Shown: positions 1 to 64,000 of the stretch, piece after piece
Layout of the letters: each line of letters begins with the position of its first letter
Position numbering within the stretch: position 1 is the first letter of the stretch
DNA from: a virus
Taxonomy: Duplodnaviria > Caudoviricetes
Length of the DNA: 64,000 nucleotides
Direction: 5' to 3' (one strand)
IMG/VR virus record: IMGVR_UViG_2595698621_000001
Location: 1 to 64,000 of that record
Made by a program: the position numbers and the translations under genes
The notes under the pieces: model-generated
What the model was told of the DNA's origin: nothing
The model's database searches: none
The model's input: only the letters and a program-made list of their open reading frames with translations

Positions 1-119
1 CTCTCTTACTCTCTGCGTCGGTGTCGCGTCGTCTATGCAGGAATCCTACTCTGTGTTCCCTACGCCTGTGTGCGTGGCCACGGAAGTATTAATGCTCAAA
101 ATACTCGATGTAATACCGT

Positions 120-464
120 ATGCCCGACAAAGATAATTCGTCGTTGTACCTGGAGCAGAAGGTCGCACGTACAGCAACACAGCAGACTGACTACGCTTCT
201 CTGTCTATGCTCGTAAACGCGCTTCTCGCTGGGTATCTCGAAGGCAAATATGACCCCTGGGACGACTTCGACGCTGAGAACGGATGGGGCAACTCTCCGC
301 GTCATACGTGGGAAGAAGTCGAAGCGTTCATAGAGCAGAATGAGGTGTCTCTGCCTGCTGATGAGGGATATGTAGGCGAGCGATTTGACGATATGGAGAA
401 ACGAATTGACAGACTCGAACGTATCGTAGAAACAGAGACAGGCGTACCGCCTAGCCAGTATTAG
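120..464 (+). CDS. hypothetical protein
   Basis: Acidic 114-aa ORF with upstream TATA-like TATTAA (~88-93). Confidence 0.7.
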   Translation: MPDKDNSSLYLEQKVARTATQQTDYASLSMLVNALLAGYLEGKYDPWDDFDAENGWGNSPRHTWEEVEAFIEQNEVSLPADEGYVGERFDDMEKRIDRLERIVETETGVPPSQY

Positions 465-890
465 CAGTTGAACGTACTGTCTCTAATACTATCTGAGCTG
501 TACGTCTCTACGTATCTCTCTGTGCTCTCTGTACGATTCTCAATTCTTCTGTCTGTGCATATATGCGTAGGGCATACGCCTCTCAGCACACAGAGGTACC
601 GATGCTCACGCTCATACACAGCAGGATGAGGACGTCTCGATAAGCAGCCGGAGGGCACCGGAGAGGCACGGAGACGCGGAGACGAACGCGAGGACGAGAC
701 CCTTCTATTCCGAAACGACCGGGCTCAGATATGTTGGAATACCCGATTCTCAGAATGAGACCAGATTTTCGTGAACCGGGATTTTGACTCCCCGTCCTGT
801 GTTGATGCTATACCCCGTGGGGTGTGTCGAATCCGGGTTGCCCCACATCTCGTTCTCTCGCACTAGTGCCGAAAAATGTGAACCGAGCGT

Positions 891-1196
891 CTACTTCTGC
901 ACGTTGCCGTCGTCCGTTATCTCGCTCGAACGGACCTCGTCGTACTCGATTCTCTCGTTGTCGGTGAAGTCAACGACGACCTCACCATCCTCGATACGAG
1001 CGTCTGGCATCTCCTCGATACACGCCTCACACCAGCGCTCGGTGAACCAATACGGGCCCATCGGTCCTTCGCACCACGGCATCTCGTAATACGGTGCCTC
1101 GTCGGCGCACCCGTTCACTCGAACGGCGTTGCCGCAGTCCATCTCTGCCCACTGTTCAACCCGCGAGCGCGCGTCTTCTATGTCGTCTTCGGTCAT
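891..1196 (-). CDS. early hypothetical protein (Cys-containing)
   Basis: ATG follows the repeated GGAGG..AAAAGAAATG leader; acidic. Confidence 0.75.
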   Translation of the reverse strand: MTEDDIEDARSRVEQWAEMDCGNAVRVNGCADEAPYYEMPWCEGPMGPYWFTERWCEACIEEMPDARIEDGEVVVDFTDNERIEYDEVRSSEITDDGNVQK

Positions 1197-1266
1197 TTCT
1201 TTTCGTCCTCCGCGTATGAAGACACGCACGCCGGCATCATAAAACTCGGTAGCGTGGTGAAAGTGG
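1194..1266 (-). promoter_or_regulatory. repeated early promoter/leader cassette copy
   Basis: ACTTTCAC at 1257-1264 (minus), TTTTATG, GGAGG, AAAAGAAATG. Confidence 0.8.
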
Positions 1267-1512
1267 TCAGTCCATCTCGTCAAGTCGTTCCTCGAGGTCG
1301 TCGTAGTCGTCGTCTGTTGTCCCCCACAACGCGACGAGAACGACGGAGATGACGAAGATGAGTGACCACCCCGCGAACGTCCAGGCGTCGGGGACGAACG
1401 CGGAGAACGCCCTGTCTATGACGTTCTCGAGCGAGAATACGATGACCACGGGTCCGAGGACTTCCCGCGGGATGAAGTAGTCGATGTACTCCGCGAGCTG
1501 TTCACTGTTCAT
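1267..1512 (-). CDS. small membrane protein
   Basis: Two hydrophobic segments, acidic tail. Confidence 0.65.
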   Translation of the reverse strand: MNSEQLAEYIDYFIPREVLGPVVIVFSLENVIDRAFSAFVPDAWTFAGWSLIFVISVVLVALWGTTDDDYDDLEERLDEMD

Positions 1513-1765
1513 CGTCGTCCTCCGGCGCTCGCCAGATAGCGATGCCACACCATATCAGGAACGAGGCAGTTGCGGTTCCGGCTGTGAGCCAGAGCTCGAG
1601 AGATACGAACGCGGCGATTGTTGGGATGAAGAACGCTGCGTTCGGTACTGATGAGCGACGAGTCCATACGGTCTGGGAATCGGCGAGAGCGTATAGCTTT
1701 GTGAGGACACCGACGACTCCGCCGATGGCGAGAACGATGTCTTGCCAGGGAGGTAATTCGAGCAC
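1502..1765 (-). CDS. small 3-TM membrane protein
   Basis: Three hydrophobic helices; overlaps the next ORF. Confidence 0.65.
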   Translation of the reverse strand: MLELPPWQDIVLAIGGVVGVLTKLYALADSQTVWTRRSSVPNAAFFIPTIAAFVSLELWLTAGTATASFLIWCGIAIWRAPEDDDEQ

Positions 1766-1807
1766 ATACGAACGATGCCGACGAACAGCGAAAAAGAGGC
1801 GTGTCGC

Positions 1808-2122
1808 CTACTCGTCGTCCTCGGTCACGTCCTCCCACTCGCCCTTGTACTCCCACCGCAGCGGGAGGAAGGCGTGAGTCTCCGCGCTGCTCACGTCGTC
1901 GTCAGTGAGGAGAGAGTGCGGGTACACGCTCGTCTCGGTCTCGACCTGCGAGTGATACTCCTCGCCCAGCTCGCCCTGCTCTCCGCCGTGGACGAGCGTC
2001 ACGTAGTCGCTGTCCGGGCAGTCATCGACGACGATGGCGTGCCGCGTCTCTCCGTCGTCGTCAACGTACAGGACTCGCTGCGAGATATGAACATCCGCGT
2101 AGTTGGTGCCGTGCATACGCAA
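1808..2122 (-). CDS. hypothetical protein
   Basis: Acidic ORF. Confidence 0.65.
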   Translation of the reverse strand: MRMHGTNYADVHISQRVLYVDDDGETRHAIVVDDCPDSDYVTLVHGGEQGELGEEYHSQVETETSVYPHSLLTDDDVSSAETHAFLPLRWEYKGEWEDVTEDDE

Positions 2123-2181
2123 CTACACGTTCTCGGTAAGGGATAAAAGAGGTGACGGGCTAAGAATCGGTGCGCGTCTGG

Positions 2182-2445
2182 CTACAGCGTGACAGTCGTC
2201 TCGAACGTGACCGTCTCAGGCACGGGTTCGACGGGCAGACCGGCCTGTCTGTTGTCGAACCAGTCTGCTGCCTGCTCCAGACGCTCCATATACTGCCCGT
2301 TGTCCGCGTCCTCGATGAAGTTGACGAGCTCGAAGTACTCGCACTCGTAGGCGATACGCTGAACGGTCGTCTTGTCGAGCATATTCGTCTTGCCCGAGCG
2401 ACGAACCGCCTCAAACTGCGCGTAGATGGCGATTTCTTCTCTCAT
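2182..2445 (-). CDS. DUF5049-like protein
   Basis: Motif VRRSGKTNMLD..VQRIA....YFELVNFIE resembles DUF5049. Confidence 0.6.
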   Translation of the reverse strand: MREEIAIYAQFEAVRRSGKTNMLDKTTVQRIAYECEYFELVNFIEDADNGQYMERLEQAADWFDNRQAGLPVEPVPETVTFETTVTL

Positions 2446-2690
2446 TAGTTTCCAACCTCCAGGGGAATACCGATTCTGTACTCGTTGTCTTCGTCCTGCG
2501 GCGACGTGTACGTGCTCGCAACCGTCGTCTCCATATCCGCGGTGATACTGTACGGTGCGTCCTCGTTCGTCGACTTGACGAGGAGGATGATACCGCGGAA
2601 AGACGAATTCTGCCCGACGAGTTCCATCTCGTCGTCTTCCTCGATTCTCGCCTTGAGCGTCCTGATGACTTCCTCTGCTGTGTCGTACAT
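2445..2690 (-). CDS. hypothetical protein
   Basis: Acidic ORF with TAATG coupling. Confidence 0.7.
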   Translation of the reverse strand: MYDTAEEVIRTLKARIEEDDEMELVGQNSSFRGIILLVKSTNEDAPYSITADMETTVASTYTSPQDEDNEYRIGIPLEVGN

Positions 2691-3052
2691 TAGTTTTCTA
2701 CCTCCGGGAACCCGACGCCGGTTGCTTCAGTCAACCAGTCAGACAGGTCGTCTCCGATGTTGTCTTCCCACTCAAACTGCTCAGTGTTGTCGTCGAACGT
2801 GCGGTCGGTGACGAGGTACGCCTTCACCTTCGTAGTGCTCTCGAGTGAGTCGCCCCACGAGTTGTGGAAGACGAGCGTGTCGTCGTACTGCGACGTGCTG
2901 ACCGCTACGTTGTCCTCATCCGCCTCGATGCCCTCGAACACCTCGGGCACGTCGTCGAGGATACTCTCCTCACCGAACCGCTCCTTGATGGCGGCGAGAA
3001 CGTCGACTTCCTCAGCAAACCAGCGCTTCAGGACGTAGTACGACTCAGTCAT
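2690..3052 (-). CDS. hypothetical protein
   Basis: Acidic ORF, translationally coupled. Confidence 0.7.
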   Translation of the reverse strand: MTESYYVLKRWFAEEVDVLAAIKERFGEESILDDVPEVFEGIEADEDNVAVSTSQYDDTLVFHNSWGDSLESTTKVKAYLVTDRTFDDNTEQFEWEDNIGDDLSDWLTEATGVGFPEVEN

Positions 3053-3153
3053 CGTATCCGCCCTCCTGCTCGTTGTAGACGATGTCTCTCGCGTCGTTGA
3101 GCGAGATGCTGTACTCCTTCGCCAGGGTCATCGCCGCGTCTTCGAGGTCGACT

Positions 3154-3450
3154 TCAGACATCGGCGTAGTCCCTCGCTTCCTCGATACGCTCGGAAATCT
3201 CTTCGTTCGTGCCGACCAGGCGGTCTATGTCGTTCAGAATCATCCGAACGTCTGACGCGGTCGGCGACCCGCGCACGTACTGACTGGGCAGGAGCGCGAG
3301 TGACTCGCGGGTGTTGTCGTCCTCTATCTCGTCCTCGATGGCCGCGTAGACGTAGTCGAGGGCGTACTCTTCTCTGCTGTCGCCTCCGACGACGCTCGGG
3401 TAGTCGTCGTCAGACGCGAGCTCGTCGAGAGCGTCGGTGTCGATTGGCAT
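3154..3450 (-). CDS. early hypothetical protein
   Basis: ATG directly after a repeated leader cassette. Confidence 0.75.
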   Translation of the reverse strand: MPIDTDALDELASDDDYPSVVGGDSREEYALDYVYAAIEDEIEDDNTRESLALLPSQYVRGSPTASDVRMILNDIDRLVGTNEEISERIEEARDYADV

Positions 3451-3520
3451 TTCTTTTGTCCTCCGCACCCGAACGTACACAGGGTAGTACCATAAAAGTC
3501 GGTAGCGGAGTGAAAGTAAA
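3448..3520 (-). promoter_or_regulatory. repeated early promoter/leader cassette copy
   Basis: ACTTTCAC 3510-3517, TTTTATGGTAC, GTGTAC, GGAGG, AAAAGAAATG. Confidence 0.85.
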
Positions 3521-3531
3521 AGACACGCCCT

Positions 3532-3717
3532 CTACTGCGTGTACTCGTCCCAGAACTGTTCCCAGAAATCGTCCTGCATACGAGGAAACCACCACGCAGC
3601 ATCGAGGTCCTCGAAGTGGTGCTCGCAGTTGTCACACTCGTAGACGATACCTTCGACGAACGTCCAGTGGTCGTCGTTGATGCCGCACGCTGGGCAGAAA
3701 CAGTAGGATTCTGTCAT
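3532..3717 (-). CDS. zinc-ribbon microprotein with W-x7-FW motif
   Basis: CPAC..CDNC plus WFPRMQDDFWEQFWDEY. Confidence 0.7.
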   Translation of the reverse strand: MTESYCFCPACGINDDHWTFVEGIVYECDNCEHHFEDLDAAWWFPRMQDDFWEQFWDEYTQ

Positions 3718-3968
3718 CCGAAGAGGTCGCCGAGGCCTTCGGTCGGTTCGACACCAACACGACGGCACGCGACCTCGTACATCGTTTCCACGTCGTTGAA
3801 CCTGTCCCCGTCGAGTGTGCTGCGCGTCTCCCCGTCGTCTGTACGTATGACGAGGTGGAACTTCGACTTGGTCGTATGCACCGCGGCGAGCTCGAACCCG
3901 TTAACGCGCAAGCTCTCGCGTTCTCCGGAAATCAGGTCGCGCAGGTCGCTCTTCACGAAGTCAGACAT
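3714..3968 (-). CDS. hypothetical protein
   Basis: ATGA-coupled ORF. Confidence 0.65.
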   Translation of the reverse strand: MSDFVKSDLRDLISGERESLRVNGFELAAVHTTKSKFHLVIRTDDGETRSTLDGDRFNDVETMYEVACRRVGVEPTEGLGDLFG

Positions 3969-4158
3969 AGGTCGATGGGTCCTCCACAGGCGCTTCGTCG
4001 TTGTTGAGCGCGCTCTCTGGCATCAGACCTCGCTCGCACACTGCGCACGTATCGACACCGCCCAGGTCGTCGGCGAGTCCGAACGGGAGCATCTTGACCG
4101 CTCCGCACTCGGGGCAATTGACAGGCGCACGTCCTCTCTCGTCGGTTTCGCCCAGCAT
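3961..4158 (-). CDS. CPxCG zinc-finger microprotein
   Basis: CPECG..CAVC. Confidence 0.6.
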   Translation of the reverse strand: MLGETDERGRAPVNCPECGAVKMLPFGLADDLGGVDTCAVCERGLMPESALNNDEAPVEDPSTYV

Positions 4159-4643
4159 CAGGCAGGCACCTCCTCGTCCCAGGAATCGTCTCGAATCTCG
4201 CACCACTTGTCCGCGGCTGCGTCCTCGAGAATCCGACGCAGCTCGCCGGGATTCTCCTTCATCTCGGTCATCGTCATCCCCGTCTTGACCTCGACGTGGA
4301 CGGTGTGCTCGCCACCGTAGCGGTCGTAGGTTTTGACCGCGCCTTTCGCACGCTTGTAGCGGATGCCGACACGACCGAGGTACCCTTTCGAGAACGGGTA
4401 CTGCCACTCAGTCGCGTGTTGATAATCGCCCGACAGCCCGGCGATGGGACCGCGGTCGTCGAACGTCTTGACGAGGACCGTGCCGATGTTCTTCCGACAC
4501 GCCTCGGCGTTCGTGGTACGCTCGACGAGACGTCCGGTGATTTTCTCGGCGATACGAATCTTCCGCATAGCACGCGAGTCGTCGAGCGGGACGAGGTACT
4601 GATAATCGCCCTGACCGCGCTCGGGTTTAGAATCGTCGTTCAT
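4158..4643 (-). CDS. early hypothetical protein
   Basis: ATG after repeated leader cassette (ACTTTCAC 4700-4707). Confidence 0.75.
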   Translation of the reverse strand: MNDDSKPERGQGDYQYLVPLDDSRAMRKIRIAEKITGRLVERTTNAEACRKNIGTVLVKTFDDRGPIAGLSGDYQHATEWQYPFSKGYLGRVGIRYKRAKGAVKTYDRYGGEHTVHVEVKTGMTMTEMKENPGELRRILEDAAADKWCEIRDDSWDEEVPA

Positions 4644-4731
4644 TTCTTTTCTCCTCACTTGCACGTACACGACCCGGCACCATATAATTCAGTGGCGGGG
4701 TGAAAGTAAAGAGAAGGCGTCTACTGCGTGT

Positions 4732-4884
4732 TTACGCCTCTGGAAGCTCTACTCCTGAATAAGTGACTTCGCACGCCGGACAGCGATGAGCAGGCACGTC
4801 AGCGTCGCCCATCACCAGTCCTGGTTTCGTCAGGTCTGTTTCTCGTTCTACCTCGTGTCCACATTCTGGACATATTTTCGCCAT
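4732..4884 (-). CDS. CPxCG zinc-finger microprotein
   Basis: CPECG..CPAC; preceded by cassette (ACTTTCAC 4942-4949). Confidence 0.65.
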   Translation of the reverse strand: MAKICPECGHEVERETDLTKPGLVMGDADVPAHRCPACEVTYSGVELPEA

Positions 4885-4903
4885 TTCTATCTTGCCTCGC
4901 TCG

Positions 4904-5083
4904 TCACTTCGCGTCCTCGTCTGATAAATTCTCGGAGCGGGGTGAAAGTAGTCGAGCGTCCCAGAATTCGTCGAGGTAGTAGTATCGCCAGCAAGCGTGT
5001 ACCGAGGAGTCACTCACCCGTCCATATCCCGGGTTATACACTCTGTCTGCCTCTGCGACGGGTTCTCCTATCAGCTCGTTCAT
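4904..5083 (-). CDS. W-x7-FW motif microprotein
   Basis: HACWRYYYLDEFWDARL; ATGA-coupled to upstream ORF. Confidence 0.55.
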   Translation of the reverse strand: MNELIGEPVAEADRVYNPGYGRVSDSSVHACWRYYYLDEFWDARLLSPRSENLSDEDAK

Positions 5084-5217
5084 CTCGACCACTTGTCCCA
5101 GAACTCGTCCTCGTGAAAGATACGCCAGGTGGAGCGTGTCGTTGGACCTGTGAGCGACCCTTCAGTCTTTACGTAGTTGTACGCGACCACCGCCGCGTCG
5201 TCCGGGCAGTCACTCAT
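5080..5217 (-). CDS. 45-aa W-x7-FW motif microprotein (not in ORF track)
   Basis: Manual translation MSDCPDDAAVVAYNYVKTEGSLTGPTTRSTWRIFHEDEFWDKWSR; overlaps neighbouring ORFs at both ends. Confidence 0.6.
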   Translation of the reverse strand: MSDCPDDAAVVAYNYVKTEGSLTGPTTRSTWRIFHEDEFWDKWSR

Positions 5218-5398
5218 CGAGGTACATCCTCCAGAATCGTTTGTACCGCGGCGTCTCGACCCACTCTACCATAGCGTGCGTATATCGGTGCTCGCAGTCA
5301 CGACACTCGATAACTCCCGTCTCTGGGAAGAACGTCGAGCTGCTACACCTCGCGCACCGATTGATGAGAACCGAGTCGGGACGTACCGGAAATTCCAT
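5210..5398 (-). CDS. zinc-ribbon microprotein with W-x8-FW motif
   Basis: CARC..CRDC plus HAMVEWVETPRYKRFWRMYL. Confidence 0.65.
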   Translation of the reverse strand: MEFPVRPDSVLINRCARCSSSTFFPETGVIECRDCEHRYTHAMVEWVETPRYKRFWRMYLDE

Positions 5399-5465
5399 AC
5401 GAGGATATGCGACACCCGAGCAGTTGTAACTTGTCAGCCAGAAACGACAGGAAAATTAGGAACCG

Positions 5466-5717
5466 TTACTCCTCGACGAGTAACCACTCGTGCAGGTCCT
5501 CGGGCGTTCCGAGATACTCTGCACCGAGGTCGTTCTTAGCGAGAGTGCGAACGGTTCCCGGGTACAGAGTGCGGGAATTGGTGCAGAGGACGAGCGTGTA
5601 CCCGCCTCCGAACTCTTCGGCATCCTCCTTCAAACGCAGGAGCAACTCCTCCTCGTGAAGGTGTCCGTACTCCTTCTGCACCTCAGCGACCGTGTCGCCG
5701 CGGAGGTAGTCAGTCAT
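5466..5717 (-). CDS. hypothetical protein
   Basis: Acidic coupled ORF. Confidence 0.6.
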   Translation of the reverse strand: MTDYLRGDTVAEVQKEYGHLHEEELLLRLKEDAEEFGGGYTLVLCTNSRTLYPGTVRTLAKNDLGAEYLGTPEDLHEWLLVEE

Positions 5718-5952
5718 CGCTCTCGACCTCCCACGAACAGTTGCCGCACTGGTCAGACTTCGTCAGCGAGTGAACCTGCTCGTATGCGGGCAGGTCTGGG
5801 TCGTAGGTGAACCCGGCGTCTCCGCTGACGTGATACTCGAGGCCGCACGCCGTCTCGATTATGAAGTCGTACAGAGGACGCGGAGATTCCTCGAAGTCGA
5901 CCACGCGGTGAGCGACGCCCGATTCATTACGCCAGAAACGAAGCTCACTCAT
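5710..5952 (-). CDS. hypothetical protein (H..TACG..CxxC)
   Basis: Coupled ORF with putative Zn ligands. Confidence 0.6.
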   Translation of the reverse strand: MSELRFWRNESGVAHRVVDFEESPRPLYDFIIETACGLEYHVSGDAGFTYDPDLPAYEQVHSLTKSDQCGNCSWEVESDD

Positions 5953-6408
5953 CGTCGCCCTCCAGACGGTTGCGGATACTCGAAAGCGATTCTGCCTGGT
6001 GGTTGCGCGTCCACGCGAGCATCTCCTCGTCGTCGAACCCGCAGTTCTGACAGCAACTCGCGTCGTTCAGGTAAATCCGACCGTTGACAACCTGGTGCGC
6101 AGGATTCTCGACGGTCGAACCGCAGTACTCGCACTCGCTCACGCTGACCACCCGTAACTGCACGAATTACAGTGCTGATGAGTCTTGCCGAGGTTCTCGC
6201 GTTCCTCGGTGTCGTTGCTTCCGCACCGCGGACAGGTCGTGTCGTCGTTCGTCATTTCTTTTCTGACCTCATCTGCACGTACACGGCCTGGTATCATAAA
6301 AGTGCGTACCACGGTGAAAGTGGACAGAAACACCGGCGTCTCTGGATGTCAAGATATACCTCCCGTGTCGCGTTAGCTGTAGACGAGCGGAGGGAGTATT
6401 AACATCAT

Positions 6409-6738
6409 ATGGAAGACGACCTTATAGACACACTAAGGTACGCTATGACCGTTAGAAGAAGTAAGAAGATGACGAATAGATACTACGGAAGGAGTCCAGT
6501 ACAGTCGTTGAAGACTGGTTCTGGTTCAACTATCTCGTTCGACCGTAGTACGCAGAAGAAACGACTACGAGGACTGAGTACGAGGTACAGTTGGACACCA
6601 GAGCCCGAGACATACGATAACCCGTGGGACGCTCCTATCTGGCGTAAGTGGATGGGTCGTGCCGAAGAGTTCTGGGACGCACGTTTACAGGCGAGTATCC
6701 TGTGGGAGTTTGAGAAGAACGATGAAGGTAGACGTTGA
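6409..6738 (+). CDS. W-x6-FW motif protein
   Basis: WRKWMGRAEEFWDARL; upstream TATTAA. Confidence 0.55.
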   Translation: MEDDLIDTLRYAMTVRRSKKMTNRYYGRSPVQSLKTGSGSTISFDRSTQKKRLRGLSTRYSWTPEPETYDNPWDAPIWRKWMGRAEEFWDARLQASILWEFEKNDEGRR

Positions 6739-6934
6739 GGGTATAGAAGTCGAGATAGAGGGTGTAGACCGTGGAGAACTACCCTCTGCGTTCGACTTCG
6801 GCGAGATGTGGGAGTTAGCGTCCCGGGGTGAATCCGTCGAGTCGATGGCGAGATACGTACACGCTCAGAGATGGGTCGAGTCGTCGAGGACTACGATGTT
6901 CTGGGACCTATGGGAACGCTCAGCAGAAAGATGA
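6722..6934 (+). CDS. W-x8-FW motif microprotein
   Basis: HAQRWVESSRTTMFWDLW. Confidence 0.6.
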   Translation: MKVDVEGIEVEIEGVDRGELPSAFDFGEMWELASRGESVESMARYVHAQRWVESSRTTMFWDLWERSAER

Positions 6935-7008
6935 AACCCGACTGGACACAGCGTCGCCGTCGCCTGTTTTGGGACGAGCGACTCGACGTTTCCCAGAGAC
7001 GTAAGTGA
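6931..7008 (+). CDS. 25-aa W-x7-FW motif peptide (not in ORF track)
   Basis: ATGA-coupled; MKPDWTQRRRRLFWDERLDVSQRRK. Confidence 0.5.
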   Translation: MKPDWTQRRRRLFWDERLDVSQRRK

Positions 7009-7115
7009 ATCTGGGTCGAGGCGTATAATAGGAGGACAAACGATGGTTGATTTGCTCGGGCTGTGTTGGGACGACTTCCTGTCGTTCCGCGACAGTCTAC
7101 ACGAGAACGACAAAG

Positions 7116-7421
7116 ATGAACGAGTACGAGAAAGCAGCGAAGGCAGTGGGCGAGGACACTCTGTTTCCGAGCCTGAATCCCAGCGACGACGTTAAGCACG
7201 CTATCTGGAGTCGTCGGCATCAAAATCGGTTTTGGAGCCGGTATCTCGAAACCTCTGGGAACGCTTGTCCTGCGTGCGGGTCGACTGACTACGAAGTCAA
7301 CGAGCGAGAATTGTATCAGGTAGGGCAGGAGAAGCCAGCGAGCGTGCGTGTCTGGTACTCGTGTAATGAGTGCGGTGTTAGATGGGAAAATGACTACACA
7401 GAACCCAACAAGAAAAAATGA
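7116..7421 (+). CDS. W-x7-FW motif plus TFS/RPB9-like zinc-ribbon protein
   Basis: HAIWSRRHQNRFWSRYL then CPACG..E.P..VWYSCNECGVRW, resembling a TFIIS/TFS C-terminal ribbon. Confidence 0.6.
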   Translation: MNEYEKAAKAVGEDTLFPSLNPSDDVKHAIWSRRHQNRFWSRYLETSGNACPACGSTDYEVNERELYQVGQEKPASVRVWYSCNECGVRWENDYTEPNKKK

Positions 7422-7810
7422 CTGACGAACCACAAGACGGCGTTATCGTTCATATATCGCCAACGAGAGCACAACACGGTGTAATTCACGCGGAACCCTG
7501 CGACTGCACCGATATTATACAGGTCGGTGGCGAGGAGGAGAGGGCGCTTAAATTCGTCGAGGACTTCGTGACGAGTCTCGCCGCGCAGCATAACTGCTAC
7601 TTTGTAGGTTGTAAGGACTGCGGGTGGGAAGGATTCTTCGGACCTGGTCCTCGTGCGACGAGCGAGGACAATAAGGCGGTGGTCGCCGAAGCAAGTTGTC
7701 CGGAGTGCTCCGGTGACATAATCGACCTACAGAACGATGACTGCGACCACGAAACCGAAGCGCTCGACTTTCACTACGACGAAAACGAACTACTGAACGA
7801 CGATGACTGA
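7418..7810 (+). CDS. zinc-finger protein
   Basis: CKDCGW..CPEC. Confidence 0.65.
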   Translation: MTDEPQDGVIVHISPTRAQHGVIHAEPCDCTDIIQVGGEEERALKFVEDFVTSLAAQHNCYFVGCKDCGWEGFFGPGPRATSEDNKAVVAEASCPECSGDIIDLQNDDCDHETEALDFHYDENELLNDDD

Positions 7811-10751
7811 AAATTCACAGAACCTAGCGAACCTTTCGCCCGAAGATGTGGTACTGCCCGCGAAACGATACGATTCTCCGACTCTCGAGGAGCGGATGAG
7901 CGAGAATGCCTACAACAACATTCTCCCCGCTCGCTATCAGATGAAGGATGAGACAGGAGAAATCGTCGAAGAACAAGAGGACGTTTTCGAGAGGGTGGCG
8001 GAGAACATCGCTCTCGGCGACGTGCCTCATATGCCCGGGATTATCGAGGTAGGTCCCAGCGAGTTCCGACCTGAGTTCCTCGATGAGTTCCCCGACGGCG
8101 AGACGCAGGTCGAGGTCACTGAGGACAACGTGAAGTATCTCGACTACGAAAGCGTCTCCGAGGTTCTCGCACCTGAAGCGCGACGTGACCTCGAGTCCAC
8201 GAAGGACGAATTCCAGGACTTGATGGAGCGACTCGCGTTCATCCCGAACACTCCGACTCTCATCAACGCTGGCGACGAGCTTCAGCAGCTCTCCGCGTGT
8301 TTCGTCAATTCTCCCGAAGACGATATGGAGTCGATTCACGACACCGCGAAGGAAGCGGCGCTCACGTTCCAGTCAGGAGGTGGGATGGGATACGCCTTCT
8401 CTCGACTGCGTCCCTACGGTGACGCTGTGGGTTCGACGGGCGGCATCGCTTCGGGTCCTATCACGTTTATGCGTACCTACGACCAGATGTGTAAGACCAT
8501 CGCTCAGGGTGGTACGCGGCGTGGTGCGCAGATGGGTGTTATGTCGGTAGACCACCCAGACATCATCCAATTTATCCACGCCAAGAACAAGGACGTGAGC
8601 CTCGCGCTTTCGCTGGGTCTCAACGACCCGAAGGACCCGACAAACACCTCCTTCACTGAGGCGCTCGACGAAGCGCGTGGCCTCATCGAGGACGGGAAGG
8701 TTCCGAACTTCCTTCGGAATGCCATCGAGCAGCATCTCTCGAACTTCAACATCTCGGTCGGTGTCACGCACCGGTTTATGGAGGCGCTCGAGGCGGGTGA
8801 GGACTACACGTTCATCAACCCGCGCACCGACGAGCCTCACGTCGCCAGTCAAGAGACGAAGGAACTCTGGTCTCGCTACGACCTCGGACACCACGTCAGC
8901 GTCGGAGAACCGCTGTCTGTCCCCGCGGAGGATGTGTGGGACCATATCGTCGAAGGCGCGTATGAAAACGGAGAGCCCGGTGTTATCTTCCTGGACGAAG
9001 TCAACGACGAGCACTCCTTCGACGTGGACGAGCATCCGGAGCACGAGATTATCGCCACGAACCCCTGCGGCGAGCAACCTCTCGAGGAGTACGAGGCCTG
9101 CAACCTCGCTCATATCAACCTCTCGACCGTCGTTACCGAAGGTGCGCCTGACTGGCGCGAGGTTCGTCCGGAGTATCTCGAAGGCACAGAGGACGAGTGG
9201 ATGGACGAAGAACTCGAGCGTCACGTTCGAGAATTCCTGGACGACGCTATCGACTGGGAAGCGTTCGACCGTCGTATCTACTCGGGCACTCACTTCCTCG
9301 ACAACGTGGTGACGATGAGCGACTTCCCGATTCCAGAAATCGAGGAGACGGTGTCGTCGCTCAGGAAAGTCGGGCTCGGGATTATGGGCTACGCGCAGAT
9401 GCTCGTTCAAATCGGTGTGCCATACGGCACGCCTGCGGGGAACGAAGTGGCGCGTCAGCTTATGCAGTACATCAATCACGAGAGCAAGGCAGAATCTCAT
9501 CATCTCGCTGATGACCGAGGTGCGTTCGACGAGTACGAGAAGTCGAAGTACGCGAACCCGACTCAGTATCCTGAGTGGTTCGAGTCTCACGTCGGTCTCG
9601 ACCCGAGTGACTGGGAAGACGGATTCGAGGTTCGGAATCACAACACGACGACCATCGCTCCTACGGGCACCACGTCGATGCTCGGAAACACGTCGGGCGG
9701 GTGTGAGCCCATCTACTCTGTGGCGAACCTCAAGAACGTGTCTCAGGACATCCAGGGCGAGGACGAGCTCGTTCAATTCGACGACTACTTCCTGCGCGTT
9801 CTCGAGGCGAACGGAGTCAACGTGGAGAAGACGAAGAAGGAGGCATACGAGCTTCTGATGAGCGAGGACGGGTTCGACGGTGCTCACCAACTCAGCACTG
9901 TGCCCGACGCCATCGCCGACCTCTTCGTGACGACGAGCGACCTCTCTGGACGCGAGCACGCGAGTGTTCAGTGCGCGTTCCAGGAAGGAGTCGACTCGGC
10001 CATCTCGAAGACGGTCAACTTCCCATCGACCGCGTCACGCGAGGACGTGCGTGAGGTGTACGAGTACATCCACGCGAACGGCGGGAAGGGCGTGACCGTG
10101 TATGTTGACGGAACCCGGTCGAAACAGGTTCTCTCTACGTCGTCGAACAAGGCCGATACAGAGGACACGGATGACGAGGAACCCGAGAGCGCGTCATCTG
10201 ACGACGCTCAGACGCCTCGGCCTCGCCCGCGACCCGACGTTCTCGACTCGACGGTGTACCCGGTCAACACGGGATATGGCGAGCTTAACGTCTTCGTCAA
10301 CGAGGACAACGCCGGCGACCCGTTCGAGGTGTTCGCAGAAATCGGGAAGTCGGGTGGGTTCACTCACTCGTTCACCGAGGCAGTCGGACGTCTCGTGTCT
10401 CTCGCACTGCGTAGCGGTATCCCGCCCGAAGAAGTCATCGACCAGCTCGATGGCATCCGCTCACCGAAGACGGGCTGGAACACGGGCGGTCAGCAGATTC
10501 AGTCGATTCCGGACGCTGTCGCGCACGCACTGAAGCAACACGACGAAGGAGGGGACGATTCTCTCGACTCTGACCCGGGGGTTGAGGCGGGTGAAACCGC
10601 ACTCCCTAACGGTGGGCAGCAGGAGACAGCGGGTAGCACGACTGCACTCGAGAATGGCGAGTCGCCTGAGTGTCAGGACTGCGGGTCGATGTCTCTCAAC
10701 TACTCCGAAGGCTGTAAGACGTGCGAAGCGTGCGGCTGGAGCGAGTGCTAA
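7803..10751 (+). CDS. nrdJ: class II (B12-dependent) ribonucleotide reductase with TSCPD-like domain and C-terminal Zn ribbon
   Basis: PNTPTLINAG, LSACF, GGGMG, RRGAQM, TNPCGEQ, TIAPTGT, SAISKTVN; C-terminal CxxC..EGCKTCEACGWSEC. Confidence 0.95.
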   Translation: MTENSQNLANLSPEDVVLPAKRYDSPTLEERMSENAYNNILPARYQMKDETGEIVEEQEDVFERVAENIALGDVPHMPGIIEVGPSEFRPEFLDEFPDGETQVEVTEDNVKYLDYESVSEVLAPEARRDLESTKDEFQDLMERLAFIPNTPTLINAGDELQQLSACFVNSPEDDMESIHDTAKEAALTFQSGGGMGYAFSRLRPYGDAVGSTGGIASGPITFMRTYDQMCKTIAQGGTRRGAQMGVMSVDHPDIIQFIHAKNKDVSLALSLGLNDPKDPTNTSFTEALDEARGLIEDGKVPNFLRNAIEQHLSNFNISVGVTHRFMEALEAGEDYTFINPRTDEPHVASQETKELWSRYDLGHHVSVGEPLSVPAEDVWDHIVEGAYENGEPGVIFLDEVNDEHSFDVDEHPEHEIIATNPCGEQPLEEYEACNLAHINLSTVVTEGAPDWREVRPEYLEGTEDEWMDEELERHVREFLDDAIDWEAFDRRIYSGTHFLDNVVTMSDFPIPEIEETVSSLRKVGLGIMGYAQMLVQIGVPYGTPAGNEVARQLMQYINHESKAESHHLADDRGAFDEYEKSKYANPTQYPEWFESHVGLDPSDWEDGFEVRNHNTTTIAPTGTTSMLGNTSGGCEPIYSVANLKNVSQDIQGEDELVQFDDYFLRVLEANGVNVEKTKKEAYELLMSEDGFDGAHQLSTVPDAIADLFVTTSDLSGREHASVQCAFQEGVDSAISKTVNFPSTASREDVREVYEYIHANGGKGVTVYVDGTRSKQVLSTSSNKADTEDTDDEEPESASSDDAQTPRPRPRPDVLDSTVYPVNTGYGELNVFVNEDNAGDPFEVFAEIGKSGGFTHSFTEAVGRLVSLALRSGIPPEEVIDQLDGIRSPKTGWNTGGQQIQSIPDAVAHALKQHDEGGDDSLDSDPGVEAGETALPNGGQQETAGSTTALENGESPECQDCGSMSLNYSEGCKTCEACGWSEC

Positions 10752-10798
10752 TCTGACGTAGCCCGAATCTTTTTGCTGACCGGTTGTTGTTTCGTGAT

Positions 10799-11338
10799 AT
10801 GGACCCGCAACTCGAAAGTGCAGTGTCCCGGTTCATCGGGAAAGAGGACGGCGACCTTCCCGACGCCGCGGCTGATAACGACGACGTAGAGGATACTCCT
10901 CGAGACATCGAGCACGAACAGATTTACTATCTCCTCGCTGACGCCTATCCGGACAAGTTCGAGGACGCGGAGCACGCGAGAGAGCTGATACACGACGCGC
11001 TCGGAATCGAGAGCGAAGAGAAGGACGAAGACCCGTGCTGGGACGGGTATGAGCAGCAGGGGATGAAAGAAGGCGACGACGGCGAGCCTGTCCCCAACTG
11101 CGTCCCGAAGGACGATGGTGACGAGAAGGGAATCGACCAAGAGGACGCGAACGAGGAAGACGACGACTTCAACCCTGGCAACACGCCCGACAATCTCGAC
11201 CAGCATCCTCACGACGAGGCTGAGTGGCAGGAGGACTACAACCGAGACCTGCAAGATAAGACCTGTGACCACACAGACCACCGAGGACGCGCACTCGATG
11301 AGGAGGAGTGTCCGTGGTGCGGTGGTGATGAAGGATGA
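10799..11338 (+). CDS. acidic protein with PCWDGY..GMK..VPNCVP motif
   Basis: Motif seen in many tailed-phage proteins; C-terminal CPWCG. Confidence 0.7.
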   Translation: MDPQLESAVSRFIGKEDGDLPDAAADNDDVEDTPRDIEHEQIYYLLADAYPDKFEDAEHARELIHDALGIESEEKDEDPCWDGYEQQGMKEGDDGEPVPNCVPKDDGDEKGIDQEDANEEDDDFNPGNTPDNLDQHPHDEAEWQEDYNRDLQDKTCDHTDHRGRALDEEECPWCGGDEG

Positions 11339-11721
11339 GCGTCCCAGACGACGCAGACGACCTGCCTGACGGCGAAGGAATCCAGGAGTCGGCGGACAGC
11401 CTCGAGGAGATGGACGACGAAGTCACGACGGGTCTGAGGACGTATGCGCGTACATACGTCACAGGACTGTTCGTGGTCCTCGTCCTCGGCTTCGCCGCCG
11501 CTGTCTACTTCGACTTCATCTCGTTCTCTCTCAACCTGACGGCGGACGTGTCGGTCGGTTACCTGGTCGAGTATCTCGCTATCGCCATCGTCGTTCTGTT
11601 CGTCTTCTTTACGGCAGCGATGGTTCTGATAGCGATTCCTGCCTCGTTCACTGCGGCAATCGTCAGATTCGCCGGTGGAATCGTTGAGGCCGGCCAGTCG
11701 GAGGACGACGACGAGAGCTGA
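11335..11721 (+). CDS. membrane protein
   Basis: Two to three hydrophobic helices; ATGA coupling. Confidence 0.7.
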   Translation: MSVPDDADDLPDGEGIQESADSLEEMDDEVTTGLRTYARTYVTGLFVVLVLGFAAAVYFDFISFSLNLTADVSVGYLVEYLAIAIVVLFVFFTAAMVLIAIPASFTAAIVRFAGGIVEAGQSEDDDES

Positions 11722-11795
11722 AGCGCAACTGACTACTTTCACCCCGGTGATTAGACGGTCTCTCTGTTTCTCTGGTGCGTCTCTGTGTAGTTAGG

Positions 11796-11868
11796 TTTTA
11801 CTTTCACTCCGGTACGAGAATTTATGGTACCGGGGCGTGTACGACTACGTGGAGGTCGAAGAGAAATG
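11796..11868 (+). promoter_or_regulatory. repeated early promoter/leader cassette copy
   Basis: ACTTTCAC 11800-11807 (second box 11735-11742), TTTATGGTAC, GTGTAC, GGAGG, GAGAAATG. Confidence 0.85.
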
Positions 11869-13005
11869 GCAGACGACGCAAACGACGACGCTCGGATGAA
11901 CAGCAACGTGGAAATCAACTCGGTCCCGCTTGACGCGGTGTCCGACGCAGGCGAGGACGCGGAGGTTCTCGGATTCGCGGTTATGTCAACGACGGGCGAG
12001 CTGGTCGTCCCTCGTGAGTGGTTGCAGGAGCAGTGGGAGCAGTACGACCTGCCCGACGAGATTTTCCCGAGTGAGACGTGGGCCTCGTCCGCGTACAAGC
12101 GGTCGATGTTCCACCTCCTCGACAACGGTCAGGACGAGCAGGTTATGAAGACCGACGCAGGCAAACAGAAGGTCTCGCTCGACGTGAAGGACGGCGCGGG
12201 CAATCAGCGCCACGTCCTGGCGAACACCTGGTTCAGCGCCGACCACCCGAAGGCCGACCAGTTGGAAATCGACGAGTCGGGTGAGTGGCGCCAGGCGACG
12301 CTCGGCATCACCAACTACGACGCTGAGAGTCAGAAGCCTGTCCTGACGCAGGCCATCGACGACGCGCACCCGCTCGCCGACATCTGGGAACAGCTCGAGT
12401 CGCGTATCCGCGAGTTGTACGACACCCACAAGGTGTCTCACAACGGCGACGATATGCGAGACGTCCTGTACGACTTCACGCGCTACTACAGTGACAGTAT
12501 CCCGCTGCGCGACGGCGGTGCGGTGTACTTCGTCCCTGCGAACGACAAGGACACCATCGAGGCCCTCGCCGAGATTTGGGACAAGATGGACGACGAGTTC
12601 AAGCTGCGCGGTCGTGAGACCGAGATTCAGACGATTCCGGTCGTCTCCGACACGGAGCGCAAGGAGCTCGTCGAGAAGCGCGCTATGAAGGTCGTCCGCG
12701 ACGAGGTTGACCGCGTCCTGGAGGACGCCTTCGACGACCTCGAAGACCCGGACGACGAGACGCCCGAGGACGAGATTGTCTCGACCATCGAGAAGGCGCT
12801 CGGCGACCACGCGCAGACGGCGGACGTCTACAACTCGCTCGTGGACGCACGTATCGAGATTCGTGACGTGCTCCAGGACTTCGCGTCCGACATCTCGAGC
12901 GAGGCGCGTCAGGACCTCATCGAGAGCACGCTCGAACGCCTGAGCGACGAGGACGTGGTGACTGACGGCGGACAGGAACGCGACGAGAACGGTCGCTTCG
13001 CCTGA
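11866..13005 (+). CDS. DUF6744/DUF3150-like helical protein
   Basis: PLRDGGAVYFVP motif; strong codon bias. Confidence 0.6.
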   Translation: MADDANDDARMNSNVEINSVPLDAVSDAGEDAEVLGFAVMSTTGELVVPREWLQEQWEQYDLPDEIFPSETWASSAYKRSMFHLLDNGQDEQVMKTDAGKQKVSLDVKDGAGNQRHVLANTWFSADHPKADQLEIDESGEWRQATLGITNYDAESQKPVLTQAIDDAHPLADIWEQLESRIRELYDTHKVSHNGDDMRDVLYDFTRYYSDSIPLRDGGAVYFVPANDKDTIEALAEIWDKMDDEFKLRGRETEIQTIPVVSDTERKELVEKRAMKVVRDEVDRVLEDAFDDLEDPDDETPEDEIVSTIEKALGDHAQTADVYNSLVDARIEIRDVLQDFASDISSEARQDLIESTLERLSDEDVVTDGGQERDENGRFA

Positions 13006-13020
13006 AGCGACTCGTTCCTC

Positions 13021-13087
13021 CTTCGTCGGGCACGCCCCGCAGAAGTGCCCCTGACGATGACTGGATTCGGGCCCGGTCGAAACGAGG
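13021..13087 (+). ncRNA. hammerhead ribozyme, type III
   Basis: GUC cleavage triplet 13025-27; stem I GGGCAC/GUGCCC; CUGACGA core 13051-57; stem II GACUGG/CCGGUC; GAAA 13079-82; stem III CUUCGU/ACGAGG; complementary loops GCCC/GGGC. Confidence 0.85.
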
Positions 13088-13122
13088 AAACCGATGAAGG
13101 CAAAAACTGAGGTGTGAACCCT

Positions 13123-14388
13123 ATGGGAAGCGGAATGGGTGCCCCCGACGAAGAAATGAATCGTCGGCAGGTGCTCCAGAAGCGACGTATCGACCAGATG
13201 GCAGACGGTACCGCCGTCGGCGGGAGCAGTCCCGACGGTGACGGCAAGGTATCGACATCTGACGCGAGCGCGGACGAGATGCTCGCACACTACAAAGGAA
13301 ACAAGGACGACACGACGATGACCAAGGAAAAACAGAAACTCAAGTCACCGCGGTACAGCGACGTTCCAGCATACACTCTCGAGACGCTCGATATGGACAC
13401 TCTCCGGGACGAGGTGTTCCAGGCGCTCGACTTCAACGAGTCCGAACGGCAGGCAGCAGGCGCTATCGCAAAGAACGACGTCTCGGATATGACGCAGGCG
13501 CAGATAGCGGACCTCGCCGGTGTCAGTGCGTCAACGGTCGGAAACACCATCCAGAAACTCGAGACGCGCAAGAACCCGACCTCGAACCAGCGTGAGATTC
13601 TGAAGTTCGCACGCGAGAACCCAGACCTGACGCCGACGGAAATCGGCAACGAGCTCGACAAGAAGACGACGAACGTGAAGCGCGCGCTCATCCCGTATCG
13701 GCACGAGCGTATCGTCTGCGAAGTCGAGGTTGACGACACGACCGAAGAGACGCAAGAGACGACCGACGAGACGAAAGACGACGACGGACAGGATGTCTCG
13801 CACCGCGACGACAAGGGCGAAGAGAGCGACGTGTCTGACGCGGTAGAGAAGGACCTCGCAGGAGGCGACGTGACCTACAAGTACGACACCGATTCCTCGA
13901 AGCCCGAGACGCGAGGTGGGAAGGAGCTCACGAAGTCGGCCATCACCGGTGTCACCGACCTCCTCGATATCTTCCGCGAGCAAGAGCGTCGGTTGCAGGA
14001 AGTCGAAGCGCGTGACCCTGAGCAGGTCCCGCAGTCGCTGAACGGACGAGTCGCCTCGCTCGAGACGCAGGTCGAAGGCGTGCAGAGTGTCGCCGATAGA
14101 ATCGAGAACCAACAACTCGAGCTTGAGCGTCACGTCGAGGACCTCCAGGAACAGTGCGAAGACGTTGCCGACGCCGCAGACCTCGACCTCGAGGACACGA
14201 CGCTCGGGCAAAAGGTCGAACGTATCCAGGACTCGCTATCGTCGCACAAGCGGGCCATCGAGGACTTGCGCGAGAGCGACACGGACGGTAGCACGTCGTT
14301 CTCGACGGAAGAGAAGCGGAAAGTCATCGTCTCGCTCGCGCAGAACGGAGAAGACGACCTCATCGACCGCGTCCTCGAGGAGATGTAA
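13123..14388 (+). CDS. double-HTH plus coiled-coil protein (putative regulator)
   Basis: TQAQIADLAGVSASTV and TPTEIGNEL HTH motifs, heptad coiled coil; SD GAGGTG upstream. Confidence 0.7.
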   Translation: MGSGMGAPDEEMNRRQVLQKRRIDQMADGTAVGGSSPDGDGKVSTSDASADEMLAHYKGNKDDTTMTKEKQKLKSPRYSDVPAYTLETLDMDTLRDEVFQALDFNESERQAAGAIAKNDVSDMTQAQIADLAGVSASTVGNTIQKLETRKNPTSNQREILKFARENPDLTPTEIGNELDKKTTNVKRALIPYRHERIVCEVEVDDTTEETQETTDETKDDDGQDVSHRDDKGEESDVSDAVEKDLAGGDVTYKYDTDSSKPETRGGKELTKSAITGVTDLLDIFREQERRLQEVEARDPEQVPQSLNGRVASLETQVEGVQSVADRIENQQLELERHVEDLQEQCEDVADAADLDLEDTTLGQKVERIQDSLSSHKRAIEDLRESDTDGSTSFSTEEKRKVIVSLAQNGEDDLIDRVLEEM

Positions 14389-14525
14389 CAGGCGCGGTCT
14401 AAGTAGTCTTTCGGCGGTACAGGCGTTCAACTCACTATTCTCGACGGGTCGTAGGACACTTTCACTTAGGTACGCACTTTTATGGTACGTCCTCGTGTAC
14501 GATTGAGTGCGGAGGAAGAAAAGAT

Positions 14526-14936
14526 ATGAGCGACAACACGCAGAGGGTCGAAGTGTTCCAGCCGCGTAGTACCGAGCAGTTCTACAACCGCGAGGACGAC
14601 GAAGTCCTCAACGAGGAGATGTTCAACCTCATCCGCGACCTGCGCAGCGGTTTCATCGAGGCAGAGGACCTCGACTTCGAGACGTTCGGTCGTGCGTACA
14701 GCCTGGTCGGTGTCGAGACCGTCGAGGACGCGAACGTTCCCGAGGACGAGCTCCTCGCGCACGTCTTCGAGACCTGGCAGAACGCGCCTCAGACCGACAC
14801 GAGCGACAATTTCCGCGAGTCGAACGACCAGCAGCGTGCGACCTCGCTGAGCACCGGAGACATCGTTCGCGTTGACGGCACCGCGTACCTGTGCGAGAGC
14901 GTCGGGTGGAGCGAGCTCGAGGAGGTGTCCGTCTGA
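14526..14936 (+). CDS. YodL-like protein
   Basis: SLSTGDIVRVDGTAYLCESVGW resembles the YodL signature; preceded by cassette (ACTTTCAC 14458-14465). Confidence 0.6.
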   Translation: MSDNTQRVEVFQPRSTEQFYNREDDEVLNEEMFNLIRDLRSGFIEAEDLDFETFGRAYSLVGVETVEDANVPEDELLAHVFETWQNAPQTDTSDNFRESNDQQRATSLSTGDIVRVDGTAYLCESVGWSELEEVSV

Positions 14937-15073
14937 TGTCTCTCGAAGCGTTCGAGTACGAGGGCGACGACGAGACGATGCCGTCCGATATGGACGGGTG
15001 GTTCGAGGTGTTCGACGCCGACGAGGCGAAGGCGTGGGTCGCCTCCGATACCACCGTGGAGGTCCGTCGATGA
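14936..15073 (+). CDS. small haloarchaeal-type protein
   Basis: TGATG coupling; FD....AWVASD motif. Confidence 0.55.
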   Translation: MSLEAFEYEGDDETMPSDMDGWFEVFDADEAKAWVASDTTVEVRR

Positions 15074-15312
15074 GCGACCTCCGGCACCTGACCTACGCGC
15101 CTGCGAGCGACGGAATTCACGTCTGGGAGGTGCTTCGGCACACCACCGAGTACCTCTTCTGCGTGGACGAGGTCTGTGACGGCGAGAACTGTGTCACCGC
15201 TGACGACCTCGACGAGGAGCGCGAGGTGTCGGTCGAGGATACTCGTGTCGAGCGGAAGGGCGTCGTCACTCTGTACCTCGAGGGCGTCGCGTCTGAGCTC
15301 GACGACGAGTAA
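15070..15312 (+). CDS. hypothetical protein
   Basis: ATGA-coupled acidic ORF. Confidence 0.6.
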   Translation: MSDLRHLTYAPASDGIHVWEVLRHTTEYLFCVDEVCDGENCVTADDLDEEREVSVEDTRVERKGVVTLYLEGVASELDDE

Positions 15313-15396
15313 CTCCTTCTCGCGGCCACGTCTCGGTAGATTCTGTCCGTCCCTCGTATTGATTGCTGGACACCTCTGAATTACCAGTAAGGACAT

Positions 15397-16626
15397 ATGT
15401 CCGACTACGACCTTACTGACCGTCAGAAAGAACTCGTATCGTACCTCACATCCGGCGGCGCTTCGGCTGATTCTCTCGCCGGTCGTATGAACCTCACCCA
15501 ATCCGGAGTCAAGTCACTTATCGGACGAACGCGAGACTCGGGCGTGACGATACGCTATGACCGCGAGGCACAAGTGTATCATCTCGTCGATGAACCCGAA
15601 GCACGTCGTCTCTCGACGAAAGCGAAGGGGACAATAACGAGAGAGGCGAACGAGTTTCGCTCACAACAGGAGGACGCTGTTCTTCGGAGGCTTCGTGGTA
15701 AAGAACCGCTCGTTGCTCAGCAGAAAACCGAACCCTCGAACGAAGATATGGTCGTCGCGCTCGGTGACGTGCATATCGGAGACGTGGTCGAGGACGAGCG
15801 AGGCCAGGAAGTCTACAATCCCAGAATTGCCGCCGCTTCGGTGCAACACGTCACGCAGAAGGCGCTCAACCTGAAGCGATTCCAAGAAGCGCTGGTCGAC
15901 TTCGACAACTGCCACCTCGTCTGGGTGGGTGATATGCTGACCGGCGAGGGGATTTACGACGGTCAGGCATACGACACGAAGCTCCAGCTCGCAGACCAAC
16001 TCTCACTCACCATCGAGGTGCTTATGCAGCAGGCAGAATCGTTCGCTCGAGAGTTCGACACTCTGCATATCACCGCCGTTCCTGGGAATCACGGGAAGAT
16101 TCGCTCGTCGTACACGAGCGGGCAGGCAAATATGGACCTCGTCGCGTATCGCTGGGTCGCTGACCGTCTCCTCGACAGGGGGCACGAGAACATCAACTTC
16201 AACGTAGGAGAGGCGCGTCACTACAGGAATCACCCACTGCGTGACGGTGAGTGGAATCTGCACGTCCGGCACGGACACGACGAGCAGATTCACGTCGATG
16301 CCACTGCTCGCTCTCAGGCAGACGCACGCGGGATGGTTCACAAGCACGGACTGGACGGAATCGTTCGAGGTCACCACCACACTCATCGAGAAGAAGATAT
16401 CCTCAACGAGTATCCGTGTATCACCGTCCCGTCACCGAAGCCAGGTAGTGAGTTTGCGGAGAGAATCGGGCGTCCTGACTGCTCGACGAAACGCAAGCTC
16501 GGCGTCACCTGGCGCGTGTCGGATGAACGGTTCAAGACAGGAGAGTATGTGGTCGACGACATAGACCTCGATATGGACGAGCTCGACACTCCGACCATCG
16601 AGGAAATCCGGTCGAGGGCCATCTAA
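15397..16626 (+). CDS. wHTH plus calcineurin-like metallophosphoesterase
   Basis: GDVHIG, VGD, PGNHG, HGH, GHHH motifs; N-terminal HTH. Confidence 0.85.
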   Translation: MSDYDLTDRQKELVSYLTSGGASADSLAGRMNLTQSGVKSLIGRTRDSGVTIRYDREAQVYHLVDEPEARRLSTKAKGTITREANEFRSQQEDAVLRRLRGKEPLVAQQKTEPSNEDMVVALGDVHIGDVVEDERGQEVYNPRIAAASVQHVTQKALNLKRFQEALVDFDNCHLVWVGDMLTGEGIYDGQAYDTKLQLADQLSLTIEVLMQQAESFAREFDTLHITAVPGNHGKIRSSYTSGQANMDLVAYRWVADRLLDRGHENINFNVGEARHYRNHPLRDGEWNLHVRHGHDEQIHVDATARSQADARGMVHKHGLDGIVRGHHHTHREEDILNEYPCITVPSPKPGSEFAERIGRPDCSTKRKLGVTWRVSDERFKTGEYVVDDIDLDMDELDTPTIEEIRSRAI

Positions 16627-16631
16627 GAGGT

Positions 16632-17000
16632 ATGTTCCCACAGGTCCAAGAGTTCAGTGCAGGATACTACATCCTGTCACCGATGTATGTCGAGCCTCAC
16701 GACGTAGAGACGCCTCGCGTCAACGACCGTCTGTACCAATTCCTTCAGTCAGAGATACTCGATGGGTTCGAGCGAGTCATCCTGAAGTGCGAGGCGCGAG
16801 TGTTCGAGGTCGAGCCTTCGCGGGCTATCTCTCCTGAAACGTTAGCAGCACCTGGCGACTTCGTCCGAGGTGACCTCGATATGGACGCCGCACCTGAAGA
16901 AGTGACTACGTTCGTCGCAAAGGGAGACATCGCTGAGAAGATACTCGGGATTCCCGATGACCGCCGCGTTCGCCTTCTCGAGTACGAGGATGAGGAATAG
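16632..17000 (+). CDS. DUF5802-like protein
   Basis: N-terminal EFSAGYY...YVEP resembles haloarchaeal DUF5802. Confidence 0.55.
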   Translation: MFPQVQEFSAGYYILSPMYVEPHDVETPRVNDRLYQFLQSEILDGFERVILKCEARVFEVEPSRAISPETLAAPGDFVRGDLDMDAAPEEVTTFVAKGDIAEKILGIPDDRRVRLLEYEDEE

Positions 17001-17040
17001 AGTCGTCGTCTCCGAACGTGCTTCGGTGCTCTCTCGGTTC

Positions 17041-17637
17041 CTACCTCAGGTCGGGTCCATCAAGGGTGAAGACCTTCTCGACCTCAGCGAGTGAGCTGAC
17101 GCGGTAGACGTTGTCGCGTTCTTCGACGTGTTGATTCCACGGCTGGTCGAACAAGAACAGCGTGTCGTCCTCGTCGATACGGTCAGCGAGGTGAGGCTTG
17201 TCGTCGATATAGTAGTCGTAGTCGAGGTCTGCCTTCGACTTTCCTGGCTCCACGGAATGAAACTCGCTAATGTGCGGGAGGATATGTTTCATCTCGAGCC
17301 ACTTCCTCATCTCGACCTCGACACCCTGACGTGCAGTCACGACGTGGACGATGAGCTTCTCAGAAATCGACGCTACGGACTCGAATTGAATCTCCTCTCG
17401 CTCAACGCTCGGCATCGTCCTCCACGTCTTCGACCAGGCCTCGTGTACGATTTCCATAAACTCTTCGTAGTCACGCCCATCCTGGTCAACCCAATCCCAG
17501 TCATCGACTTCGTCGTAAGAATAGTCAGTCCCGTGTCTTCCGTTCAGGGCGGCGATGTAAACGCCGTGCGTGTCAGCGAGGACACTCTCCATATCCAGTG
17601 CGACCTTCGGTGGTTGGTATTTCTCAGTAACGCTCAT
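17041..17637 (-). CDS. 5'(3')-deoxyribonucleotidase, HAD family
   Basis: ALDMESVLAD, VTAR, K..YIDDKP, FDQPWN. Confidence 0.8.
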   Translation of the reverse strand: MSVTEKYQPPKVALDMESVLADTHGVYIAALNGRHGTDYSYDEVDDWDWVDQDGRDYEEFMEIVHEAWSKTWRTMPSVEREEIQFESVASISEKLIVHVVTARQGVEVEMRKWLEMKHILPHISEFHSVEPGKSKADLDYDYYIDDKPHLADRIDEDDTLFLFDQPWNQHVEERDNVYRVSSLAEVEKVFTLDGPDLR

Positions 17638-17843
17638 AGCAGAACCTCGTCGTATGCCTCTTTCTTCGTCGGAACTGTCGTATCGCACGCTTCCTCTATC
17701 TCCTCGACTCTGGGACCCGTCCATCCTGTCTCGATATGACCGCACCTGAGACAGATTTTGTCTGCTTGAACGTGCCCCTCGTTGTTCGCGTACTCGTCGG
17801 TGTACTCGTACAGATGGCCGAAGATTCGACAGAGTAATCTCAT
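17634..17843 (-). CDS. small Zn-binding protein (DUF1660-like)
   Basis: LLCRIFGH..CLRCG. Confidence 0.55.
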   Translation of the reverse strand: MRLLCRIFGHLYEYTDEYANNEGHVQADKICLRCGHIETGWTGPRVEEIEEACDTTVPTKKEAYDEVLL

Positions 17844-17853
17844 TTTGGTTACC

Positions 17854-18603
17854 TCAAGGAGCGAGTCGGTTCTTGCGGTTCTTGAGGTTCTCGTTATAGT
17901 ACTCGAACGTGTACGGACACCAATCTTCGGCGAGGTCGAGGATTCCTTCAGTCATCTTCCGAATCTCCCACTGAGCGTCGGCGGCAGCACGCATATCTGC
18001 GACGTGCATAAGCATCCGAGCGTTCAGCGAGACGACCATATTGACCTTCGTACCGATTGGGAGCACCATACGAGCGTTCTCAGGTGCAGCTCCGAGGTCA
18101 AGAAGCTCGTTGTACGCCATAAAAGACTCTTTCATCGCTTGCTCGTACACGTCACGACGTTTCTCGAGAATCTCTTCAGGGTCGAGGTCCTCGAACACCT
18201 CCGCAAACTCTGCGTTCCGGCCAGCGATGGTCGGGTCCTCGAGCTCGGGAATCGTCACGACAGCTTCACCGGGCGTCGGGTCTGCTTCGTCGAACGGGAC
18301 GTACCGCATACTCTGGATGTCGAAACTCGCGTGTCGGTGTCGGGTAATCTGCGCCATACAGGAGCGCGAGATACCCTCGACGTGAAACGTCGCCTGGACG
18401 TGCTCGAACGGGCCATAATGACCGTGGTCCATCAAGTTCCCGATGAGCGTTCCCTTCTTCTCCTCGATGGAGTCGCCGTCGATGCTCGACATAACCTCGC
18501 TGAACGGCATCTCTGCACCGTACTCGCTCATATAGTCGTTTCTCGCCGCTCGGCAGATGACCTCCTCTGCTTCGTCTGTCGCCTCGAGCAATTTTACCTG
18601 CAT
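17854..18603 (-). CDS. thyX: FAD-dependent thymidylate synthase
   Basis: HGHYGPFEH, QITRHRHASFDIQSMRY, ARMVLP, AQWEIR. Confidence 0.95.
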   Translation of the reverse strand: MQVKLLEATDEAEEVICRAARNDYMSEYGAEMPFSEVMSSIDGDSIEEKKGTLIGNLMDHGHYGPFEHVQATFHVEGISRSCMAQITRHRHASFDIQSMRYVPFDEADPTPGEAVVTIPELEDPTIAGRNAEFAEVFEDLDPEEILEKRRDVYEQAMKESFMAYNELLDLGAAPENARMVLPIGTKVNMVVSLNARMLMHVADMRAAADAQWEIRKMTEGILDLAEDWCPYTFEYYNENLKNRKNRLAP

Positions 18604-18733
18604 ACACGACGAGATTCCGCGGGAGAGATAGTAATAAACACGGGATAGAGACGCCTCGTCTCTGGGACAGAACCAACCGCGACCAATACTTAATGCCAGG
18701 CACCGCTAAACAGAAATCGAGAGGAGATACCAT

Positions 18734-19180
18734 ATGACGCAGGACCTCCTGACCGACCTTGGCGAAGAGTACCTGATGAAAAACGGGCTCGATGGTGTTC
18801 AGGTCACTATCGGGCTTTACAACGATTCCAGCGACCAGCTCGGTGATTCCAGCGACGTTTCGGACATCACCACAGAACCCGACGACCTGCCTCCGGGTTA
18901 CAACTACACCCGTCAATCCGCGACGGTAGAGGCCGCAGACATCTCCGGAAACTGGGGAGTCGATAACGCCTCGAAAATCACTTTCGACCTGAGTGGTTCT
19001 TCGACCTCGAACGACGTGGACACCGCGTTCGTTCTCATCGACTTCCAAGCGTCTGACACTGGTGACTCGGCGTCGAACGAGCACCTCGTCGCAAACCCCG
19101 CGCTCAGTCAGACGCGAGACATCGGGTCTATCGACACGCTGGAAATCGCTGCTGGTGACCTGGAAATCAAGGTCGACTGA
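18734..19180 (+). CDS. putative virion structural protein (tail-fibre-associated)
   Basis: IGLY..ITTEP..YTRQ..FD pattern of tail-fibre head/adapter proteins. Confidence 0.6.
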   Translation: MTQDLLTDLGEEYLMKNGLDGVQVTIGLYNDSSDQLGDSSDVSDITTEPDDLPPGYNYTRQSATVEAADISGNWGVDNASKITFDLSGSSTSNDVDTAFVLIDFQASDTGDSASNEHLVANPALSQTRDIGSIDTLEIAAGDLEIKVD

Positions 19181-19191
19181 GGTAAGAAACG

Positions 19192-20409
19192 ATGGCCGAT
19201 ACCGTCGTTTCTGACGCCGTGCGGTTTCCTCAAGACGAAGGCGTCGGGTCGATTAGTGAAGGGTCTGAGACGTGGAACAGCGCTGGGTATCTCGGCGGTA
19301 TCGCAGAGGCTCTCGGCGACTCTTCGTTCGTGCATAACGGGCTCACGTTCTCCAATCACGACGCCACCGCTGATACAATCTCAGTCGAGCCGGGACGCGC
19401 ATACGTCAAGTTCTCCTCTGTAGATGTTCAATCGCAGCTCGGAGGCGACGTGCCCGCTCACGACACTACGATGCCGTCGAGCGTGTTCTTTATGCTCGTC
19501 CTGCCTACGAGCGTCGCGTCTCTCCCGCTTCAGGACTCGACCACGTCTCCAGTGTGGGTCGCATACGCGACAGACGGGGGCGTGTCCGGTGTCTCTGCGG
19601 GTGACATCTACATTAGGACGGACGACACGGGTTCGGTGAGCGCACCGTCTCATCCGTCGGTTAAATTGGGCGAGGCGAACCCTGATGACTCGAGTGCAGA
19701 CACGAGAGCGAGCGATGGTGCAACAGTCGACCTCTCGTCTCTGACTGCTGACGACCTGACAGCGACTGACCTGACAACGACGAATCTCACTGTCCAGGAC
19801 ATACTCTCAAACGTTGATTTTCAGAATCATAACGTCACTGGAATCAACGAGCTGGAAGTCGGGTCGTTCGACAGCGACGATTATCACACCGCGCTCAGAG
19901 TTTACAGGAACGGCAACCTCATCGGGTGGCTCGACCAGTCAGGAGACGACGTGCGTCTCAAAGGGTTCGGCGGTGCAGACGCGGAGATTGTCAACGACTC
20001 GAGCGAGGGAATGGCAATTCGTTCGGGGACAGCAAACGCTGACTTCGACGCTGACCTCGAGATTAACAACGACCAAGCACTCGTCAACGACCAGGGCGAA
20101 TCTCTCGTCTACTTCAACGAAGTCAACAGTCTGAGCGACGGGGTCGCCGAACGTCCAGTACCGAGATTCGGGACTCTGCACGGGACACTCCATATCTTCA
20201 ATCAAGACGACGGAGATATTTTCAAGGGGTTCGTCTCGGATACGAGTGTGACCCTCGAACAGGACCCGGCATCGACGTTCTCGACAACTCAGGGGAACAC
20301 CGGGACGACGAACGTCTACCACGACGGGTCAGACATCGTCGTCGAGAATCAAACAGGAGCTGAGAACTTCTACGACGTGGTCTTCGTCGGTATGACACCC
20401 GGACTATAG
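19192..20409 (+). CDS. putative tail fibre/receptor-binding protein
   Basis: FPQD start, V.PGRAYV, short beta-repeats (LTADDLTATDLTTTNLTV). Confidence 0.6.
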   Translation: MADTVVSDAVRFPQDEGVGSISEGSETWNSAGYLGGIAEALGDSSFVHNGLTFSNHDATADTISVEPGRAYVKFSSVDVQSQLGGDVPAHDTTMPSSVFFMLVLPTSVASLPLQDSTTSPVWVAYATDGGVSGVSAGDIYIRTDDTGSVSAPSHPSVKLGEANPDDSSADTRASDGATVDLSSLTADDLTATDLTTTNLTVQDILSNVDFQNHNVTGINELEVGSFDSDDYHTALRVYRNGNLIGWLDQSGDDVRLKGFGGADAEIVNDSSEGMAIRSGTANADFDADLEINNDQALVNDQGESLVYFNEVNSLSDGVAERPVPRFGTLHGTLHIFNQDDGDIFKGFVSDTSVTLEQDPASTFSTTQGNTGTTNVYHDGSDIVVENQTGAENFYDVVFVGMTPGL

Positions 20410-20410
20410 T

Positions 20411-21961
20411 ATGAGCAAAACTGGACAGTCAATCACAGGCGGGAGCAAGACAGGCACAGAAGTCGTTGCTCGAGAATCCGCCTCGATGACTGTTTCTGGG
20501 TCGTCAGCGGTTTATGAATTTAATCCGGCTGTTCGTGCTGTCGAGAACGCAACTCTAACTGCAACAGGTAGCTCCTCCGCTACCGAACGTGTTTACGGCC
20601 CCAGCATCGTCAGTGAGTACGGGTCTGTCACAGGACAAACTGAATTCTCGTTAGACACCTCACCGCTCACGTTGGAAACAGCGTCGATGACTGCTACCTC
20701 GACGTTCGTAGCTAACGATGAGGGGAAGGCACGCGAGCTTTTCCTCCGCGCAGAACCCGAAAGTGAGTTCTCTGTCAACGAGAAAGCGATACTTGTCGAG
20801 GCTGGGACAGCGAGCGGGTCGTTCGTCGGAGAAGTCAACGAGTTAGGTGTCGCCGACGAGACGCCTTCCTCGACTAACCAGGCAGTGTTTACAGTCGCAG
20901 GTTTCGGTATCCTCGCTGACAGCGCCTCGGCTACAGCGTCCTCTGTCCTCGATGTTTTCGACGAATCCATAGCTCAAGAGGATGGGAATATCTCGGTGGT
21001 TTCGGAGGTTGAACCGTCTGACACTCGCTCGGTGGCAACCGAGAAACCGACCGTCACTCCCGACATAGAGATGAGGGCATCGGCATCGTCGTTCCTTGGT
21101 GCCTCTGCTTCGATGAACATCTCGTTCTCACCCGAAGTCAACGACGTAGCTCTCGCGTTCGAGGACGTAGAAGCTGCGGGTTCGTTCGTCAGTGCTACGC
21201 TCGACGAAGGACTCGCCGCGGAGGTCGCTATTCAACGAGCAGACACTGTTCAGGACGTGGGAGACGAAGCGGCTGCTACAGATATCGCAGAAGTTCCTAT
21301 CGTCGTCGAGGTCTCACAAACTGATAGCGTTCTCGTGAGTGAGCAAATCTCCCTCGACCTCGATGTTACTGTCTTCACCGTTGAGCAGGAGCAATACATC
21401 CTCGAGTCTTCGTCGCTCACAGCGGATGGGTCCTCGTCCACGACGGAAAGCACCTTCGTCGATGAAAAACCAGAGCAGACCATCGTCTCGTCGTTCTCTG
21501 CGAACGCTGAGGGTTCGGGCCAGGCAGTAACCTCACCTGTGTCCGTTGACGCGGTGGGAGATGTGACAGACCAGGCAGTTGCGTCTGAGGTTGGTTCTGT
21601 CTCGCAGTCGTTCCTCACGTCCATCGACGAATCCGCCGCGGCACTCGAGACGCCGAGCATCGACACTGACGTGATTCTCTCCATCGTCGATTCTGCGACA
21701 GTCGGCGAGACAACAGAGGTGGTGAAACTTGCAGTCAGTAGTGACCTCACAGCGGACGAGATAGCCTCCGCCTCCGAACGAGGAGAAATCCTCATCGACT
21801 CGATTCTCGAGTTTGCCGAGGGTCGAACGATTGGCGAGAGAATTCTCGTCCTCACAGGTCTCTTCGCTGACCGGGACACGTTCACTACCTCGTTCGACAC
21901 GACAGTAGAGCTCGAAGGCGATGGAGAGAATAAGACGGAGCTGACGGGGGTCTACGAGTAA
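20411..21961 (+). CDS. putative repetitive fibre protein
   Basis: Ser/Thr/Ala/Val/Glu-rich with ~20-aa periodic pattern. Confidence 0.55.
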   Translation: MSKTGQSITGGSKTGTEVVARESASMTVSGSSAVYEFNPAVRAVENATLTATGSSSATERVYGPSIVSEYGSVTGQTEFSLDTSPLTLETASMTATSTFVANDEGKARELFLRAEPESEFSVNEKAILVEAGTASGSFVGEVNELGVADETPSSTNQAVFTVAGFGILADSASATASSVLDVFDESIAQEDGNISVVSEVEPSDTRSVATEKPTVTPDIEMRASASSFLGASASMNISFSPEVNDVALAFEDVEAAGSFVSATLDEGLAAEVAIQRADTVQDVGDEAAATDIAEVPIVVEVSQTDSVLVSEQISLDLDVTVFTVEQEQYILESSSLTADGSSSTTESTFVDEKPEQTIVSSFSANAEGSGQAVTSPVSVDAVGDVTDQAVASEVGSVSQSFLTSIDESAAALETPSIDTDVILSIVDSATVGETTEVVKLAVSSDLTADEIASASERGEILIDSILEFAEGRTIGERILVLTGLFADRDTFTTSFDTTVELEGDGENKTELTGVYE

Positions 21962-21962
21962 A

Positions 21963-22373
21963 ATGGCGCTCGTCGGTATCTTTAACGCGACACAGGGGTT
22001 AGAGGGGAATACAGTGACTAAAACGAACCAGAAAGTAGGCGGCAAGGACGACCCGTACTACGCAGGTGACTCGCTTACAATCGAGGTGACTGTCGAGACA
22101 CCCAACGGAGGAGCGTTCGACCTGACAGGCGGAACAATCTCTTGGGCGCTCGCCGACCACAGCGGCGCAGAGGCAGACCTGACTGACGAGGACTCGGGAG
22201 TGACGACCGGAATCGTAAATGCCTCGGAAGGACGTCTCGAGGTAGTCATCGACTCGGGTGCGACAGATGACCTCGCCGGGAAGAAGTATCACGAGCTCGA
22301 GGTCGAGTCGGCAGATGGAGACAAGACGACAGTTCTCACGGGTCCGTTCATCATCCGCGAGGATACTGTCTAA
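21963..22373 (+). CDS. BppU-like Ig-fold baseplate/fibre protein
   Basis: GDS..I.V..FDLTG....G.LEV.I...T..L.GK.YHELEV...G...TVL.G. Confidence 0.6.
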   Translation: MALVGIFNATQGLEGNTVTKTNQKVGGKDDPYYAGDSLTIEVTVETPNGGAFDLTGGTISWALADHSGAEADLTDEDSGVTTGIVNASEGRLEVVIDSGATDDLAGKKYHELEVESADGDKTTVLTGPFIIREDTV

Positions 22374-22499
22374 CGAAGAGACGCACGTTGTGAGCGGTTC
22401 CTTTTCTACACGACCCATCGTAGGCGCTCGGGTGAGAGGTCGAGAGAGGTCGGCGGCTCTTGTGCGAGACAGGACGCTGAGGACGAAGGGAAGGTAAGA

Positions 22500-23264
22500 T
22501 TAACGAGTCGTCCGAACCGAAGTGGGGTCAGTCGGTATCTCGCCCTCGACCTGCGAGTACCTAGAGATGTACGAGTGAACAGTCGATTCCGAGAACCCGC
22601 ACGCCGCGGCCATCGTCGCGTTGTCAGTCCCCCACTCTCGCGCTATGTGCCACGTCGTCGAGAGCGCCTTCCTGCCTTTGTGCTTCGTGTCCTCGTATGA
22701 AAATCCTTCTTCTTCCCATACCATATCACGAACCGTCTGCGGGCTGAGGCCGAGACGTTTCGACGCCGTCTCCATATCGAGGACGTAGTACGCGGCACGT
22801 TCGAGCCACTCGATACGTTGCTCGTGCAGTGTTTCGCGCAGGGCAGGAGAAACGCCGGGTGGGCACTCCTCTCGATGAGCGTTCTCCTGACGAACACCAC
22901 CAAACTTCGCCCCGCACTTCGGACACTCGACGAAGATGTTGGAGTACGTGCGGGCGTTCGGGTTCGTCGGGTTGACCCACCAATTCTTCCCAGACATCGG
23001 CGACTTCCACGACCCGACCATCTCCATCATCTCGTTCGAGATACCGTAGACCTTCCTGTCGTCGTCAACGACGTTCTTGAGCTTGAACGTGATTTTATAC
23101 TTGTACTCCTTCCCGTCGTCAACCCACGCCTCGAACGACGAGCGAACCTCAGCGAGCAACTCGAACGGGTTGTAGACTCTGCTGTTGTAAGGCAGCAGGA
23201 AGTGGAACACGTCGTCCCGGTCGAGTTGTCGCTCGCTCATATTATTCTGTGTTGCTTGGGCCAC
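22500..23264 (-). CDS. Zn-finger/HTH protein
   Basis: CPKCG..H...C; two HTH-like segments. Confidence 0.6.
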   Translation of the reverse strand: MAQATQNNMSERQLDRDDVFHFLLPYNSRVYNPFELLAEVRSSFEAWVDDGKEYKYKITFKLKNVVDDDRKVYGISNEMMEMVGSWKSPMSGKNWWVNPTNPNARTYSNIFVECPKCGAKFGGVRQENAHREECPPGVSPALRETLHEQRIEWLERAAYYVLDMETASKRLGLSPQTVRDMVWEEEGFSYEDTKHKGRKALSTTWHIAREWGTDNATMAAACGFSESTVHSYISRYSQVEGEIPTDPTSVRTTR

Positions 23265-23436
23265 GGATGATTCTGACGCCGATGCTCAGGAGCAACACAC
23301 CTGCCGCGAGGGCGACGAAAGCCTCGAAACCTGAGTCGATTGCTGACTGGGTTGACTCAGGAAGGTGTGTCCAGCCGATTCCGATGAGGAATCCGATGAG
23401 CAGGGGGATGAAGTCATCCTCGAGAAACTCACCCAT
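23242..23436 (-). CDS. small 2-TM membrane protein
   Basis: Two hydrophobic helices. Confidence 0.6.
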   Translation of the reverse strand: MGEFLEDDFIPLLIGFLIGIGWTHLPESTQSAIDSGFEAFVALAAGVLLLSIGVRIIRGPSNTE

Positions 23437-24010
23437 CTTCCTCCTCCTCGAAGTCGTCGAGATTTCCTTCGCGGATGCCCTTCAGACGACGCTCGAACTC
23501 CTTCTTCTTCGCTCGTGCGTGTTTCATCTTCTCGGCGTTGATGGTGTAGTCACCGTCTGTACCGAGTAGGCACCCGAAGGTCTCCATATCCTCGTAAGGA
23601 ACCTTCGTCCCGTTGTCCTCAGCGAAGTACTGGAACAGCTCGATAGGGAACAGGAACGCACGGTCCTCTTCCCACCCAGCCTTCGACTCGGGGTCACCGC
23701 GTGCCTCGAGAGAGACGAAGATGTCTCGTCCCGACAGCTCCATATACTCGACCTGCGACTCGATTTGCTCGGGGTCGTAGTTGCCGTTGAAGTAGAAGTA
23801 GTACTTCGTGTTGATTGTCTTGCACTCGACACCGACATACATCGACTCGATTGGCGAGTCAACGATGAGGTCACCAGTTATCTGGTCTGCCTGAAACCCG
23901 TGACCTGACCGAGCGCTGAACGATTGTCTCCTGAGGAGAACGACGCCATCCTGCCCGACCGAGTCCTCGAGCGCGTGCCAGATTTTGTCCTCGAACGATT
24001 TTCCACCCAT
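23429..24010 (-). CDS. Holliday-junction resolvase-like PD-(D/E)xK nuclease
   Basis: GKSFE..GDLIV..GVECK (Hjc/RecU-type). Confidence 0.75.
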   Translation of the reverse strand: MGGKSFEDKIWHALEDSVGQDGVVLLRRQSFSARSGHGFQADQITGDLIVDSPIESMYVGVECKTINTKYYFYFNGNYDPEQIESQVEYMELSGRDIFVSLEARGDPESKAGWEEDRAFLFPIELFQYFAEDNGTKVPYEDMETFGCLLGTDGDYTINAEKMKHARAKKKEFERRLKGIREGNLDDFEEEEDG

Positions 24011-24012
24011 CG

Positions 24013-24324
24013 TTAGTACCTCTTACCGTGTTTGTACTCGCGGTCACGGTTCGCCGCGTTCTTCTCTTTGATTTCTTCCTCGAGGTCGATACCTTCCGTC
24101 TCTGCGTGGTCCATCACTCGGATGACGATGTCCGCAAGCTCCTCGGCGTACTCCTGCTCGTCGCCTTCGCGGTCAGCCTCGAGAGCTTCGGACACCTCCG
24201 AGTGGATGAGAGCGAGGATTTTCGCTCGGCTGCGTTCGTCTACTCCTGCGTCGTCGCCTTCGTGGAAACCGCTTTCCTCGGCGATGAGCCACGCTTCTTG
24301 CTGTAGGTCGGTGAAGTCAGTCAT
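24013..24324 (-). CDS. MazG-like NTP pyrophosphohydrolase
   Basis: LALIHSEVSEALEA..EELADIVIR..K...N..R.YKHGK. Confidence 0.85.
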   Translation of the reverse strand: MTDFTDLQQEAWLIAEESGFHEGDDAGVDERSRAKILALIHSEVSEALEADREGDEQEYAEELADIVIRVMDHAETEGIDLEEEIKEKNAANRDREYKHGKRY

Positions 24325-25772
24325 TCTTCTGCTTTGAGGTTGTGAACCGGCGTCAGTGTTTCGAGAATCTCTGCTGTCTCGTCGATACGCTCGAGGACCA
24401 CTTCCTGGTCCTTGTACGCCATCGGCGCTTCGTCGAGCGTGTCCTCGTTGACCGAAGTCGAGAAGATGCCGTCCATCTCCTGCGTGAAGGTAGCGAGGTC
24501 GAACGTGTCGAACGCCCAACGACGAGAACCGCGTCGTCCGGCGCCGTGAGGGGCGCTCGAGTTCCAGGCGTCGTTGCCCTTACCTCGGACGATAATCGAC
24601 CCGTCGCGCATATTGAACGGGATAACGCCCTTCTCTCCGTCGTGGACGCGGGTCGCCCCCTTTCGGATGATGAGGTCCTCGAAGTCGATGTAGTTGTGTG
24701 TCGATACCACCTTCTCTTTCACGTCCGTCTGAAGGATAGCAGTGACGTTTTGCGTCATCAGATGACGCGACTCTGCCGCGTAGGTCTGCGCGAAAATCAT
24801 ATCACGCAGGTACCCGTGACGGTCCTCGCCTTCGAGGTAGTCGAGGTCGCTGCCTCCTGCGTTCTCTCGAACGTAGTCGGTTACCTGCTTCAGGCGGTTG
24901 ACCATCTCACCGATACGCTCGCCTTCGAGACGAGAGCGAATCTCATCGGTGTCCTTCCAATCCTCGCCCATACCGCCCTGCACCCAGTTGAGGAGTTCTC
25001 GGTCGGACACGTCGTCGAGGTCGGGTTTGTAGTACGCGCTCGGGATTTGAGAGAGACGGTGTCGCACTTCCTTCGCTCTGTCGTCACAGGCCTGGTGCGC
25101 CTGCTCCTGCCAATACTGAGCAATCGCCATCCCGATACCTCGAGAACCGGAGTGAACGACGACCCAGAAATCACCCGTCTGCTCCGAACGGGAAATCTCG
25201 ACGAAGTGATTGCCACCACCGAGCGTTCCGATGCTCGTGATTGCTCGGTTCACGTTGTATCCCACGCGCTTGCAGAGGTCGAGGAGATACTCCTTCCCGT
25301 AGTCAGGAGACTCGATGTACCCACCTGACCAGTTCTCGTTGAGCATCTCGAGTTTCTCCTCGCACTCGTCCCACGGGAACTCGTTGACCATATGATATTG
25401 ACGAGACGCCTTCGTATCTCCCCAGGTGTTTCGACCCATCGGGACGCGGTGACGAATCTGCTCGTCGAGCGACCGCATAAGGTCGGAGTTCCCGAGTCGA
25501 TTCTCGAGCATCTCAGGCCGACCGAGGTTGTACGCGGTCATCCCGCAGCCGATGTCTACTCCTACGGTGTTCGGGACGATTCTCTCGCCGAGCGGCATCG
25601 TAAACCCGATAACCGCTCCTGCGCCGGCGTGCCCGTCGGGCATAATCTTCACGTCGCCCTCAAACGCCTCGTGGTTGACCATCCTCTGAACCTGCTCGAC
25701 GAAGGTCTCGTCCACGGCGTCGGTTTTCACGTCGGCGGATGTGTACTCGCCGTCGATTTGTAGTTGACTCAT
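24321..25772 (-). CDS. rtcB: RtcB RNA 3'-phosphate/2',3'-cyclic phosphate:5'-OH ligase
   Basis: MPDGHAG, VGVDIGCG, GTLGGGNHF, HSGSRG, HNY, RKGA, SAPHGAGR, DEAPMAYK. Confidence 0.95.
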   Translation of the reverse strand: MSQLQIDGEYTSADVKTDAVDETFVEQVQRMVNHEAFEGDVKIMPDGHAGAGAVIGFTMPLGERIVPNTVGVDIGCGMTAYNLGRPEMLENRLGNSDLMRSLDEQIRHRVPMGRNTWGDTKASRQYHMVNEFPWDECEEKLEMLNENWSGGYIESPDYGKEYLLDLCKRVGYNVNRAITSIGTLGGGNHFVEISRSEQTGDFWVVVHSGSRGIGMAIAQYWQEQAHQACDDRAKEVRHRLSQIPSAYYKPDLDDVSDRELLNWVQGGMGEDWKDTDEIRSRLEGERIGEMVNRLKQVTDYVRENAGGSDLDYLEGEDRHGYLRDMIFAQTYAAESRHLMTQNVTAILQTDVKEKVVSTHNYIDFEDLIIRKGATRVHDGEKGVIPFNMRDGSIIVRGKGNDAWNSSAPHGAGRRGSRRWAFDTFDLATFTQEMDGIFSTSVNEDTLDEAPMAYKDQEVVLERIDETAEILETLTPVHNLKAEE

Positions 25773-26458
25773 TCTTGTTCTCCTGAGTGGAGCTGACGGT
25801 ATATCGACTTCGCTCGCTTCTCTCCTATACCGTCGATTTCTGCGAGGTCCTCCACGTCAGCAGATAATGCTTCGGCGAGTGTCCTATACCTTCGTTCCAA
25901 GATATCCGCCGTCTCTGGCCCTACACCGTCGAGAGCACCGAAGGCGCGCTTAACATACCCCGCGTCCTTTTCGACCGTAGACGCCTGGAGAGACGAAGCA
26001 GACGGGTCCTCTTTGTGTTTCCGGGCGAGACGTATCGCCATATCGACGAGCCCATCCGCGTCAGAACAGAATCGGACACCGTCGAGATACCTCACGTCAG
26101 TCGAAGCGACGCTCCCGACGAGAGACTGCGGAGCGATATTCGTTCCTGTCAGCGAACGGAAGTCCTCCTGATTCCCCTCGATGAGGATGTACGCGGGACC
26201 GTCGAAGTCAGCGAGCTTCTGAATCTGCTCGTCGAGGCGCGTGCCTTCTTTTCCCATCAACGTGCCCGCGTAGTCGCTCGGCGTCTTCCGCTCAACGACA
26301 ACCGTGAGGTCGCTGTCGTCGAAGGTGAGATGGACGTCGCCTTCATCGAGGGCAGAGAGTGTCCATCCTTCCACCTCGTCGTGGTTGTCGAGTGCGAGTA
26401 GCATCTGCGGTGCGTCCTGCTCGTGTACGTCGAGTTTGATATTGACTTTTTCTTTCAT
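25769..26458 (-). CDS. ERCC4 (XPF/Hef-type) nuclease with HhH
   Basis: D.HE, GD, VERK..DY, LIEG, GVGP..A and GIGEKRA. Confidence 0.85.
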   Translation of the reverse strand: MKEKVNIKLDVHEQDAPQMLLALDNHDEVEGWTLSALDEGDVHLTFDDSDLTVVVERKTPSDYAGTLMGKEGTRLDEQIQKLADFDGPAYILIEGNQEDFRSLTGTNIAPQSLVGSVASTDVRYLDGVRFCSDADGLVDMAIRLARKHKEDPSASSLQASTVEKDAGYVKRAFGALDGVGPETADILERRYRTLAEALSADVEDLAEIDGIGEKRAKSIYRQLHSGEQE

Positions 26459-26610
26459 TCTGGGTCCTCCACTTCACCAATACCGCCAGCGAGCGAGCCC
26501 ATAGCGTTCGGTGCGCAGTCAGGACAGGCGTGAACTGTCCCGTCGTTGTCGCCCATCACTCTCGCCCACTCGCTCGAGACGTGAGAGTCGCAGTTCCGAC
26601 ACTCAGGCAT
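26455..26610 (-). CDS. haloarchaeal zinc-finger microprotein
   Basis: MPECRNCDSHVS..WARVMGD....VHACPDC. Confidence 0.7.
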   Translation of the reverse strand: MPECRNCDSHVSSEWARVMGDNDGTVHACPDCAPNAMGSLAGGIGEVEDPE

Positions 26611-27115
26611 CCTCTTCGTCCTCTGTCTCATACCGCACGTCGCTCTCGAAGTCGTCTGCCGGGTCCCGTTCGTCACCAGCGAGGAACGACTCGAAGTTGT
26701 GGTACACGCGGTCGGGCGCGTGCCCGAGGTCGCGCAGTTTCCCTTCATACGCGACGAGACGGCGATTCATCTCCCGCTCTGACCGTTTCCGGGCACGCCA
26801 CTGCTGAAACGCGAGAGCGACCGAGATGACGACGAGAACGCCCAGCGTGAGCGTCAGCATCTCAGGCATCTTCGGGTGCCTCCTCGGGCAAGTCGAACCG
26901 CTTGCGAGGACCACCCTCGCGTTCGCCTGGGCAGTAGTAATCCATCGCTTTCCGAATCCGAATCTGGTTGTGGTTCGACCGGTCAACGTCCATCGCTTTG
27001 CAGACATCGACGACGGTCGCCGTCTCCCGCAGGTCGCAGTGACGAGTCAGGAACCGTCGAACGACGACACCCGCTCGGTCGTAGGTGATTTTCTCTTCTT
27101 CCGAGTAGAAACTGC

Positions 27116-27577
27116 TCATTTGAGACCCCTCCGTTCGAGGAGGATGCTTTCGTCCTCACCTTTCACATACCGTATTTTGTCGCTCTTGCGCAACTGAACG
27201 TGGATTCCTTCGGGAATCTCCTCATCGGTGTCTTCCCGTGCGTCCACGAGCTCCGCGTGCGACTCGAACCGTTCCTGAACGACAGGCACTCCTCGCCGGT
27301 CGCCTGACTCCGTGAGCGCGTCCCGGAGAGTGACGAACACCCACCAGAACTTCTCCTGGTCGAGCGACGCGAACAGCGAAGTAGGCGTCTGTGCCCACTC
27401 CTCGTCAGCGAGGTCCTCGTCGTCCTCAATCTCCTCACCCTGCGTATCGACTTCGTCGTAGTCCTCTTTCACGCCTACGGGGTCAGATGGGTTGTCGTTG
27501 TCCTGTTCCTCGGTATCGTCGTCGCCGTCCTCCGTCTCATCGACGATGGTCGGCTTGTTGCTGAACGGGTTAGTCAT
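27116..27577 (-). CDS. hypothetical protein
   Basis: Acidic N-terminus; coupled ORF. Confidence 0.65.
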   Translation of the reverse strand: MTNPFSNKPTIVDETEDGDDDTEEQDNDNPSDPVGVKEDYDEVDTQGEEIEDDEDLADEEWAQTPTSLFASLDQEKFWWVFVTLRDALTESGDRRGVPVVQERFESHAELVDAREDTDEEIPEGIHVQLRKSDKIRYVKGEDESILLERRGLK

Positions 27578-27956
27578 TATCTTCGGGGATGAAGTCGTCC
27601 TCGATGACTTTCACAGTCATCTCGATTACTCTTTTCTCTGTGCCGTTCTCCATAATCGTATCCTGCGACTCGAAGTCGTCTGCCCAACGTTCGAGGTACA
27701 GCGACCAGTCGTTGAGTTTCCGCTCGTACATCCGACCGGTACGCCACTGCGAAAACGGGATACGAAGGAGAATGTTATCGTTCGCGCTCGTGAGCAACGC
27801 TTGGAAGTGAGTGCCCGCTGACTGCGCCTGATACGCCATCCGATAGCAGTCCTCAGTCAGGTGCCTCTCGATGAGGTGCTTCGGCAAACTCAGGTAGTTC
27901 GACGGCGGGACTTTCACTTCGACCTCGTACTTTTCTTTTCCTTCCTGGCCGAACAT
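27570..27956 (-). CDS. hypothetical protein
   Basis: Coupled ORF. Confidence 0.65.
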   Translation of the reverse strand: MFGQEGKEKYEVEVKVPPSNYLSLPKHLIERHLTEDCYRMAYQAQSAGTHFQALLTSANDNILLRIPFSQWRTGRMYERKLNDWSLYLERWADDFESQDTIMENGTEKRVIEMTVKVIEDDFIPEDND

Positions 27957-27957
27957 A

Positions 27958-28383
27958 TTACACCTCGCGTTTTATCTCGTGGACACGACGTGCGAGGTCT
28001 GAACGGAAATCGTCGTGTACTTCCTCTGGTGCCTCGCGCAGGAAGTTCGTGTAGGCGTTGTACCGCCCAGTGTTCGTTTTGTAGACGAGGATTTCTGCTC
28101 TCTGTAACTGCTCGGGCAGGATAGAGAACATATACGACCAGGTCCCGGTGACCTGATACGGAATCACGTAGATGTCTCGCTCGAGTTTCCGGTCGACTGC
28201 CTTGTCGAGCGCGTCTTCGTCTACGTTGTGCGAGGAGAAGTTCCAGATGATAGTGTCCTCGACAACGTGCGGGTTCGCTACTCGCCGTCTGATGAACGAC
28301 TGCACCTCATCGAGCGACGTGTCTTGGTCAACGAGCAGTGCGTCCTCCGCGTAGGGAGTACCGTATTTCTTTTCGTTTGCCAT
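27958..28383 (-). CDS. hypothetical protein
   Basis: GGAGG..AAAAGATG start. Confidence 0.7.
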   Translation of the reverse strand: MANEKKYGTPYAEDALLVDQDTSLDEVQSFIRRRVANPHVVEDTIIWNFSSHNVDEDALDKAVDRKLERDIYVIPYQVTGTWSYMFSILPEQLQRAEILVYKTNTGRYNAYTNFLREAPEEVHDDFRSDLARRVHEIKREV

Positions 28384-28431
28384 CTTTTCGTGCCTCCGTG
28401 GTTTGTGTCATAGCGCCCGGCGGCGCTCCGA

Positions 28432-28506
28432 TTGTCCCCGCGAGATTTGAACTCGCGTCCTGAGCTCCAAAGGCCCAGAGGATTGGCCAAACTACCCCAG
28501 GGGACT
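28432..28506 (-). tRNA. tRNA-Gln(UUG)
   Basis: Cloverleaf AGTCCCC..TGGGC-CTTTGGA-GCTCA..GCGAG-TTCAAAT-CTCGC-GGGGACA-A; resembles haloarchaeal tRNA-Gln; no CCA encoded. Confidence 0.9.
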
Positions 28507-28637
28507 GCGTGCGGGTTTCGCCCGCAACTCGTGTCTCTCACATTATCCTGGACCACATTTAGTTCCTTCGGTTGTCCGAAGGTTCAGGGGTTCTCCCTAC
28601 GTTCTCTGAAACGCGGGAGCTAAGAATCTGCCTGTTC

Positions 28638-30815
28638 TTAGAACATCACCTCGTTGACGAGGTTCCGAAGCGACGCGAGAATGTCGCCGTTCTTCGGGAC
28701 CTGCGTGCGACGGTCGTACCCGGGATTGCCGTAGGAGTTGCCTCCAATCTCGATTCCCAGAACGGGGAAATTCGCCTCGTTGACCTGCGCAGCGAACGCG
28801 CTACTGTCGTCGGGGCGACCGTCGGTGATGACCAACATAAATCTCGTCGTCGTCGCGTGACGATTGAGACGGTGACGAGCGAGGTAGGTCGCCTGAGATA
28901 TCGGCGTCGAACCACCAGTCGACTCGGTGAAGATGACGTTCTTCTGGTCCTCGACACGACCCCCGAACGGGAGCTCGAGGACTGCTTCGTTCGAGTCGAG
29001 GGAAATCATACTCACGTCAACGCCGACACCGTGCAGGGACATCAGGAGCGCACCTGCCGCACGCTCTGCCTGACGAACCAACTGACCGCTCATCGACGAG
29101 GAACGGTCGAGGACGACGATGGCCTCGTAGTCCTTCTTATCGGGAGTGTGCCGACGCTTGAACACCTTGGTCGAGCGACCCGAGCGGTGCATACTGCGCG
29201 AGTCAGGAGTCCCGAAGCGGGTGCCGTGCTCCGTGCGCGTCCTCTGCTGACGCTGCAACTTCTGCTCCCACAGGCGCTTGAGAGCGCGACTGTCGTTCTT
29301 CGCCTGACGGAAGCGGTCAGTGTTGAAGTCGCTGCCGTCGGGAATCACGAGTTTCATATCCTTGTCGGGCATATCGCCTGACTCGTTGCCGCCCTTCAGG
29401 ATGTCCAGGAACTCCTCCGCTTCGTCGAGCATCGAGTCGCCGCCGACCTCCTCGGCCTCGCGGTCAATCTCACGCGAGTAGCGACGCTCGACACGTTCTT
29501 CTGCCTCTCTCAGGTCGCCACCGCCCGACCCTTCAGCGTCCTCGTCACCGTCATCTCCGCCTTCACCGTCGTCGCCGTCTTTGTCGGCGTCACCGTCGCC
29601 GTCGTCTCCGTCGTCAGATTGGTCGCTCTCGCCTTCGTCGTCGTCACCGTCGTCTCCATCCGACCCGTCGCCTTCGTCGTCAGCATCGTCGTCCTGCTCG
29701 TCGTCTCCGCCTGCTCCGTCGTCACCCTCCTCGTCTTCCTCATCACCATCGTCGTTGTCGTCGCCGATGCCCCAACCGTCTGCTTCGTCGTCGTCTTCGT
29801 CGCCACCTTCGTCGGCGTCCTCGTCGAAGTCGACCTCGATGACCACGGTGCCGCCTTCGCCGCTCTCCAGGTCGTCAGCGTCACGAGACGAGTCACCGAT
29901 ACCAGGCTGCGCGTCGTCAGGCATACCGTTCTGACCTCCACCGCTGTCAGAGAGCGGACGCTTGCCCGAGACCTGCGCGTCGTCCATCAGGTCCTGGAAA
30001 TCTTCCCAGAACTCCCACGTTCGTTTGTTCCGCTTTCGCGCCTTCGACTGCGTGAGCATATCCTCGACGTAGGTCTCGATAGTCGGGAGGAAGTCAACGA
30101 AAGTCTCGCGGTCCTCGGGTGAACCGAAGACGTACTCGTCGTTGTCCTCGTCGAGCAGGAACTCGAGCGCACCGCTCGGCTCGTCGTAGAGTTCCTCGTT
30201 CCACAGGTCGAGGATGGCGGTGATGACCGCGTGCGCCATCGGGAATTTATAGAACGTCTCGTCGCCTCCAGTATCCTGAAGCGACTCCTGCTCGATGCCG
30301 AACGCAGCACGCCCCTGCTCCTCGTGAAGGTTCGCGTACAGGACGCGGAAGTCGTCCTTCACGTTGAACTCCGACGTAATCTGGCGCTCAATCGCACCGT
30401 CCTCTGCGGCGTTCCAGATGTTCTTGAACAAGTGACGGTCGTTCATCTCGACCCGATTGAGGTACCGCTCGAACGAGGGCCAATCGGAGAACAGAATGTG
30501 ACCGCACTCGTGCATAGTGAGGACCTCCTGAACGAGCAAGTCGTACTCGTCGCGGGGGATGTCCGTCACCGATTGCTCGTGCTTGTCGCCCGTGACGTTA
30601 ATCTCGGGCGTGTCCTTGTTCAACTCAACGTGCGCACCCTGACCGCGAACGTACAGAACGAGGTCACGCAGGGAAACGAGACCTGCGACCTTCTGAAGGT
30701 ACGACTCGCGGCGCGAAGAGTTACGCAGTTTCTCACCGGGACCGACGCCAATCCTCTTAGCGAGGTCGTTCGGGTCGGTGTCCGGCGAGATTCGCGTGCC
30801 GGTCGTGTTGTGCAT
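28638..30815 (-). CDS. CobT-like VWA protein with HExxH motif and acidic linker
   Basis: MIDAS DRSSSMS, GGST, ITDG; N-terminal HECGH; preceded by cassette (ACTTTCAC 30878-30885). Confidence 0.85.
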   Translation of the reverse strand: MHNTTGTRISPDTDPNDLAKRIGVGPGEKLRNSSRRESYLQKVAGLVSLRDLVLYVRGQGAHVELNKDTPEINVTGDKHEQSVTDIPRDEYDLLVQEVLTMHECGHILFSDWPSFERYLNRVEMNDRHLFKNIWNAAEDGAIERQITSEFNVKDDFRVLYANLHEEQGRAAFGIEQESLQDTGGDETFYKFPMAHAVITAILDLWNEELYDEPSGALEFLLDEDNDEYVFGSPEDRETFVDFLPTIETYVEDMLTQSKARKRNKRTWEFWEDFQDLMDDAQVSGKRPLSDSGGGQNGMPDDAQPGIGDSSRDADDLESGEGGTVVIEVDFDEDADEGGDEDDDEADGWGIGDDNDDGDEEDEEGDDGAGGDDEQDDDADDEGDGSDGDDGDDDEGESDQSDDGDDGDGDADKDGDDGEGGDDGDEDAEGSGGGDLREAEERVERRYSREIDREAEEVGGDSMLDEAEEFLDILKGGNESGDMPDKDMKLVIPDGSDFNTDRFRQAKNDSRALKRLWEQKLQRQQRTRTEHGTRFGTPDSRSMHRSGRSTKVFKRRHTPDKKDYEAIVVLDRSSSMSGQLVRQAERAAGALLMSLHGVGVDVSMISLDSNEAVLELPFGGRVEDQKNVIFTESTGGSTPISQATYLARHRLNRHATTTRFMLVITDGRPDDSSAFAAQVNEANFPVLGIEIGGNSYGNPGYDRRTQVPKNGDILASLRNLVNEVMF

Positions 30816-30919
30816 TTTTCTTTTCATCCTCTGCGTCCCAACGTTCGGGACCCGTTGTCTTATAATCTCGTAGCCGAGTGAAAGTGGAAACGCGAAAAAA
30901 AGAGAGAGGTCAGCTCAGG

Positions 30920-32257
30920 TCAGAAGACCTTGCCGATAATCCCCTCGATGGCGTTGACGTCTTCAGGGTTAGCGGCGCTCTTGAAGACGCTCTTCGTCGC
31001 ACGCTCAGCGCCCATCAGTTCTGCCTTGCGTCCGACCTTGATGAGGTCACGAGTGCCGATAGGAGAGTAGATATCACCCGTGTCGCCGTCGTCGAACATA
31101 CCGAGTTTCTGCTTCGACCCTTGAGGCAGCGCCGAGCGAGGACCCGCGAGACGAGCACGAATCCGGTTCGCCGTCTTGACGACGCTGTCCGCCTCGGCGT
31201 CGGTGAGAGACGTCCGCGAAGCGACGAGGCGCTTCTCGGCGTCCCACTCCATATACGGAATCCACTCTTCGTAGAAGCGGTTCCGAGTCGCGTCGTTCAT
31301 ATTCTGCGTGCCTGCGTAACTCGACGGGTTGATGGTTGCGACGAATTGGAACTCGGGGTGGATGTACTGACCGACGTGCTCCTCGTTGTCCCACTTGTCA
31401 ACTCGTGCGTAGTGCGCAGCCTTCGCCTTGTCCTGCGGCATCGTCAGGTCGTGACGGTCGGCGGCAGCATCAATCTCGTCGTTCGAGACCTCGAGGTCGC
31501 GCAGGACCTCACCACGCTCCTCGATGGAGAGATAGCGCGCTCCTTCGCTCTCGAGGAGGCCGTGAAGTGGCATCGTCGCCTCGCCGCCTGCACCGTTGAA
31601 CTCGTCAGCGACGAACGTTCCTCCGTACCGAGCGCACCACGTCAGGAGGCCGTCCTGCCACGCCCACCCGTCGCCGTCTTGCTCGGGAACCCACATACCG
31701 ACGATTTTCTCTTTGTTCGTCTCGAGGCCGAAGTTGACACGAACCTGCGCACGGTTCGTCTCCGACGAGACCTTCGTCACTGCGGCGTTCTTGCCCGAAC
31801 CGGTGTGCCCCTTCAGCATCAGGTAGAAGTCGGGGTCAGCCATATCAAAGGCGATAACCTCGGTGTCCTTGACGCCTCCCTCGAGCTCTCGCTCATAGTA
31901 CCCGTGCATAGGGTCGGGGGACAGCGGGTGGTCAACGTCTTCGAGAACATCGAGGTGTCCTTTGAATTTCTCACCCGTCGGGAGACCGACTGGCTTGTCG
32001 ATTGAGACGACCTTCGACAGGTTGTCCACGTCGTCGCCGCGACCGCTCGTCTCACCAGGCGTGCCCTTCATACCGGTGATAACCTTGTCACCGGACGCGG
32101 TCGTGTCCGTCGTGCAGTAATCCCAGACGTAGGATTCTGCGGTGACTTGCTGAACGCCCTGCTGGTCCTTGAGCTGTTCCACGGTGTCCTCAAACTCGAG
32201 GTGGTCCTCGGAGTCGGACACCATCTCGGCCAACTGCTTTCGTGCTGCCTTTGACAT
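30920..32257 (-). CDS. MoxR/CobS-like AAA+ ATPase
   Basis: GHTGSGKN, W.DG.L, ADEFN, ATINP..YAG, A.RNRF; preceded by cassette (32316-32323). Confidence 0.9.
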   Translation of the reverse strand: MSKAARKQLAEMVSDSEDHLEFEDTVEQLKDQQGVQQVTAESYVWDYCTTDTTASGDKVITGMKGTPGETSGRGDDVDNLSKVVSIDKPVGLPTGEKFKGHLDVLEDVDHPLSPDPMHGYYERELEGGVKDTEVIAFDMADPDFYLMLKGHTGSGKNAAVTKVSSETNRAQVRVNFGLETNKEKIVGMWVPEQDGDGWAWQDGLLTWCARYGGTFVADEFNGAGGEATMPLHGLLESEGARYLSIEERGEVLRDLEVSNDEIDAAADRHDLTMPQDKAKAAHYARVDKWDNEEHVGQYIHPEFQFVATINPSSYAGTQNMNDATRNRFYEEWIPYMEWDAEKRLVASRTSLTDAEADSVVKTANRIRARLAGPRSALPQGSKQKLGMFDDGDTGDIYSPIGTRDLIKVGRKAELMGAERATKSVFKSAANPEDVNAIEGIIGKVF

Positions 32258-32332
32258 CTTTTCTTCCTCTGCGTTCCTGTATTCACGACCCGGTACAATA
32301 AATCCTCGTAGCGGAGTGAAAGTGGTACTTGG

Positions 32333-32782
32333 CTACTCCGAATCCAGGAGCTCGTCACGCATACGACCCATATCTAGGCAGTATTTCTCTCCGTCGAACG
32401 TGACGGGCAGTTTCTTCCCGTGATTGCCGAGTGAGTGGAGGTCCTCGGGTTCGAGGTCGAGATACTCGAGCACTACAACGAGGTCGCTCGTCATATCCCA
32501 GGCAGACGGCGTCGGAATCTCCGTCATTATCCGCCTGCCATCCTTCGTCTCGACACCGATAGACACGGCGAGGTCTTCGGGTTCTACGTCGGACGTGTCG
32601 ATTGTTTCGCCTTCGTCGCGTCCGTGACGGTCGAACGAAACACCGACGATTTCTGCCTCTCTGTCGTATCCTTCGCCCTTCAGAGAGCGGAGATGTGCTT
32701 CGTATTCTTGCACGAATTCTGTGGGGTTCATATCGGTCAGGAGGAAGTACTCACTCTGGTTAAACGGGTATGTTCGGGTCAT
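32333..32782 (-). CDS. hypothetical protein
   Basis: Acidic ORF. Confidence 0.65.
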   Translation of the reverse strand: MTRTYPFNQSEYFLLTDMNPTEFVQEYEAHLRSLKGEGYDREAEIVGVSFDRHGRDEGETIDTSDVEPEDLAVSIGVETKDGRRIMTEIPTPSAWDMTSDLVVVLEYLDLEPEDLHSLGNHGKKLPVTFDGEKYCLDMGRMRDELLDSE

Positions 32783-33179
32783 TCTCGAGCATCACTACCT
32801 GCTCTGCTAACCACTCAACTTCTCGCTCTGCCTCCTCCCGCGACACAGAACGCTCGTGCCCGACACGAACCTCGACCCACCCAGACGCGGTATCCCAGAT
32901 GTCGGAGTCGAAGAGTTCCTGAGCTCGTTGAATCAACTCCTCGTCCCAATCAACCTCGACACCGACCACCCAGAATCTCTGCTGCGACTTCGTTATCGTC
33001 TCCTCCGTCGCGTCTACATCTGTCTTACGCACGCGGCACGAAACGCCCGAGTGACGAAACTCCTCGCCCTTCACAGAATCGAGAACGTCGTCGAGGTCGT
33101 CGTCCGTGAACCCCATCTCGATATTGTCGAGGTCGAGGTCCTCGAACTCATCAGCCGGGTCGGGGATATCGTCGCTCAT
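32760..33179 (-). CDS. hypothetical protein
   Basis: Acidic ORF. Confidence 0.65.
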   Translation of the reverse strand: MSDDIPDPADEFEDLDLDNIEMGFTDDDLDDVLDSVKGEEFRHSGVSCRVRKTDVDATEETITKSQQRFWVVGVEVDWDEELIQRAQELFDSDIWDTASGWVEVRVGHERSVSREEAEREVEWLAEQVVMLENDPNIPV

Positions 33180-33180
33180 C

Positions 33181-33627
33181 TCACAGGTGCATTACGAGCT
33201 GCTCGCAGACCCACTCAGTTTCGTCCTTGACCTCTTCGACATCTGGCTCGTCACCTTCGACCAGTTGCAGGTGGAGCGTGTCGAACCCAACGTACTTCCC
33301 TCTCTTCACGAGGCCGTTCGGTTGGTCGACCTCGAGAATCTCGTTCAGACGGTCGACTGAGACATCCTCGATGCCGTCGGGTCCGTTGACGACACCGATG
33401 TACGACTCAGTCATCAGCTCCTCGTCAGCGTCCGGGTCGTCGGCGGGACGGCGGAACCATCGTTTCTCTTCGACCACGCACGTCATACCGTTCTTCTCCC
33501 ACCGAGCGACCGGGTCACAGATGACCCACTCATCGTAGTCGTCGTCCACGCTCTCAAGGTCGAGGCGCTTCGGGTCGTTGCCATCCTGTTCTACGTCCTC
33601 TGGGGTTATCATATCGTCAGCGCTCAT
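33181..33627 (-). CDS. hypothetical protein
   Basis: Acidic ORF; VGFDTLH motif. Confidence 0.65.
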   Translation of the reverse strand: MSADDMITPEDVEQDGNDPKRLDLESVDDDYDEWVICDPVARWEKNGMTCVVEEKRWFRRPADDPDADEELMTESYIGVVNGPDGIEDVSVDRLNEILEVDQPNGLVKRGKYVGFDTLHLQLVEGDEPDVEEVKDETEWVCEQLVMHL

Positions 33628-33697
33628 TCTGTTTTGCCTCATCTCGTCGTTCGGCGTTAGGGGATAAATCCGTATCGTTCTAAAAAGAGGTGTGTCT

Positions 33698-34357
33698 CTA
33701 GCTACGAACCCACTTCGGGTGGTTCTGCGCCGGTGCGTCCTGCAACACGTCCCAGTCGTTCGTTCGGCAGTTACCGCACGGTCCGATTCTGCCCGTCGCC
33801 TGCGCGTCCTTGACCTTCTTCGACTTCTTCTGACGCCACAGGACGAGCCCGCAGTCATTACAGACGATGAACCACCGCGGGTCAGGTTCGTCGTAGCGAC
33901 CGATATTGGTCACGTCGAGACGCTTCGCCTCGCTGATGAACGTGGGTCCGTGTCCCATATAGCCGTTCTCGACGAAGTTCGAGGCGTGGACGAGCTCGTG
34001 CTTGACCGTGTTACGCAGGCGTTCCCAGTCGTAGTTCCGTTTCTTGTACGCTTCCCACGACAGGACAATCTCCACGTCGTAAGGCGCCTTCTCGTCGCAG
34101 CGACCGAGCAGACGAGACATACGCCCGCTGTCGCGGAAATCAATCATATCCCGCGTGAGAACGTCGAAGCGATACTCCTCGAGGACCCACTCCATATACG
34201 ATTCCGCGTACTGCATAAAGCGGTCGCGGGTCTGCGGGTCCTTTTCCCACTCCTGACCTCCAATCTGTTCTTCCTTCGACTCGTTCGCGTCAACGCCGTC
34301 CATAACGACGGGTTTCTTAGCGAAGGGGTCAGCTCCTGAGCAGCATCGGTGACACAT
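33698..34357 (-). CDS. SprT-like zinc metalloprotease with Zn ribbon
   Basis: RM...LG, TVKHELVH, GHGPTF, CNDCG..CGNC; preceded by cassette (34418-34425). Confidence 0.85.
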   Translation of the reverse strand: MCHRCCSGADPFAKKPVVMDGVDANESKEEQIGGQEWEKDPQTRDRFMQYAESYMEWVLEEYRFDVLTRDMIDFRDSGRMSRLLGRCDEKAPYDVEIVLSWEAYKKRNYDWERLRNTVKHELVHASNFVENGYMGHGPTFISEAKRLDVTNIGRYDEPDPRWFIVCNDCGLVLWRQKKSKKVKDAQATGRIGPCGNCRTNDWDVLQDAPAQNHPKWVRS

Positions 34358-34616
34358 TCTATTTTGACCTCTGCGGGCGATAGTACGAACCGCGGGGTCA
34401 TCAAACCTAGTAGCGGAGTGAAAGTAAATAATTCATAACGCCGTAAGCACAGAATAACACCTGTAGACCGGTATTAATCGGAGCCTTACGCCTGCTAGGA
34501 GGATAATTACAATACAAACCCCTACCATATCTGTATGTGCGACGTGACGTAGCAGGCACACCGAGGAAAACACAAGTGCCCGTTTGACAGCAAGTAGGCC
34601 GAACAGAGGAAAAAAT

Positions 34617-35315
34617 ATGTCCCAAGAAAGTCAAACGCGGCTGGACGACGAGAAGGAAGAATTGATGAACGAAGAGCGGCTCACCGAAAAGCAGGCAGCG
34701 ATACTCGCTGTCTTCGAGCGAAACCCGCAGATGTCCTACTCAGACATCGCCGACGCGGCCGGTCAGCTCCTACCCGAAGACGAGAGCGTGACGGGTTCAT
34801 ACGCGGGCGAACAAATAAAGCAGCGCCGAGCGTCGTGGTTCAACGAGATGGGGAATCGTCGTAGACCCGAGAGCGAGGTTTCTGAGACGGTCGAGGACGA
34901 CGACGATGACTCGGACGTTGACGACGACGAACCCGATGAGAACGGAGACGAACCGTTCTCTGACCCTGGTGAGGTGATTACCGAGGTCGGGCGTCCCGAC
35001 GAAAACGAGACGGTCGAGGTCGATGTTTCGGTCGATTCCTCTCGTGTCGCTACGCTCGCTGACTGGTACGACGTGACCGCAGAAGAGGCCGCGGCGATGG
35101 CGCACGCAGAAAAGGTCTCAGGTGTCGAGTACACGGGGCGAGAGCAGGTCGAAGAGGAACCTCTCGAAGGTTTCACCGTGACTCTCGAGGAAAACACCTG
35201 GTTACGCCTGGTCGCGTTTCTTCACCTGCACGCAGACACGAGCGAAGGCGCCGCTCACGAGGAGCAGCTTATGGAAATCGCTGGTGAGATAACGAAGCAG
35301 GCGCTCGAAGGGTAA
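34617..35315 (+). CDS. HTH transcription regulator-like protein
   Basis: LTEKQAAIL...NPQMSYSDIADAAG, a haloarchaeal HTH pattern. Confidence 0.7.
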   Translation: MSQESQTRLDDEKEELMNEERLTEKQAAILAVFERNPQMSYSDIADAAGQLLPEDESVTGSYAGEQIKQRRASWFNEMGNRRRPESEVSETVEDDDDDSDVDDDEPDENGDEPFSDPGEVITEVGRPDENETVEVDVSVDSSRVATLADWYDVTAEEAAAMAHAEKVSGVEYTGREQVEEEPLEGFTVTLEENTWLRLVAFLHLHADTSEGAAHEEQLMEIAGEITKQALEG

Positions 35316-35641
35316 ACCTCAGCGCACCGCGACTATTTCTTTTCTATCGAGACGTTCGAGAACCATCCCGTGCGCCTCGTTGACTCGTTCTTCGTCCTGT
35401 AACATCGTTTCGAGACGTGTCCGAGCGACCGCGCACGCCGTTTTTCTCTGAGCGGCGTGCCCGTTTTCGTCTGCACGTTTGACCGCACGTCGAACACTCT
35501 CTACAGCGTCGTCAGCAGCATCATACACGTTCATCGTTGTTTGGTTATCAGATACCGTATTACCGCCTACGACATACGTTTCGCATACCGTGATTATATA
35601 ATTATCGTGAGAAAACTTGTGCGTTCGTTAAGAGAATATAG

Positions 35642-36805
35642 TCAGAAATCGAGCACGTCGCTCCCCTGGTCGCGGAACCAGTCATTCTCCCACCGCGTGC
35701 GTATCTGATACGCCCAGTGCATAACCGAACGCTCGTATGCCTCGAAGTTACGATTCTCGGTGATGTCTGGGTCAACGAGATGGGACCCAGCAACTGACCG
35801 TCGTTTCGGAGTGAACCAGTTCTTCGCCTTACTGACCTGCTCCTCAGTAAATTTCCCAGGATTCCGCGACTCGTTTTCATACGCCCAGTCGTGACCTGAC
35901 CAGTAGCGATTTGCTACGTTCGCCATCTTGTTGATGGCATTTCCGTCGATAGAGACGATATCTTCACCGAATTGGCGTATCATATCCATCTGTTTCGCAG
36001 GCGCGCCTCCTAACAGGTGGATGTCTCGTCCGTAGTAGTCGATGAGCTCGCCTTCCGCTGCGCCGTAGGTCGTCGGGACACTGTACCCTACGACCATATC
36101 GTCTGGGACGTGCTCGACTTGGTTCGACCCGTGAGGGACGACCTGCACGTTCTCCGCATACTGACTGAGGATGTCTGCTCGCTCGTTGATGGTCGAGATG
36201 TTAGAGTCGGGATGTCCAGGGTCGTGCTTCGTGTAGTCACCACCAACAACGAACTCCGGTTCGTACTTCTTGCACGCCTGAACGAGGCGCTCGAACTCCG
36301 GGTTGTGCCAGTCCATATCTATGAAGTGAATCGGGATTCCATCCTCAGCGAGACGGTCGATATTGTCGAGCCGACCGCCTGTCTTGAACCCGTACTCGTA
36401 TGCGATTCTCATATGCTCGTGCCCTGCGGTCGTTATCACGTCGAACCACAGGTCCTCCATCCAGTCAGGAGCGTCAGCGAAGTCAGCGGGATTCTCTTCG
36501 TCATACTCCCACCCACCCCGCTCGTATCTGAGCATCGACTCGTTCGCTTGCTTCCCCGCAGCGAGAGTAGCGTCGAATAGGTACTGGTGCGCGGGTTGAC
36601 GCTCGGGGAGGTCGATGTCTGATTCCGTCTCAGCATCGTCAGATTCGTCGCTGTCGGGTTCGTCAACGAGCGGGTCCTCTGTGTCCTCCTCCTCGTCAAC
36701 TCCTGGCACGTCGTCGTCTGCTTCGTCTCGTGCGAAGTCAACCGTAGACGTGTCCTGGAATGGATTGCTGTTGTCGTCGTCAGGGTCGAACACCTGTTCT
36801 CCCAT
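35642..36805 (-). CDS. putative DNA 7-deazaguanine transglycosylase (DpdA/TGT-like)
   Basis: TIM-barrel-type motifs FIDMDW, GYSVPT.YG, IHLLGG, SIDGNA; directly downstream of folE in the que cluster. Confidence 0.65.
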   Translation of the reverse strand: MGEQVFDPDDDNSNPFQDTSTVDFARDEADDDVPGVDEEEDTEDPLVDEPDSDESDDAETESDIDLPERQPAHQYLFDATLAAGKQANESMLRYERGGWEYDEENPADFADAPDWMEDLWFDVITTAGHEHMRIAYEYGFKTGGRLDNIDRLAEDGIPIHFIDMDWHNPEFERLVQACKKYEPEFVVGGDYTKHDPGHPDSNISTINERADILSQYAENVQVVPHGSNQVEHVPDDMVVGYSVPTTYGAAEGELIDYYGRDIHLLGGAPAKQMDMIRQFGEDIVSIDGNAINKMANVANRYWSGHDWAYENESRNPGKFTEEQVSKAKNWFTPKRRSVAGSHLVDPDITENRNFEAYERSVMHWAYQIRTRWENDWFRDQGSDVLDF

Positions 36806-36806
36806 A

Positions 36807-37433
36807 CTATTCACCCGTGCGCAGCATCTGGTAAAACTCGTCCTTGATATGCGCCTCGTCTCTGGCTTTCCCGCGAAGTGCAGTGGTTCTCGTCGCAGAG
36901 TGCGCCTCCTCGATTCCCCGGCAGGACATACACTCGTGCTCTGCACGGATGAAGACGACAACTGCCTCAGGGTCGAGTTCTTCGTCGATGGCGTCTGCTA
37001 TCTGGTTCGTGAGTCGCTCCTGAACCTGCGGACGCCGAGCGTACCCGTTGACGACACGAGCGAGCTTCGACAGTCCGACGACTTCCTCATCGGGAATATA
37101 CCCGACGTGAGCGCGTCCTCTGAACGGGAGGAAGTGATGAGCACACATACTCTCGACCTGGATGTTGTCCACTATGACGAATTGGTCGCTTACGGATTCG
37201 TCGTCCTCGAAGGTCCTCTTGAGGTGTTCTCGCGGGTCTTCCTGCAACCCCTCAAATAGTTCGTATGCCCTACTCCTTGCGAGACGTTCAGGTGTGCCCT
37301 TCAGATGCTCGTTCTCGAGGTCGAGCCCGAGTGCTTCGAGGAAGTCACCCGCCGCCTCGACTGCTTCTTCGTAATTCACGTCTGATTCTTTCATCTCGTC
37401 CATACCAGTTGTAGTTTCATCGTCTGCCATCAT
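36807..37433 (-). CDS. folE: GTP cyclohydrolase I
   Basis: TPERLA, SMCAHHFLPF.G, GLSKLARVV, ARRPQVQERLT, HECMSCRG. Confidence 0.95.
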   Translation of the reverse strand: MMADDETTTGMDEMKESDVNYEEAVEAAGDFLEALGLDLENEHLKGTPERLARSRAYELFEGLQEDPREHLKRTFEDDESVSDQFVIVDNIQVESMCAHHFLPFRGRAHVGYIPDEEVVGLSKLARVVNGYARRPQVQERLTNQIADAIDEELDPEAVVVFIRAEHECMSCRGIEEAHSATRTTALRGKARDEAHIKDEFYQMLRTGE

Positions 37434-37445
37434 ATGCCTGTTCTC

Positions 37446-38141
37446 CTAAGCCTCGTCGTTCTCTGGGTCGAGACAACCGAGGTACCCCGACGCCGCGTAG
37501 AAGAACGGAGTGTCGATTGCTGCGACCGTGAGCTTCACCATATACTCCGCGAAGATGATACTCGCGGCGACGCTGTAAGGGAGCGCACTCCCGCCGAACA
37601 GCGGAGGCAGGAGAATAAACGCGAGCCAGGTGAAGAACGCGGTATCGAGGAGTTGCGAGGTTGCAGTACTCCCGAGGTTTCGGAACCACTTGTGCTTCCC
37701 GTCGGTCATACTCTTGAACCTGTGGAAGATGGTCACGTCGAGGTTCTGACTGACGAGGATACTGACGATGCTCGCCAGGATAATCGGGTAACTGCTGTTG
37801 AAGATTGTAGAGAATTGGGAGTTGTTCGCGTAGGACTCAGCGGGCGGCATCCACACTGCGAACGCGACGAGTGCGTAAGCGGCGATGAGCGCGAAAATCG
37901 TCCCGTTGACAACTCTCCGTGCTGTCTTCTTCCCGTACACCTCGCTCAGCAGGTCAGTGCAGAAGAAGTTGACTCCGATTGCCACCGCAGCGACCGAACC
38001 GGTGAACGTGCCGAGAAACGGAATGTCGTACACGACCAGTTTCGAGGCGGTGAGGTTCGCGGTAACCAAGACCCCTGCAAAGACGAGGCCGAGCGTCCAT
38101 TTAACGAACGAATCTGTGTCGAACGTGCTGGTTTCACCCAT
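37446..38141 (-). CDS. yhhQ: queuosine-precursor (preQ0/preQ1) transporter, VUT family
   Basis: ANLTASK, TDLLSEVYGKK.A, SQNLDV.IF, WFRN..ST..SQLLDT, DTPF. Confidence 0.9.
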   Translation of the reverse strand: MGETSTFDTDSFVKWTLGLVFAGVLVTANLTASKLVVYDIPFLGTFTGSVAAVAIGVNFFCTDLLSEVYGKKTARRVVNGTIFALIAAYALVAFAVWMPPAESYANNSQFSTIFNSSYPIILASIVSILVSQNLDVTIFHRFKSMTDGKHKWFRNLGSTATSQLLDTAFFTWLAFILLPPLFGGSALPYSVAASIIFAEYMVKLTVAAIDTPFFYAASGYLGCLDPENDEA

Positions 38142-38485
38142 ACGTATCTAACACGTCACAGGCGAAGGGAAGTAAAAGACTCGAGCTACAGAAAGGGGCG
38201 TCTCTCGCTACGTGTCCTTCGGATGAGGAACAGGAGTCCCATAACCGAATTGTTCTACGTTCCCTCGCAGTTCTTCGACTTCCTCGTCGGTGAGGTCAGT
38301 CATAGCGATGAACGTGTCCAGTGCGCCTTCGTCGTCGAACGTTAGTGTCCGTGGTTTTTCGTCAGTCATCATTTCTTCGTTTCTCTTCGCACTCCGGGCA
38401 GTAGTATCCCTTGTACCTCATCGGTGAATCTCCACGCCTCTGACCGGATGAAAACGATTCACCACAGTCGAGACAGGTCGGCATC

Positions 38486-39274
38486 TCACACCCCCGTAGC
38501 TTCGTCCCAGGTCGTCACCTGAAGACGAGGTGTGAAGTCCCACGTTCGCTCCTTGCACAGTTCCGCGACGATGGGATACGTCTCAGCGAGTTGTTCTCGC
38601 GTTTGTCCGGCGGGCATTAGGGAGATACGGTCATCGGGGATGTTGTACGCCTCGACAATTTCCAACACCTCAGACACGTCCTGCTCCCGCGAGACGACGA
38701 ACTTGAAGATGCTCGTGTCGTTGTTCGCGTGGAAGTCGAGCGCGTCGTCTTTGAGGCGAGCGTCTTCCGGCATCCCGCTGTTCGAGAGTTTCAGCGAGAC
38801 GTTGTAGAGATTGATGTAGTTGTCCAGACGGTCCTCAGGAACGATGGTCCCGTTTGTCTCGACCTCGATGAACGGTTTTCCTCGCTTCCGACGACGGAGC
38901 ATCTCAGCGATGAGCCCGACGATTTGGTCCTGTCGTTGCTCGAGCATCGGTTCGCCACCAGTCAGGATGAGATGGGCGCCTTCGGGAGTCATCTTCTGCC
39001 ACCACCCTTCGTCCTCCCACTCGTCGATGAGTTCCGCGGGGGTGTACGTGTAGTCAGGATTCCGCCACACCTCGATGGAATCGCAGACCCACGTCGCGTC
39101 TCCGCGTGGTTCCATATCCTCCTGCTTCTCGACCTGCATATTCTCGTTGCCTCCGCAGGCGAGATTACACCCAGCGAGACGAAGGAAGACAGCGGGTGTT
39201 CCTGCGTTCGGACCTTCGCCCTGTATACTGAAAAAGTGTTCAGCAACAGGGATTTGAGTTGACTCGTCTTTCAT
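38486..39274 (-). CDS. queE: 7-carboxy-7-deazaguanine synthase (radical SAM)
   Basis: E.F.SIQGEG, F.RLAGCNL.C..CD, LTGGEP, EVETNG, SLKL, KFVV, PRLQ. Confidence 0.9.
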   Translation of the reverse strand: MKDESTQIPVAEHFFSIQGEGPNAGTPAVFLRLAGCNLACGGNENMQVEKQEDMEPRGDATWVCDSIEVWRNPDYTYTPAELIDEWEDEGWWQKMTPEGAHLILTGGEPMLEQRQDQIVGLIAEMLRRRKRGKPFIEVETNGTIVPEDRLDNYINLYNVSLKLSNSGMPEDARLKDDALDFHANNDTSIFKFVVSREQDVSEVLEIVEAYNIPDDRISLMPAGQTREQLAETYPIVAELCKERTWDFTPRLQVTTWDEATGV

Positions 39275-39927
39275 AGCTCAGGCACCTCGATTTTACCGTG
39301 TTCTGCTTGTGTGTGACACGTCGGGCAGAGTTGTATCATATTGTCCAGAGTATGAGCGTCGTTCGGGTCGTCGAACGAAGAAACCGACTCGATATGATGG
39401 ACGTCCACCGACTTGCCCAACCTATCTGCTGTGATACCGCACACTTGACACTCGTCTCCGTCCCGTTCGACGACCTCCTCGCGTTTACTGTACCACTCGC
39501 TACCGTAGTAAGGAGCGTAGCCTCCTGCCCACACAGGGTTATCCTCGCCTGAGAACAGGTCAGAACGCCACTCGTTCTCGCACTCATCAGAACAGAAGTG
39601 ATGCTCGTACTCCTCTGCCTGACTCGGCCACATCTCCTTCGTTTCACCGCATACGTCACACTCGACCGTAGTCCTGTTATAACGAGGATTCCCCTCGCCC
39701 GAGTGAGTCTTCGACATCCACTCCGAACGACACTCGGTCGAGCAGAAAACGCGGTTTCGTTCTTCGCGCTCACTCGGGTAGAGCTCCTTCGTCCCGTCGT
39801 CACACCAGAAACAGTCGTACTCTTCAGGCACACCTGCTTCTATACTGTGCAGAGCATTAAAGCCCTGTTCGCCTTGCACTGAGTAGAAGTGTTCAGCGAC
39901 GGGAATCTGCGTGCTTTCGTCGTTCAT
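39271..39927 (-). CDS. free-standing HNH homing endonuclease with Zn-finger repeats, fused to a copy of the QueE N-terminus
   Basis: Two C..C/FCS..C + G.GNP repeats; RDG.ECQVCG, VHHI, N...LC..CH; first 20 aa nearly identical to QueE. Confidence 0.85.
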   Translation of the reverse strand: MNDESTQIPVAEHFYSVQGEQGFNALHSIEAGVPEEYDCFWCDDGTKELYPSEREERNRVFCSTECRSEWMSKTHSGEGNPRYNRTTVECDVCGETKEMWPSQAEEYEHHFCSDECENEWRSDLFSGEDNPVWAGGYAPYYGSEWYSKREEVVERDGDECQVCGITADRLGKSVDVHHIESVSSFDDPNDAHTLDNMIQLCPTCHTQAEHGKIEVPEL

Positions 39928-40367
39928 CGTTTGGTCATCTCCGTGTACTCTGTGTCCCATAGACGGTACAAGTCAACCCGCTCACCGAGGTCGTCGATTC
40001 CCTCGTCCTCGAGAAGTGCGAGCCACGCACCGTCTTTGGCGAGACGCGCAGGTCCGTTGTGGACAGTCTCGAGAACATTCTCTCGTCGGTGTTCCTCATC
40101 GGGTTGAATCACGTCCTCGAGTCGAGGGTCAGAAACGTTCCAGTAAATCGAGTCCCACTGGTCCTGTTTCAGATGTTCGGGTTTGTCCTCGAGGCGCTGC
40201 TGTTCCGACGCTGCGAGTCGTTCGAGCGCTTTCCAGTACGTCTCGGCGGTGACGACGTGCCCTCCCGCTCGTACCCGAACCTTCCCGTTCTTCAGTTTCT
40301 GAACCAGGTAGTGACTCACCGACTCATCGACGACTTCCTCTCCTTCGGGACGAGCGACTTCACTCAT
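39924..40367 (-). CDS. hypothetical protein
   Basis: Coupled ORF within the que cluster. Confidence 0.65.
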   Translation of the reverse strand: MSEVARPEGEEVVDESVSHYLVQKLKNGKVRVRAGGHVVTAETYWKALERLAASEQQRLEDKPEHLKQDQWDSIYWNVSDPRLEDVIQPDEEHRRENVLETVHNGPARLAKDGAWLALLEDEGIDDLGERVDLYRLWDTEYTEMTKR

Positions 40368-40507
40368 CGACTGTCTCCTCCACCTGTCCTTCGACCTTGA
40401 GAATCGAGACGCGCACTACGTCGTCTCTGTCCTCGAGTTCTTCTTTCACGTCCTCCGCGTCCTCATCAGGTTCGAGCGTGACGAGCAGGGAGTTGATGAC
40501 TGTGGTA

Positions 40508-40966
40508 TCAGGCATCTCCGAAGGGGTCTGGGTACGAAGCCGACATAGCGTACTTCGCCGTCTCTTTCATCTGAACCTTCGCACGTCGCACGTTGTCGAA
40601 CTCATCGACGAGTTCTTGAGCGACGACCTTCGAGACGAGCTCAGTCGTCGGGTCTCCGTCGAAGAGGTAGTATTCACCGAGAAGCTCACCGACCGCCGAC
40701 TTACCGAGCTCCTCGACGAGCGCCTGCACGAGCGGGTCATTCTCGTTGAGGAGGACCGCGTGGTCGTAGCGGTCGAAAACGTCGGAGATGTCCTTGAAGT
40801 CCTCGGCCATCTGATGCTCCTCGTTCGGGACACAGACCTGGAGTTTCGCGTTCCACTCGATATTGTGCCCGTGGATGTTGTTACAGGCACCGTCGTAGTG
40901 CATAAGTCGATGGGCGGTGCTCGTCGTATGCCCCTCGACCTCCAGCGTTCGGGTGTTGTCAGTCAC
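40508..40966 (-). CDS. queD: 6-carboxy-5,6,7,8-tetrahydropterin synthase
   Basis: AHRL..Y.G.C.NIHGHN, DF, YDH..L, PTTE, ET. Confidence 0.92.
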   Translation of the reverse strand: MTDNTRTLEVEGHTTSTAHRLMHYDGACNNIHGHNIEWNAKLQVCVPNEEHQMAEDFKDISDVFDRYDHAVLLNENDPLVQALVEELGKSAVGELLGEYYLFDGDPTTELVSKVVAQELVDEFDNVRRAKVQMKETAKYAMSASYPDPFGDA

Positions 40967-41726
40967 GGAAGCTCACCTCCTCCATAATCCGTTCCCACTC
41001 GTCGGGGCTCGCGTCCTGCACAGCCTGAACCGTTCCGAACGGGTCGGTGACGCGGGCAGCGTAGAACGCCTCTGCTCGCTCGATACAGGCAGGACACGAC
41101 CCGCACGGTTCGGGTTCGTCACCGTCGATAGCCTCGTAACAGGAGTAGGTGAACTCCCACGGGACACCGAGCGCCTCTCCGCGCTCGATGACTTCGACCT
41201 TCGACTGGTGCAGGAGAGGCGTGCGCACGTCAACAGAATCGCCATCTGCGAGCGAGGCGTTGACTGCCTCCTCGACAGCGGTGGCGAATTGGGGGCGACA
41301 GTCGGGGTACGACGCTTCGTCTCCCTGCTGCATACCGTGGTACACAGCATCGCCATCACTCACATCTGCGACGGCGGCGCCCGTCCCGATGAGGTGCAGG
41401 TTACGCATAGGAACGTACCCCGTCGAACGCCCGTCTTCCTCCTCGAGGTCGCCGTCCTCGGTGACGAACGAGTCTCGGTCAGACGCGACGCCGCGTCCGA
41501 ACACCGAGAACACTTCCGAGTAGTCGATAGTGAGAACTTCGCTGACGTTCTCTCCTTCGTCTCGGAAGTGTTGTGCCAGGTTGTGAGCCTGTTCTGCCTC
41601 GAAGTCAGCGGTTTGCTGACCGTAGTTGTAGTGCACCGGCTGCACCTCGTCGTAGGTGTCGAGGGCGATTGCCAGGCACGTTGCCGAGTCGATTCCTCCG
41701 CTCAGTAGTACGATTGCTTTGGTCAT
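40959..41726 (-). CDS. queC: 7-cyano-7-deazaguanine synthase
   Basis: LLSGGIDS, YGQ, YVPMRN, YPDCRP, TYSCY, CGSCPAC.ER. Confidence 0.95.
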   Translation of the reverse strand: MTKAIVLLSGGIDSATCLAIALDTYDEVQPVHYNYGQQTADFEAEQAHNLAQHFRDEGENVSEVLTIDYSEVFSVFGRGVASDRDSFVTEDGDLEEEDGRSTGYVPMRNLHLIGTGAAVADVSDGDAVYHGMQQGDEASYPDCRPQFATAVEEAVNASLADGDSVDVRTPLLHQSKVEVIERGEALGVPWEFTYSCYEAIDGDEPEPCGSCPACIERAEAFYAARVTDPFGTVQAVQDASPDEWERIMEEVSFRD

Positions 41727-41784
41727 CTCGCGTGTTGTTGTTGAAGTTTTCTCGTTGTGAAACCGTCGTCCCAGATACTCGTTG

Positions 41785-42189
41785 TCACTGGAACCCAAGC
41801 GGTCCTGTATTGTTCTGTCCGTTGCCATCGAACATCCCTCCCATCTGGTCCTGAAGTTGCTCCATCATATCTTCCTTCTGCTCCTGCTGCTCCTTGAGCC
41901 ACTCAGTCATCTGCTCACTGTAGACCTCTTTACCGACCTGGAGACCGATGCCGCTGACGAGTTGAGCGAGACCTGCCGTCTGAGGTTTCTCCGACAGCTC
42001 GATTTCTTTGTCCCAGGCGACGTGGAGCAGAACGATTGCTTCCGCCCGAGTAAACTCCACGGTGATGGGTCGCTCCTCAGCGTCGTCATCTCCGTCGTCA
42101 CTTGCGTCGTCTCCGTGAAGTTCGTCTGCTCCGGGTGTTGCCTCGGGGACGCCTTCGACCGCGTCAGCGTCGTCGTCTGCGTCGCTCAT
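41785..42189 (-). CDS. hypothetical protein
   Basis: ATGA-coupled to queF. Confidence 0.6.
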   Translation of the reverse strand: MSDADDDADAVEGVPEATPGADELHGDDASDDGDDDAEERPITVEFTRAEAIVLLHVAWDKEIELSEKPQTAGLAQLVSGIGLQVGKEVYSEQMTEWLKEQQEQKEDMMEQLQDQMGGMFDGNGQNNTGPLGFQ

Positions 42190-42647
42190 CGAGCACCTCC
42201 AACCCACGTATCGGACGAGATGCCGCCTCGTGGATTCACGTCGAACCGAACGTGCAGGAGCTCCTTCGCCTGTGCTTCTGTCCGGTCAGGGTACAGAATC
42301 TCAGCGAGGTCCTGGAATACCTTCGCCGTCACTTCCTCGTGCGAGATTCGAGCGTCCTCGAACGACATAAGGTAGTACTTGAGCGACTTGAGCTCGACGA
42401 TGAAGTCGTCAGGTCTGTACTCGATTTCTATCTCACCGTAGTCACGAACGCCCTCACTCTCGACTTCGTCGTCGTCAGCGTCCGGGTCAACACCGTAGTC
42501 GACCGGACAGTTGGTCGAGAATTCTTTGGCGACGTGGCGGTCAGTCCTATTCGTGTCCGGACGTGGATTCGGAACCGCCTGCAACACGTCGGAGTCGATT
42601 GGGTCGTAGTCCGGGTTAAACCGGAACGTGACTTCGTTGTCTGCCAT
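42186..42647 (-). CDS. queF: preQ0 reductase (preQ1 synthase), type I
   Basis: EFSTNCP, DYG.I.I.Y.P, VELKSLKYYL.SF, HEE, PRGGI. Confidence 0.88.
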   Translation of the reverse strand: MADNEVTFRFNPDYDPIDSDVLQAVPNPRPDTNRTDRHVAKEFSTNCPVDYGVDPDADDDEVESEGVRDYGEIEIEYRPDDFIVELKSLKYYLMSFEDARISHEEVTAKVFQDLAEILYPDRTEAQAKELLHVRFDVNPRGGISSDTWVGGAR

Positions 42648-42734
42648 CGGCGTATGGTCGTTACTGTCGATAGGACGTTAATGAACCGAGCCAGAAACAA
42701 CCGAGAAATTAGCCGAAGCGAGGAACGCAGACGT

Positions 42735-43832
42735 TCAGGCGAAGACGCCCCAAACGTCGTCGTCTTCGTCGTCCGCGTTCTCAGCGGCGCTCTGTCCTTC
42801 GACGGGGGAAGCGTCGGTGTTCGCGCTCGACTCGTTCTCGTCGTCGCTCTCGTCGTTCTCTGCCTCGTTACTGTCGTCGGCGTCGCCTTCGTCGGGAACG
42901 TTCATCTCGGCGTCGTCGAAGTCAGCGGACGACGGGCCCGCGGTGACCTTGACGACCTGACCCATATACGGGTAGTGACCGTTCGAGTACATCGAGGCCT
43001 TACCCTCGTCGTTCTCCTTGACGCGCTTCGTCTTACCGCCCTCGTCCTCGAAGACGACGCCCCACGTCTCGCCGGTACTCATATCGTACCCAGACGAGCG
43101 CGAGGTGTGGACGCGCTTGAAGTACGTGACCTCACCCGAGTAGGTGTTCAGGCCGTTGCCGTTCTTCTTCGCGTAGGTGACCTCGATACGGTCGCCATCC
43201 TGAACGAAGTCGAGCAGGTCCTCGAGCATCGGGTCGGCCTCACTCGACTCGTCGCCGCGTGCGTCAACCCAATCGTAACCTTCGCTCTCAGCGAGCTCGC
43301 GCAGGTCGTCCAGGTACTCGGCATCGAGCGACCAGGCGTCCTCTGCCTCAGGAGGAGCAGCGCGGTTGTCGTCGTCGAAGGTGTAGTGCGAACCTTCGCG
43401 GTCGTCGTCGTCGGCGCACTCGTCGTCGCCCCACGGGAGCGACTTGATGACTTCGTTCGCGGGCGTCATATCGTCGGGCGTCTCCCACGGCGGAGGCGAC
43501 TCGACGGTAACGCGCTTGTCGTCGTAGGTGTTCTCCCACTCGGCGACGACACGGAACGCGAGCTCGTCCTCGTCGTCGGAAACGTTCCAGACGAACGTGC
43601 GGGCACTCGTGCGAGGCTTCGCGCCGTCAACCTCGTCCTCGTCGGGCTCAGCGACGACCGTCTTCAGCAACTCGTGCGACGGGTGCAGGACGGACGTGAG
43701 AACCTCCTCCAGGTCGCTCAGGTCGTCGTCGCTCTGCGGAACCAGAACGTCGATTTGCTCCTCGACCTCGTGGTTCATCAGCGTGCGGTTGCGTGCCGTT
43801 TCAAGCGCGGCGTCGAACTTGGAATCGCTCAT
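42735..43832 (-). CDS. early acidic hypothetical protein
   Basis: Strong codon bias; GAGGAGAACAGAAATG start. Confidence 0.8.
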   Translation of the reverse strand: MSDSKFDAALETARNRTLMNHEVEEQIDVLVPQSDDDLSDLEEVLTSVLHPSHELLKTVVAEPDEDEVDGAKPRTSARTFVWNVSDDEDELAFRVVAEWENTYDDKRVTVESPPPWETPDDMTPANEVIKSLPWGDDECADDDDREGSHYTFDDDNRAAPPEAEDAWSLDAEYLDDLRELAESEGYDWVDARGDESSEADPMLEDLLDFVQDGDRIEVTYAKKNGNGLNTYSGEVTYFKRVHTSRSSGYDMSTGETWGVVFEDEGGKTKRVKENDEGKASMYSNGHYPYMGQVVKVTAGPSSADFDDAEMNVPDEGDADDSNEAENDESDDENESSANTDASPVEGQSAAENADDEDDDVWGVFA

Positions 43833-43928
43833 TTCTGTTCTCCTCACTTCGTAGTACAACGGGTCATACCATAAATGTATGGACTTATCACTTACTGAAG
43901 CTACGTGCTATAGCGTCTCTAGCTACGT

Positions 43929-44124
43929 GTACGCACGGTCGATGCTGAGAAACGAGAGACGCGGGTCTAAGCGGTATATCTGAGTATGGGAAAAGCCACT
44001 ACCCTGTCTAACGAAAGAGACGACGTTCTGAGCAGTTTTAGTCCGGCCAGGATGTCTGCCCCGGAGTCGAAAATCAAAAGGATGGATATAAACGTAGTGG
44101 CGCCCCGGAGCGACCAACACGTAC
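43929..44124 (-). ncRNA. putative ~200-nt structured ncRNA
   Basis: Has its own promoter copy; 5'/3' closing stem with G-U pairs; 8-bp inner stem GCCACUAC/GUAGUGGC; no acidic ORF. Confidence 0.6.
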
Positions 44125-44177
44125 AACACCCGGCATAATAAAAGTATGGACTTATACGCTACTGTTACGTGTAGCGC

Positions 44178-44218
44178 AGAATAAAGAAAAAGCCCGCGGG
44201 TTCGCTACCCGTCGGGCT
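44178..44218 (-). terminator. hairpin plus U-tract terminator
   Basis: AGCCCG-A-CGGGT..ACCCG-CGGGCT followed by TTTTCTTT immediately after the stop of 44218-44463. Confidence 0.65.
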
Positions 44219-44463
44219 TAGAGTTCGCGCCTTTCGCCGTTCATCTCATCCCAGAAGTGCTCGTAGTCGTTCGGGCCGTCAGGCCTCATCCTCATCGCCC
44301 CGATAACGTTGCCGCAGTCGGGACAGTCGTAACCGAGGTCTCTCCGACCAGCGGGCATACTCGGAAGTCCCTTGATGGTGACGCCGTCCATATCGTAGGC
44401 CGACCCGACCCACCCACAGTCGCCACACTCGTACTCGTGCGACTCGTGGCGGGTCTCACTCAT
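44218..44463 (-). CDS. zinc-finger microprotein
   Basis: CGDCGW..CPDCG; ends ..EHFWDEM. Confidence 0.7.
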   Translation of the reverse strand: MSETRHESHEYECGDCGWVGSAYDMDGVTIKGLPSMPAGRRDLGYDCPDCGNVIGAMRMRPDGPNDYEHFWDEMNGERREL

Positions 44464-44935
44464 CAGCGACCTCCGGGTTGACTTCGACCACGCAGTCGAT
44501 ACGCTCGTAACTCCTCATCTCGCCGAGCAGGCCACCATTACGGTCGACTTGACCGTAGGTGAGCTGGAAGTGCTCGTCGGTCCAGATGCTGTCCTTTGCA
44601 GGACGAGGCATCTCGAACCCAGGCAGGCGCTTCACCTTGCCCGTGACGAGGTAAGCGTTCTCGTTCGTCGGCGGCCCGTTCCAGACGAGGATGGTGTCGC
44701 CGACCGAGACGCGGTCGAGTGCTTCGTCGGGACTCAGACAACCAGTCGCCTCGTACACCTCACTCGGGTACTCACCCGCCGCGGGGAAGTACTTCTCGTA
44801 CTGAGGCACCATCAGGTTGTCTTCGTCAACCTCTTCGACTTCTGGGTCTCGGGTCCACTTCGAGCGATAATCGTCGAACGCGGATTTATCGTAAGTCGAG
44901 ACCACTTCGCCGTTGACTTCGTATGAGTCACTCAT
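44456..44935 (-). CDS. early hypothetical protein
   Basis: AGGTGAAATAGAAATG start; cassette ACTTTCAC at 45071-45078. Confidence 0.7.
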   Translation of the reverse strand: MSDSYEVNGEVVSTYDKSAFDDYRSKWTRDPEVEEVDEDNLMVPQYEKYFPAAGEYPSEVYEATGCLSPDEALDRVSVGDTILVWNGPPTNENAYLVTGKVKRLPGFEMPRPAKDSIWTDEHFQLTYGQVDRNGGLLGEMRSYERIDCVVEVNPEVADE

Positions 44936-45106
44936 TTCTATTTCACCTTGTTGACGCGGGCTGACACCAGAGCGGATATTGACGCCGGAGCGCAGGGGTC
45001 CACTCTTGGCCGGGGCGCCTCCCCGACGTTATACAATACGCCCGGGTGGGCCATAATGGTGAGTAGCCGAGTGAAAGTAGAGAGAAGGCGTCTCTCGCGG
45101 ATATCT

Positions 45107-46369
45107 TCAGAAATCGAGGACTGACTGCGATTTGGCACCGAACTCTTCGACACTAGAGTCCTTGCCGCCCGACCACTCTTCGTACTCCTTTTCGTCGAGA
45201 TTGAGGATATCTAACTCAGCACCCTCAAGACGATGTTCCAACGCTATCTCTCGACGTTCTTCCTCATCGAGGTCCTGAAGGATGGGCAGGAGAACCTTCC
45301 TGAAGTAGACGAACGAACCCGAGAACTCATATCGAGTCCCGTCTGTGTTCTTCAGCTTCCTGTAGACGCGAGAGACGGGTTTGTCTGACGATGCTTTAGC
45401 GACCGAGTGCCTGAACCACTCCGGGAAGAGGTCGGGGATGTAACCACTGTGCGCGTCAGTGAGACGGACCTCGGGCACCATACGAGCGAGCGAACCCGCG
45501 TACTTCCAATACCTGTAGTTGCGCGTGTCTCTCGTGCGACCCAACCACTTGTCGGCGCGTGAGAGACAGTCGTAGGCGACACCCGCCTCGAGACCTCGAT
45601 ACTCCTTCGCCACTGCCTGGTCGAGCCACATAACGAGGTCCTCTGGGTCGAGGTTCATCCCCGCGTACTTGTTCCCAGAGAGCATCTCAGGAATAGCGTC
45701 GAAAGCGTCCTCGTCCCACTGCCTTCCATCGTCGCCAAGCGGGACGTCTTGCTCGACGAGAATCTGGAGGTCGTTGATAGCGGAACGGAGGTCAGGACGT
45801 GCCGCGAGTTTTTGAAGGTCTCGGTCATCGACTTCGACACCTTCCGACTCAATAATGTCCTTCAGTTTCGCCTTCCTCGAACGCTTCCCGAGTTTGAAGT
45901 CGTGCTGATTGACTCGGTTCGTCACGCCATCTGGCGTTTGGTAGGCGTCGTTCGCCGTGAGGATTATCGGGTTCGGCGGGTCGTCGAGAACGTCATACAT
46001 CGGTTCCTTGCTCGGCGCACCTCTGCCCGTTGGCCATCCGTCAACCTCGTCGATGAGGACGAGTTGATGGTCGGCGTCTGCGGGAGTTGACTGCGCGTCT
46101 GCGGCGATATTCACCACGTCCTCCGTCTTCCTCGCTGTCGAGGCGTTTATCTCGGTCATCGGCATCTCGAGCGTGTCAGAGATGACCTGAGCGGTCGTCG
46201 TCTTACCGACACCCGGAGGGCCGACGAGCAACTGTGCTTCGTCGCCGGGTTCCCAATTCTCTGCCCACGACTTCAGTTGTCGCAGAGATTTGTTGTTGCC
46301 CTGGATGCTGTCGAAACTCGTCGGTCGATACTTCTCTACCCAAGATTCGTTGTTGTCGTTGTCTGTCAT
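45107..46369 (-). CDS. rfcL: replication factor C large subunit
   Basis: WVEKYRP, GPPGVGKTT, EINAS..R, LIDEVD, PIILTAN, DLRSAINDLQ; C-terminal PIP-like QSVLDF. Confidence 0.9.
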   Translation of the reverse strand: MTDNDNNESWVEKYRPTSFDSIQGNNKSLRQLKSWAENWEPGDEAQLLVGPPGVGKTTTAQVISDTLEMPMTEINASTARKTEDVVNIAADAQSTPADADHQLVLIDEVDGWPTGRGAPSKEPMYDVLDDPPNPIILTANDAYQTPDGVTNRVNQHDFKLGKRSRKAKLKDIIESEGVEVDDRDLQKLAARPDLRSAINDLQILVEQDVPLGDDGRQWDEDAFDAIPEMLSGNKYAGMNLDPEDLVMWLDQAVAKEYRGLEAGVAYDCLSRADKWLGRTRDTRNYRYWKYAGSLARMVPEVRLTDAHSGYIPDLFPEWFRHSVAKASSDKPVSRVYRKLKNTDGTRYEFSGSFVYFRKVLLPILQDLDEEERREIALEHRLEGAELDILNLDEKEYEEWSGGKDSSVEEFGAKSQSVLDF

Positions 46370-46527
46370 AGGAACACCTCGATTAGTTTGAACCCCACGT
46401 AGATGCCGACGATACCCATAACGCCAGCGAGGTTCGGCGGTGCAGGCACGGGTAGGTCCACGTATGCGAAAAGCGCACCGACGAACATACCCGTGACGAG
46501 CGAGAGAAGGACGATTTTGTAGCTCAT
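46366..46527 (-). CDS. XapX/DUF1427-like membrane microprotein
   Basis: LLSLVTGMFVG.LF....LPVPAPP.LAGVMGIVGIY.G. Confidence 0.75.
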   Translation of the reverse strand: MSYKIVLLSLVTGMFVGALFAYVDLPVPAPPNLAGVMGIVGIYVGFKLIEVFL

Positions 46528-46529
46528 CG

Positions 46530-47027
46530 TTAGAAGTCGAGCGGGTCCTCCACCTGGAATTGAGGTTCGAGCTCGCGCTCGTACACGACCATCCGATTCC
46601 CGCGACTCGTGTAGTAATAATCGACAGCGCTGAACCCGTTGTCCATCCAAAACTCCTCGAGGTCGGCGGTCGATAGTACATCTGCGACCATCACTTCCTT
46701 TCCTCGCTCTTCTGCGTAGTCGACTGCCTCCTCGAGCATCTCCGACCCGTACCCGTTATGTCGTTCCTTTGCAGACACAGCGATGTTACGGAGACACGCT
46801 TCTTCGGGCGCCAGGATGTCTGACTCGACCCACACCATACACGCGCCAGAAACTCGGTCTCCGCGCAGGAAATACAAGAGACGCCTGTCCTTGCGACGAA
46901 CGCACCGGTCAACGTTTTCACGCCGAACGAACCAGTACAGGTCCTGCGGAATCGTCACGTCGTCGAAGAAGTCGTCTATCTCGTCGAGACGCTCATCTTC
47001 AGGTTCTGCGACCTTGATTTCTACCAC
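46530..47027 (-). CDS. GNAT-family acetyltransferase
   Basis: LRNIAV..ER.NGYGS.ML acetyl-CoA motif, FW..NGF. Confidence 0.85.
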   Translation of the reverse strand: MVEIKVAEPEDERLDEIDDFFDDVTIPQDLYWFVRRENVDRCVRRKDRRLLYFLRGDRVSGACMVWVESDILAPEEACLRNIAVSAKERHNGYGSEMLEEAVDYAEERGKEVMVADVLSTADLEEFWMDNGFSAVDYYYTSRGNRMVVYERELEPQFQVEDPLDF

Positions 47028-49747
47028 GACAGAACACCCCCGTCACCGTCGTCGTCTCCCCCGTCATCTGCGAACGGGTTAGAGTTGCCATCATCACCGA
47101 GGTCAACACCCTCTGTCCTCGCACCCGCCGCGAGTTCGTCGAAGTCCCAACCGACCTCCTCGAGCATCGGGCGAAGGGGTCGGTCGAGTGTCTTCTCGAT
47201 ATGTTTCTCGCTGTCGAGGTCGAACCCGTCAGGAATATCGTCCCACCACTGTAGGGCGATAACGTCGGTGTTCGGTTTCATCGCTGGCGTCTTCCTGATG
47301 TAGTACACCCACGGTTGGTCGCCGTGCCCCCAGTCGTACCCGAGATGCTCGTTCGAGTAGATGGACGCACGAACCGATAGCGTAGGCGAGGAGTACGAGT
47401 CGATTGGGTCGTTAATCGTCCCGGGTTTCGCTATCTTTTGCAGGTCGATGCTCTCGTCTCTGATGCTGTCACATAGACCTTTGATGTAGTCGCTGACCGA
47501 GTCGAACCCTTCAGCGTTCAGGATTTTCTTGATAACTTCGGGTTGTGCTTCTTCGGTGAGTTCTGCCGAGTCACTACGCTGACTCTCGTACCCAGTGATG
47601 TCTGGTTTCGGAGCGATGTTACCAGCGTCGTCGGTGAGATACTGCCCCTCGTCCCAGAATTTGAGACCCGCGTAGCGTTTCTTCTTCCCGTGTTGGAAGA
47701 ATCGACGGTACAGTTTCTCAAACTCGAAGAACCAGCAGTGATTCTCGTCGTCGGGCAGGTCGTGAGGTAACCCAGAGAGGTCGAGGTGCGGGTGGTCATC
47801 ACCGAGACCTATGTCATCCGCCGCTCGCCCGATACGTTTGTTTATCTCCTTCTCGACCTCCATTCCACGTTCGACGACTTTCTCCATCGCTTCCTGGTCA
47901 TCGAGGTCGGACAGTTCGTCGTCGTCAGCAAGAGACACCATCACCGAGTCAGTGTCCCCGTAGATGACCTCGTACCCGAGTTCTTCGCATATCTCGACAC
48001 CCGTCCACAGGATGAAACGAGACAACCCGGTGATGGTGTCACCCAACTCTTTCGACGCCAGTCGGTAATACTCGTTGTTGGACACACCGAAGAACGAGTT
48101 CATAATGACCTTCACCGCACGCTGCTTGTGGTCCCATACCTGATACATCGGAGTGTTGGGTTCGTAGTCATTCCGCCTGTCCTTCATATCCTCGCGTTCG
48201 CTGAACAGCAACTTGAGGTACTTCGGCATTATCCCCTCGTCGTCGAGTTTCAACCCCTGCCCACGTTCAGCGTCGAACTCCATATGCTCTCGCTCGATAG
48301 TGCCTCCGAAGTCATCTTCCTTGACCGGCATCCACGGGACGATAACATCTGCCTCGTCGTTGTCGTTGGTCATCGTCTCCTTCGAGATGTTGCCAGTGAT
48401 AATCGACGACGGGTAGAGCGACTTCAGGTCGATAACACCAACCCACTCGCTGATACCCGTCGATGGAGACAACACGAGCCCACCCGCCGCACGGTCGACT
48501 TCAACACCGTCACTCGGCGGGAGAATCTCGTCTTCTTCGCGGCGAGACATAATGAACCCGTCCACGAGACGCATAGCGGAGAACGTATCGTACACCTGCA
48601 CTCCCGTGAGGTCCGACAGTTGATAGAAGAAACCGTGTATGTCTGCCATATCGTCGAGAGCAACGAGCAACTGCGTGTCTATGATGTTATACGCAGTCAG
48701 ACGACTACGGTCCTTCTCGTACCCCTCTCGGATGTTGATGTCTTCGACTTTACCAACACCCAGTTCTTCGTTGGCGACGTAGTCGAGCGCTTTCGACCTC
48801 CAGTCAGAGAACACCATCTGGTCGCAGTACGCAGTCATCATATCAAACCCGGGTAACCCCTCGATACGACCGACTACGTTCTCTCCTCGATACTCTCGAC
48901 TGATACCACCGATGTCCGAGAGGCGCCACTTATCGACACCCTGCACCTTCTCCATCCTGTTGAGAATGTATCGGTGGTCGAAGTCCTCCCAATTCCACCC
49001 GCTGAGGAGGTCGGGGCGCACGTCCTCGATGTAGTCGAGGAACGAGTTGAGCATCGCTGACTCGCTCGTTGCTATCGTCATCTCGATATCTGCCTGGACG
49101 AATTGAGGAGCGAGTTCGTGTCCATTCCAGTGGTCGCCGAGATGCTGCTTCACGTCACGCCCATCGACCTCTTTGTCCGGGTCGAGAACGAAGACGTTGT
49201 ATTTGTCTTCCCGGGTGTCGTAGGCGGTAATCATTATGATTTCCCCAGGCGCCTCCTCGGTAAATTCGTCGAAGTCAACACTCATATCCGGGAGCGCCTC
49301 GATGTCCGCCATAACGACACGCGGTTCAATCGACTCCACGTCTGACTCGTCGATGTCTGTCTCGACTTCAGAAATGTCGCAGTATTTCCTGTCCGGCACG
49401 CGGATGTAACCCGACAACCCGTAGTCGACTGAGGCTCGACGAGTGTACGGGACGTCTGACTCGTAGGCGACCGTGAAGTCGTCTCGAATATCGCTGACGT
49501 TTCCGGGTAGTTTCGTGACGACCTTCTTCAGCGGTCGCCCGTCATATCCTTCGTACCCGTGCTCTTCACGAACCACACAGTCCTGGTCGGCGGATTCGTG
49601 AGGTGGGACGAACAGATACGGTTCTGTACCTCCGATTATCGTCATATCCCGCTCGTCGTTTTCGTCACGACCGACGACACGGACGACGACATCTCCATCT
49701 TCTTCCTGGTAATCCAGGTCCGTTACTCGAACGAGTTTTTCCGTCAT
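47021..49747 (-). CDS. polB: family B DNA polymerase
   Basis: DIE exonuclease, GWNWEDFD, YNIID, DLKSLYPS, K.IMNSFFG, YGDTDS, KKRYAG; no intein. Confidence 0.97.
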   Translation of the reverse strand: MTEKLVRVTDLDYQEEDGDVVVRVVGRDENDERDMTIIGGTEPYLFVPPHESADQDCVVREEHGYEGYDGRPLKKVVTKLPGNVSDIRDDFTVAYESDVPYTRRASVDYGLSGYIRVPDRKYCDISEVETDIDESDVESIEPRVVMADIEALPDMSVDFDEFTEEAPGEIIMITAYDTREDKYNVFVLDPDKEVDGRDVKQHLGDHWNGHELAPQFVQADIEMTIATSESAMLNSFLDYIEDVRPDLLSGWNWEDFDHRYILNRMEKVQGVDKWRLSDIGGISREYRGENVVGRIEGLPGFDMMTAYCDQMVFSDWRSKALDYVANEELGVGKVEDINIREGYEKDRSRLTAYNIIDTQLLVALDDMADIHGFFYQLSDLTGVQVYDTFSAMRLVDGFIMSRREEDEILPPSDGVEVDRAAGGLVLSPSTGISEWVGVIDLKSLYPSSIITGNISKETMTNDNDEADVIVPWMPVKEDDFGGTIEREHMEFDAERGQGLKLDDEGIMPKYLKLLFSEREDMKDRRNDYEPNTPMYQVWDHKQRAVKVIMNSFFGVSNNEYYRLASKELGDTITGLSRFILWTGVEICEELGYEVIYGDTDSVMVSLADDDELSDLDDQEAMEKVVERGMEVEKEINKRIGRAADDIGLGDDHPHLDLSGLPHDLPDDENHCWFFEFEKLYRRFFQHGKKKRYAGLKFWDEGQYLTDDAGNIAPKPDITGYESQRSDSAELTEEAQPEVIKKILNAEGFDSVSDYIKGLCDSIRDESIDLQKIAKPGTINDPIDSYSSPTLSVRASIYSNEHLGYDWGHGDQPWVYYIRKTPAMKPNTDVIALQWWDDIPDGFDLDSEKHIEKTLDRPLRPMLEEVGWDFDELAAGARTEGVDLGDDGNSNPFADDGGDDDGDGGVLSW

Positions 49748-49768
49748 CTAATCACCTGTTGTAGTTGG

Positions 49769-50065
49769 TCAGTAATCAAGTGGGTCATCTATCTCCACGT
49801 CATCTATGGCTTCGGGGTCAGGACACTCAATCCTTCCTGTCTCGACGAGTCGATGGTGTGCCTTGCACAGAGTGATGAGGTTAGAGAGACGGTGGGCGTC
49901 GTCGGGGTCGTCGAACTTCTTGACCTTCACAACGTGGTGGACGTGCAGAGGTTCTTTGATACTCTGTGACTTCCCGCAGATTCGGCACTCGTAGTTGTCT
50001 CGCTCGAGCGCGTCCTCTCGTTTCTCGTCCCACGTATCGCCGTAGTCGCGTCTCGTGTATCCCAT
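49769..50065 (-). CDS. HNH endonuclease
   Basis: W...R..ALERD.Y.C.ICG, LHVHH, NLITLC..HH. Confidence 0.85.
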   Translation of the reverse strand: MGYTRRDYGDTWDEKREDALERDNYECRICGKSQSIKEPLHVHHVVKVKKFDDPDDAHRLSNLITLCKAHHRLVETGRIECPDPEAIDDVEIDDPLDY

Positions 50066-50067
50066 CG

Positions 50068-50874
50068 TCAGTATTTCCAGTAAGACACGTCGGCCATAGA
50101 GTGGTCCTGCGCAGGACAGACAAACTGATAATCGCAGAACCCGCAGTGACCTCCCGTCTTCGCGGGGAAGTTCTCCGCGTCCATCGCTTGCAGTAGCGAG
50201 CGAGCGTACTGTTTCATCTCCTCCCATCTGTCCTGCGACGGGTCAGAGCGACGAACCGTTCCGTCACCCAGGTAGACGAAAATCACCTTATCGGGATACT
50301 CTCCGTACCGGTCGAGGTACGCACCAGCGTACACCATCCCCTGGATGAGCTCGTCACGTATGCGATAGTCGCGGATGTTCCCATCGCTGTCGTGAGCGTT
50401 CCCCGTCTTCCAGTCGATAATGAAGCGGTCGGTTGTCACGTCCATCTTCGCGTTGAACATAGCGTTTACCGACCCTTTCACCGCGTAGCGATGCTCTGCC
50501 TCTATTTCTCGGATATTCAGGTCGTCATACTCTGCGAAGAACTTGGCAGCGTTGTCGCAGCACTTGAGACCTTTGTCGTACATCCACTCCGGAATGTCCG
50601 GGTCCTCCTCTCGATACCGGCGCTTCAGTCGGTGCGCCAGAGTGCTCGAGTTCGGCGTGCCTCCTTGTTCCTTCAGTTCTGCCTCGATTGAGTCGTGTAC
50701 TGCGTTCCCCAGTCCGAGATAACCCTCGCCGGGTTTCGTTCGCGTCTCCTCTTTCACGTAGTTGTACCACCAACTGAGCGGGCACTGTGCGAACTTCTTG
50801 ACCCGCGACGCTGAAAGAGGATGCTCGCGCACGTCCTGAGGTACGCTTCGTGTTTCTTCTGTCATTTTGACCAT
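50068..50874 (-). CDS. Cas4/RecB-like PD-(D/E)xK exonuclease
   Basis: LSAS....CP, G.AVH, E, MD..IIDWKTG, Q...Y, C.FC.Y...CP. Confidence 0.88.
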   Translation of the reverse strand: MVKMTEETRSVPQDVREHPLSASRVKKFAQCPLSWWYNYVKEETRTKPGEGYLGLGNAVHDSIEAELKEQGGTPNSSTLAHRLKRRYREEDPDIPEWMYDKGLKCCDNAAKFFAEYDDLNIREIEAEHRYAVKGSVNAMFNAKMDVTTDRFIIDWKTGNAHDSDGNIRDYRIRDELIQGMVYAGAYLDRYGEYPDKVIFVYLGDGTVRRSDPSQDRWEEMKQYARSLLQAMDAENFPAKTGGHCGFCDYQFVCPAQDHSMADVSYWKY

Positions 50875-51379
50875 CTCGCTTTCGCTTTCTCTTGTGCCGC
50901 TACGTCCTTCATCGACCTGCCTCCAGCGGCATCGAGGTTCGTGCCCTTCTTCTGCATAAGGTCGATGTTTTCGTCCATCGTCAGAGACGTATCGACCTTG
51001 CTCGTCCAGTCAGTAACCTCGTAATACACCGCTGCCGCTTTGACACACTGCCACTGAATCAGTGTCAGGTTGTCGTCGTTCTGGTTACCCATCGGGAGAC
51101 GCAGTATCTCGCTGTCGGTGAGACGCGCCTGACCGATTGGGATTGCTTGACCACAGTGCGGGCAGGACGGCATCGTTTACTCCTGCTCGTCGTCGAGCAT
51201 ATCGTCCTCGAACCCTTCCATATCGCTGTACTGCTCGTCGATAGCGTCGAGTTTCTCAAGTGCCTGCTTTTCAGTCATCTCGTGTACCTTGACGAGATGC
51301 TTCGCCGCGTCCTTCCTGTTGTCGAAGTCGACTTCGTGGTCGAAGCAGTAGTATCGACTGAACCCGCCTGTAGTTTCCA

Positions 51380-52408
51380 TCAGCGGTCACCTCGCTGGTA
51401 CCCCTCGAGAGACACGTAGCGAGCAACGTGCAGGTCTGCGAGGAGCGAGTGGAACTGAACGTGCGGGTTCGCGCCACGCATAGCACGCCAATTCGTCTCC
51501 GCCACTTTGTCGAGACACTTCGCTTTCACGTCACCCTCGAGGTCCTTCTTCTTTATCTCGCTGAGGAAGGAATCACAGAGGGCGTTGACGGGCACGCCTT
51601 CCTTCAGAATCTCCACGTCGAGGCGGCGCATAGCGTCGTCCAGGTCACCATCGACTGCTTGGTCGATAATCTCACGAACCAGAGCGTCGTCGACTGTCTG
51701 CGCGACAACGTTGACCCCGTTCGCGTCTATTTCCCCTTCATACGCTGCCGCCTGCATACTGTTGATGAGTTTCCGAGCGTCGCCGTCTGCGGAATTGACC
51801 ATCAGGTTCAGCGTGTCGTCGTTGATGTCTATGTCCTCGCCGGCAGCAACCTTGCGACCGATTTGGAACAGGTCTTCGTCCGTGAGCGGCGAGATACTGA
51901 ACGGGGCGCACCGTGACTGGATGGGACCGATAATCTTCGACAGGTAGTTACACGACAGGAAGAAGCGCGTCACGTCCGCGTGCTCTTCCATAATCCGTCG
52001 AAGCGCTGCTTGAGCATCTTTCGTGAGCTGGTCGGCCTCATCGAGGAAGACGATTTTGTACTGATGGTCGCCAATCGTCCCCTGCACTGCGTAGTTCTTT
52101 ACCTTGTCGCGGATGGTGTCGATACCACGCTCGTCGGAGGCGTTCAGTTCCAGAATATTGTTTCGCCAGTTGTCTCCGTACTTCTCCTTGGCGAACGCCT
52201 GGATGATTGCTGTCTTCCCGATTCCTTGCTTGCCCGAAAACACGACGTGAGGCACGTCCTCGGTGTCGAGGAACTTCCTCATCCGCTTCACGACCTCCTC
52301 GTGACCAACTATGTCGTCGAGTGTCTCGGGGCGGTACTTCTCAACCCAGATTTTATCTGCTACGGTCATCGTCGATTGTATCGTTGAACGTTCACTCTTA
52401 TATCCCAA
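51380..52408 (-). CDS. rfcS: replication factor C small subunit
   Basis: WVEKYRP, G..GIGKT, ELNASDERGID, FLDEAD, QAALRRIME, PIQSRC, GDARK. Confidence 0.95.
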   Translation of the reverse strand: MGYKSERSTIQSTMTVADKIWVEKYRPETLDDIVGHEEVVKRMRKFLDTEDVPHVVFSGKQGIGKTAIIQAFAKEKYGDNWRNNILELNASDERGIDTIRDKVKNYAVQGTIGDHQYKIVFLDEADQLTKDAQAALRRIMEEHADVTRFFLSCNYLSKIIGPIQSRCAPFSISPLTDEDLFQIGRKVAAGEDIDINDDTLNLMVNSADGDARKLINSMQAAAYEGEIDANGVNVVAQTVDDALVREIIDQAVDGDLDDAMRRLDVEILKEGVPVNALCDSFLSEIKKKDLEGDVKAKCLDKVAETNWRAMRGANPHVQFHSLLADLHVARYVSLEGYQRGDR

Positions 52409-52834
52409 TTCATCCGAAAAAGACGGCGTTCTTGGCTACAACGAGTCGAGGTTCGTCTCGTCGAAGTTGTCCGACTCACGCATAACGAGCGCGAGGTTGT
52501 CGAAAGCTTCAGCGAGGTCGTCGCCGTACCCCTTCACTTCGCGTCTATCTGCACTTTCGTAGCGCACGCCGATACTCCGCTCGTTCATCGGATTCCGGAT
52601 TAACTCGATTTGTGGCATCATCTGCTGAGTCCTGCTTGCTCTCGTTCTCGTTCGCTCAGTTCTTCTACGTCGGACAGCATCCTGTCCCACATACGCTCCC
52701 ACACTTCATAGGCCTCATCGGGCGTCTCTCCCTCCGCCTCCGCCATCAGCCAACCCGCGCCACCAGAGACCTCGAACGTCTCCGGTTCAGCTTCGTCGCT
52801 CTCGTCGTCCTCGTCGTGGTCGCACCCACAGTCC

Positions 52835-53425
52835 TCACTCATCGACGACCTCCTTCACGACGCGCAGAGCGTCGGAGATGACCTCCTCCTCTGTTTGGTC
52901 AGCGTCGATGGTACGATAGCGCTCGAAGTTCTCACGCCGAAGAAGCTCGTAATTTGACTTGACCTGCTCGAGCATCTCTACCCGCTCGTATTTCTCGACG
53001 CCATCGAGACGGTCAAGTGCAGTGTCGAGTGTCACGTTCAGGTAGATTGTCGCGTCGGGCTCGATATTCCACGGAGACATAACCGACTTCATCCACTGCG
53101 GCGGGTCTTCGAGCTCGTTCATCAACTGAACGGGTTGATACGCGAGCGTCGAGTCAGTGAACCTGTCCGAGATGACGAGTTTGCCTTCGGCGAGTGCAGG
53201 TTTGATTTGTGTCTCGATATGCAGGTGTCGGTCAGCCATAAAGAGAAAGAAGTCGGTGAACGGCGGAGTGTCCTCAGTGAGCGCTCGACGGACCTGCTTG
53301 CCCGTCCAGAGCTCAGACGGTTCCTGCGTCCTCACCACGTCGAATTCTTCCTCGATAGCGTCCGTTACCGACGTTTTGCCTGCACCGTCGATTCCTTCGA
53401 CAGTGATGAAGGTACCTTCACTCAT
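52835..53425 (-). CDS. tmk: thymidylate kinase
   Basis: FITVEGIDGAGKT, EP, ADR, ISDRF.DS.LAYQ. Confidence 0.92.
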   Translation of the reverse strand: MSEGTFITVEGIDGAGKTSVTDAIEEEFDVVRTQEPSELWTGKQVRRALTEDTPPFTDFFLFMADRHLHIETQIKPALAEGKLVISDRFTDSTLAYQPVQLMNELEDPPQWMKSVMSPWNIEPDATIYLNVTLDTALDRLDGVEKYERVEMLEQVKSNYELLRRENFERYRTIDADQTEEEVISDALRVVKEVVDE

Positions 53426-53427
53426 CG

Positions 53428-53904
53428 TCAGAACTCCAGAACACTTTCGCCAACGACTTCGTCGCTCGGGTCGCCCAGAAGGTCGAGGACGCGCTCGCCA
53501 GTGCTGGTGATGTAGAAATACGCAGTCATCCCGCGCTTTCGTTTGTTGACGTAACCAGCGTGGAGAAGTGACGAGAGCGCCTTCGCAGCGTCGAACGAGT
53601 CAGCAGTCGAGAGGTCGAGAACATCCTTCGCACGCAGCATCCGAGATGGATTCCGCGCCTTGTTTCGGTCGAGGATGAACAGACATCGGTGCGTCACGTC
53701 GCCCTCAGTCACGGGCAGGTCGGGACTGTGTGATTGTTCCTCCTGCACATCAGTGAGGTCCTGCACGAGGTCTTCACGCTCGCGGACGTGAAGTTCTCCG
53801 TCGAAGTCAGGGTTGTCGTACAGGAACGATACCGCCTCGTCTGTGGTGTCGAACACCTGTTTCTGTTTCTGCGACATCTGCGTTTCGAGTAACGGAATGT
53901 CCAC
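53428..53904 (-). CDS. winged-helix protein
   Basis: LSSLLHAGYV.K...Y.IT.TG wHTH wing pattern. Confidence 0.6.
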   Translation of the reverse strand: MDIPLLETQMSQKQKQVFDTTDEAVSFLYDNPDFDGELHVREREDLVQDLTDVQEEQSHSPDLPVTEGDVTHRCLFILDRNKARNPSRMLRAKDVLDLSTADSFDAAKALSSLLHAGYVNKRKRGMTAYFYITSTGERVLDLLGDPSDEVVGESVLEF

Positions 53905-53938
53905 TGGTGTATCCGCGGTTCCAGAAAAAGGAGCGTTC

Positions 53939-55090
53939 TCAGCTCATCCACTCTGCCTCGCCGCCTGACCACCCATACGTCTCGCACGACTCTGGGTCGT
54001 CCTCACGCTGACACAAACCGAGCCCCTGAATCGTTCGGCACGACATATCGCTGTAACCACGTCGCTCGATTTGTTTCAGGAACTTCCGTGTCTTCTTGCG
54101 GTCAGCGTCACGCCAACCCAGTTTCATAAAGATGGTCTCTATCTCCTCGCGGGAGAAACCGGCGTTGAACAGAAGAACTGCCGAGTTGAAACGAACCATA
54201 TGATGAGGGTTCGGTTGTACGATTCTCTCGTACATACAGGGCATCTGAAGGAGGTCCTTCAGCATATTGAGCAGGCCCTGCCTGTCGTACTCCTCCACGT
54301 CGATTTCCGTCTCGACCTTACCGCGTGCAGTCGCACGTTCCTCGAGATACTCATCGTACACCTTCATCTCCGGTCGTTCGTTCTCGTCAGGAATAGGGAT
54401 GTCTCGCGTGGAGGTCGACCAGTCGAGTAGTTCATCGACGGTCAAGTTACGGATTTCTCGTCGCGTCAGCGGGACGGTGTAGAGGTTGCAGGGCATCGTA
54501 TGCGTGTCCGAGGTGATTGATTCACCCCGGTCAGCATCCACGTACACCCGACGAACGTTCGGGATTCTCAGGATACGCTGAACGTCCCCGATAATCTGCA
54601 CGTCTGCCGTTTCGAGGTCGTAGTTATCTATTACCTTCCGTACCGTCGTAGCGAGGTGTCTGCTCGCGTTGAGTTGGTCCTGGTACAAGAGGTGGAGATG
54701 TATCCCAAACCCAGAGAAAACGCCTACGAGCGGTATCTCTTGCGACTGTGCGTACTCGGCGACCAGTCGAGCGTCAGACACGACTTCACCGAGGACTTCC
54801 TCAGCGAGGTCTCGGTCCTGACGCATAGCGTGAATCTTCTCGTCGTCGCGGTCGAGGTCAGGAAACGCCGCGTCTTTGAACGGCGAATCCAGGTCAAACG
54901 CTATCTTGTCAGAGATGACACCGCCGCCTTCAGTCAGGTCGAAGTACGATATGGTGGAGTACAGATTCCGCTCGCCCTCACACTCGTCGATAGCGACATC
55001 CATCTCACTCTCGCTGTGTACCGGCCACTGCACGGGGTTCCCGAACCTACGCGGAAACTTCCCAAACAGCAATTTTTGAACGGGCTTCAT
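53939..55090 (-). CDS. archaeo-eukaryotic primase, PriS-PriL(C-terminal) fusion
   Basis: FDLD, FSGFGIHL, D..RILRIP; C-terminal PCM..H..R..Y..MSC....GLC. Confidence 0.8.
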   Translation of the reverse strand: MKPVQKLLFGKFPRRFGNPVQWPVHSESEMDVAIDECEGERNLYSTISYFDLTEGGGVISDKIAFDLDSPFKDAAFPDLDRDDEKIHAMRQDRDLAEEVLGEVVSDARLVAEYAQSQEIPLVGVFSGFGIHLHLLYQDQLNASRHLATTVRKVIDNYDLETADVQIIGDVQRILRIPNVRRVYVDADRGESITSDTHTMPCNLYTVPLTRREIRNLTVDELLDWSTSTRDIPIPDENERPEMKVYDEYLEERATARGKVETEIDVEEYDRQGLLNMLKDLLQMPCMYERIVQPNPHHMVRFNSAVLLFNAGFSREEIETIFMKLGWRDADRKKTRKFLKQIERRGYSDMSCRTIQGLGLCQREDDPESCETYGWSGGEAEWMS

Positions 55091-55111
55091 ACGGAATCTG
55101 TAGGGTGAGAG

Positions 55112-55969
55112 TTACTGCTTGTTGACGGGCCCGATAACGTTTCGGAGGACCTGACCCTCGTACTCGTCCTGCACCACGCAGATGGGCATACCGTCAGCCG
55201 TCTCGATACGCACGTCACCGCTGAGCGTGCCGAAGAGTTCCTCGAACCCTTGATTGTACTCGTTCGAGAGGTCGTCACCTTCGACGGTGTCTGCCTGAAG
55301 CGCACCCCAGGCGGCGTTCCGTCGTTCGTCCTTCCCGACGCTCAGGTAGAGTTCTCCATCCTGAATCGTCACCGGGTAGAACTTCGTATCGTCGTCGTCG
55401 TTGACGATGTCTATGATTTTCTGAATCTGCGTGACACTCGTCTCGATGAGTGCGGGCATACGCTCGCCGTCGCCCGTCAGGAACGAGTGAGTGTCGTCGT
55501 CGAACCGTCCCACAGCGTCGAGCGGGACTTCGTCGAGATTCGACTCGGACGCGGGCAGCATCACTCGCGTCTGAATCGCCCCGTGGAACTGGAGCGCGTG
55601 AGCGAGACGGTCGTTCTCCTCACCGAGAAGCGTGAGCTCAACGGTATCGCTCGGGTCGCCCGTCGCGTAGTTGAGGTAGGTGAGGAAGTCCTCCACGTTG
55701 ATAATCGCCTCTGCTGTCCCGTTGTTGTCCTCGACGAGCGCCTCCTGGTCGGTTTCGACCGTGTCGAGGAACCCAGCGCCGAACGTGGAGTACGAGATGA
55801 CGCTGTTGTTCTGCTTGGAGGCGAGGAACCGCGCCTCGCCGCCTCCGGCGTTGACGTACACCTCGCTGTGTACCGCGTCGCCGGAAGACGCCTTGAGGGA
55901 CGCCTTCTTAATCATCTGCTCGAGTCGACCCGCCTGTGCCGTGATAGTCGCCTTGGTAATTTCAGTCAT
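55112..55969 (-). CDS. putative sliding clamp (PCNA-like)
   Basis: 285 aa, alternating beta/alpha pattern, C-terminal ..VIGP; lies among RFC, PolB and primase genes. Confidence 0.6.
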   Translation of the reverse strand: MTEITKATITAQAGRLEQMIKKASLKASSGDAVHSEVYVNAGGGEARFLASKQNNSVISYSTFGAGFLDTVETDQEALVEDNNGTAEAIINVEDFLTYLNYATGDPSDTVELTLLGEENDRLAHALQFHGAIQTRVMLPASESNLDEVPLDAVGRFDDDTHSFLTGDGERMPALIETSVTQIQKIIDIVNDDDDTKFYPVTIQDGELYLSVGKDERRNAAWGALQADTVEGDDLSNEYNQGFEELFGTLSGDVRIETADGMPICVVQDEYEGQVLRNVIGPVNKQ

Positions 55970-56474
55970 CGTTGTCGTTGGTTTCGGTCGCAGTTTCTTC
56001 CTTGCCTGCACTGAGTTCGTTGTCGAGACGTTCCCGTAAGTCCTCGGAGCTAATATCACCGACGTGCTTGTCCAGCACGTCGAGGGCAGTGATATTTTCT
56101 CCTGCGAGGCTGTTGACGCGACCGTGGACGTCTTCCTCGACATACACGGACACGTACTCGTCTTCGGGAATCGACATACGGTGCTCCTCCACGTCGTCGG
56201 GCAGGAGAACACGCAGAGCGTCACTCAGCGTCCACTCGGTTCCCTTCACAGCATCCTTGAGTTTCGCACGTCGGTCACGAGTCACTCGGATGCCCTTGAG
56301 GTTTCGCTCCTCGGTAATCTCCATTTTGCGAAGGAGACCCTCTCCGATACCCTCAACTTCGAGGAGGTCGCCTGCGTCAGAAGTGAGGACTTCTTCGGCG
56401 GTTTCATACCCTGCACTTTGCAGGAGTTCCGCCGTCTTCGGACCCACACCGCGTAGACGTTCGAGTTCAGTCAT
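55962..56474 (-). CDS. HhH DNA-binding protein
   Basis: LRGVGPKTA..L..AGY, L.VEGIG. Confidence 0.75.
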   Translation of the reverse strand: MTELERLRGVGPKTAELLQSAGYETAEEVLTSDAGDLLEVEGIGEGLLRKMEITEERNLKGIRVTRDRRAKLKDAVKGTEWTLSDALRVLLPDDVEEHRMSIPEDEYVSVYVEEDVHGRVNSLAGENITALDVLDKHVGDISSEDLRERLDNELSAGKEETATETNDNDD

Positions 56475-57951
56475 CGTTCGACCACCGTCCAGGACTCCCA
56501 TCGACGACTCGCACGTCCCAGTCGAGGTCAGCGAGCATCGGGTCCTCGCCGTTCTCCTCGAGTTCCCGCATACGCTGGCACAGCGCCTTGTGCTTCGGGA
56601 AGGTCGGGTACGTGAGACCCGTGTAGGAGAACTTCGTGATTGAACCCGACTTCTGGAGTTGCCCCTGCGGTCGACCGTCAGAGCCTTCGGTGAATCGGAG
56701 AATCTGGTCGACCTTGTACGGGTTGTCTCGCTCCCCGACAGGTTTCTTCGGATTCCCTTCGTCACCCTCCATAATCGCCTCGTAGTCGTCCGTCTGCATA
56801 GCCGTCCAATACAGGTGGTACGGCGTGTCGACCATCACTTCGCGGAACCGCTTGTTGTGGTACCGCTTGATGACTTTCCAGTCGCTCTCGCCCGACCGTC
56901 CCATATTCGAGGACAGGTTGACTTCTTCGAGCGACTTCCCGTCGTACACCTTCGAGACGTACTTCTGCTTCGACCACTCCCACATCTCGCTCATCGAGTC
57001 GACTACGATAGTCCCGCGGTGACCCTTCTCGAGATATCGGTCGAGAACGTCGATGGCCTCGAACATAGCGTCTCGAGCCTCGTCGTAGTTGTCAGGTTGC
57101 CAGATGTAGGTCACCTTATCCTCGAACTTCGACGCCAGTTGGTGTGCTTTACCTTCCGTGTCGATAATGCACACCGGCTGCGGCATCGTAAACCCGAAGT
57201 GCGTCTTGCCCGACCCAGGCAGCGCCCATCCGAGGATACGCCACAGGTACGGTTGGTCAGACGCTTCTTTCGTCGTCATAGCACCGGGAGCGACAGTCCC
57301 GAGGTCGAGTTCCTCGATACCATCGTCACCGTCGTCAGACGAAAGAGACGCGGTCGTGTCCGGTTCCTCGGTGACCTCCGATGTATCACCCTCGTCGTTG
57401 TCAGCGAGGTTGTCTACGCCCACGTCGTCGAGCTCTTCGACTTCGTCCGCCTCGTCAGGGTTGTCGTCTTCATCGGTGTCGTCGTCAACACCCCAACTGC
57501 TCCCGTCGGACGTTTCGTCAGTCGATGTCTCGGTATCGCCGGTTGGCTCAGAGTCATCTTCGTCAGGTCGAACCTGCCGGAGGCGGCGTTCGTACACCTC
57601 ATCCGCGGACGAGCGCGTGTCCTGCTCGCGTGCGAGTTCGAGAACTTCAGCGTCGTCGAGATTCTTGTACTCGTCCTCGAGCGTCGAGACAGTGACCTCA
57701 CTGACGTTACCCTCTTTGACGAGTCGAGCGAACCGTTCGGGGAACGTCTCTTCCTCGGTTTCGTTCACTTCGGGTTCCTCGTCCTCGTCGTCGCCATCGT
57801 CAGGCGCCACGTTGTCTTGGTCATCGACACTCTCCACGTCGGCGCCCCACCCTTCGGAATCAGAGGATTCCGTCTGCGTAGTGCCGCCGTCGGTGCTGGT
57901 GTCGGTCGATTCCTCCTCTACGTCGTCGTCTTCGTCAAGTCCCCAGGACAT
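56467..57951 (-). CDS. Sak4-like (AAA_24) ATPase/annealase with long acidic N-terminus
   Basis: LPGSGKT, IIDTEG, TIVVDS, DW. Confidence 0.7.
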   Translation of the reverse strand: MSWGLDEDDDVEEESTDTSTDGGTTQTESSDSEGWGADVESVDDQDNVAPDDGDDEDEEPEVNETEEETFPERFARLVKEGNVSEVTVSTLEDEYKNLDDAEVLELAREQDTRSSADEVYERRLRQVRPDEDDSEPTGDTETSTDETSDGSSWGVDDDTDEDDNPDEADEVEELDDVGVDNLADNDEGDTSEVTEEPDTTASLSSDDGDDGIEELDLGTVAPGAMTTKEASDQPYLWRILGWALPGSGKTHFGFTMPQPVCIIDTEGKAHQLASKFEDKVTYIWQPDNYDEARDAMFEAIDVLDRYLEKGHRGTIVVDSMSEMWEWSKQKYVSKVYDGKSLEEVNLSSNMGRSGESDWKVIKRYHNKRFREVMVDTPYHLYWTAMQTDDYEAIMEGDEGNPKKPVGERDNPYKVDQILRFTEGSDGRPQGQLQKSGSITKFSYTGLTYPTFPKHKALCQRMRELEENGEDPMLADLDWDVRVVDGSPGRWSNDD

Positions 57952-57953
57952 AG

Positions 57954-58997
57954 TTACAGGCTTTGGGTCTCCGTCTGGTCGTCGTTCGAGCCGCTACCGC
58001 CGCTGTTGCCGTAGTTGTCGTCTATCGGCATCGAGATGTACGGGACGATGCCGACCACGTTCATCACTACCTGACCCTTACTGTCTCCGTCCTCCTCGCG
58101 GGTCAGTGTCCCGTAGAAGTCACACTGCGAGTCGTTCCCGTACTCCATCAGGTCTGGGTTCGTCCACGCGGTGAGACCTGCGTTACGGTCGTCTCCTCCT
58201 GTAATCTCCTCGCGCAGGTCGTTGGGGTCGACTACAGTATCGTCGAGAATATTGTAGATGCCGAAGGGGTTGTCGTTCTTGGACATCCCCTGATAGTGGT
58301 CGACCACGTACCCGCTGATACGTTTGAGGTCGCCTTCGTGCGAGAAGTCGTCAGAATCAGACACACTCAGGTGCTGACCGAGGTCCTCGAGCGTCGCCTC
58401 GTCCTGAATCTGATTGTTGATGACTTTCCGCTTCCCGTCCTTGCTGTCGGGCAGGTCCTCGAAGTCGCCTTCCTCCGCCTTCGTCTGGTCGTTCGACCAG
58501 CAGACGTAGATGGGCGTCGGGTCGGGGTCACCAGTTGCCTTGATGTCTCCTTTCTCGAGCGAGGACCACACCTTCAGCTCGTTGAGAGGACGGAACTTCG
58601 CACGCATATCACCGAGGTCGATGCCGTCTGTCTCCTCGAAGATGAAGACGCCGATACCCACGTCCTTGTCGCTCGGATTGACGATTCCGTAAGCGAACAG
58701 GACGTCTCGCTCCTCGGTGTTCGGGTTGTTCCGTCCCCATCGACGAACGCCGCCGTGCCCGAGTGCGAGGGTCGGAATCTCGAACGTCTGACCACCAGAC
58801 GACTGCGTGCGGTCGGCACGCATAATCGACGACCGAACCATACGCACTGCGAACGACTTGACCGCGTCGCCGGACAGGTCGTCCTCGGCGTTCTGCTTCG
58901 CCTGTTGCAGTTTCTCCTGATACTTCTGCTTCAGAGTATCGAGGTCTTTGCCCGTCTCGTCGGCGATTTTCTTGAGTTCTTTCTCTACATCCGTCAT
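57954..58997 (-). CDS. putative ssDNA-binding (OB-fold) protein
   Basis: RPA-like helical N-terminus, OB-like strands, acidic tail; adjacent to the Sak4-like gene. Confidence 0.55.
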   Translation of the reverse strand: MTDVEKELKKIADETGKDLDTLKQKYQEKLQQAKQNAEDDLSGDAVKSFAVRMVRSSIMRADRTQSSGGQTFEIPTLALGHGGVRRWGRNNPNTEERDVLFAYGIVNPSDKDVGIGVFIFEETDGIDLGDMRAKFRPLNELKVWSSLEKGDIKATGDPDPTPIYVCWSNDQTKAEEGDFEDLPDSKDGKRKVINNQIQDEATLEDLGQHLSVSDSDDFSHEGDLKRISGYVVDHYQGMSKNDNPFGIYNILDDTVVDPNDLREEITGGDDRNAGLTAWTNPDLMEYGNDSQCDFYGTLTREEDGDSKGQVVMNVVGIVPYISMPIDDNYGNSGGSGSNDDQTETQSL

Positions 58998-59229
58998 ACC
59001 GAATCTCCTCCGTTCATCTGCGTCTTTTCGTTGACCACACCTCACCCTATAACCGTCGTTCTAATTTTGCGGGGTCATCTGGACAACAACTTCTCGAGCT
59101 ATTCTCAAGGGCAGAATTAGAACTCAATCCTTTTTATCCCGTATCCCCAATAACAGCATACAAGGGCTGTAGTAGGGAAGGGTAGCTTAAGGGAGAGCCC
59201 TATTCTACATACAGTAGAAGACGATTACT

Positions 59230-60141
59230 ATGGAATTAACAGACCTCAAAGGAGTCGGCCAAGTAACGTACAACGATAAACTAAAGCCTGCTGGCTTTGA
59301 GACAATAGAAGACGTAGCAAGAGCCAGCGTTGATGAATTGATGGACGAAGCCGGTCTTAGCGAAGGAAAGGCCGATAAGGTATTTACGAGAGCAAACAGG
59401 GAAGCAGTAGTTCTACAGTCAGGAGTTGACGTACAGGACGAGTATGACAAGAAGGAGTACGTCAGTACTGGGATGGACAAGCTTGACGACCTCCTCGGCG
59501 GAGGATGGGAGGAAGGGTTCCTCGTGACACTATCTGGTGAGTCGGGCTCGGGTAAGACGCAGGTCGCGTTCCACTCGATGGTTCGCGCAGTCGAGCAGGT
59601 TGACGCTCCTGCTGTGTATATCGAGACAGAACCTAACCGTTATCGCCCAGACCGCCTCCGTTCGCTCGCGGAGACAGACGATACACAGCAAGACATTTAT
59701 CGTATAAAGGCATACGACCTCGACAAGCAGAAACTCGCCTACGATAAGGTGCGCGAGCACTTTGACGAGGTGTCTCTTGTCGTGGTCGACTCGTTCACCG
59801 CTCGATTCCGCCTCTCCGAGCAATTCGAGGGTCGTGGCTCGCTGTCTCAGCGGTCCACGGAGATGTCCGACCACCTACGTCGTCTCGAACGTCTCAGCGA
59901 GGACCTCGGAGCGCCAATTCTCCTCACTGCTCAGGTGTACGGTAATCCGAGTGGGTTCGGTGCAGGAGACGCCGTCTACGGGGGCTCGCTTATGCAGCAC
60001 ACCGTGTCGTGTTTCGTCAATATGAAGTCGTCGTCCGGGAATCTGAAGGAGGCGCAACTACGTGGTCATCCTGGTCAGGCAGACGAGGAGGTCTACATCA
60101 ATATCGGGCAGAATCAGCTCGAAGCGATGGATAACGTCTGA
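59230..60141 (+). CDS. radA: RadA recombinase
   Basis: N-terminal HhH, STG...LD.LLGGG, GESGSGKTQ, YIETE, VVVDS..ARFR. Confidence 0.92.
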   Translation: MELTDLKGVGQVTYNDKLKPAGFETIEDVARASVDELMDEAGLSEGKADKVFTRANREAVVLQSGVDVQDEYDKKEYVSTGMDKLDDLLGGGWEEGFLVTLSGESGSGKTQVAFHSMVRAVEQVDAPAVYIETEPNRYRPDRLRSLAETDDTQQDIYRIKAYDLDKQKLAYDKVREHFDEVSLVVVDSFTARFRLSEQFEGRGSLSQRSTEMSDHLRRLERLSEDLGAPILLTAQVYGNPSGFGAGDAVYGGSLMQHTVSCFVNMKSSSGNLKEAQLRGHPGQADEEVYINIGQNQLEAMDNV

Positions 60142-60296
60142 CGGTCAGCGAACGTTTTCCGTCGGGTTCTCGCACGTCATCCACGCCTCTGGGTTCGACA
60201 ACGAGGCGAAAGTGATGGTGTCGTTCGCGTGAATCGTCATCTCTCCGCGTTCGTGCTCTCCCGCTGGCGCACGAGAAACGCGACGAACGGTGACCA

Positions 60297-60530
60297 TTAT
60301 TCTAACACCTCAACGGTCGCGTCTCCGTAGGCGGTCGAGGTCAGGTCGTTGATACAGACGTGGTGTCGCGTTCCGTTCGTAATGACGAGAGCGCTCGTCG
60401 AGATTCCTTCCCCGTTGACCTCCTGAACCTCGCAAATCTCGCCGTCTGACAGGTAGCGAACCTCGTCACCGACCTCGATTCCTGCTATGATGCTCTCCGC
60501 TTCTTCTCGGCTGGGTGCTTCGTAGGACAT
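60297..60530 (-). CDS. early hypothetical protein
   Basis: GTGTAC..GAGGAGAAAAGAAATG leader. Confidence 0.7.
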   Translation of the reverse strand: MSYEAPSREEAESIIAGIEVGDEVRYLSDGEICEVQEVNGEGISTSALVITNGTRHHVCINDLTSTAYGDATVEVLE

Positions 60531-60654
60531 TTCTTTTCTCCTCACTTCGACGTACACGAGGTGGCGTAATAAAGGTATGGGATATTACCTTACCAATACG
60601 TTAGTGGTAAATTGAAAACCGTCTTTCTAAGCGGGCTGAGTCCGAAGATTGGGG

Positions 60655-60811
60655 AGTACGGGTGTGTCAGGTCATACGAGTGTCGTAGAGTTACTGCGAC
60701 GTACTACTGAAACCACCCAGAAGTGGTCTACCGACAGTCTAAGGCCTTTAGAAGGGGCTTAACTGAGTGCTAATATTCGTAAATCGCTCGGTGCGTGAAA
60801 GTAGCGGGCGA
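60655..60811 (+). ncRNA. putative structured RNA/leader upstream of terS
   Basis: Five stems, several with plus-strand G-U pairs, including a three-way junction. Confidence 0.45.
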
Positions 60812-60854
60812 GATGTTGAAGGCGAGACACGGTGAAAGTTGTAGTGAGAGCGTT

Positions 60855-61517
60855 ATGCCAGGTGGAAAACCTAAGTTCAGGAAAAAGGATACTCGTGTCG
60901 AGGTTGCTCTCGCCAAGTACTACGGGCTCGGTGAAGACGAACCGTGGGACCTCGACCGTATCGCTGACTACCTGAACGTATCTCGGTCGACTGTCGAGGA
61001 CTACGTGTATAATACTGAGATGGCGGAGGAGGTCGAACGCGCCGCCGCCGAAGCTCAGGCACGCACGCGGATGGAAATCGTAATGAAGCTCAAGAGCGAG
61101 CTTCAGAAACTCGAAGATATCGAGGAGGACCTCCTGCAAGCAAAGGAGACCGTCATCTCGTCGTACACGCCGAAGCGTGTCGAGGCGAAAGTCAACTCCC
61201 CCGATGGGGTTCACTTCGACGACGACGCGGGCAGTCCGACTGTCTCGACCCAGATACCGGTCCCACAGGACTACAAGGAGGTCGCCGACACGTCGAAACT
61301 CAAGAACGTCTGGATTCAGAAGCGCAAAATCATCCAAGACATCGAGGACCTGATGGGTCTCGAAGCGCCAGACAAGGTCGAGCAAGAGAGCAAATCCGTC
61401 CACCTCGAGCGCAAGGTGTACGAGGTCAAATCGGACGGTGACTTCCCAGAGCCGGATGTTGCTCACGTCAACGAGGACCCGGCTGAGATAGAAGTCGAAC
61501 CTAGTGACGACGTATGA
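60855..61517 (+). CDS. putative terminase small subunit
   Basis: HTH (IADYLNVSRSTVEDY), LMGLEAP.K; ATGA-coupled to TerL. Confidence 0.7.
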   Translation: MPGGKPKFRKKDTRVEVALAKYYGLGEDEPWDLDRIADYLNVSRSTVEDYVYNTEMAEEVERAAAEAQARTRMEIVMKLKSELQKLEDIEEDLLQAKETVISSYTPKRVEAKVNSPDGVHFDDDAGSPTVSTQIPVPQDYKEVADTSKLKNVWIQKRKIIQDIEDLMGLEAPDKVEQESKSVHLERKVYEVKSDGDFPEPDVAHVNEDPAEIEVEPSDDV

Positions 61518-62962
61518 GCGCGCAGGACAGGGACGCGGCCTGGACGTTCACTCCCTTCGACAAGCAGGAGGACTTCCTCAACTGCACGGACCGACAGGTC
61601 CTCCTGTCCGGCGCCTTCGGGACTGGCAAAACGCTCGTCGGGTGTGAGAAGGGGTACAGGTTCAATCAGATGTATCCCGGTAACCGCGGGCTCATCGTTC
61701 GTAAGACGTTCACTGACGTGAAGTCGACCACGGTCAATCAGACGCTCCTCGAGGACGTGATTCCTCCGTCTCATATCGTTGACCACAACAGGTCAGAACA
61801 CGTCATAGAACACTACACAGGTGAAAAGACGCCCGAAGGTGAACCCGTCACTTCCGAGATATACTACCACGGCCTCGACTCGGGTCGTAAGACAGGCGAC
61901 GACGACCTCCCGCGCAAAATTGGTGGGATGGAGTTCGGGTGGATTTTCGTCGATGAGGCTTCAGAACTGTCGAAAGGTGAGTGGACCCAGCTTATGGGTC
62001 GTCTCCGCTACGACGGCCGCCGGGTAGGAAACTACAACTACGAGATTCCTTTCCGGCAAATGTTCGCTGCGACGAACCCCGAACACCCGGGACACTGGAT
62101 GTACCGTTGGTTCTTCGAGGATAACCGAGGAACGCACTTCACGCTCCGTATGGACGACAACCCCCACCTCGCGGAGGACTACGTGAAGGACAACAAGCAG
62201 AACTACTCGGGTGTATACTTCGACCGGTACATCCTCGGAAAGTGGGTTGGCGCTGAAGGGCTCATCTACGACAACTGGGATAGTGACGCGCACCACGTCG
62301 AACCCGTTGACCTCCCTGGAGGTTGGGAGGTTCATCGGGAGGAGGAGTTCGACGACCACACTGCGTACTTCGCCTCGCCGCCGCAGGATTGGCGCGTGTA
62401 TCGGAGTATCGACTTCGGGTTCCGAAACCCGTTCGTTTGTCAGTGGTGGGCGCGGGGGCCGGACGACCAACACGTCCTGTTCCGCGAGCTCTACAAAACC
62501 GAGCAACTCGTCGAAGACGTCGCTCGAGAAATCAAAAATCTCGACCCACAGGACCACGTTATCGACCAGACCTTCACTGACTGGGACGCGGAAGACAGAG
62601 CGACGCTACAGCGTCACGGAATCGACGTGGCTCGGGCGAATAAGCACGTTTCGCCTGGTATTCAATCTGTGAAATCTCGCCTGCAAAAGGACGAGCGAGG
62701 ACGCCCTTCGCTCTATATTATGCAAGGCGCACGAGTTCACGAGCAGGACCAGGCTCTCGATGAAGACAACGACCCGGTTAAGACGGTGGGGGAAATAACT
62801 GGGTACAAGTGGAAGGACGATGAGCAGGAGGACCGCCCCGTGAAGGAAAACGACCACGGAATGGACGCTATGCGGTACTTCGTCCACACACTCGACGCTC
62901 GAGGTACGATGTCTCGAGACGAGATGGAAGATTGGGCGGAGACCGTCAACACAGCGTGGTGA
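61514..62962 (+). CDS. terL: terminase large subunit
   Basis: GAFGTGKT, FVDEA, ATNP..GHW, IDFG, DHGMDAMRY. Confidence 0.93.
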   Translation: MSAQDRDAAWTFTPFDKQEDFLNCTDRQVLLSGAFGTGKTLVGCEKGYRFNQMYPGNRGLIVRKTFTDVKSTTVNQTLLEDVIPPSHIVDHNRSEHVIEHYTGEKTPEGEPVTSEIYYHGLDSGRKTGDDDLPRKIGGMEFGWIFVDEASELSKGEWTQLMGRLRYDGRRVGNYNYEIPFRQMFAATNPEHPGHWMYRWFFEDNRGTHFTLRMDDNPHLAEDYVKDNKQNYSGVYFDRYILGKWVGAEGLIYDNWDSDAHHVEPVDLPGGWEVHREEEFDDHTAYFASPPQDWRVYRSIDFGFRNPFVCQWWARGPDDQHVLFRELYKTEQLVEDVAREIKNLDPQDHVIDQTFTDWDAEDRATLQRHGIDVARANKHVSPGIQSVKSRLQKDERGRPSLYIMQGARVHEQDQALDEDNDPVKTVGEITGYKWKDDEQEDRPVKENDHGMDAMRYFVHTLDARGTMSRDEMEDWAETVNTAW

Positions 62963-62968
62963 TAACAA

Positions 62969-64000
62969 ATGGGAATCACTGACCGACTACGTAAAGGCGT
63001 GAGAAATCGCCTCGACCGTCGTATCGCTCGCCAACTGTCGAAGTACGGGGCTGGTTATCCGTCGTTCTCTCGCGGCGAACAGCCTCGTGCCCGCGAACCT
63101 GAACCGCCTTACCAGCGCCGTGTCAGCCCGCGGTTCATCTATCGCCTACGTCAGAACTCGACTTTGGTCAACAACGCCATCGAGGAGAAGGTATCACAGA
63201 CATTCCGCCGAGGACTGACGGATATCGAGAAGGCGTGGGAGGCAAAGTGTCCTAACTGCAAGGAGGAGTACGACACTCTCCAGCCGTTCTACAACGAATT
63301 CTCGTGGCTCGATGAAGGCGACGAGGTTGACTTCAGTAAGGGCCGGCGGTGTCCTGACTGCGACTCGATGGTCAAGTTCAAAACGCCGTCGAAGGAGGAC
63401 AAAGAAAAACTCCGCTCGTTCCTCGGGCAGTGTAATGAGCGCGGACGTGAGAATCGAGCCCTCGAGCCTTCCGAGCAGAACTCGGTCGGTCAGACGATGG
63501 TCGAAGTGTTCAAGGAGGTCGGTTGGGACATCCAATCCTTCGACGACGGGTGGCTCATCTTCGAGCGTGCTTACAAAACGGACGGTGATGGGAAGGTGGT
63601 CGACTACGACCTGAAAGGTGTTCACCGAGCGCCTCCTGACCGTATGCGTTACTCTATCGACGAGAACGGAGCGTTCGGTCGTGAATACTACGTCTGTGTC
63701 GAGTGTCGGGCGAAGAATCCCGAGACGTATCAGGCGCAGTCAGACGGTAGTCAGTGTTCCTGTGGCAACTACACGTATCCTGCTTACGCGGTTAGCACCG
63801 ACAAGAGCGGGCGTTCCGGTAACAACGACCCAGAGAACTTCTTCATCCGCGGAGAGTTCGTACACGCGAGTGAGTACGAACCGTCGAAGTACTACGGATA
63901 CTCTCCTATCCTCACGTTGTGGGATGAGGCGTCTACTCTCGAGAAGATGGACAACTGGTACAGGGAGGCGTACAAGGAGCGGCGTGCGCCTCGCGGTGCT
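62969..64000 (+). CDS. portal protein (partial, runs off the window)
   Basis: Open frame to the window end following TerL; YGYSPI portal motif; two CxxC-type insertions. Confidence 0.8.
   Translation, partial: MGITDRLRKGVRNRLDRRIARQLSKYGAGYPSFSRGEQPRAREPEPPYQRRVSPRFIYRLRQNSTLVNNAIEEKVSQTFRRGLTDIEKAWEAKCPNCKEEYDTLQPFYNEFSWLDEGDEVDFSKGRRCPDCDSMVKFKTPSKEDKEKLRSFLGQCNERGRENRALEPSEQNSVGQTMVEVFKEVGWDIQSFDDGWLIFERAYKTDGDGKVVDYDLKGVHRAPPDRMRYSIDENGAFGREYYVCVECRAKNPETYQAQSDGSQCSCGNYTYPAYAVSTDKSGRSGNNDPENFFIRGEFVHASEYEPSKYYGYSPILTLWDEASTLEKMDNWYREAYKERRAPRGA

Follow-up and report, generated by a model that had tools for sequence, protein, structure and literature searches.

A sequence-defined family of microproteins with a shared W...FW helix at both ends of a haloarchaeal siphovirus genome

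Why do otherwise unlike micro-genes crowded at 3532-7421 encode the same short pattern of aromatic residues? The source of the DNA analysed here (the window, a whole stretch of 64,000 nucleotides) is a Hacavirus in the HCTV-1/HCTV-16 group. Eight peptides had been quoted from this region in an initial annotation, and all eight are present with the coordinates and strands proposed (Table 1), as is the recurrence of EFWDARL on opposite strands, in 4904-5083 (-) and 6409-6738 (+). After six-frame translation of the 64-kb window, W-x(6-9)-FW was identified at nine sites, every one inside 3532-7421 [note that the site at 5914-5964 spans a start codon and was left out of the member count]. By comparison, 200 dinucleotide-preserving shuffles gave 1.04 +/- 1.06 sites (maximum 5) for the whole window and 0.06 +/- 0.23 (maximum 1) for the region, so that the motif is far more frequent there than in shuffled DNA. 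The earlier count of "at least 8", although all eight are real, was an undercount because the whole 103-kb genome carries 23 members, or about one gene in seven. Besides the eight in the window, there is one at 94.6 kb, and the remaining 14, beyond the window at 100.0-102.3 kb, form overlapping head-to-tail tandem micro-genes. The members (25-109 aa) are confined to both terminal regions of the linear genome. Neighbouring micro-genes overlap by 4-17 nt, in agreement with the coupled mini-operons first proposed. A profile of the 23 members, searched against 3150 six-frame ORFs, gave a single extra match, which was weak (E 0.095). The 81-aa Zn-ribbon ORF at 44218-44463 (-), taken before as a partial copy for its EHFWDEM, lacks the W upstream. 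An initial profile gave it 2.6 bits (E 26), the 23-member profile missed it at E<=0.1, and it was not counted as a member.

The refined consensus, W-x3-R-x-E-[RE]-F-W-D-x-[RYW]-L-[DE], belongs to a segment of about 20 residues, numbered W(-8)-x3-R(-4)-x-E-[RE]-F(0)-W-D-x-[RYW](+4)-L-[DE][DE]. Among 71 anchored, non-independent segments, the aromatic pair is kept almost throughout (F/Y in 70/71 and W in 70/71), and the conserved polar sites are R/Y/W+4 (68/71), D+2 (52/71) and R-4 (41/71). The segment is predicted to be a single amphipathic helix. Through i/i+4 spacing, W, R, F and R/Y/W line up along it as an aromatic/arginine ladder, W and L form a second stripe, and a third consists of E, D and D. 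A helix, as first suggested, was predicted by AlphaFold2 in both members modelled, those of 45 aa (mean pLDDT 70.3) and 101 aa (mean pLDDT 56), both models being of modest confidence and built from shallow, paralogue-based alignments. Similarity between members mostly stops at the motif (10-25 aa), a protein-level feature common to otherwise unlike microproteins, and the motif behaves as the module that had been supposed, standing after a Zn ribbon, before one, or nearly alone; in three right-end members it follows CxxC...Hx3-4H fingers.

Table 1. Microprotein genes and exact copies of the promoter-like element in the window
Feature	Position	Strand	Helix or element	Arrangement	HCTV-16 counterpart or PHROG
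61-aa member	3532..3717	-	AAWWFPRMQDDFWEQFWDEYTQ	N-terminal C4 Zn ribbon (CPAC...CDNC), C-terminal helix; 4-nt overlap with upstream gene 3714-3968; profile E 5e-4	gp12
59-aa member	4904..5083	-	HACWRYYYLDEFWDARL	helix plus 18-aa tail	gp18; phrog_34015
45-aa member	5080..5217	-	STWRIFHEDEFWDKWSR	minimal member	phrog_28572
62-aa member	5210..5398	-	HAMVEWVETPRYKRFWRMYLDE	C4 Zn ribbon (CARC...CRDC), then C-terminal helix	gp20
109-aa member	6409..6738	+	IWRKWMGRAEEFWDARL	20 aa past FW	phrog_27877
70-aa member	6722..6934	+	HAQRWVESSRTTMFWDLWERSAER		gp25
25-aa ORF	6931..7008	+	MKPDWTQRRRRLFWDERLDVSQRRK	helix almost alone
101-aa member	7116..7421	+	HAIWSRRHQNRFWSRYL	helix N-terminal to C4 Zn ribbon	phrog_19679
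Promoter-like element	4937..4949	-	ACTTTCACYCCGC	exact copy
Promoter-like element	3505..3517	-	ACTTTCACYCCGC	exact copy
Promoter-like element	4695..4707	-	ACTTTCACYCCGC	exact copy

Seven of the eight window ORFs are annotated CDS (gp12, gp18, gp19, gp20, gp24, gp25 and gp26) in HCTV-16, which is 96.7% identical to the virus studied. The eighth, the 25-aa ORF, is unannotated there, yet its frame is conserved and open (1 synonymous and 2 non-synonymous differences) and was matched by the profile, and the annotated gp18 of HVTV-1 bears the motif at the equivalent position; this ORF is joined to the gene before it by an ATGA overlap, and an in-frame ATG at 6871 would extend it to 45 aa. On the leftward strand, the two ribbon-bearing members at 3532-3717 and 5210-5398 are similar over 39 aa (BLASTP, E 5.6e-6), and the DNA coding for the tail of 4904-5083 overlaps one copy of the promoter-like element. 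With up to two mismatches this element was found 13 times in the window against 3.22 expected, and 0/100 shuffles reached 13; its three exact copies in this region would break up the leftward genes into several transcription units. The rightward operon opens with the 109-aa gene, which has orthologues in HVTV-1 and HCTV-5 and an Atlas model of low quality (pLDDT 0.45). At the other end of the series, the 101-aa gene (124 aa if started from TTG at 7047) overlaps 7418-7810 by 4 nt, and the latter overlaps the class II ribonucleotide reductase (RNR) gene at 7803-10751; one terminal operon would run on directly into RNR.

The conservation pattern indicates selection on the family at the protein level, because R(-4) is encoded by each of the six Arg codons and pN/pS is 0.17 (104 synonymous and 69 non-synonymous differences from HCTV-16 over the 23 ORFs; 3 and 0, respectively, for the 45-aa member). 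The TTC/TTT and GAC/GAT ratios in the motif are those of family codon usage. Metagenome orthologues retain W...FWD with altered flanks: P0009, the orthologue of 4904-5083, still has the motif and stops 5 aa past FW, and P0012, that of 6722-6934, retains W...FWD.W. Among five orthologues of 7116-7421, the motif stretch is among the best conserved. These data bear on the reading of the motif as a nucleotide signal, TTCTGGGA, lying 15-25 nt before the next start and serving termination-reinitiation, as UGGGA does in calicivirus TURBS, or recombination microhomology. TGGGA does occur in 15/23 copies, and most members have the motif at much the same distance from the stop/start overlap, but F and W are invariant while the next codon varies (GAC, GAT, AGG, AGC, AGT, ACG), W at -8 is also part of the pattern, the motif is distant from gene junctions in three members, and the copies are no more than 0.25-0.51 identical as DNA. 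Given also the free use of Arg codons, this reading is disfavoured and we hold it to be scarcely credible.

The family is kept in the relatives, with 26, 18 and 10 matches in HCTV-16, HVTV-1 and HCTV-5, respectively, at a cut-off of E<=0.1; a count over all four Druskaviridae gave 23, 25, 17 and 11 profile hits. With a wider profile, 50/50 matches (E<=0.01) were located either in the first 7.1 kb or beyond 93.4 kb, the family always standing at the genome ends. Gene content turns over: of 32 orthogroups, only 8 occur in all four viruses. Five unrelated haloviruses gave 0, 0, 0, 0 and 1 (weak) matches, and two megaplasmids of Haloarcula marismortui (565,854 bp) gave one weak match with a stop inside. 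As the operational test for a virus-specific paralogous gene family we took several members per genome, retention in relatives, absence from unrelated genomes and purifying selection, and by sequence this is what was found for the W-helix microproteins, which on these grounds are lineage-specific to the Druskaviridae, siphoviruses of haloarchaea.

The suspicion that the family had not been described agrees with the database searches, and we regard it as an undescribed virus-specific protein family. Nothing was found over the motif in Pfam (E<=1 for the eight window members, E<=0.01 for the 15 others) or, for all 23 members, in NCBIfam; the motif family was not found in PDB, and it is effectively absent from 1.84 billion protein representatives, although such libraries have too little power for a 26-column motif to be detected. 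Four members fall into four separate PHROGs (E 3e-17 to 1e-61; phrog_19679 via 7047-7421), which are the members' own orthogroups, all of 'unknown function'; the four are unlinked by any library, and the shared helix is modelled in none of them. The other four window members gave no PHROG at E<=0.01 except weak Zn-ribbon matches.

Our best guess for the role of the family, held tentatively, is that a shared interaction helix is carried on variable modules by a terminal gene family for host takeover. The common helix would be a surface for protein-protein contacts, by which the members either dock on a single partner, host or viral, or bind to one another. Individual specificity would come from what varies between them (C4 Zn ribbons, CxxC/HxxxH fingers and short helices), and the whole set would make up a kit for host takeover or regulation, its terminal operons being tightly coupled. 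The partners named in the initial annotation (RNAP, a defence sensor or the AAA/VWA proteins CobS/CobT) are pure guesses, and the early expression supposed there is likewise conjecture.

The main rival, which we consider possible though unlikely, is that the motif is a structural core only: a helical hairpin of about 45 aa was duplicated in tandem and diverged, W...FW..L being needed for the folding of a tiny halophilic protein, and the members have unrelated functions with no common partner. The AlphaFold2 model of the 45-aa member fits this, since it consists of helix 6-19, a turn and helix 24-44, the motif helix (pLDDT 82 and 81 in the final two 10-residue blocks), which is predicted to pack on the N-terminal helix, and thus W/F/W/L could be a folding core. 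The head-to-tail array of 14 genes at the right end is typical of tandem duplication, weak pairwise similarities at times reach 35-70 aa, and several members carry a second W or other aromatic residue 15-22 residues upstream. Against a hairpin core, however, the helix can stand on either side of a Zn ribbon and makes up nearly all of the 25-aa ORF, which is too small for a hairpin, and the charged D+2 and R-4 are retained across highly divergent paralogues. In the 101-aa model, moreover, the helix (24-43, pLDDT <50) is not confidently packed on the ribbon (about 75). The conserved polar residues could also pair with one another inside the helix, as salt bridges or cation-pi contacts, instead of forming an interface.

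Binding of RNA or ssDNA by the N-terminal half of the helix, which is basic and aromatic (an R-rich run and the W-R-F-R ladder), through stacking and Arg contacts, would instead make the members small regulators of transcripts or replication intermediates; a precedent is the arginine-rich peptide of lambda N, in which a Trp stacks on boxB. R, H and Q abound at positions -7 to -1, many members have a Zn ribbon or a C2H2-like finger, modules that frequently bind nucleic acids, and the genes are co-operonic with RNR and, according to the HCTV-16 annotation, RNase H1. We think this improbable in view of the conserved acidic stripe (E-2, D+2, D/E+6,+7), the acidic tails and the presence of a true Arg run in only 1/23 members. 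Arginine-rich motifs of the lambda N type have about 5 or more Arg in a helix of 10-20 residues, and an assignment of the family to this class was rejected: RRRR occurs only in 6931-7008, and R(-4) is the only Arg common family-wide. Still less probable, and in our judgement very unlikely, is a C-terminal amphipathic helix for membrane targeting, as in the tails of MinD and FtsA. The predicted helix is amphipathic and Trp-rich and usually lies 5-10 residues from the C-terminus (17/23 members have <=10 residues after FW), but acidic residues are conserved inside and after it, it is internal in three members, where 18-61 residues follow, and no member has a predicted transmembrane partner.

The preferred reading, a shared interaction helix, recalls viral gene families of similar setting. 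Like the host-takeover or pre-early clusters of phages with terminal redundancy (for example, the terminal module of SPO1 and the first-step-transfer genes of T5), the microprotein genes are tiny, dense and overlapping, and lie beside direct terminal repeats in a large virulent siphovirus or myovirus; we know of no single signature motif common to the members of those clusters, whereas one signature unites the halovirus members. The ankyrin/PRANC (F-box-like) proteins of poxviruses, which form terminal multigene families of large DNA viruses, share with the microproteins a lineage-specific expansion at linear genome ends, a short C-terminal helical motif on an otherwise varying protein, and fast gene turnover between close relatives, but they are unrelated in sequence and fold and measure several hundred aa against 25-109 aa. 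A stronger form of the idea, which we regard as doubtful, takes the W-R-F/W-D-R-L helix as a universal docking tag, a plug that would be to archaeal viruses what the F-box/PRANC principle is elsewhere. Some 20 interchangeable adaptors, each with its own recognition module (a Zn ribbon, a C2H2-like finger or a short helix), would then dock on one hub of the host or the virus, which might be proteasome/PAN, the Cdc48 machinery, RNA polymerase or the replisome, with the 25-aa peptide serving as a competitive regulator. To our knowledge, haloarchaea have no cullin/Skp1 system. If true, this would be the first motif-defined host-takeover adaptor system described in an archaeal virus.

Several known protein classes resemble single modules of the family. 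The 101-aa member scored 22.4 bits (E 1.1e-4) against the Lar family (TIGR03655), below its cut-off of 39.6 and over the ribbon only, and E 0.02 against Pfam Lar_restr_allev, and Lar was rejected. For its ribbon, Foldseek gave no PDB match at E<=0.001; the top rows, from the model with mean pLDDT 56, were TFIIS/Rpb9/A12.2 ribbons (E 0.025-0.35), with for example 1tfi at TM 0.60 over 42 columns. Support for the TFS-like ribbon of the initial annotation therefore stays below significance. Pfam Zn_ribbon_RPB9 matched 3532-3768 at E 0.28. The likeness to Lar and TFIIS/Rpb9/TFS concerns one variable Zn-ribbon module and not the family helix. Three window members also resemble the haloarchaeal C(P)XCG zinc-finger microproteins (e.g. 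HVO_0758 and HVO_2753 of Haloferax; Pfam PF23137) in length (<110 aa), CPxC-type Zn ribbons and haloarchaeal setting, but the latter are without the shared helix; PF23137 was unmatched by family members, its one sub-cut-off match being the non-member ORF 4732-5013 (E 0.028). The PIP-box (Q-x-x-[LIM]-x-x-[FY]-[FYW]) likewise has two neighbouring aromatic residues close to the extreme C-terminus (positions 7-8), but it needs Q at its position 1 and an aliphatic residue at 4, where the 71 segments of the family have S11/D10/R8/T7 (-6) and E16/Q13/R6/D6 (-3), and by sequence it was rejected. The virus group has its own PCNA, RFC and PolB, and the RFC large subunit ends in SQSVLDF, a PIP of canonical type unlike the family helix.

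The Trp-rich motif of the micro-proteins was counted as W-x(6-9)-FW at distinct six-frame sites, with 200 dinucleotide-preserving shuffles as the control. Nine sites were found in the window, all inside 3532-7421, against shuffle expectations of 1.04 +/- 1.06 for the window and 0.06 +/- 0.23 for the region 3532-7421. The eight peptides quoted in the initial annotation were all found in place, and annotated HCTV-16 genes coincide with seven of the eight ORFs, the exception being the 25-aa ORF 6931-7008; the ninth site (5914-5964) spans a start codon and was set aside as chance. The partial copy proposed at 44218-44463 was recovered neither by the profile of these eight copies nor by that of the 23 members described below.

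Haloarcula virus HCTV-16 (Druskaviridae, Hacavirus) matches the region 3000-11000 at 96.7% identity, with 92% of that region covered, and HCTV-5 and HVTV-1/2 match parts of it at about 81% identity. The genome is one contig of 103,257 bp, the window being its bases 1-64000, and bases 1-213 are repeated at 102519-102731, as expected of a direct terminal repeat. In PMC3950731 a table has an entry for a Haloarcula californiae siphovirus of the same group, with a genome of 103,257 bp, a terminal repeat of 739 bp and 160 ORFs, and the window is taken here to come from a Hacavirus belonging to the HCTV-1/HCTV-16 group.

When the eight-copy profile was run against every six-frame ORF in the genome, weaker plus-strand copies appeared at 94.6 kb and 100-102.3 kb (see the table). 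The count of at least eight members was an undercount for the genome, which carries 23, about one gene in seven of this 103-kb halovirus. The 23 segments align on FW without gaps, and their profile, run against 3150 six-frame genome ORFs, returned all 23, a result that is circular for those 23, plus one weak extra (33871-33933, E 0.095); the middle 85 kb of the genome is empty of family members. Of the 14 array members and the solitary one taken together, nearly all end in ...[RE][FY]W[DSTR]x[WRY]..., with IFF replacing FW in one array member, and all 13 junctions of the array overlap by 4-17 nt. The equivalent stretch of HCTV-16 is gp152-gp167, 16 consecutive 'hypothetical proteins'. In members 100802 and 101437 no more than 18 of 50 and 8 of 84 codons could be aligned to HCTV-16, so that both are without a clear orthologue there, and HCTV-16 in turn has family members missing from the present genome.

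Positions of family members and of exact copies of the promoter-like element in the genome (L002, right-end locus)
Feature	Position	Strand	Remark
Window member	3532-3717	-	helix after C4 ribbon
Window member	4904-5083	-	
Window member	5080-5217	-	
Window member	5210-5398	-	helix after C4 ribbon
Window member	6409-6738	+	
Window member	6722-6934	+	
Window member	6931-7008	+	almost the helix alone
Window member	7116-7421	+	helix before C4 ribbon
Solitary member	94650-94811 (L002:1650-1811)	+	kept in HCTV-16, HCTV-5 and several metagenome contigs
Right-end array	100005-102250 (L002:7005-9250)	+	14 consecutive head-to-tail micro-genes (40-84 aa), outside the window, all carrying the helix
ACTTTCACYCCGC	3505-3517	-	exact copy
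ACTTTCACYCCGC	4695-4707	-	exact copy
ACTTTCACYCCGC	4937-4949	-	exact copy
ACTTTCACYCCGC	32311-32323	-	exact copy
ACTTTCACYCCGC	34413-34425	-	exact copy

Comparison of the 23 ORFs with HCTV-16 gave 104 synonymous and 69 non-synonymous differences (pS 0.129, pN 0.022, ratio 0.17), and the family is under purifying selection at the protein level. Chance or non-coding ORFs as the source of the motif are ruled out by the shuffle counts together with pN/pS. In metagenome orthologues the W...FWD core is kept while flanks and termini vary, and when five orthologues of the 101-aa member are compared, the motif stretch ranks with the Cys ligands among the best-conserved columns. DNA identity between copies is only 25-51% over 51 nt. 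All six arginine codons are used at R(-4) of the 23 own copies (CGT 4, CGA 4, CGC 2, CGG 1, AGG 1, AGA 1), the motif F is TTC in 19 and TTT in 2 cases (family-wide 51/10), the motif D is GAC in 13 and GAT in 2 (family-wide 91/29), the codon following the motif W is variable, and W(-8) belongs to the pattern. The codon diversity, the low DNA identity and W(-8) therefore leave the motif unexplained by a translation-reinitiation or recombination signal; a signal at the nucleotide level, ruled out by the codon diversity, is hardly credible.

The motif was refined, with F as position 0, from 71 F-anchored segments, 23 from the own genome and 48 distinct ones from three relatives, which are not independent because many are orthologues. 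W(+1) is found in 70 of the 71 and F(0) in 64, with Y in 6 others; D occupies +2 in 52, R, E or Q occupy -1 in 49, and position -4 is R in 41 and H in 11. W stands at -8 in 30, at -7 in 8 more and at -9 in 10, E at -2 in 30, R, Y or W at +4 in 36, 17 and 15, and L at +5 in 27, followed by acidic residues at +6 and +7. With an i/i+4 spacing, these counts can be read as three helix faces: one formed by W(-8), R(-4), F(0) and R/Y/W(+4), a neighboring one by W(+1) and L(+5), and another by E(-2), D(+2) and D(+6). No more than 10 residues follow FW in 17 of the 23 members, and 18, 20 and 61 follow it in three.

For the 45-aa member, AlphaFold2, given an alignment of 28 rows (paralogues plus metagenome orthologues), predicted helices at 6-19 and 24-44 with a turn between them, the second helix containing the whole motif (mean pLDDT 70.3, about 82 over the motif helix). 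The best match of this model by VIA-align among 48,161 chains had Z 4.0; the matches were generic helical hairpins and uninformative. The motif of the 101-aa member, modelled from 5 rows, was again helical (24-43) with pLDDT below 50, and the Zn ribbon reached about 75. The family is defined by a single predicted amphipathic helix joined to varying modules. Besides the arrangements in the table, CxxC...Hx3-4H patterns precede the helix in 100615, 100948 and 101681, and in the members of 40-53 aa it comes after short non-Zn segments. Members 3532-3717 and 5210-5398 are mutually similar over 39 aa (E 5.6e-6), and the remaining pairwise similarities are mostly confined to the 10-25 residues of the motif. 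With the C-terminal Zn ribbon of 7116-7421, TFIIS/Rpb9-type ribbons ranked first in Foldseek (best E 0.025, none at E<=0.001), and the Lar restriction-alleviation model TIGR03655 scored 22.4 bits, under its cut-off of 39.6. The ESM Atlas gave only unnamed viral clusters for the 109-aa member. Four CxxC Zn-finger micro-ORFs in the same block, 4732-4887(-), 5710-5952(-), 5945-6163(-) and 6139-6333(-), lack the helix and have only sub-threshold Zn-ribbon Pfam matches; 5710-5952 opens with MSELRFWRNE, having FW at its N-terminus instead.

We tentatively propose that the helix would serve as a common protein-protein interaction surface, because its exposed polar positions are kept across very divergent paralogues, because it stands on either side of other modules or nearly alone, and because its packing in the larger member is not predicted with confidence. 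The chief alternative, that the motif residues are merely the folding core of diverged tandem duplicates, draws on the helical-hairpin model of the 45-aa member, and we regard it as rather unlikely. Binding of the helix to nucleic acid is an improbable reading of the same residues, and membrane targeting a highly improbable one. As to the partner of such an interaction surface, the virus group encodes its own PCNA, RFC large and small subunits, PolB, primase and RadA, a nearly complete replisome; judged from the 71 segments, the helix has no counterpart of the Q and the aliphatic residue that mark a PIP box, and docking to PCNA is therefore not favored. The RFC large-subunit-like gene 45107-46681(-), so annotated in HCTV-16, carries an EKYRP box and a C-terminal SQSVLDF, a PIP box of canonical type.

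The family is virus-specific and located at genome ends. At E<=0.1 the 23-member profile matched HCTV-16, HVTV-1 and HCTV-5 at 26, 18 and 10 sites, and a wider profile at E<=0.01 gave 24, 14 and 12, all 50 within the first 7.1 kb or past 93.4 kb of the respective genomes. Five unrelated haloarchaeal tailed viruses, four Hafunaviridae (two infecting Haloarcula) and one Haloferuviridae, gave 0, 0, 0, 0 and 1 weak match, and Haloarcula marismortui pNG700 plus pNG600 (565,854 bp) gave one weak match with a stop codon inside. Profile matches in the terminal loci of four viruses clustered into 32 orthogroups, of which 8 are shared by all four viruses and 5 by three, the others occurring in one or two, counts that are lower bounds because the loci are incomplete and weak members fall under the threshold.

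A tblastn search of 50,697 phage records with the 124-aa version of the 101-aa member hit six, all HCTV-16, HVTV-1/2 or HCTV-5, and when IMG/VR was scanned with the 109-aa member, two loci came up, from two viruses already named. Among 5.8 billion proteins, a word-indexed search picked out 29 candidates and, at E<=10, 15 hits, with nothing but virus kin and short metagenome contigs among them. HMMER against 1.84 billion representatives gave nine at E<=1e-3, seven being kin and two long T/V-rich proteins without an FW-type motif, treated as compositional artefacts; a profile of 26-46 columns is weak in libraries of that size, so that distant members may have been missed. A single bacterial match, to Kushneria, in a profile scan of genome contigs with the 53-aa member alignment was spurious. 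The motif profile found nothing in the PDB at E<=10, Pfam and NCBIfam have no match to the helix, and PHROGs places four window members in four unconnected families of unannotated function. The family goes unmentioned in the relevant passages of PMC8651126, PMC3950731 and PMC4284463, and full-text searches of a paper library on this virus group did not bring it up.

The terminal gene arrays of these viruses are annotated wholesale as 'hypothetical protein', and to our knowledge almost nothing is known of host takeover by tailed archaeal viruses. About 23 anonymous ORFs now become one testable object, a 20-residue bait peptide for which W/F/D/R point mutants would be the controls. Should the helix have a single partner, that partner would probably be a central vulnerability of haloarchaeal cells; if it has no single partner, the family would be a compact natural example of micro-protein folding and diversification at 4 M salt. 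ORFs down to 25 aa in such genomes can be conserved and merit annotation.

The four members in 6409-7421 head an operon in which stop and start codons overlap and which continues with 7418-7810 and then with the gene for class II ribonucleotide reductase, 7803-10751, and the 94.6-kb member lies directly upstream of an RNase H1 gene, with a 4-nt overlap according to the HCTV-16 annotation. The leftward block is split into units by the promoter-like element ACTTTCACYCCGC, matched 13 times in the window (5 exact, 8 with 1-2 mismatches) against 3.22 expected. It sits upstream of operon-first genes and, where the sequence was inspected, is followed after about 10 nt by a TTTATGG/TATATGG box and then a leader ending GAGGAG...ATG; it is probably the mark of one temporal class of viral promoters. 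A sigma-70 promoter scan gave 0 sites, the model being bacterial and irrelevant to archaea. For 3154-3480(-), 4158-4670(-) and 42735-43859(-), ORF finders add a 'MYVRVRRTKEM'-like prefix, which is the translated conserved leader of ACTTTCACYCCGC; the true starts of these three genes are the ATG after ...AAAGAA (MPIDTD, MNDDSK and MSDSKF). The DNA encoding the unusually long 18-aa post-motif tail of 4904-5083(-) (4904-4960) is the next gene's promoter-like element, so that coding sequence and regulatory element overlap, and P0009, a metagenome orthologue of 4904-5083, is without that tail and ends 5 aa after FW.

What the first reader, a model, noticed from the sequence alone, without database searches (positions are those of the whole stretch)
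13021..13087. Complete type III hammerhead ribozyme in an archaeal virus early operon
Seen in sequence: the intergenic RNA after the stop at 13005 folds as stem III 5' CUUCGU (13021-26), cleavage C13027 (GUC triplet), stem I GGGCAC/GUGCCC (13028-33/13045-50), core CUGACGA (13051-57), one extra U (13058), stem II GACUGG/CCGGUC (13059-64/13073-78), GAAA (13079-82) and stem III 3' ACGAGG. Loop I begins GCCC and loop II ends GGGC, which allows a loop-loop pseudoknot like those in natural hammerheads. Established: an extra nucleotide between A9 and G10.1 is tolerated, as in the CChMVd viroid hammerhead, and cleavage gives 2',3'-cyclic phosphate and 5'-OH ends. Inference: it splits the early-promoter transcript between the DUF6744-like gene and the HTH regulator, giving the regulator mRNA a 5'-OH end. 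An alternative pairing UUCCUC (13015-20) with GAGGAA (13084-89) could switch it off, possibly coupled to ribosomes terminating at 13005.
Basis: partly seen in the sequence, partly recalled or inferred. Interest (0 to 1): 0.92.

Follow-up and report, generated by a model that had tools for sequence, protein, structure and literature searches.

The report
Hammerhead ribozyme in a halovirus operon
A 67-base self-cutting RNA motif (a type III hammerhead ribozyme) lies between two co-transcribed genes of a virus of salt-loving archaea and is kept in all its known relatives, so it is very probably real, but such ribozymes have been known in haloviruses since 2011.

Summary
The motif is at 13021-13087 (+), exactly as described. 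It has three 6-bp stems, the core CUGACGA...GAAA, a GUC cleavage triplet (C13027) and one extra U (13058) between A9 and G10.1. A descriptor scan finds it once in the window. One of 200 shuffles gave any hit with stems of at least 4 bp, and none gave 6/6/6.

All four distinct relatives (HCTV-16, HVTV-1/HVTV-2, HCTV-5) carry it at the same gene junction. The core is invariant and stems I and II co-vary. HVTV-1 has two copies flanking an extra gene. HVTV-1 copy b and HCTV-5 have a 17-nt hairpin where the window has the single U.

Rfam misses the window copy even at E<=10. It scores only the canonical HVTV-1 copy, below threshold.

One promoter-like cassette precedes the DUF6744 gene and the next follows the HTH gene, so the ribozyme most likely splits a bicistronic mRNA.

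The proposed off-switch pairing is not conserved. Cleavage is untested.

Hammerheads in haloviruses HF1/HF2 are published (PMC3088659), and this scan has noted them in other haloviruses. This is a new member of a known kind.

The parts
11801..11844 (+). Promoter-like 44-nt cassette (TATA-like TTTATGG) ahead of the two-gene unit
   Evidence: The pattern matches at 11801-11844 and 14459-14502 (+), both with 0 mismatches, and at 6277-6320 (-) with 3. It matches 0 of 100 shuffles. The same cassette precedes the DUF6744 gene in L001, L002 and L003. Promoter function is inferred.
11866..13005 (+). DUF6744-family gene (ORF listed from ATG 11824; likely start ATG 11866)
   Evidence: ORF 11824..13005. 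Pfam DUF6744, E 8.2e-14. ATG 11824 lies inside the TATA-like part of the cassette. The tblastn match to relatives begins at residue 24.
13021..13026 (+). Hammerhead stem III, 5' strand (CUUCGU)
   Evidence: Stem III is 6 bp in 5 of 5 copies, and position 7 is a non-standard pair in 5 of 5.
13027..13027 (+). Predicted cleavage site: C17 of the GUC triplet. Scission 3' of this base would leave a 2',3'-cyclic phosphate on 13027 and a 5'-OH on G13028.
   Evidence: Position read. The end chemistry is established knowledge of hammerheads. Cleavage was not tested.
13028..13050 (+). Stem-loop I (GGGCAC / 11-nt loop / GUGCCC)
   Evidence: Across the 5 copies, 25 of 25 cells in the first five pairs are standard pairs, and 4 of 5 positions show changes on both sides.
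13051..13057 (+). Catalytic core C3-A9 (CUGACGA; N7 = C)
   Evidence: The core is CUGAYGA in 5 of 5 copies.
13058..13058 (+). Extra U between A9 and G10.1
   Evidence: At the same position HCTV-16 has U, HVTV-1 copy a has nothing, and HVTV-1 copy b and HCTV-5 have a 17-nt hairpin.
13059..13078 (+). Stem-loop II (GACUGG / 8-nt loop / CCGGUC), closed by G10.1-C11.1
   Evidence: Across the 5 copies, 30 of 30 cells in the first six pairs are standard pairs, and 4 of 6 positions show changes on both sides.
13079..13081 (+). Core G12 A13 A14
   Evidence: Invariant in 5 of 5 copies.
13082..13087 (+). Stem III, 3' strand (ACGAGG; A15.1 pairs with U16.1)
13094..13117 (+). Conserved 7-codon upstream reading frame (MKAKTEV*) in the leader of the HTH gene; it contains the SD-like GAGGUG (13109-13114)
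   Evidence: Read. The frame is MKPKTEV*, MKDATEV* and MKENTEV* in HCTV-16, HVTV-1 and HCTV-5. Translation is not shown.
13123..14388 (+). HTH-domain protein gene (421 aa)
   Evidence: Pfam HTH_24 E 6.3e-7 and MarR_2 E 4.6e-6. Annotated 'HTH domain-containing protein' in HCTV-16.
14459..14502 (+). Next copy of the promoter-like cassette, marking the end of the unit

Best explanation
Window 13021-13087 (+) encodes a genuine type III hammerhead ribozyme. The window is a 103,257-bp halovirus genome with terminal repeats, 89.5% identical over this region to Haloarcula virus HCTV-16 (genus Hacavirus, family Druskaviridae).

The ribozyme lies in the 117-nt spacer of a bicistronic unit: promoter-like cassette, DUF6744 gene, hammerhead, 7-codon upstream frame, HTH gene, next cassette.

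Shown:
- the motif;
- its uniqueness against shuffles;
- its presence at the same junction in all available relatives;
- an invariant core;
- compensatory changes in stems I and II.

Inferred:
- As the spacer is transcribed, the RNA folds and cuts itself after C13027.
- The DUF6744 message then ends 22 nt past its stop codon with a 2',3'-cyclic phosphate.
- The HTH message starts at G13028 with a 5'-OH and a compact two-hairpin leader.
- This uncouples the stability and translation of the two messages.
- The single extra U after A9 is expected to be extruded from the stem II / G.A stack and tolerated.
For: - Anatomy and coordinates.
- Chance: 1 window hit, against 1 of 200 shuffles with any hit and 0 of 200 with 6/6/6 bp; 0 of 100 shuffles for the sequence pattern.
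- Conservation: the 6 similar phage records are 4 distinct viruses, and all carry the motif between the same genes.
- A covariance model built only from the window and HCTV-16 finds HVTV-1 copy b (35.8 bits, E 1.9e-8), HVTV-1 copy a (32.8 bits, E 1.6e-7) and HCTV-5 (15.4 bits, E 0.036) in 81,617 bases.
- Covariation: stem I has 25/25 standard pairs with double changes at 4 of 5 positions. Stem II has 30/30 with double changes at 4 of 6. Stem III is exactly 6 bp in 5/5.
- Core C3-A9, G12-A14, A15.1-U16.1 and C17 are identical in 5/5 copies except N7 (C or U).
- Rfam Hammerhead_3 independently scores the insert-free HVTV-1 copy a at 35.7 bits, E 1.6e-4.
- The two differences between the window and HCTV-16 inside the ribozyme are both structure-neutral: N7 C/U, and U.G versus C-G in stem II.
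- A one-base insert at this position occurs in unrelated hammerhead candidates: L037, L051 and L070 with U, and L162/L190 with C.
- Operon context: cassettes flank the unit and none lies inside it, in the window and in 3 of 3 relatives.
- Precedent: in HF1/HF2 a hammerhead lies 13 nt before the helicase start codon, and the mapped 5' end of the early transcript is within 3 nt of its cleavage site (PMC3088659, Discussion passage).
Against: - No Rfam hammerhead model matches the window copy, even at E<=10 over 201 bases. The best relative scores 35.7 bits, below the gathering score of 48.5.
- The extra U sits between A9 and G10.1. From recalled structural work, this is where a catalytic metal site lies. 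A saltern hammerhead with a different 2-nt core insertion needed about 300 mM Mg2+ for 0.13 per min (PMC3088659, section 9), so activity could be low or conditional.
- Thermodynamic folding does not favour the active fold once flanks are included. For 97 nt the MFE is -33.2 against -25.7 kcal/mol with the hammerhead enforced. The whole-spacer MFE uses a 10-bp helix, 13020-29 with 13091-13100, that buries the cleavage site.
- No RNA data could be found.
- Only 5 copies from 4 closely related viruses exist, so the covariation rests on few independent events.
Confidence: 0.8

Rival explanations
1. It is a conditional (regulated) hammerhead, or one half of a cut-and-rejoin system. Competing helices would keep it off until some signal arrives, or the 5'-OH and cyclic-phosphate ends would be rejoined by RtcB. 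In HVTV-1 that could circularise the gene-26 RNA lying between its two ribozymes.
For: - In HVTV-1 copy b and HCTV-5 the 17-nt insert is a 4-bp hairpin with a GNRA loop plus a linker (CAUCG / CGUAG). The predicted fold pairs this linker with core bases U4-G8.
- In the window the leader 13091-13100 pairs 10 of 10 with 13020-13029. In relatives the figure is 9, 8 and 8 of 10.
- The window encodes RtcB at 24321-25772 (-), Pfam E 7.4e-62.
- HVTV-1 gene 26 is flanked by two hammerheads sharing the same stem III sequence.
Against:
- The leader and the cleavage-site strand are each conserved for other reasons (stem III; start of the upstream frame), so their complementarity may be incidental.
- RtcB homologues are found in 3 of 4 records searched (HCTV-16, HCTV-5, HF2) but not in HVTV-1, the virus with two ribozymes.
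- Only two insert-bearing sequences exist.
- There are no RNA data.
Confidence: 0.1
2. It keeps the hammerhead fold but is catalytically dead or very slow. It would then serve only as a structured spacer, for example a protective 5' or 3' structure or a protein-binding site.
For: - The insertion at A9/G10.1 is present in 4 of 5 copies.
- Rfam models fail on those 4 copies.
- The active fold is not the predicted MFE in context.
Against: - A purely structural role would not hold every catalytic base fixed (CUGAYGA, GAA, A15.1-U16.1, C17 in 5/5) while the stems drift.
- HVTV-1 copy a has a fully canonical core.
Confidence: 0.07
3. It is a box C/D small RNA. CGAUGA at 13055-60 and 13092-97 would be the C and C' boxes, and CUGA at 13106-09 the D box.
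For: Weak Rfam hits over 13050-13112: sR28 14.9 bits, sR47 15.0 bits, E 0.07-0.17; sR28 20.4 bits in HCTV-16.
Against: - The scores are far below the gathering scores of 39-40.
- The 'C box' is the hammerhead core, and the 'D box' overlaps the SD-like GAGGUG before the HTH start codon.
- The covariation fits the three-stem junction, not a C/D fold.
Confidence: 0.02
4. It is a chance match in G+C-rich intergenic DNA.
For: Core words such as CUGAYGA and GAAA are short.
Against: - 0 of 200 shuffles gave a 6/6/6 hit.
- The motif is conserved with compensatory changes at the same junction in 4 of 4 relatives.
Confidence: 0.01

Closest known systems
Type III hammerhead ribozymes (Rfam RF00008, clan CL00010), including prokaryotic and phage examples with a loop I / loop II contact (Perreault et al. 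2011, PMC3088659)
   Same: Same topology: ends in stem III, and hairpins closing stems I and II. Same 13 core bases, GUC cleavage triplet and G10.1-C11.1 closing pair. Stems of 5-6 bp. Complementary bases are available between loops I and II.
   Different: There is one extra U between A9 and G10.1, or a 17-nt hairpin there in two relatives. The window copy scores below E 10 with the Rfam model. The host is an archaeal tailed virus of the Druskaviridae, for which I found no report.
HHphage, the hammerhead of haloviruses HF1/HF2 (Perreault et al. 2011; annotated as ncRNA 10292-10359 in NC_003345.2)
   Same: It is a hammerhead in a haloarchaeal tailed virus of the same order (Thumleimavirales). 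It lies in an intergenic spacer just upstream of a gene in a polycistronic unit, and the virus also encodes an RtcB-type ligase.
   Different: HHphage is annotated as type II and carries its atypical insertion at positions 2a/2b near C3. The window element is type III with its insertion after A9. Neither Rfam RF00008 nor my CTGAYGA...GAAAC pattern matches HF2, so the two are not alignable copies.
Chrysanthemum chlorotic mottle viroid (+) hammerhead with an extra A in the core (De la Pena and Flores 2001)
   Same: It is a natural type III hammerhead that tolerates one extra base in the consensus core. A review legend confirms 'the extra A ... in its plus hammerhead structure' (PMC3705267).
   Different: That the extra base lies exactly between A9 and G10.1 is my recollection. 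I saw only the 2001 paper's title, in reference lists. It is a viroid RNA replicon, not a DNA virus operon, and the base is A, not U.
HHmeta, the saltern-metagenome hammerhead variant (Perreault et al. 2011)
   Same: It comes from a hypersaline viral source and has a core insertion, which suggests that halophile hammerheads tolerate or exploit core insertions at high ionic strength.
   Different: The insertion site is different (near C3 and stem I). Its genomic context is unknown. Its activity was measured, whereas here it was not.

Membership tests
Hammerhead ribozyme, type III (structural definition) | Three helices around one junction, with the free ends in stem III and hairpin loops on stems I and II | tested here: met
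   Stems of 6, 6 and 6 bp at 13021-13087. The same architecture is found in 5 of 5 copies.
Hammerhead ribozyme, type III (structural definition) | Core C3 U4 G5 A6 N7 G8 A9 and G12 A13 A14 | tested here: met
   CUGACGA at 13051-57 and GAA at 13079-81. Invariant apart from N7 in 5 of 5 copies.
Hammerhead ribozyme, type III (structural definition) | A15.1-U16.1 pair, and a cleavage-site base N17 that is not G | tested here: met
   A13082-U13026 and C13027, in a GUC triplet. Same in 5 of 5 copies.
Hammerhead ribozyme, type III (structural definition) | G10.1-C11.1 pair directly abutting A9 and G12 | tested here: inconclusive
   The pair G13059-C13078 is present and abuts G12, but U13058 separates it from A9. 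One-base inserts at this position occur in other natural candidates. The effect on activity is unknown.
Hammerhead ribozyme, type III (structural definition) | Helices supported by compensatory changes in homologues | tested here: met
   Double changes at 4 of 5 positions in stem I and 4 of 6 in stem II, with no non-standard pair in 55 cells. The sample is small: 5 copies from 4 viruses.
Hammerhead ribozyme, type III (structural definition) | Tertiary contact between loops I and II | tested here: inconclusive
   A helix of 4-5 bp is possible in 5 of 5 copies, with CCC/GGG becoming CUC/GAG in HVTV-1 copy a. Shuffled loops reach the same length in 22-60% of 2000 trials.
Hammerhead ribozyme, type III (structural definition) | Site-specific self-cleavage giving 2',3'-cyclic phosphate and 5'-OH ends | not testable with these tools
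   No sequencing run was listed. A bench assay is needed.
Rfam RF00008 Hammerhead_3 (operational database membership) | Covariance-model score at or above the gathering score of 48.5 bits | tested here: not met
   No hit for the window at gathering score or at E<=10. Only HVTV-1 copy a scores, at 35.7 bits. This is a curation threshold, not a property of the ribozyme class.
HF1/HF2 HHphage-type halovirus hammerhead | Type II topology with an insertion at 2a/2b next to C3 | tested here: not met
   The window element is type III with its insertion after A9. HF2's element is annotated as type II and is not matched by RF00008 or by my pattern.
Archaeal box C/D sRNA | C/D and C'/D' boxes with a family-level model score | tested here: not met
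   Best scores are 14.9-20.4 bits against gathering scores of 39-40.

The most novel reading that the evidence does not exclude
The Druskaviridae hammerheads may be a naturally modular, switchable form of the ribozyme. The A9/G10.1 junction would be an insertion port. It is empty in HVTV-1 copy a, holds a single U in the window and HCTV-16, and holds a 17-nt GNRA hairpin in HVTV-1 copy b and HCTV-5. The linker of that hairpin base-pairs with catalytic bases U4-G8. Cleavage upstream of the HTH regulator would then be gated by salt, Mg2+, temperature or a protein that opens the anti-core helix. In HVTV-1 the two ribozymes flanking gene 26 would release an RNA with ligatable ends that RtcB could circularise.
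Probability: 0.15. Interest if true: 0.75.

Novelty: new member of a known kind. Interest (0 to 1): 0.45.

Why it matters
The finding adds an unannotated family of self-cleaving ribozymes to cultivable archaeal viruses: HCTV-1-like, HCTV-16, HVTV-1/2 and HCTV-5 on Haloarcula. Standard Rfam annotation cannot see this family.

The virus-host pairs can be grown in the laboratory. They therefore offer a tractable way to ask what an operon-internal hammerhead does for an archaeal virus. They also offer a natural series for asking how much the A9/G10.1 junction tolerates: no insert, one U, or a 17-nt hairpin.

The general phenomenon, hammerheads in halovirus operons, is already published, so the advance is incremental unless the insert variants prove active or regulated.

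Tried and rejected
- Rfam: gathering scan of the whole window found only a tRNA at 28432-28506 (-). The E<=10 scan of 12950-13150 gave 7 weak hits and no hammerhead.
- Box C/D reading: rejected. Scores are 15-20 bits against thresholds of 39-40, and the 'C box' is the hammerhead core.
- More family members:
  - The search for related loci with the HTH protein found none.
  - With a DUF6744 alignment it found only HVTV-1 and HCTV-5.
  - tblastn of both proteins against phages found only the same 6 records.
A tighter family-signature scan was complete and gave 7 stretches, of which only HVTV-1 (2 sites) and HCTV-5 are family members.
  - The metagenome scan (61 stretches) and the genome scan (24 stretches) gave 88 pattern matches, of which 18 passed my stem filter. 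All 18 are unrelated hammerhead-like motifs, or marginal matches, from other contigs.
  - The three haloarchaeal matches (L139, L142, L216) failed the stem filter and look like chance matches in G+C-rich sequence.
- Bug: my filter wrongly dropped HVTV-1 copy b because it counted stem II past the hairpin midpoint. This was corrected in later scripts.
- MAFFT alignments A1, A2, A6 and A7 misalign the co-varying stems. The model-derived A4 places stem II of two copies in an unaligned insert. I therefore did not use the count of structure pairs and tabulated the pairs from explicit coordinates instead.
- Additional copies: none in the own genome. Only 3 weak extra hits (11-13 bits) in the three relatives' whole genomes.
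- HF2: my pattern and RF00008 found nothing. The annotated type II element was located from the record instead.
- RNA evidence: no RNA holder was listed and no run of any kind could be listed.
- Recombination: I tested for a breakpoint at the ribozyme between the window and HCTV-16. Identity falls gradually from about 13200 inside the HTH gene, not at the ribozyme, so the idea was rejected.
- Gene 26 of HVTV-1 has no Pfam match and no homologue outside HVTV-1/HVTV-2.
- Literature: no paper in the library links hammerhead or ribozyme with HVTV-1, HCTV-1, HCTV-5, Druskaviridae or Haloarcula viruses. No paper describing a hairpin inserted at G10.1 turned up.
Dataset S1 of PMC3088659 holds the saltern hammerhead alignments and could contain relatives of this family. 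I could not see it.
- The 2001 CChMVd paper is not held.

Full report
**The observation**

- stem III CUUCGU / ACGAGG;
- C17 at 13027 in a GUC triplet;
- stem I GGGCAC / GUGCCC around an 11-nt loop;
- core CUGACGA;
- one extra U (13058);
- stem II GACUGG / CCGGUC (one U.G pair) around an 8-nt loop;
- GAA, then A15.1.

It lies in the 117-nt spacer between the stop codon of a DUF6744-family gene (ends 13005) and the start codon of an HTH-domain gene (ATG 13123).

Two controls show it is not a chance match.
- A sequence pattern for the conserved parts matches once in the window and in 0 of 100 dinucleotide-preserving shuffles.
- A general type III descriptor of my own finds only this site on either strand. 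One of 200 shuffles gave any hit with stems of at least 4 bp, and 0 of 200 gave a 6/6/6-bp hit.

**The genome**

The window belongs to a 103,257-bp virus record with direct terminal repeats. The 2.6 kb around the finding is 89.5% identical to Haloarcula virus HCTV-16 (Hacavirus, Druskaviridae). It is about 74% identical to HVTV-1, HVTV-2 and HCTV-5 (Tredecimvirus). Only these 6 records (4 distinct viruses) match, by DNA or by either flanking protein.

**Conservation**

All four relatives carry the motif at the same junction. HVTV-1 has an extra gene (gene 26, 196 aa) between the DUF6744 and HTH genes, with a hammerhead on each side of it. That makes five copies in total.

A covariance model built from the window and HCTV-16 alone recovers the three other copies at 35.8, 32.8 and 15.4 bits (E 1.9e-8, 1.6e-7, 0.036) in 81,617 bases. 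It finds no second copy in the window's own genome and no convincing one in the relatives' genomes.

I tabulated base pairs from explicit coordinates:

| Stem | Standard pairs | Positions with changes on both sides | Note |
|---|---|---|---|
| I | 25 of 25 cells (first five pairs) | 4 of 5 | |
| II | 30 of 30 cells (first six pairs) | 4 of 6 | |
| III | all standard through pair 6 | none | exactly 6 bp in 5 of 5; seventh position non-standard in 5 of 5 |

All catalytic positions are identical in 5 of 5 copies, except N7, which is free to vary (C or U). The two differences between the window and HCTV-16 inside the ribozyme are N7 and a U.G to C-G change in stem II.

This is the pattern expected of a working hammerhead.

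**Why databases miss it**

Rfam reports no hammerhead for the window at gathering score, nor at E<=10 on a 201-base stretch. In the relatives only HVTV-1 copy a is scored: Hammerhead_3, 35.7 bits, E 1.6e-4, against a gathering score of 48.5. This copy has no insertion after A9. None of the relatives' records annotates an RNA in these spacers.

**The A9/G10.1 position**

| Copy | Content between A9 and G10.1 |
|---|---|
| Window | U |
| HCTV-16 | U |
| HVTV-1 copy a | nothing |
| HVTV-1 copy b | 17 nt |
| HCTV-5 | 17 nt |

The 17-nt inserts are a 4-bp hairpin closed by a GNRA loop (GCGC-GUGA-GCGC; CCGC-GCGA-GCGG, one compensatory pair), followed by a 5-nt linker.

For these two copies the hammerhead helices are part of the predicted minimum-energy fold. 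However, that fold also pairs the linker (CAUCG / CGUAG) with core bases U4-G8. This would have to open for catalysis.

Single-base inserts at the same place occur in unrelated hammerhead candidates from viral and metagenomic contigs: L037, L051 and L070 with U, and L162/L190 with C. A review legend confirms an extra A in the CChMVd plus hammerhead (PMC3705267). Its exact position is my recollection of De la Pena and Flores 2001, of which I saw only the title.

**Context**

A 44-nt promoter-like cassette with a TATA-like TTTATGG occurs at 11801-11844 and 14459-14502 (+), and at 6277-6320 (-). It matched 0 of 100 shuffles.

In each of the three relatives, one cassette precedes the DUF6744 gene and the next follows the HTH gene. 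None lies in between, including across HVTV-1's three-gene version. The spacer contains no such cassette.

The two genes are therefore very probably one transcript, and the ribozyme would cut it. Promoter function and 'early' timing are inferences.

The spacer from the stop codon to stem III is 15-18 nt in all five copies.

- The alternative helix UUCCUC/GAGGAA exists and is used in the predicted MFE of 13010-13095. It is 6 bp only in the window and HCTV-16. In HVTV-1 and HCTV-5 the best spacer helix is 4-5 bp, which 44-99% of shuffled spacers reach.
- The loop I / loop II helix is possible in 5 of 5 copies, and CCC/GGG becomes CUC/GAG in HVTV-1 copy a. Shuffled loops reach the same length in 22-60% of trials. 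It is allowed but not shown.

**Points against the reading**

- With flanks, the active fold is not the thermodynamic optimum: -33.2 against -25.7 kcal/mol for 97 nt.
- The whole-spacer MFE uses a 10-bp helix between 13020-13029 and the leader 13091-13100 that buries the cleavage site. In relatives 9, 8 and 8 of 10 pairs are kept.
- Cleavage would therefore have to be co-transcriptional, or the helix may be regulatory or incidental.
- A saltern hammerhead with a different core insertion needed very high Mg2+ (PMC3088659, section 9).
- No sequencing run could be listed, so there is no expression evidence either way.

**Comparison with what is known**

Perreault et al. 2011 (PMC3088659; I read the abstract, section 9 and Discussion passages) reported hammerheads from saltern viromes and 'HHphage' in haloviruses HF1/HF2. 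HHphage lies 13 nt upstream of a helicase gene in an early polycistronic unit, and a mapped transcript 5' end falls within 3 nt of its cleavage site.

The HF2 record annotates this element as a type II hammerhead at 10292-10359, and also a tRNA-splicing ligase. Dyall-Smith and colleagues mention it as a conserved non-coding feature (PMC7230728, one Discussion passage).

The window element differs in topology (type III) and in insertion site. It belongs to another virus family. I found no paper linking hammerheads to HCTV-1, HVTV-1, HCTV-5 or the Druskaviridae.

Earlier notes of this scan (unchecked AI notes) report hammerheads in several other haloviruses, including a type III one and a type II one with a hairpin in the core. 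So the scan has seen this kind of element before, on other DNA.

**RtcB**

I confirmed the gene at 24321-25772 (-) (Pfam E 7.4e-62). Homologues are present in HCTV-16, HCTV-5 and HF2 but not in HVTV-1 (3 of 4 records). A dedicated cut-and-rejoin system is therefore not supported, although the host's own ligase could act.

**Verdict**

This is a real, conserved and previously unannotated type III hammerhead. It most likely processes a bicistronic DUF6744-HTH transcript. It is a new member of a known kind.

The natural series at the A9/G10.1 junction (no insert, one U, 17-nt hairpin) and the ribozyme-flanked gene in HVTV-1 are the parts worth a bench test.

Noticed in passing
window 13094-13117 (+); L001:2798-2821, L002:3506-3529, L003:2836-2859: A 7-codon upstream reading frame lies between the ribozyme and the HTH start codon: MKAKTEV* in the window, and MKPKTEV*, MKDATEV* and MKENTEV* in relatives. 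Its length and frame are conserved in 4 of 4 viruses. It ends 3-5 nt before the main ATG and contains the SD-like GAGGUG, which suggests translational coupling.
   Followed up: partly
window 11801-11844 (+), 14459-14502 (+), 6277-6320 (-): A repeated 44-nt promoter-like cassette. The first ATG of the DUF6744 ORF (11824) and the annotated starts of HCTV-16 gp31, HVTV-1 gene 28 and HCTV-5 gene 32 fall inside or before a cassette. Those start codons are therefore probably mis-called, and the likely start here is ATG 11866.
   Followed up: partly
L002:2738-2798 and L002:3416-3496 (HVTV-1): HVTV-1 carries an extra gene (gene 26, 196 aa) exactly at the ribozyme site. It has no Pfam match and is unique to HVTV-1/HVTV-2. 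A hammerhead lies on each side, and the two share the same stem III sequence. Double cleavage would release an RNA of about 678 nt with ligatable ends.
   Followed up: partly
L002:3452-3468 (HVTV-1 copy b); L003:2782-2798 (HCTV-5): A 17-nt insert lies between A9 and G10.1. It is a 4-bp hairpin with a GNRA loop plus a linker, and the predicted fold pairs the linker with core bases U4-G8. I found no description of such an insert.
   Followed up: partly
window 13020-13029 with 13091-13100: The leader CCGAUGAAGG is fully complementary (10 of 10, with one G.U) to the strand that holds the cleavage site. This helix is in the whole-spacer MFE. In relatives 9, 8 and 8 of 10 pairs are kept. Its meaning is unknown.
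   Followed up: partly
window 24321-25772 (-): An RtcB RNA ligase gene (Pfam PF01139, E 7.4e-62). Homologues are present in HCTV-16, HCTV-5 and HF2 but not in HVTV-1.
   Followed up: partly
window 28432-28506 (-): A tRNA gene, the only Rfam match at gathering score in the window (38.3 bits).
   Followed up: no
window 13200-13900 versus L001: Identity to HCTV-16 is 97-100% across the DUF6744 gene and the spacer. It falls to 54-65% inside the HTH gene (13400-13700) and then recovers to about 80-87%. This looks like a mosaic or fast-evolving middle part of the regulator.
   Followed up: no
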